A DNA stretch of 7,713 bases, from positions 1-7,713 of the forward strand of contig JADFSZ010000083.1 in assembly GCA_022560555.1 (NCBI GenBank), given 5' to 3'. The notes beneath the pieces were generated by a model that saw only the letters and a program-made list of their open reading frames with translations, had not been told where the DNA came from and searched no databases. A program made the translations under genes and the position numbers. The stretch comes from PVC group bacterium (lineage in GTDB: Bacteria; GCA-001730085; JADFSZ01). How positions within the stretch are numbered: position 1 is the first letter of the stretch; each line of letters opens with the position of its first letter. Below are positions 1 through 7,713 of the stretch, one piece after another.

Positions 1-1674
1 CTTCACAACACTGTTCCTCAAGAGTATGTTCTTCTCTTAACAAAACCAAGCGGAGAAGAAGAAACCATAACACCGGGATTGATTGAGGATGGTCCTTCAA
101 ATGCTCTGGACATTAATGAATTGATAACAGAGGCGGATCCTTTTGTTCCTTATCAAATACAAGCGAAGAGTAAGGCAAGAGCTTACCGTGACAGTGAGTA
201 TGGTGCCGTAAGAGAATTTATTGTAAGCAGTGTTGATGGGTCTGTTTTACCTGCTATTAGCAGTTATGATGTTTTTAATCCGACCGGGGATGGGACAGAT
301 TTAGGCCGTGACGGTATTATCCTTCTTGAAAATATTGTCTTATCGGGCGGGAGCATTGAGCCGGACGGCTTTTTTGTCCAAACCAGCACAACATCAGACT
401 TTTCTGAGGATACGGTTGGTTATTTTGCTCCTTTTAGAAATGAGCAAGATAATATCACGAATCTTATAGTGATTGACACGAGTGCCATGAATGAATTTAC
501 GGGTGAAGATTTATTGGAGCCCGGAGAGGCGGCCGAAATATTTATAAAAATAAGGACAGTGCGAATAGGAAGTGTCAGTGGAGATGAAAGCACGAAATCT
601 TCCGTTTTTGCAAATAATATTGTGATGTTGCCGGCATCTCATCCACCGGATGATTTCTTTTTAACACAAGTTGGAAATCAGCCTGACGTTTCAGTCAATA
701 TTATCAATGTCACAGGTCTTCACAATGCAGAGGCTCTTGAATATGCGATTGAATTAAGAAAGCCTTCAGGGGAAGTGGAAGTATTTGCTGTGAATAACAC
801 GGCGGCTGATCCGGATATTATTTCTCTATTAGGGTTAATCAGCGAGGCCGATAGTGTGATGCCCTATATGGTGAGCATGAAGAGTCGTACGAGGGGGTAC
901 CGTGATAGTGAAGTAAGCGAGAACCTTGAGTTTTTTGTAGATACTCTTTCGAGCACGTTGCCTGAGATTGCGGGCTTTGATGTTGTGAATCCTATTGGGT
1001 TCATTGATATGGATTTAGAAGAGTATGGTGACGGGATTATTCTTATTGAAAATATTACTCTCGAGCCAGGAGATACGCCCGATCTTCTCGTGGCCCTCGT
1101 GAGTACAGATTCCTCATTCAGTGGAGATGTGAACAGCTATTTTGTCACTTTGGATGATCATCAGAGCGGAGGAATCCCCATTGTCATTGATATTGATGCG
1201 GAAAACATTTTTACGGGCACGAAACTTATCGATGAAGGGGAGAAAGGGATTGGGTATATTAAAATTCGAACTGAGAGATCAGGCTTTTTGCCGGGACGAT
1301 GGAGTGATGATGCGAATAATGCGAGTCCCATTGCCTTGGTTGAAGAAAATGTGTTTAATGTTAACATGCTTTTGCCTCCCGATATTTCTTTGATTGAAAA
1401 CTTTTCTGTGCCTATCCCTTCGCTTGAAGTTACATTGATAGATCCGCCAAATCCGGAGTTTACGATTGTTCCCGAAGACTATATCGTAGAGTTTATCAGG
1501 CCGAGTGGATCTACTGATATCTTTCCCACAACATTTTCTAGCTTTGAAAGAAATGACTCGAATACTCTTACGGAGATAAGTCCGGATCCTTACACAATCA
1601 ATATAAAAAGCCTGGCAAGGGGATTTCGCGACAGCAATTTTGGTACCGGAGAAACATTCATATTCAATCCCTAA
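1..1674 (+). CDS. C-terminal portion of a large repeat protein, probably secreted or surface-located. The 5' end lies outside the window. Architecture is (a-b)(a-b)(a), built from a ~75-aa 'a' subdomain and a ~165-aa 'b' subdomain.
   Basis: Frame 1 is open from nt 1 (LHNTVPQEYVLLLTKPSGEEETITPGLIEDG...) to the TAA at 1672-1674. The translation of nt 4-78 aligns with the start of the next repeat unit (HNAEALEYAIELRKPSGEVEVFAV...), so the TTG at 79 used by the ORF track is not a real start. Internal repeats are conserved at protein level. No membrane helices are present, and the composition is acidic and Ser/Thr/Asn-rich. Confidence 0.8.
   Translation, partial: LHNTVPQEYVLLLTKPSGEEETITPGLIEDGPSNALDINELITEADPFVPYQIQAKSKARAYRDSEYGAVREFIVSSVDGSVLPAISSYDVFNPTGDGTDLGRDGIILLENIVLSGGSIEPDGFFVQTSTTSDFSEDTVGYFAPFRNEQDNITNLIVIDTSAMNEFTGEDLLEPGEAAEIFIKIRTVRIGSVSGDESTKSSVFANNIVMLPASHPPDDFFLTQVGNQPDVSVNIINVTGLHNAEALEYAIELRKPSGEVEVFAVNNTAADPDIISLLGLISEADSVMPYMVSMKSRTRGYRDSEVSENLEFFVDTLSSTLPEIAGFDVVNPIGFIDMDLEEYGDGIILIENITLEPGDTPDLLVALVSTDSSFSGDVNSYFVTLDDHQSGGIPIVIDIDAENIFTGTKLIDEGEKGIGYIKIRTERSGFLPGRWSDDANNASPIALVEENVFNVNMLLPPDISLIENFSVPIPSLEVTLIDPPNPEFTIVPEDYIVEFIRPSGSTDIFPTTFSSFERNDSNTLTEISPDPYTINIKSLARGFRDSNFGTGETFIFNP
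4..720 (+). repeat. Protein-level tandem repeat unit 1 (239 aa; subdomain a ~4-225, subdomain b ~226-720)
   Basis: HNTVPQEYVLLLTKPSGEEE...PYQIQAKSKARAYRDSEYGAVREFIV...GRDGIILLENIVL...IVIDTSAMNEFTGEDLLEPGE...IKIRTVRIG aligns motif by motif with unit 2. Roughly a third of positions are identical by eye. Confidence 0.8.
721..1446 (+). repeat. Protein-level tandem repeat unit 2 (242 aa; subdomain a 721-939, subdomain b 940-1446)
   Basis: HNAEALEYAIELRKPSGEVE...PYMVSMKSRTRGYRDSEVSENLEFFV...YGDGIILIENITL...IVIDIDAENIFTGTKLIDEGE...IKIRTERSG. The motifs occur in the same order and spacing as in unit 1, offset by 717 nt. Confidence 0.8.
1447..1671 (+). repeat. Terminal partial repeat unit 3 (subdomain a only, 75 aa) ending the protein
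   Basis: PNPEFTIVPEDYIVEFIRPSGSTD...PYTINIKSLARGFRDSNFGTGETFIF matches subdomain a of units 1 and 2 (EY..(4 residues)..KPSGE / PY.(4 residues)K(S).ARG(Y/F)RDS(6 residues)F). It is followed directly by the stop codon. Confidence 0.75.
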
Positions 1675-1685
1675 GAAGTACCGTA

Positions 1686-3461
1686 TTATTTTTGATCAGA
1701 TGAAATCTTTTCGATCTGGGTTGCTAAACCCGGTAAATTTGGATTGATCTGATAGGATTTTTTGAACCATTGCAATGCTTTTTTGTGATTCCCCGCTCGC
1801 TTTTCTATGACACCGTAATAGTAATACGGGTACGGGGACTTTGGGTCAAGGGCCTCAAAGCCTTGAAATACTTCGTAAGCAAGATCGATTTTTCCGCGCT
1901 TAATAAAAATATCTCCAAGCGCAACAGCTAATTTGTGATTTCCGGGACTTTGGAGAATTTGCTCAAGAATAATCTTTTCCGCCTCATCTAAATGCCCCGT
2001 TCTTGTGTATATATCGGCCAGCTGAATGGCCGCCCGGTCGTATTTTGGTTTTTTTTCCAGGGCTTTTCGAAAGAATATTTCCGCCTGAGGAAAATATGTG
2101 GTTTTAAGATAAATAAGCCCCATGTTAAAAAAATGATTGGACCGAATCACGGGTTCTTCCGGCATACGTGTGAAGAAACTGAGCAAGATTAAAATAGCGC
2201 CCAGGGTGCCAAGTTTGAGCCATTTACGATTTAAGCTATACGTGAGGATTCTCTCTAGCGTAAAACCGGCTGAAAGGCACAATAAACCCACCACCGGAAG
2301 CCGGAATCGGCCCAAAATGTAAAAGATAAAAATAGAAAAAAAGAGTCCAAGGAAAAAACATACAAACAAGCGATGATGAGGTGTTCTCTTAAATGAAAGA
2401 AAAAGTCCCGGAATGGCCAGTATCGCAATTACCCGAAAATCTACAAGAACCATTTTTAAAGCATTTGAAAAAGTTGCCATCAAATAAAAATTAACATTAT
2501 TTGGAATTTCGTATTCATTAAAAAAGCGATAGAGTTTTTGAGCTTGTAGAGCGATCCAATCAAGCGGATGCTGGTAGATGAGGATAAGCAAATGTTTGCC
2601 TAGTGCGATTGGATTGTCCCCGAATTGTTGAAGAAGCGCATGGGCTTGCCGGGAAATCTCCCATCCCCATCCGAGTGCGTCCGGTGTATTGCCGGAGATA
2701 AAAACAGTGGCGCCCTGAGCGCTGAAGGCGAGGGGAGAAAAGCCGAGACTGATATTTCTTGCTATAAAGGGAAGAATGGGAAGCAGAATTGAAGCCGAAA
2801 GGGCGAAAAGGGGGAAGAAGAACTTTGCGCTCTTTTCATTTTGAACATTTAAAAAATAAATCAAACTCCAAATAAGAAAAGGGACGAGAATCAGCGCGTT
2901 AGGACGTGTCATAATGTTGAGCCCGAGAACGATTCCGCTAAGGATCAAAAAAGGAACGCTTCTGGTTTCAAAATACCGGATTAAGAGATAAAATATGAGA
3001 ATGTTCCAAAAGCCAATGAGTGTTGCGCGAAGCAGAACACTTTCGAAATAGATAGCGTAATTGTACATTCCGTAGAGAAAAGCCGAAAGAAAACTAACGG
3101 AGGCCCGGAAAAACCTTAGCCCTATTAAATATATGAAGATACTCGTCATGATGCCTAGAAGTGTTTGTATAAGCCGCGCGGCACGAATGTCGGGTGAAAT
3201 GATTTTATAGACAGCCGCGAGGAAATAAGTGTAAAGAGGGGCTTGGTTGTAGGCGTGAGTCGCCATTTTCCAGTCGTTTGTTTTGACGATCGTTACGGCG
3301 TTCCGGTGAAATTTGATTTGGTCGTTTCCTTTAAGAAGAGTGTTGAACTCGATCGTATTAATCGTCTCAGTAAGAAAGAAAAATCGCGGCAAGAACGCAG
3401 CAATGAGTGTGAGGACAAAAAAGAAATGTTTATCGTGCCAATTCGGCAGGATGCGCTTCAT
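1686..3461 (-). CDS. Polytopic membrane glycosyltransferase of the GT-C fold (PMT_2/ArnT-like, GT39/GT83-type) with a C-terminal TPR domain
   Basis: 591-aa ORF starting at an ATG (rc of 3459-3461). The N-terminal ~430 aa form a series of hydrophobic helices (FFFVLTLIAAFLPRFFFL, LIQTLLGIMTSIFIYLIGLRFF, LIGFWNILIFYLLIRYF, VPFLILSGIVLGLNIM, ALILVPFLIWSLIYFL, FFPLFALSASILLPILPFIA, LFVCFFLGLFFSIFIFYILG, GTLGAILILLSFF). The first loop carries an acidic residue (GNDQIKFHRNA) and is followed by APLYTYFLAAV, the layout typical of PMT_2/ArnT-type enzymes. The C-terminus has TPR-like repeats. Confidence 0.75.
   Translation of the reverse strand: MKRILPNWHDKHFFFVLTLIAAFLPRFFFLTETINTIEFNTLLKGNDQIKFHRNAVTIVKTNDWKMATHAYNQAPLYTYFLAAVYKIISPDIRAARLIQTLLGIMTSIFIYLIGLRFFRASVSFLSAFLYGMYNYAIYFESVLLRATLIGFWNILIFYLLIRYFETRSVPFLILSGIVLGLNIMTRPNALILVPFLIWSLIYFLNVQNEKSAKFFFPLFALSASILLPILPFIARNISLGFSPLAFSAQGATVFISGNTPDALGWGWEISRQAHALLQQFGDNPIALGKHLLILIYQHPLDWIALQAQKLYRFFNEYEIPNNVNFYLMATFSNALKMVLVDFRVIAILAIPGLFLSFKRTPHHRLFVCFFLGLFFSIFIFYILGRFRLPVVGLLCLSAGFTLERILTYSLNRKWLKLGTLGAILILLSFFTRMPEEPVIRSNHFFNMGLIYLKTTYFPQAEIFFRKALEKKPKYDRAAIQLADIYTRTGHLDEAEKIILEQILQSPGNHKLAVALGDIFIKRGKIDLAYEVFQGFEALDPKSPYPYYYYGVIEKRAGNHKKALQWFKKSYQINPNLPGLATQIEKISSDQK
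1707..2129 (-). other. C-terminal TPR repeat domain (~4 TPR units) of the GT-C protein
   Basis: NMGLIYLKTTYFPQAEIFFRKALEKKPKYDRAAIQLADIYTRTGHLDEAEKIILEQILQSPGNHKLAVALGDIFIKRGKIDLAYEVFQGFEALDPKSPYPYYYYGVIEKRAGNHKKALQWFKKSYQINPN shows the 34-residue TPR periodicity (small/aromatic positions, A..(2 residues)F/Y..(2 residues)AL..(2 residues)P). Confidence 0.7.
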
Positions 3462-5475
3462 AATCTTCCGTTTTGATCGTGTGCCGCTGGGTAACGTATT
3501 TCAGAAGGATGTCTTCTTTAACATAGAGGCCAAGTCCCCGTCCGGAAATCATGTAGGCGCGACCAAAATATCCGAATTTGATTCGCGGGTGAACAATATC
3601 TTCTACGAGAAGAAGACGCTCGTAAGAACCCTCAACAAAATCGATATTATCGAACGATGTCGCGAAGATACGCCCTGCGGCAGAAAGAATGCCCGTTTCA
3701 CCTACTTGACATCCGATTTGACATCGGATCCCCTTTGAGTCAGCAAACTTTTTGATCTGAAGGGCATGGAGAAGGCCGCCGCATTTTGAGATGCGAATAT
3801 TGAACATATGGCAGCATTTTAACTGTAATAATTTGCGCGCTTCAGAAAGAGTTGTCAGTGATTCATCGACCATAATGGGGAGATGACTGTGTCTGGCGAT
3901 ATATGAGAAACCTTCGAGGTCCGTTTTGGAAAGCGGCTGTTCAAGTGCGCTGATATTTATTTTTGATGTGCTTTTGATCCAATTGTAAGCCTCGTTTCTA
4001 TTCCACGCGCAATTTGCGTCAACACGGATATTGACGCCCGGCCCGAGAATGTGGCGGATTATGGAAAGATTATTCGCATCATTTTCATATCCAACTTTGA
4101 CCTTGACCTGACGAAACCCAAACAAACGGATTTTCAATGCCGTTAAGATTACTTCAATTGTGTTCCCTGCGGAAATAACTCCGGAATAATACAGCTCGGA
4201 TATTTTGGGTTTTCCAAAGACGTCAGATATCGAACGGTTAAAGAAGATCCCGTATGCATCAAGTAGAGCGAGTTCGAGAGCCGCCCACGCGGCTCCGCGT
4301 GTCGTATCAGTTCGTTCATCCGACGGATTTATGTCTGAAATGCTTTTACAATATGCAATGACATCGGTGTAATTCTTAAAGCTTTTTCCGAGAACCCTGG
4401 GTATATAAATATTTTTGAGTTGAGCGACCGCGCTTTCTATGGTTTCGCCCGTGACGTAGGGACGGGGAAGCCCTTCTCCGTAACCAATAATTTCCCCTGA
4501 CAGAGTAATTCTCACGATGAGGCTGTTGGATTCTTCCCGGGATGCCAAAGCATGTGAGAATCGTTTTTTAAACGGAATATGTGTTTCAAAAATATCGACA
4601 GATTCCACATGCGTTGTAGGTACACATGTGCAATCAATAGGAAGGTCACGGGATACATTATGAATCCACGTTTGGATATCTTTTAAAATGGAAAACCTGT
4701 TTTTTCCAAATTCAAGACTATGTTGCTGATCGGGATAAATTTTTATGGATTTTTTGTAAGAGCCGAGTTGTTGATGAAATTTTAGTGTGCGCTTGTTATG
4801 TACAATCACGTCTTTTTCACCCAAGAGGGTGAGGATAGGAGTGCTGATCCGATGGGCCTTTCTGAGATAAACAAATTGCATTTTGAGCGATTCCCAAAAG
4901 AATTTGGCCGTGGCCGTTAAGAGCTTTTGAGGGTCTTCCTCAATATACTTTTGATAGGACTCTTCCTCTGTGAACATCTCGGATTCTAAAGGGATTCTAA
5001 TATGCTTTTTGGAATGAAAGATGAGGTAAAAAGGAAAAAGGATTTTGTCGAGCAACGGAATGGTTTTTTTTGTGACAACGCCGGGAGAGATAAGAACGAG
5101 AGCGTCCGCAAGTCTCGGATAATAAAGACTGAGAAGTAAGGCCGGTTTGGCGCCCCAGCAAAGGGCGAGGAGAAATACCCGTCTTCCGGGGTGACGATCT
5201 TTCGCAAAATTGATAACATTGACCAGGTCAATCACAAATTGCATAAAATACGAGATATCTCCGCGGCGTCCGTCGCTATGACCCGAACCGCGCCGATCAA
5301 AAGCGTAGAAATGAAAGCCGTATTTTTGAAAGAAAGCCCCTGATTCTTTGGCCCATTCGCTATGACTTTGGAGGCCATGGGAATAAATGATGATATCTCC
5401 GTCAGGATCTCCTTCCCAAAAGCGGGTAAAAAGCCTGATATTATCATAGGTTGTGATGTGTAGATGTTGTTCCAT
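3430..5475 (-). CDS. Bifunctional fusion protein: an N-terminal alpha/beta-hydrolase (lysophospholipase/monoacylglycerol-lipase/S33-like, Hydrolase_4 type) joined to a C-terminal enolase-superfamily enzyme of the muconate-lactonizing-enzyme (MLE) subgroup (dipeptide epimerase/OSBS/cycloisomerase-like)
   Basis: Uninterrupted 681-aa ORF starting at an ATG (rc of 5473-5475). The N-terminal half has the hydrolase motifs HG(L) oxyanion region (IIIYSHGLQSH), DRRGSGHSDG, the nucleophile elbow LLALCWGAKPA, the acid GEKDVIV and the His DQQHSLEF. The C-terminal half has a capping domain (GYGEGLPRPYVTGET), the KxK motif (QVKVKVG; K458/K460), metal ligands RVDAN (D486), LEQP (E512) and MVDES (D537), and the second catalytic Lys in RISKCGG (K564). 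Confidence 0.8.
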   Translation of the reverse strand: MEQHLHITTYDNIRLFTRFWEGDPDGDIIIYSHGLQSHSEWAKESGAFFQKYGFHFYAFDRRGSGHSDGRRGDISYFMQFVIDLVNVINFAKDRHPGRRVFLLALCWGAKPALLLSLYYPRLADALVLISPGVVTKKTIPLLDKILFPFYLIFHSKKHIRIPLESEMFTEEESYQKYIEEDPQKLLTATAKFFWESLKMQFVYLRKAHRISTPILTLLGEKDVIVHNKRTLKFHQQLGSYKKSIKIYPDQQHSLEFGKNRFSILKDIQTWIHNVSRDLPIDCTCVPTTHVESVDIFETHIPFKKRFSHALASREESNSLIVRITLSGEIIGYGEGLPRPYVTGETIESAVAQLKNIYIPRVLGKSFKNYTDVIAYCKSISDINPSDERTDTTRGAAWAALELALLDAYGIFFNRSISDVFGKPKISELYYSGVISAGNTIEVILTALKIRLFGFRQVKVKVGYENDANNLSIIRHILGPGVNIRVDANCAWNRNEAYNWIKSTSKINISALEQPLSKTDLEGFSYIARHSHLPIMVDESLTTLSEARKLLQLKCCHMFNIRISKCGGLLHALQIKKFADSKGIRCQIGCQVGETGILSAAGRIFATSFDNIDFVEGSYERLLLVEDIVHPRIKFGYFGRAYMISGRGLGLYVKEDILLKYVTQRHTIKTEDYEAHPAELAR
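3511..4614 (-). other. MR/MLE (enolase-superfamily, MLE subgroup) domain of the fusion (aa ~288-655)
   Basis: KxK, D, E, D and K catalytic/metal residues have spacings (26, 26, 25, 27 residues) like those of characterised MLE-subgroup enzymes. An N-terminal alpha+beta capping domain precedes the TIM-barrel-like part. Confidence 0.75.
4651..5475 (-). other. Alpha/beta-hydrolase domain of the fusion (aa ~1-275) with a predicted Cys106-Asp222-His252 triad
   Basis: The order and spacing of oxyanion HG, nucleophile elbow, lid region, acid and His match the canonical alpha/beta-hydrolase fold. The Cys106 codon is the rc of 5158-5160 (gca -> TGC). Confidence 0.7.
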
Positions 5476-5519
5476 GTGTTTTGATCAATGCGAGGATTTT
5501 GTCGGCCTGCGTTTATAAG

Positions 5520-5551
5520 TATTCGCGTAGTATATCAATAATGCGCGAATA
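5520..5551. promoter_or_regulatory. Perfect 8-bp inverted repeat TATTCGCG-N16-CGCGAATA (candidate operator)
   Basis: 5520-5527 tattcgcg and 5544-5551 cgcgaata are exact reverse complements. The element spans the -10 hexamer and spacer of the putative minus-strand promoter. Confidence 0.4.
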
Positions 5552-5556
5552 GTAAA
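5529..5556 (-). promoter_or_regulatory. Putative sigma70-type promoter of the hydrolase-MLE/GT-C operon
   Basis: The minus strand reads TTTACT (rc of 5551-5556), a 16-nt spacer, then TATACT (rc of 5529-5534). The predicted start near 5522 gives a ~47-nt leader before the ATG at 5475. Confidence 0.4.
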
Positions 5557-5605
5557 CCCTGAATCCCGCGGTACTTGGGGATGAAATGCTCCCTATTTCG
5601 TTTCA

Positions 5606-5620
5606 TGTAAACCATTTACA
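5606..5620. promoter_or_regulatory. 15-bp palindrome TGTAAA-cca-TTTACA (candidate operator) overlapping the leuA -35 hexamer
   Basis: 5606-5611 tgtaaa and 5615-5620 tttaca are exact reverse complements separated by 3 nt. The right arm is the -35 element of the putative leuA promoter. Confidence 0.35.
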
Positions 5621-5643
5621 GGAATCTCTCTTTTAGCTATAAT
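5615..5643 (+). promoter_or_regulatory. Near-consensus sigma70 promoter of leuA (TTTACA-17 nt-TATAAT)
   Basis: The -35 is TTTACA at 5615-5620, the spacer is 17 nt (5621-5637), and the -10 is TATAAT at 5638-5643. The leuA ATG at 5653 begins only 9 nt after the -10 hexamer. Confidence 0.55.
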
Positions 5644-5652
5644 AACGGGCTT

Positions 5653-7227
5653 ATGGAGAAGAAAGACCGACAACCGTTTTTTTATGATGTGACGCTCCGG
5701 GACGGCAATCAGGCCTTGCGCCGGCCGTGGAACACGGCTGAAAAAGAAGTTATATTCCGCCAACTCCTTAGGTTGGGCGTCCAGGCTGTCGAAGTTGGGT
5801 TCTCGGGGGCGAGTGATATGGATTTTGAGGCTTGTCAACACCTGGCAAAGATCGCGAAAAATGAGAATCTCAAAGATATCGAAATTTCCGGCCTGGCCAG
5901 GACCGTTGAGAGGGATATCAAAAAGGTGTATGACGCTATTCACGAGGCGCCCAAACCGCGGATTCATACGTTTATCGGGTTGAGCCCGTTTGCCATGGAG
6001 CATGTTCTTAAGCTCAAGTCCAAGGAAGTCCAGAAAAAGGCGATTGAGGCTGTCCGTTTTGCGAAATCTCTTTTGGGAAAGAAAGGGAGAGTCGAATTCA
6101 GCGCGGAACACTTTGGAGATTGTGCTGACAATTTAGACTTTGTGATTGAGACTTTTCTCGGCTGTATTGAAGCGGGCGCGAGCGTGATCAATCTTCCGAA
6201 TACAGTGGAGAGAACCCGCCCTAGTGAGTTTATCGAACTGGTTCAAAAAGCGGCGGATGCTTTGCCGAAAGACAGTGTCATGATCGCGGTCCATACGCAC
6301 AATGACTTGGGAATGGCCACAGCAACGACGGTAGAAAGCTATTTTGCCGGAGCCACTCAGCTGGAATGTTGCTTAAACGGTCTCGGTGAGCGAGCCGGCA
6401 ACACGAACCTTTTTGAAGTGGCCGTGGCTCTTCATTGCTCGGGCGTCAATGTCCCGCTCAACATGAATGAAATTTATGAAACAAGTCTTCTTATTTCTGA
6501 GATGTCCGGTGTTCCGATTTATGAGAAAGCTCCGCTAGTAGGATCTGACGCGTTGGCGCATCGATCCGGAATACATCAGGATGGTACAGCGAAAACGAAA
6601 GATATGAAGAAAGGCGCGTATCGTTCGTTTGATCCGACTTTGATTGGTCTCGAACCCGGGGAATTGATCACGTTTACAAGTCAATCCGGAAAAACGGCTA
6701 TATGTGAAATTATTCAGCAGGCCGGATGGCCGATATCGATTAAAGAAGCAGTCTATCTTCAACCGTTCATGAAAAGCCGGGCCGAAGAAGTCGGAGAGCT
6801 CAAAGAAGATGAGGTTTTTGATGTCTATTTTAAAAAACTTTTTCATGTTGATGGAAATTTTGAATTTCATGATTTTTTCGAAATTGTAAAGCAGATACCT
6901 TCCTCCAAGGAAAAAAGTCATCTTGAATTTTATCGTATTAAATATTCTTACGATAAGGAAAAGAGAAGTCAAGAAACCAAAGGAGATGGTCCGATTGATG
7001 CATGTCTGAATGCGATTCGTGAAGCTGGTTTTCAGGTAAAACTGCTTCATTATGAACAGAAGGCTGTGCAGAAGGAGCGAAAAGGTTCTGCCTCCGATGC
7101 GATGACAGTGATCAAATTGAAAAATGACAATAATGGCGAAGTCGTTATCTGCCGCGGGCTCAATCCGGATACGCGCGCGGCCAATATCGAAGCGATCTTT
7201 AACGGGCTGAATCTTTTGGGCCTCTAG
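5653..7227 (+). CDS. leuA: 2-isopropylmalate synthase (DRE-TIM/HMGL-like catalytic domain plus LeuA-dimer regulatory domain)
   Basis: 524-aa ORF. The N-terminus FYDVTLRDGNQALRRPW...EVGFSGASDMDF matches the LRDGNQAL/EVGF(P)SAS signature of the long-form LeuA family. It also has NLPNTVERTRPSEF, the metal-binding HTHNDLGMA, NGLGERAGN and AHRSGIHQDG. The C-terminal GDGPIDACLNAIRE...ASDAMTVIKL...ANIEAIFNGLN matches the leucine-binding regulatory domain. An in-frame TAA at 5608-5610 excludes an upstream start. Confidence 0.85.
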   Translation: MEKKDRQPFFYDVTLRDGNQALRRPWNTAEKEVIFRQLLRLGVQAVEVGFSGASDMDFEACQHLAKIAKNENLKDIEISGLARTVERDIKKVYDAIHEAPKPRIHTFIGLSPFAMEHVLKLKSKEVQKKAIEAVRFAKSLLGKKGRVEFSAEHFGDCADNLDFVIETFLGCIEAGASVINLPNTVERTRPSEFIELVQKAADALPKDSVMIAVHTHNDLGMATATTVESYFAGATQLECCLNGLGERAGNTNLFEVAVALHCSGVNVPLNMNEIYETSLLISEMSGVPIYEKAPLVGSDALAHRSGIHQDGTAKTKDMKKGAYRSFDPTLIGLEPGELITFTSQSGKTAICEIIQQAGWPISIKEAVYLQPFMKSRAEEVGELKEDEVFDVYFKKLFHVDGNFEFHDFFEIVKQIPSSKEKSHLEFYRIKYSYDKEKRSQETKGDGPIDACLNAIREAGFQVKLLHYEQKAVQKERKGSASDAMTVIKLKNDNNGEVVICRGLNPDTRAANIEAIFNGLNLLGL

Positions 7228-7250
7228 AGTTTTTCTTTCCGGTAAACCTT

Positions 7251-7713
7251 ATGTCCCTTGATGATTTTGGAAAAAACGAGTACTTTATGAAAGAGGCCTT
7301 AAAAGAAGCTATGAGGGCTTATGATCATGATGAGGTGCCTGTTGGGGCTGTGATCGCGTTTGAGGGTAAACTCATTGCGCGGGCTCATAATCAGGTAGAA
7401 CTCTTAAAAGATCCGACGGCCCATGCGGAGATGATTGCGATCACGCAGGCGTGTGGGTCTTTGGGGCGCTGGCGCTTGACGGGGTGTCGGCTCTATGTTA
7501 GCCTTGAGCCGTGCTCGATGTGCGCGGGGGCCATAGTTTTAGCGAGGCTGGACGCGGTCTTTTTTGGAGCAAAGGATCCCAAGGCGGGGGCTTGCGGGTC
7601 ATTGAGAAATATTGTGTTAGATGATCGTCTGAATCATAAGGTTCAGCTTGTGTCCGGTTTGATGGAGAACGACAGCCAGGATCTCCTGCAGGAATTTTTT
7701 CGAAAAATGAGAA
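7251..7713 (+). CDS. tadA: tRNA-specific adenosine(34) deaminase TadA, truncated at its 3' end by the window edge
   Basis: This ORF is not in the supplied track because there is no stop within the window. Hand translation from the ATG at 7251 gives MSLDDFGKNEYFMKEALKEAMRAYDHDEVPVGAVIAFEGKLIARAHNQVELLKDPTAHAEMIAITQACGSLGRWRLTGCRLYVSLEPCSMCAGAIVLARLDAVFFGAKDPKAGACGSLRNIVLDDRLNHKVQLVSGLMENDSQDLLQEFFRKMR. The zinc motifs H-A-E and P-C-x-M-C and the GA.DPK.G(A) segment are the TadA/CDA-fold signature. An alternative start exists at the ATG at 7287. Confidence 0.85.
   Translation, partial: MSLDDFGKNEYFMKEALKEAMRAYDHDEVPVGAVIAFEGKLIARAHNQVELLKDPTAHAEMIAITQACGSLGRWRLTGCRLYVSLEPCSMCAGAIVLARLDAVFFGAKDPKAGACGSLRNIVLDDRLNHKVQLVSGLMENDSQDLLQEFFRKMR

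Follow-up and report, generated by a model that had tools for sequence, protein, structure and literature searches.

A genuine fusion of an alpha/beta-hydrolase with a racemase-like enolase-superfamily enzyme, from a family partnered elsewhere by GH3 acyl-acid amido synthetases

The N-succinyl-Arg/Lys racemase BC0371 of Bacillus cereus (2p88) and the N-acylamino acid racemases (NAAARs) 1xpy, 2zc8, and 1sja act on N-acylated amino acids with a free alpha-carboxylate, which is the type of product that a GH3 ligase makes. Monoglyceride lipases such as Rv0183 of M. tuberculosis (6eic) and human MGL (3jw8) belong to the Hydrolase_4 family and have a capped fold with a Ser nucleophile in a G-x-S-x-G elbow, whereas dienelactone hydrolase is an alpha/beta-hydrolase of the Cys-His-Asp type. 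To our knowledge, the other case of an alpha/beta-hydrolase fused to an MLE-subgroup enzyme is plant PHYLLO (MenF-MenD-MenC-MenH). A first biochemical role for bacterial GH3 ligases was reported only in 2025, in ornithine-lipid synthesis (PMC12493201). There, the bacterial GH3 protein OlsH uses ATP to couple free fatty acid and ornithine into N-acyl-ornithine, and the alpha/beta-hydrolase OlsI of Singulisphaera acidiphila O-acylates it; the two are encoded in one operon, which contains no MLE enzyme, and none is mentioned in the paper (PMC12493201). The products of thousands of other bacterial GH3 homologues are unknown, according to the authors (PMC12493201).

The window, a 7,713-nucleotide (7.7-kb) contig from a PVC group bacterium, encodes an alpha/beta-hydrolase and an MLE-subgroup enzyme of the enolase superfamily in one reading frame. 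Its features, all on the minus strand, are as follows.

1686..3461, minus: GT-C (PMT_2) membrane glycosyltransferase with C-terminal TPR repeats (Pfam PMT_2 and TPR), downstream of the fusion ORF
3430..5475, minus: single 681-aa ORF (ORF list; ATG start, stop-free) joining an alpha/beta-hydrolase, a linker, and an MLE-subgroup enolase-superfamily domain
4651..5475, minus: alpha/beta-hydrolase half, aa 1-275, Hydrolase_4, monoglyceride-lipase-like fold with cap (Pfam, PDB sequence matches, Foldseek)
5152..5166, minus: putative nucleophile elbow A104-L-C106-W-G108, Cys replacing the usual Ser (alignments)
4810..4812, minus: Asp222, predicted triad acid (invariant in alignment A1; D in 74 of 77 sequences)
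4720..4722, minus: His252, predicted triad base (invariant in A1; H in 75 of 77; codon read)
4609..4650, minus: linker RDLPIDCTCVPTTH, aa 276-289 (sequence)
4213..4608, minus: MLE capping (N-terminal) domain, aa 290-421 (weak MR_MLE_N; beta-meander and helices in the model; full-length alignment to 2p88)
3433..4212, minus: MLE barrel domain, aa 422-681 (MR_MLE_C, E 2e-38; Foldseek TMt 0.93 to 2p88)
4096..4104, minus: K458-V-K460, KxK motif with K460 as the predicted first general base (invariant; aligns with FKMKVG of 2p88 and LKIKVG of YkfB)
4018..4020, minus: D486, predicted metal ligand 1 (invariant; aligned to RVDVN of 2p88)
3940..3942, minus: E512, predicted metal ligand 2 (invariant EQP; aligned to IEQP of 2p88)
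3865..3867, minus: D537, predicted metal ligand 3 (invariant DES; aligned to IDEG of 2p88)
3784..3786, minus: K564, predicted second general base, in S-K-C-G-G (invariant; aligned to MKCGG of 2p88 and MKAGG of YkfB)
3625..3633, minus: E615-G-S617, at the D-x-D position of dipeptide epimerases (alignments)

The 681-aa fusion gene is genuine. The single stop-free frame described in the first-pass annotation, with its linker and no in-frame Met in the junction region, was found in the ORF list and in three independent assemblies. A stop or frameshift at aa ~275 to 290, which would have made it two ordinary genes, was looked for in the other assemblies. Two of these encode 681-aa proteins (P0121 and P0122) that have their own substitutions and the same open junction, and therefore the frame is not an assembly artefact. 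In a fourth contig of the same lineage (L090), the gene is broken at ~aa 157 and ~aa 300. The hydrolase is thereby cut upstream of its Asp and His, and the breaks look like indel errors or a pseudogene rather than a two-gene arrangement. Pfam search of the 681-aa protein placed Hydrolase_4 at aa 28 to 255 (E 7e-42) and MR_MLE_C at aa 453 to 655 (E 2e-38) on the same chain, as had been expected; the third expected domain, MR_MLE_N, fell just under the cut-off at aa 297 to 421 (21.5 versus 22 bits). Despite this weak match, the model and Foldseek comparison showed both the capping domain and the barrel to be complete. In the AlphaFold model of the fusion protein, pLDDT dropped below 50 only at aa 281 to 284, within the linker, at aa 384 to 391, and at the C-terminus. 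The architecture lies outside any characterised family, in keeping with the novelty claimed for it, and the protein matched no PADLOC anti-phage defence protein model.

Further analysis of the MLE half bore out the catalytic elements picked out earlier (K458-x-K460, D486, E512, D537, and K564), which are present and invariant among the 25 full-length homologues over which conservation was judged. These residues, the fold, and the MR_MLE_C match place it in the MLE subgroup of the enolase superfamily, whose members combine a capping domain with a (beta/alpha)7-beta barrel bearing KxK on strand 2, the D/E/D metal ligands on strands 3 to 5, and Lys on strand 6. The best PDB sequence match was 2p88 (E 8e-37), which was also the best fold match (TMt 0.93 over 383 columns, rmsd 2.1 Å), followed in the Foldseek search by the NAAARs 1xpy, 2zc8, and 2ggg. 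The segment IDFVEGSY (aa 611 to 618) contains E615-G-S617, which aligns with F-D-F-D of YkfB (D321-F-D323) and with V-E-L-T of 2p88; V-E-x-[ST] is thus common to the MLE half and 2p88. E615 does not vary in the full-length homologue alignment (A1), where conservation of S617 is at least 90%. The suggestion that the substrate may not be a free dipeptide gained weight, since E-x-S appears to stand in place of D-x-D throughout the family. Judged by alignment and model, the MLE half appears closest to the N-succinyl and N-acyl amino acid racemases, with two predicted catalytic lysines and no D-x-D, although sequence and fold searches separated N-acyl-amino-acid racemases from dipeptide epimerases and cycloisomerases by only a small margin. 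None of the NCBIfam equivalogs reached its cut-off for this half (for instance, 101 versus 400 for the DgcA model NF042940).

The hydrolase half matched Hydrolase_4 (PF12146) at 143.7 bits versus a cut-off of 27, and the PDB sequence search returned monoglyceride lipases (E 1.6e-15). An AF2 model of this half alone (pLDDT 94, pTM 0.91) had Rv0183 and human MGL as its best Foldseek matches (TM 0.86 to 0.89). A complete alpha/beta-hydrolase at aa 1 to 275 was therefore upheld by Pfam and the model, with Cys106 as the likely nucleophile. The Pfam score, the capped fold, and the H-G, Asp, and His elements are those of the monoglyceride-lipase type; however, the Ser nucleophile in G-x-S-x-G is replaced by an A-L-C-W-G elbow, so the triad would be Cys106-Asp222-His252 and not Ser-Asp-His. 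Cys occupied the nucleophile column in 24 of the 25 fused proteins in A1, where the H33-G34 oxyanion motif, D222, and H252 were all invariant. Among 77 related sequences the column held 26 Cys and 51 Ser, and among 149 aligned sequences (148 representatives at 50% identity plus the query) it held 56 Cys (55 representatives and the query) and 92 Ser. From these alignments, the nucleophile appears to interchange freely between Cys and Ser within the hydrolase clade. The Cys nucleophile was overlooked in the first-pass annotation. That both halves carry full catalytic sets, as had been proposed, is likewise indicated by the alignments.

At least 55 other fused proteins were found, in Actinomycetota, Chloroflexota, and further phyla, and at least seven phyla have this pair of domains, whether fused, as adjacent hydrolase-MLE genes, or as adjacent MLE-hydrolase genes. 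At the linker position, relatives have a stop codon and a new start (...PPR-stop-WNMGKAM... in L012 and ...GGGP-stop-MPTV... in L018), and the nearest relatives with both genes, Omnitrophota L017 and L020, also have a stop between the halves. Fusion and fission recurring at one stop codon, with either gene order, argues that both halves serve one pathway; the assumption that the fusion marks a functional link thus held. A standalone Omnitrophota MLE (L004) is the sister of the window's MLE half in the NJ tree, and it too has no adjacent GH3 gene, which means that the lineage of the window may have diverged in function.

The partner gene tells a different story from the one first proposed. The GT-C gene overlaps the fusion ORF by 32 nt, and the fusion-then-GT-C order is kept in L090 and L091, but no GT-C homologue lies next to any of the ~90 related loci, and the link is restricted to the species-level lineage of the window. 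In orthologue neighbourhoods, which were to be checked for both, conservation of the fusion was confirmed and that of the GT-C linkage was not. In other lineages, the partner that is conserved is a GH3-family acyl-acid amido synthetase, in many cases together with a small cNMP-binding protein and an NAD-dependent epimerase. First, among the 83 distinct loci that were classified, 31 have a GH3 gene no more than 1.5 kb away from the MLE gene, an arrangement seen in 31 of 35 loci outside a large planctomycete clade that has the MLE-hydrolase order and no adjacent GH3. Second, GH3 directly follows the fusion gene in all 10 distinct fused loci. Third, the closest separate-gene relatives, both from Omnitrophota, have the order hydrolase-MLE-GH3. 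Finally, GH3 is found beside P0058, the closest standalone MLE (46% identity; NAD-epimerase, nitroreductase, MLE, GH3, GT2), and after another fusion within the same MLE clade, that of a PF14518 heme-oxygenase-like domain with MLE, which is preceded by an Aas-like MFS-PlsC-AMP-binding protein. MLE and GH3 are therefore the core pair. The 7.7-kb contig has no GH3 and no cNMP gene, which is why this partner was invisible to the earlier reading. When the 150 ORFs next to 26 GH3-linked loci were surveyed and the 25 commonest Pfam families ranked, the recurrent neighbours were lipid- and signalling-related: patatin-cNMP, MMPL, KAS, PlsC acyltransferase, fatty-acid desaturase, and Mpo1-like proteins, together with UbiE-type methyltransferases and NAD_binding_4-type SDRs.

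We tentatively propose, as a possible rather than an established reading, that the fusion carries out two tailoring steps on N-acyl amino acids or aminolipids produced by a GH3 ligase. The family's partner, a GH3-type ATP-dependent ligase, would acylate the alpha-amine of an amino acid with a free carboxylic (fatty) acid. In the MLE half, Mg2+ held by D486, E512, and D537 would then bind the N-acyl amino acid by its free alpha-carboxylate, and K460 and K564, on opposite faces, would carry out a 1,1-proton transfer at the alpha-carbon. Such a transfer would racemise or epimerise that carbon, as the N-succinyl and N-acyl amino acid racemases do. In the monoglyceride-lipase-like half, Cys106-Asp222-His252 would form an acyl-thioester intermediate and then either move an acyl chain onto the same lipid or take one off; the former could be an O-acylation like that of OlsI in ornithine-lipid synthesis, and the latter could free the fatty acid that the GH3 ligase needs. 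In the window's lineage, the enzyme would be translationally coupled to the GT-C glycosyltransferase, with no ligase gene on the contig, and the coupling may mean that the product goes to, or is used with, a membrane glycosylation step. We know of no described natural lipid with an N-acyl-D-amino acid of this kind.

The first alternative, which we regard as improbable, is an L-to-D (or D-to-L) cycle in which the ligase N-acylates one enantiomer of an amino acid, the MLE half racemises it, and the Cys-hydrolase stereoselectively deacylates it, so that the product is a free D- (or L-) amino acid and not a lipid. This would account for the GH3 linkage and the racemase-like MLE half just as the tailoring reading does, and the fusion would unite the strictly consecutive last two steps; a precedent is the irreversible D-to-L pathway around the N-succinylamino acid racemase of Geobacillus. 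However, the hydrolase half resembles an ester-cleaving monoglyceride lipase and not an amidase, and the aminoacylases known from cycles of this sort are metallo-enzymes. The neighbours (patatin, MMPL, KAS, PlsC) point towards lipids, and the acylation would be futile at the cost of ATP.

None of the three pairings offered in the first-pass annotation is supported. There is a slim chance of cell-wall peptide recycling by a dipeptide (L-Ala-D/L-Glu-type) epimerase joined to an S33-type peptidase or esterase. The dipeptide epimerases 1jpm, 3jva, and 3r0k were among the best PDB matches, Hydrolase_4 bears the name 'serine aminopeptidase S33' in Pfam, and homologues are annotated as L-Ala-D/L-Glu epimerase in several databases. 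Against these stand the invariant E-x-S, the scores for the epimerase equivalogs (111.8 versus 500 for NF041118 and 70.6 versus 343 for NF011708), a hydrolase model that fits lipases and not prolyl aminopeptidases, and the lack of mur, mpl, ldc, or peptide-transport genes in the neighbourhoods examined.

A (di)enelactone-forming cycloisomerase followed by a Cys-dependent lactone hydrolase, as in catechol or chlorocatechol ortho-cleavage, is a still slimmer prospect. A Cys-Asp-His triad is indeed dienelactone hydrolase chemistry, a partial DLH match (PF01738) was seen at aa 186 to 254, the muconate/chloromuconate cycloisomerase model TIGR02534 was the best NCBIfam match, and E615 may be the counterpart of a Glu that is conserved in muconate lactonizing enzyme. 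But TIGR02534 scored 135.4 bits versus its cut-off of 334.95, and the DLH match (27 bits) lay beneath the 144-bit Hydrolase_4 match. The free Cys/Ser exchange also counts against it, as does the monoglyceride lipase fold, with no DLH structure among the top 50 Foldseek matches. In addition, no cat or clc genes were present in the ~90 loci examined, no dioxygenase or pca genes were nearby, and the ligase conserved as partner forms amides.

Very unlikely is a menaquinone-type module of MenH-like SHCHC synthase and MenC (OSBS), with a GH3 adenylating enzyme replacing MenE. MenH, MenC, and MenE catalyse consecutive steps, MenC and MenH are fused in PHYLLO, and OSBS models gave moderate scores. GH3 proteins also share the adenylate-forming fold (PMC12493201). 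However, the OSBS scores were far below their cut-offs (104.9 versus 200.65 for TIGR01928, 56.9 versus 130.55 for TIGR01927, and others lower), and NSAR/OSBS-type structures ranked under 2p88 in both sequence and fold. No isochorismate or menaquinone-type family was among the 25 commonest Pfam families in the neighbour survey, the patatin-cNMP, heme-oxygenase-like, and Aas-like partners are unfit for quinone synthesis, and the hydrolase half matches lipases. Hardly credible, finally, is the joining of two ordinary neighbouring genes by an indel error in metagenome assembly: the stop between the genes of L017 and L020 and the broken gene of L090 speak for it, but three assemblies share the 681-aa frame with different substitutions, the L090 breaks wreck the hydrolase at no clean domain boundary, and genuine fusions are common elsewhere.

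Under the favoured tailoring reading, the position of the racemase-like part, usually beside a fatty-acid/amino-acid type of ligase in many phyla, suggests an unstudied lipid-linked amino acid pathway. A bolder extension, which we rate as rather unlikely, takes the hydrolase/MLE/GH3 module, to which the small cNMP-binding protein, an extended-SDR, and a patatin-cNMP lipase are often added, for an undescribed pathway that is widespread among Actinomycetota, Chloroflexota, Omnitrophota, Planctomycetota, Verrucomicrobiota, Melainabacteria, and Desulfobacterota. The head group of the lipoamino acids or aminolipids that it makes would be D-configured through racemisation, cyclic nucleotides might control the pathway, and the window protein would be a variant feeding such a lipid to the GT-C glycosyltransferase. 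If true, this would be the first role of an enolase-superfamily racemase in membrane-lipid or lipid-signal biosynthesis. A large GH3 clade is consistently tied to a racemase-like enzyme and a Cys/Ser lipase-like hydrolase, so tightly that these two are repeatedly fused. This gives an unassigned MLE-subgroup family a concrete predicted substrate class, N-acyl amino acids, and hints that several little-studied phyla may contain stereo-inverted lipoamino acids. Labels that these proteins now carry, such as 'muconate cycloisomerase', 'L-Ala-D/L-Glu epimerase', and 'alpha/beta fold hydrolase', probably misname them or say little about them.

Compared with the known systems, PHYLLO differs in domain order and families, no men context was seen in the present family, and the OSBS models fail here. 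Dienelactone hydrolase has the same Cys nucleophile but is of a different family, and the monoglyceride lipases, at 19 to 24% identity, share the family and capped fold but have neither the A-L-C-W-G elbow nor the MLE fusion. YkfB (1jpm) and other dipeptide epimerases are MLE-subgroup enzymes with similar scores and, by alignment, the same two-lysine racemase machinery, whereas their D-x-D, which follows strand 8 and binds the N-terminal ammonium group of the dipeptide, is E-x-S here. BC0371 shares the KxK, D, E, D, K set, and it and the NAAARs are the nearest enzymes to the MLE half, with ~26 to 30% identity to it; unlike the fusion, they are single-domain and have no GH3 or alpha/beta-hydrolase link. 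As for the ornithine-lipid enzymes, the OlsI orthologue (Sinac_1601 orthologue, in L094), located via a published primer sequence, has a Ser nucleophile in G-S-S-L-G-G versus Cys106 here. It showed no significant similarity to the hydrolase half (BLASTP, E = 3), which leaves a shared fold at most, and it matched the planctomycete hydrolase that partners MLE only around the nucleophile elbow. An operon with a GH3 ligase gene, as for OlsI, was seen in relatives of the window protein and not in the window; the GH3 proteins beside the module share only 26% identity with the OlsH orthologue, and methyltransferases recur nearby, as in the OlsH/OlsI pathway. The logic of the two systems may be alike, in that a GH3 ligase would make an N-acyl amino acid and an enzyme of the alpha/beta-hydrolase fold would perform the next acyl step.

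The fusion protein (MCH7505008.1) is encoded on a complete 7,713-bp metagenome contig with the NCBI label "PVC group bacterium." The window carries the following features.

1-1674, plus strand: 531-aa ORF, listed from base 79 and stop-free in frame back to base 1
1686-3461, minus strand: GT-C glycosyltransferase gene, PMT_2 type with TPR repeats, downstream of the fusion ORF and overlapping it by 32 nt
3430..5475, minus strand: fusion ORF, a single stop-free frame of 681 aa (ORF listing)
Fusion aa 28-255: Hydrolase_4 (Pfam, E 7e-42)
Fusion aa 297-421: MR_MLE_N (Pfam, weak match)
Fusion aa 453-655: MR_MLE_C (Pfam, E 2e-38)
5653-7227, plus strand: LeuA2-type isopropylmalate synthase gene, upstream of the fusion and divergently transcribed

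The stop-free frame claimed in the first-pass annotation is present as one ORF, and the linker, the absence of an internal Met, and the IDFVEGSY segment all match its account. Of the three Pfam domains expected on one chain, Hydrolase_4 and MR_MLE_C were recovered and MR_MLE_N was matched weakly. No Rfam families or tRNAs were found in the window, and PADLOC did not place the fusion protein in a defense system. A promoter and terminator scan gave counts not exceeding those of shuffled sequence; among its matches is a candidate promoter near the LeuA2 gene (TTTACA-17-TATAAT, 11/12 matches, at 5615-5643). Despite the PVC label, the LeuA2 gene passes the NCBIfam equivalog NF042434 (Leptospira-type 2-isopropylmalate synthase; 559 bits versus a 500-bit cut-off). 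Since the 531-aa ORF is open back to base 1, the contig end has probably truncated a larger protein and left its C-terminal part. The ORF had no Pfam, NCBIfam, or PADLOC match; by eye it contains three ~240-aa units, each terminating in a PY.I..KS.ARGYRDSE-like motif, none of which BLAST self-comparison detects.

That the joined frame is an assembly artefact is a rival account, but a very improbable one. The 90%-identity cluster of the query holds two further 681-aa proteins from different assemblies (P0121 and P0122), each with its own substitutions and with the junction open as in the query, and the order divergent leuA2, fusion, GT-C/TPR is identical across all contigs of the lineage. Because the junction is open in independent assemblies and the gene order is constant, the fusion is regarded as genuine in this lineage. 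The first-pass observation as a whole is confirmed. On a fourth contig of the lineage (L090, 2687-4735), the fusion gene is in three pieces of 178, 86, and 409 aa, with breaks near aa 157 and aa 300. These breaks cut the hydrolase ahead of its Asp and His and so look like indel error or decay rather than a two-gene state. At L091 (2821-4596), it is the GT-C gene that is broken, into pieces of 76 and 487 aa. The damage at these two loci suggests either that the assemblies concerned contain indel errors or that the locus is still decaying.

Analysis of the alpha/beta-hydrolase half (ABH; aa 1-275) showed a nucleophile elbow, A-L-C106-W-G, that the first-pass annotation had missed. The nucleophile is Cys in 24 of 25 aligned fused homologues, and H33-G34 (oxyanion), D222, and H252 are invariant among the 25. 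Of 77 related hydrolases (76 loci plus the query), 26 have Cys in the same column and 51 have Ser; when the query is aligned with 148 representatives at 50% identity, the numbers are 56 Cys (query included) and 92 Ser. This alternation between Cys and Ser indicates that position 106 is the catalytic nucleophile. A model of the ABH half alone was confident (pLDDT 94, pTM 0.91), and its best structural matches were monoglyceride lipases (M. tuberculosis Rv0183 and human MGL; TM 0.86-0.89), with dienelactone hydrolase, MenH, and prolyl aminopeptidase all absent near the top.

In the MLE-subgroup half (aa 290-681), the residues named as catalytic in the earlier reading (K458, K460, D486, E512, D537, and K564) are all present, invariant among 25 full-length homologues, and aligned with their catalytic counterparts in MLE-subgroup enzymes of known structure. 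This half reached no NCBIfam equivalog cut-off (for instance, DgcA, 101/400). Its best solved relative by both sequence (E 8e-37) and structure (TMt 0.93, rmsd 2.1 Å) was 2p88, an N-succinyl-Arg/Lys racemase of Bacillus cereus by its PDB title; N-acylamino acid racemases came next in the structural ranking, with cycloisomerases and dipeptide epimerases close behind. The D-F-D motif of YkfB binds the dipeptide ammonium group. At its place E615 is invariant and S617 conserved in the family of the query, and 2p88 has V-E-L-T. In the full-length model (pLDDT 86.7, pTM 0.71), confidence dropped only at the linker, in one loop, and toward the C-terminus.

The ABH-MLE architecture is common in databases, uncharacterized, and inconsistently annotated. 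At least 55 clusters of full-length fusions, 32-38% identical to the query, came up in the first protein search, the few with an organism name being from Acidimicrobiia, Gaiellaceae, and Thermomicrobiales. The same search also gave standalone MLE proteins at 40-47% identity and a second fusion type, PF14518 (heme-oxygenase-like) plus MLE, of 619-623 aa. A further 80 loci came from scanning GTDB species genomes, and arrangements were typed by tblastn with each half and by translation across every junction. ABH and MLE were fused at 10 distinct loci, separate in that order with a stop at the junction at 16, and in the reverse order at ~46, mostly in Planctomycetota (e.g., Singulisphaera and Tautonia); MLE was alone at ~10, some of these cut by a contig end. 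The closest separate-gene relatives, two Omnitrophota MAGs (L017 and L020), are among those with ABH then MLE. One stop codon separates some split loci from a fusion, as in L012 (...PPR*WNMGKAM...) and L018 (...GGGP*MPTV...). A neighbor-joining tree of the MLE domains spreads the fused proteins over separate branches and groups the query with a standalone Omnitrophota MLE. This scatter means that the ABH-MLE link is old and that the fusion formed or broke several times.

Of the features put forward for a check of orthologue neighborhoods, the fusion recurred, at those 10 loci elsewhere, whereas GT-C linkage did not: tblastn with the GT-C/TPR gene found no match in any related locus, and for that reason it was rejected as a conserved clue. 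GT2 and GT4 glycosyltransferases adjoin the module in two lineages; counting the window, three families lie beside it in three lineages, GT4 (L066), GT2 (L097), and GT-C. The L066 locus, a Singulisphaera MLE->ABH pair, is flanked by a divergent M81/MlrC-type metallopeptidase gene (4384-5964, minus) and by the GT4 gene (8290-9540, plus).

The fusion, a GH3-family protein (acyl-acid amido synthetase), and a ~150-aa cNMP-binding protein occur in this order in 5/5 fused homologues with contigs examined, and a patatin-cNMP protein lies upstream of the fusion in 2/5. With all loci pooled, GH3 is ≤1.5 kb from the MLE gene at 31; apart from the planctomycete MLE->ABH clade, few loci lack it. Genes around P0058, the standalone MLE closest to the query, run NAD-epimerase, nitroreductase, MLE, GH3, GT2, and the PF14518-MLE fusion has GH3 after it and an Aas-like MFS-PlsC-AMP-binding protein before it. 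Pfam families were counted for 150 ORFs neighboring 26 GH3-linked loci: 15 are extended-SDR (Epimerase/3Beta_HSD/NAD_binding_4), 13 cNMP_binding, 4 patatin, 4 UbiE-type methyltransferase, 3 MMPL, and 2 ketoacyl synthase proteins. Examples of genes at related loci are as follows.

L095 7001-8866; L096 5709-7574: PF14518-MLE fusions (proteins P0069-P0120), abundant, same MLE clade, 619-623 aa
L007 11820-12278; L001 13718-14176; L009 11758-12207; and others: cNMP-binding proteins
L040 4461-5903; L029 3346-4920; and 17 other planctomycete loci: NicO/RcnA-like gene

The PF14518 domain of these fusions is of the PqqC/CADD type, and source-named members are labeled Candidatus Binatia; their Aas-like protein is 1131 aa, and a radical-SAM/BATS protein follows the fusion together with the GH3. 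In most Actinomycetota/Chloroflexota loci, the ~150-aa single-domain cNMP-binding protein overlaps the GH3 3′ end, often with the patatin-cNMP protein upstream. Pycsar effectors in PADLOC have a similar cNMP domain, but the loci show no conserved cyclase or defense context. In Gemmataceae/Isosphaeraceae, a His-rich NicO/RcnA-like membrane protein of ~480 aa is encoded directly upstream of MLE, a Mg/Mn-dependent enzyme; it is treated as clade-specific. The Cys/Ser Hydrolase_4 clade is also joined to other partners (P0261, P0346, and P0389 among the 50%-identity representatives), in FAA_hydrolase-ABH, NAD-epimerase-ABH, and ABH-DUF362-4Fe4S fusions, the second of which matches the SDR neighbor of the ABH/MLE/GH3 module.

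Set beside the observed anatomy, conservation, linkage, and nearest relatives of the fusion, the substrate, chemistry, and order of steps that we infer are tentative: the protein may be a tailoring enzyme with two activities, serving a pathway to N-acyl amino acids or aminolipids. The MLE half would racemize or epimerize an N-acyl amino acid, and the ABH half would carry out acyl transfer or hydrolysis. Several features led to this proposal. First, the N-acyl amino acids that GH3 ligases make keep a free alpha-carboxylate, the substrate type of the nearest MLE-subgroup racemases. Second, the two-lysine, three-carboxylate machinery is intact. Third, the ABH half is lipase-like, with a Cys/Ser nucleophile suited to acyl-enzyme chemistry. 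Finally, the neighbors point to lipid supply/export and cyclic-nucleotide control. GH3 is absent from the window and from beside the MLE that is nearest to the query on the tree, so the enzyme may have a different use in this lineage, perhaps one that involves the overlapping GT-C.

A less probable rival to the tailoring-enzyme proposal is an acylation-racemization-deacylation cycle. Three further, unlikely rivals coincide with the three pairings of the first-pass annotation, whose interpretation held in part; each pairing failed a tested defining feature. Dipeptide recycling, by an S33 peptidase with a dipeptide epimerase, is opposed by E615/S617 in place of D-F-D and by the AE epimerase score (112/500). 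A lactone pathway fits poorly with the muconate cycloisomerase model (135/335) and with the ABH structural matches, as does a Men-type module (MenH/MenC) with the OSBS model (105/201) and those same matches.

The tailoring-enzyme proposal can be compared with the ornithine-lipid pathway of Singulisphaera acidiphila, in which GH3-like OlsH uses ATP to couple free fatty acid to ornithine, giving N-acyl-ornithine, and O-acylation of this product by the alpha/beta-hydrolase OlsI yields ornithine lipid (J Biol Chem 2025, PMC12493201). That paper describes bacterial GH3 homologues as widespread and of unknown specificity and does not mention an enolase-superfamily enzyme. Literature searches for an ABH-MLE fusion or for GH3 with an enolase-superfamily enzyme gave nothing relevant, "GH3" mostly yielding glycoside hydrolase family 3. 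A scan of a metagenome collection with the OlsI N-terminus, back-translated as a degenerate pattern from the published Sinac_1601 cloning primer, recovered an olsI-olsG-olsH-type operon (L094). The elbow of its OlsI orthologue, G-S-S-L-G-G, carries Ser where the query has Cys, and apart from the shared fold this orthologue shows no significant similarity to the ABH half (E = 3); identity of the ABH half with OlsI was therefore rejected. Likewise, the GH3 encoded close to the MLE-ABH pair of Tautonia was rejected as OlsH: the Singulisphaera orthologues of that GH3 measure 568 aa and end unlike the primer-derived OlsH C-terminus, which makes them paralogues. With OlsI dissimilar and the GH3 of the module only 26% identical to the OlsH orthologue, the module parallels the Ols pathway rather than copying it. 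The known kinds involved are an MLE-subgroup racemase-like enzyme, a lipase-like hydrolase, and GH3-dependent lipoamino-acid synthesis.

Follow-up and report, generated by a model that had tools for sequence, protein, structure and literature searches.

The window analyzed here, a 7,713-nucleotide stretch of DNA from a PVC group bacterium, encodes an alpha/beta-hydrolase domain joined to an MLE-subgroup enolase-superfamily domain (Table 1). The question was whether the hydrolase carries a cysteine in place of the usual serine nucleophile and, if so, what chemistry the fused protein performs. No homologue of the downstream GT-C gene was present beside the hydrolase or the MLE gene in 80 other loci; the GT-C/TPR gene is therefore a lineage-specific neighbor that lies outside the conserved module.

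Table 1. Features of the fusion gene and its neighbor, with positions in the window
Feature	Position	Strand	Evidence
681-aa fusion ORF: alpha/beta-hydrolase (N-terminal) and MLE-subgroup enolase-superfamily domain (C-terminal)	3430..5475	(-)	Hydrolase_4 7e-42 (aa 28-255); MR_MLE_C 2e-38 (aa 453-655)
Predicted monoacylglycerol-lipase-like alpha/beta-hydrolase domain with cap, aa 1-279	4639..5475	(-)	AF2 pLDDT 94.5; Foldseek and phmmer to MGL
H33-G34, HG oxyanion-hole motif after strand 3	5374..5379	(-)	57/57 fusion homologues; aligned to MGL 'shGa'
Nucleophile elbow A104-L105-C106-W107-G108-A109	5149..5166	(-)	codons gcc ctt tgc tgg ggc gcc; alignment and AF2 models
Cys106 codon TGC, predicted catalytic nucleophile	5158..5160	(-)	alignment to MGL Ser122; homologue conservation
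Asp222 codon, predicted triad acid	4810..4812	(-)	aligned to MGL Asp239; 57/57 fusion homologues
His252 codon, predicted triad base	4720..4722	(-)	aligned to MGL His269; 57/57 fusion homologues
MLE-subgroup enolase-superfamily domain, aa 286-681, K458-x-K460, D486, E512, D537, K564	3433..4620	(-)	six residues 58/58; nearest PDB 2p88
Downstream GT-C (PMT_2) and TPR membrane protein gene	1686..3461	(-)	overlaps fusion gene 3' end by 32 nt

The hydrolase domain matched the Pfam family Hydrolase_4 (PF12146) with 143.7 bits against a cut-off of 27 bits, from residue 28 to residue 255 and over profile positions 6–235 of 239. Comparison with human monoacylglycerol lipase (MGL) gave an E-value of 5e-16 by phmmer, and a TM of 0.89–0.90 with an rmsd of 2.0–2.2 Å by Foldseek; the AF2 model of the hydrolase domain contained cap helices at residues 141–205, and its best 50 Foldseek neighbors were monoacylglycerol lipases, thioesterases, and esterases. 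By profile and by model, the domain is predicted to be monoacylglycerol-lipase-like. The Ser nucleophile in G-x-S-x-G that is typical of Hydrolase_4/MGL was replaced by A-L-C-W-G-A. When the window protein was aligned with PDB sequences by phmmer, its 'vfllalC' paired with 'vfllghS' of human MGL, the final Ser of which is chain position 122 in 3pe6, and Cys106, Asp222, and His252 corresponded to Ser122, Asp239, and His269 of human MGL in one gap-free alignment. The AF2 models of the full-length protein (pLDDT 89.4) and of the hydrolase domain alone (pLDDT 94.5) both showed a strand at residues 100–105 followed by a helix at residues 106–118. Both lines of prediction identify Cys106 as the nucleophile-column residue of the elbow, and the claim of an earlier note on this DNA that the elbow carries Cys instead of Ser was borne out. 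The same note had described Asp222 and His252 as retained, which agreed with their pairing with the MGL residues and their presence in 57/57 homologues, and it had correctly placed the GSGHS string away from the elbow, since 'DRRGSGHSDG' of the window protein paired with the post-strand-4 motif 'DHVGHGQSEG' of MGL. Judging from the alignment and the TM values to MGL, Cys106, His252, and Asp222 would have the geometry of a catalytic triad.

Conservation of the Cys was assessed with homologues of 30–42% identity and with near-identical metagenome copies. Among 58 fusion proteins, the alignment column of position 106 held 56 Cys, one Ser, and one gap, so that Cys was kept in 56 of 57 fusion homologues, and the nearest stand-alone relatives had Cys in 20/20 cases. 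Near-identical sequences that share the 90% cluster of the window protein and come from other assemblies also kept FLLALCWGAK, and this indicated that the Cys was not a sequencing error. The best 147 representative clusters comprised 56 with Cys and 91 with Ser; in the wider subfamily the two types formed a few large blocks, with 8 Cys/Ser changes on a tree of 223 leaves versus 66 when the labels were shuffled. Species hits numbered more than 500 in all. The Cys-type lineage was distributed over at least nine phyla (80 species loci), and the fusion gene was absent from both of the same-phylum genomes examined (n = 2). As far as sequence comparison can tell, the Cys is an inherited trait of a lineage and no local oddity, and the window protein falls within a Cys-type lineage of the monoacylglycerol-lipase-like family that is large and undescribed.

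The second domain of the fusion also appeared intact. Its residues K458, K460, D486, E512, D537, and K564 were invariant (58/58) and constitute the complete catalytic set of the MLE subgroup, with the K-x-K motif on strand 2, the metal ligands D/E/D, and a further K on strand 6. The closest PDB sequence was the N-succinyl Arg/Lys racemase 2p88 (3e-37), followed by dipeptide epimerases, and the scores of the domain were far under the cut-offs of all NCBIfam equivalog models.

In 27 of 29 species loci with the Cys-type hydrolase, an MLE gene directly followed the hydrolase gene or was fused to it, and in 25 of those 27 the next gene encoded a GH3 amido synthetase. The hydrolase-MLE order was repeated in metagenome loci, together with cNMP-binding and patatin genes. 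Fusion of the two domains was seen in four or more other species, and each domain of the window protein resembled unfused genes more closely than it resembled other fusions; this pattern of sequence similarity points to an independent origin of the window fusion and thereby to a functional coupling of the hydrolase and the MLE enzyme. The window fusion gene had no GH3 neighbor; in this fragmented genome assembly, the GH3 copies were located on contigs C3, C53, and C26. One Auribacterota locus (L011) had Ser-type and Cys-type paralogues in tandem before the MLE gene, which indicated that one type does not simply substitute for the other. Ser-type relatives from Planctomycetota also adjoined MLE genes; therefore, the Cys is not required for the partnership with MLE. 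Because only about four independent Cys/Ser switches occurred among the 80 loci, no significance can be claimed for the link between the Cys and the gene order, and the traits were co-inherited. We found no published description of the Cys-type clade or of the GH3 module, the term GH3 overlapping with glycoside hydrolase family 3.

Patatin genes recurred in the homologous metagenome cassettes, and one adjoined a GH3 gene in the window genome. The MGL-like fold and the patatin neighbor are equally consistent with a plain lipid hydrolase.

In the ornithine-lipid pathway of Singulisphaera acidiphila (PMC12493201), the bacterial GH3 enzyme OlsH uses free fatty acid and ATP to produce N-acyl-ornithine, and the alpha/beta-hydrolase that accompanies it, OlsI, acts as an O-acyltransferase on lyso-ornithine lipid. 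To compare OlsI with the window domain, we retrieved OlsI (Sinac_1601) from a set of 401 Planctomycetia genomes by means of the forward primer of that paper, which gave three exact matches; the recovered ORF (L095:661-1533) ended where the reverse primer predicts. OlsI had the elbow G-S-S-L-G-G with a Ser nucleophile, its best Pfam family was Abhydrolase_1, and its BLASTP match to the window domain had an E-value of 0.004 over 45 residues. As a Ser-type Abhydrolase_1 protein related to the window domain at the superfamily level only, OlsI was rejected as an orthologue, and it may serve as an acyltransferase precedent by analogy only. A GH3 ligase in the same operon, a trait of the OlsI pathway, was present at 25/29 Cys-type species loci and absent from the window, which comes from a fragmented assembly. 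To our knowledge, OlsI is the sole characterized GH3-partnered hydrolase, and we know of one bacterial relative of the GH3 ligase that has been characterized so far, in 2025.

The reading that we favor, and regard as reasonably probable, is that the window protein combines a Cys106-His252-Asp222 catalytic triad in an MGL-like domain with an intact MLE domain and functions together with GH3 in an N-acyl amino-acid acyl-transfer pathway. The GH3 ligase would use ATP to join a free fatty acid with an amino acid, giving an N-acyl amino acid from which the MLE domain would take the alpha-proton, resulting in epimerization. The Cys domain would form a fatty-acyl thioester on Cys106, from which the acyl group would move to an acceptor on the N-acyl amino-acid conjugate, either by an O-acylation like that of OlsI or by a transfer of the BAAT/PhaC type. 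The earlier note had hinted at lactone or thioester chemistry rather than lipid-ester chemistry; an acyl-thioenzyme is a reasonable part of that hint, but the exclusion of lipid esters is probably wrong, because the monoacylglycerol-lipase-like fold favors a lipid-like acyl substrate.

It is also possible, although we think it rather unlikely, that the Cys enzyme is a thiol hydrolase and not a transferase. It could be an esterase of the lysophospholipase/MGL type that works with patatin to free fatty acids for GH3, or a stereoselective deacylase that closes a GH3-MLE-hydrolase cycle of acylation, racemization, and deacylation, comparable to the route by which N-succinyl-amino-acid racemase serves to invert amino acids. 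Amidases commonly use Cys nucleophiles, an N-succinyl Arg/Lys racemase is the nearest match of the MLE domain, monoacylglycerol lipases are the best structural and sequence relatives of the hydrolase domain, and patatin genes were found repeatedly in the cassette as well as beside a GH3 gene in this genome. Moreover, OlsH-type GH3 enzymes take free fatty acids (PMC12493201). However, simple hydrolysis seems less likely than acyl transfer, since it would leave the long retention of the Cys unexplained in a family with Ser hydrolytic members, and hydrolytic activity usually collapses when a Ser-to-Cys exchange is engineered in such hydrolases, according to one report (PMC6642262). The fusion of a first-step lipase with a last-step epimerase would also be less natural than that of enzymes sharing a substrate, and a Ser-type paralogue adjoins the Cys-type one in the Auribacterota locus.

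A role of the hydrolase domain as a non-catalytic scaffold or redox-sensing module, with a Cys that is no nucleophile, is very improbable: a fusion partner could use such a domain just for substrate binding or oligomerization, but pseudoenzymes usually lose catalytic residues, whereas Asp222, His252, and the HG motif were retained in all 57 fusion homologues, together with the Cys in 56, and every one of the 147 clusters whose alignment reaches these positions had His and Asp (or, in a few cases, Glu).

The least probable reading, to which we give hardly any credence, is the link to dienelactone hydrolase (DLH) and chlorocatechol drawn in the earlier note, namely, a DLH-like Cys-His-Asp lactone hydrolase that takes over from an MLE-type cycloisomerase in the conversion of a (chloro)muconate-like compound: although Cys-His-Asp triads of alpha/beta-hydrolases are best known from DLH (PMC11878206) and muconate cycloisomerases occur among the structural neighbors of the C-terminal domain, the Pfam DLH (PF01738) match was weak and partial, covering residues 186–254 only (profile positions 121–188 of 217, 27.1 bits), the best 50 Foldseek neighbors included no DLH, the MLE domain scored 135.4 bits with the muconate/chloromuconate cycloisomerase model TIGR02534 against a cut-off of 334.95 bits, no intradiol dioxygenase (PF00775) was found in the genome at 91.5% completeness, eight annotated metagenome loci contained no catechol-pathway genes, their usual neighbors being GH3, cNMP-binding, and patatin genes, and a GH3 gene lay beside the Cys-type hydrolase in 25/29 species loci. 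On the basis of profile coverage, structural neighbors, gene context, and the lack of a detected intradiol dioxygenase, a role in chlorocatechol degradation was rejected; the hydrolase domain is not a DLH, and the substrates of the enzyme are probably fatty-acyl amino acids and not chlorinated aromatics.

Returning to the acyl-transfer pathway, we tentatively propose, as a possibility more doubtful than the pathway itself, that the Cys-type hydrolase forms, with the MLE-type enzyme and a GH3 ligase, an undescribed pathway of many phyla, often under cyclic-nucleotide control, whose products would be lipids or signals made of fatty-acyl amino acids, D-configured and O-acylated. In that case, the Cys enzyme would represent a new class of thioester-forming lipid acyltransferases from within the monoacylglycerol-lipase family. 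A 2024 survey of the superfamily named DLH, PhaZ, and PHA synthase as alpha/beta-hydrolase-fold enzymes with a natural Cys-His-Asp triad (PMC11878206). Such natural triads are thus listed for few families, and the Cys lineage described here lies inside the monoacylglycerol-lipase-like family and is linked to GH3 ligase and racemase-type genes. The Cys provides a simple experimental handle that makes the function of a widespread gene module directly testable, and the tandem Ser/Cys paralogues of Auribacterota (L011) are a natural pair for probing the nucleophile switch.

Compared with known systems, the window domain shares the fold, including the cap, with the MGLs of human (3jw8/3pe6) and M. 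tuberculosis (Rv0183, 6eic) at TM 0.88–0.90, and its HG oxyanion motif, small-x-Nu-x-small elbow, Asp, and His are equivalently placed. It differs from these MGLs in having Cys where they have Ser, in its fusion to an enolase-superfamily domain, in a sequence identity of only 19–24%, and in being encoded among GH3 and MLE-type genes instead of genes of lipid catabolism. With DLH (PF01738) it has in common a Cys-His-Asp triad on an alpha/beta-hydrolase fold, predicted by alignment for the window domain; however, DLH belongs to another family that the window domain matches weakly and in the acid/His region alone, lacks the MGL-type cap, does not appear among the structural neighbors of the window domain, and has a different pathway context. 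BAAT also has an alpha/beta-hydrolase fold. In BAAT, the PHA synthase PhaC, and Cys-type NRPS thioesterases (MacB-TE), a Cys thioester acyl-enzyme is resolved by an amine or hydroxyl, not by water, and the likeness of these enzymes to the window domain would be mechanistic only. BAAT joins acyl-CoA to amino acids via its catalytic Cys (PMC10470208), and its products are N-acyl amino acids. OlsI differs from the window domain in its Ser nucleophile, and the OlsHGI operon has no MLE-type gene. The N-succinyl-amino-acid racemase and dipeptide epimerases (2p88, 1jpm/1tkk, 3jva, 3r0k) are, at 3e-37 to 3e-35, the closest solved relatives of the MLE domain; the K-x-K, D, E, D, K catalytic set of such MLE-subgroup racemases and epimerases is complete in the window MLE domain too, which, in contrast to them, is fused to a hydrolase.

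The hydrolase domain of the window protein has a monoacylglycerol lipase (MGL)-like fold with Cys106 at the nucleophile elbow and the triad retained, and genes of this type are linked to MLE-type and GH3 genes. In a phmmer search against PDB sequences, human MGL was matched at 5e-16 (3pe6 chain numbering), and the alignment was free of gaps across all three triad positions: 'vfllalC106' lay on 'vfllghS122', D222 on D239, and H252 on H269, and the 'shG' of the window protein paired with the HG motif of MGL. The string 'DRRGSGHSDG' aligned with the post-strand-4 motif 'DHVGHGQSEG' of MGL and was therefore not a second elbow, in agreement with the earlier note. In the AF2 models of both the full-length protein (pLDDT 89.4, pTM 0.73) and the hydrolase domain alone (pLDDT 94.5, pTM 0.92), strand 100-105 ran into helix 106-118. 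The domain model superposed on human MGL with a TM of 0.89-0.90 and an rmsd of 2.0-2.2 A; its next structural neighbours were Mycobacterium tuberculosis Rv0183 and yeast and archaeal MGLs.

Positions of the fusion gene, its domains, and the other genes discussed
Feature	Position	Strand	Remark
Fusion ORF, 681 residues	3430-5475	minus	
Elbow A104-L105-C106-W107-G108-A109	5166-5149	minus	gcc ctt tgc tgg ggc gcc
Cys106 codon	5160-5158	minus	TGC
Hydrolase_4 domain	aa 28-255		Pfam, 7e-42, 143.7 bits
MR_MLE_C domain	aa 453-655		Pfam, 2e-38
PMT_2 (GT-C) + TPR membrane protein gene	1686-3461	minus	32-nt overlap between its 5' end and the 3' end of the fusion gene
Open-ended repeat protein, 557 aa	1-1674	plus	no Pfam match at E <= 0.001
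GH3 gene, 147-aa ORF, 684-aa cNMP-binding + patatin protein, in this order	C53:3075-7198		same genome
GH3 paralogue	C3:597-2273		same genome
GH3 paralogue, fragment	C26:8-220		same genome
Ser-type (IGLSLGA), then Cys-type (MGLCWGA) hydrolase	L011:5162-6807		Candidatus Auribacterota MAG; before MLE + GH3
Planctomycete-type operons	L087:110-6798; L038:2-6795		

In an alignment of the window protein with 57 full-length fusion homologues of 30-37% identity, the elbow column contained 56 Cys, one Ser (database protein P0021), and one gap; D222, H252, H33, and G34 were each present in 57/57, and the six catalytic residues of the MLE domain in 58/58. The 20 nearest stand-alone hydrolases all had x-C-W-G-A-K. 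In independent assemblies at NCBI, ENA, and JGI, members of the window protein's 90% cluster kept FLLALCWGAK, and thus the Cys was not a sequencing error. The small-x-Nu-x-small pattern also held, because Ala at Nu-2 is common across the subfamily (e.g. MANCWGA and LAVSWGG). By alignment, the Cys triad proposed in the earlier note was thus real and conserved. On a 6852-bp JGI metagenome contig, the fusion gene was called as two products of the same cluster (P0292 and P0294), a 178-aa N-terminal piece diverging from the window protein after 'DKILF' in the cap region and a 409-aa piece spanning the MLE domain. The split reflects either misassembly or a gene copy whose hydrolase domain is broken.

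When 1.84 billion representatives were searched exhaustively with phmmer, 5245 matches were obtained, and the best 147 clusters comprised 56 Cys and 91 Ser types, with Asp (in a few cases Glu) and His in every cluster whose alignment extended that far. Scanning species genomes located at least 526 stretches with relatives; among the 80 best loci, 29 were of the Cys and 51 of the Ser type. In a FastTree phylogeny of 223 domains, 8 changes accounted for the Cys/Ser label, against approximately 66 with shuffled labels, and at least three changes were forced by well-supported branches. Cys is thus an ancient state that a few large lineages have inherited stably. The two types differed at Nu-1, Nu+3 (Ala vs Gly), 132-135, and His+1, differences that may merely reflect lineage.

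At loci from metagenomes and genomes, an MLE-type gene lay directly downstream of the Cys-type hydrolase gene or was fused to it. A GH3 amido synthetase gene followed, and after it there were often genes for two cNMP-binding proteins, one of them small and the other a patatin phospholipase. Among the best 80 species loci, the hydrolase-then-MLE order was found in 27 of the 29 Cys loci, with GH3 also visible in 25, both mainly from Melainabacteria/Cyanobacteriota, Chloroflexota, Thermomicrobiota, Actinomycetota, Omnitrophota, and Auribacterota. Planctomycetota accounted for 42 of the 51 Ser loci; MLE preceded the hydrolase in 22 of the 51, and no MLE lay within 6 kb in 24. Because Cys and Ser switched independently only about four times among these 80 loci, the association of gene order with Cys represents co-inheritance rather than demonstrated co-evolution. 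The tandem paralogues of the Auribacterota locus constitute a natural Ser/Cys pair within one operon. The fused form occurred in four species loci, all with Cys. The hydrolase domain of the window protein showed 42 and 39% identity with unfused genes vs 32-34% with other fusions, and its MLE domain 46-47% vs 41-42%, which suggests that this fusion arose independently. The same MLE clade (40-43% identity) was also fused to a different partner, a haem-oxygenase-like domain (PF14518), in many metagenome proteins of approximately 623 aa (P0069-P0120), some labelled Binatia.

The assembly (1.66 Mb, 222 contigs, 43% GC, 91.5% complete) contained a single copy of the fusion gene, which was absent from both same-phylum genomes examined (n=2). 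The genome was phylogenetically isolated, with 2 of 40 relatives in the same phylum and the rest sharing only the taxonomic domain. Partners of the conserved cassette, including three GH3 paralogues, were present on contigs other than that of the fusion. Since no homologue of the PMT_2/TPR gene adjoined the hydrolase or MLE gene in 80 other species loci, its pairing with the fusion seems specific to this lineage.

All NCBIfam models scored far under their cut-offs against the MLE domain (muconate cycloisomerase, 135 vs 335 bits; L-Ala-D/L-Glu epimerase, 112 vs 500 bits). By sequence and fold, the nearest solved protein was N-succinyl Arg/Lys racemase (2p88, 3e-37), followed by dipeptide epimerases (1e-36 to 3e-35) and, further away, muconate cycloisomerases (from 3e-28). 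The nearest relatives act on N-acylated amino acids whose carboxylate is free, precisely the kind of compound made by a GH3 ligase. Cys106, activated by His252 and Asp222, would attack a fatty-acyl ester or thioester, and the backbone amides at W107 and following H33-G34 would stabilise the resulting acyl-thioenzyme. We tentatively favour transfer of the acyl group to an acceptor on the N-acyl amino acid made by GH3 and epimerised by MLE, for which BAAT, PhaC, and Cys-type thioesterases are precedents. Transfer is also favoured by the long retention of Cys among relatives that hydrolyse with Ser, and by the general crippling of hydrolysis through Ser-to-Cys exchanges (PMC6642262). A plain hydrolase passing the acyl group to water is somewhat less likely, but the MGL-like fold and the neighbouring patatin gene keep it a plausible rival. 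Thioester chemistry, one part of the earlier suggestion, is plausible, whereas its dienelactone hydrolase/chlorocatechol part was rejected on the partial Pfam DLH match (aa 186-254 only, 27 bits), the lack of any dienelactone hydrolase among the top 50 structural neighbours of the domain model, the low cycloisomerase score, and the failure to find an intradiol dioxygenase (PF00775) in this 91.5% complete genome.

BAAT has an alpha/beta-hydrolase fold. It forms N-acyl amino acids through a catalytic Cys (PMC10470208), and a 2024 superfamily survey listed no C-D-H triads other than those of dienelactone hydrolase, PhaZ, and PHA synthase (PMC11878206). Our literature search found no description of a Cys-type MGL-like clade or of a hydrolase-MLE-GH3 module. 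In Singulisphaera acidiphila, the GH3-like OlsH uses ATP and free fatty acid to form N-acyl-ornithine, and the alpha/beta-hydrolase OlsI, whose active site was not analysed there, performs the O-acylation (PMC12493201). The Sinac_1601 forward primer of that study had three exact matches in 401 Planctomycetia genomes, and the OlsI ORF in one locus (L095) started with MNPTVRKFFDL, ended with TSTISHQNR as predicted by the reverse primer, and had a methyltransferase gene downstream. Unlike the window domain (Hydrolase_4, Cys elbow), OlsI had a G-S-S-L-G-G elbow and Abhydrolase_1 as its best Pfam family, and the two aligned around the elbow only (45 residues, E = 0.004); orthology was therefore rejected, and OlsI was regarded only as a functional analogy. 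The planctomycete-type operons of L087 and L038 (GH3, methyltransferase, in some cases sulfatase, one or two DUF1571/LolA-like genes, MLE, and Ser-type hydrolase) resembled olsH-olsG-olsI, but with the extra DUF1571 and MLE genes.
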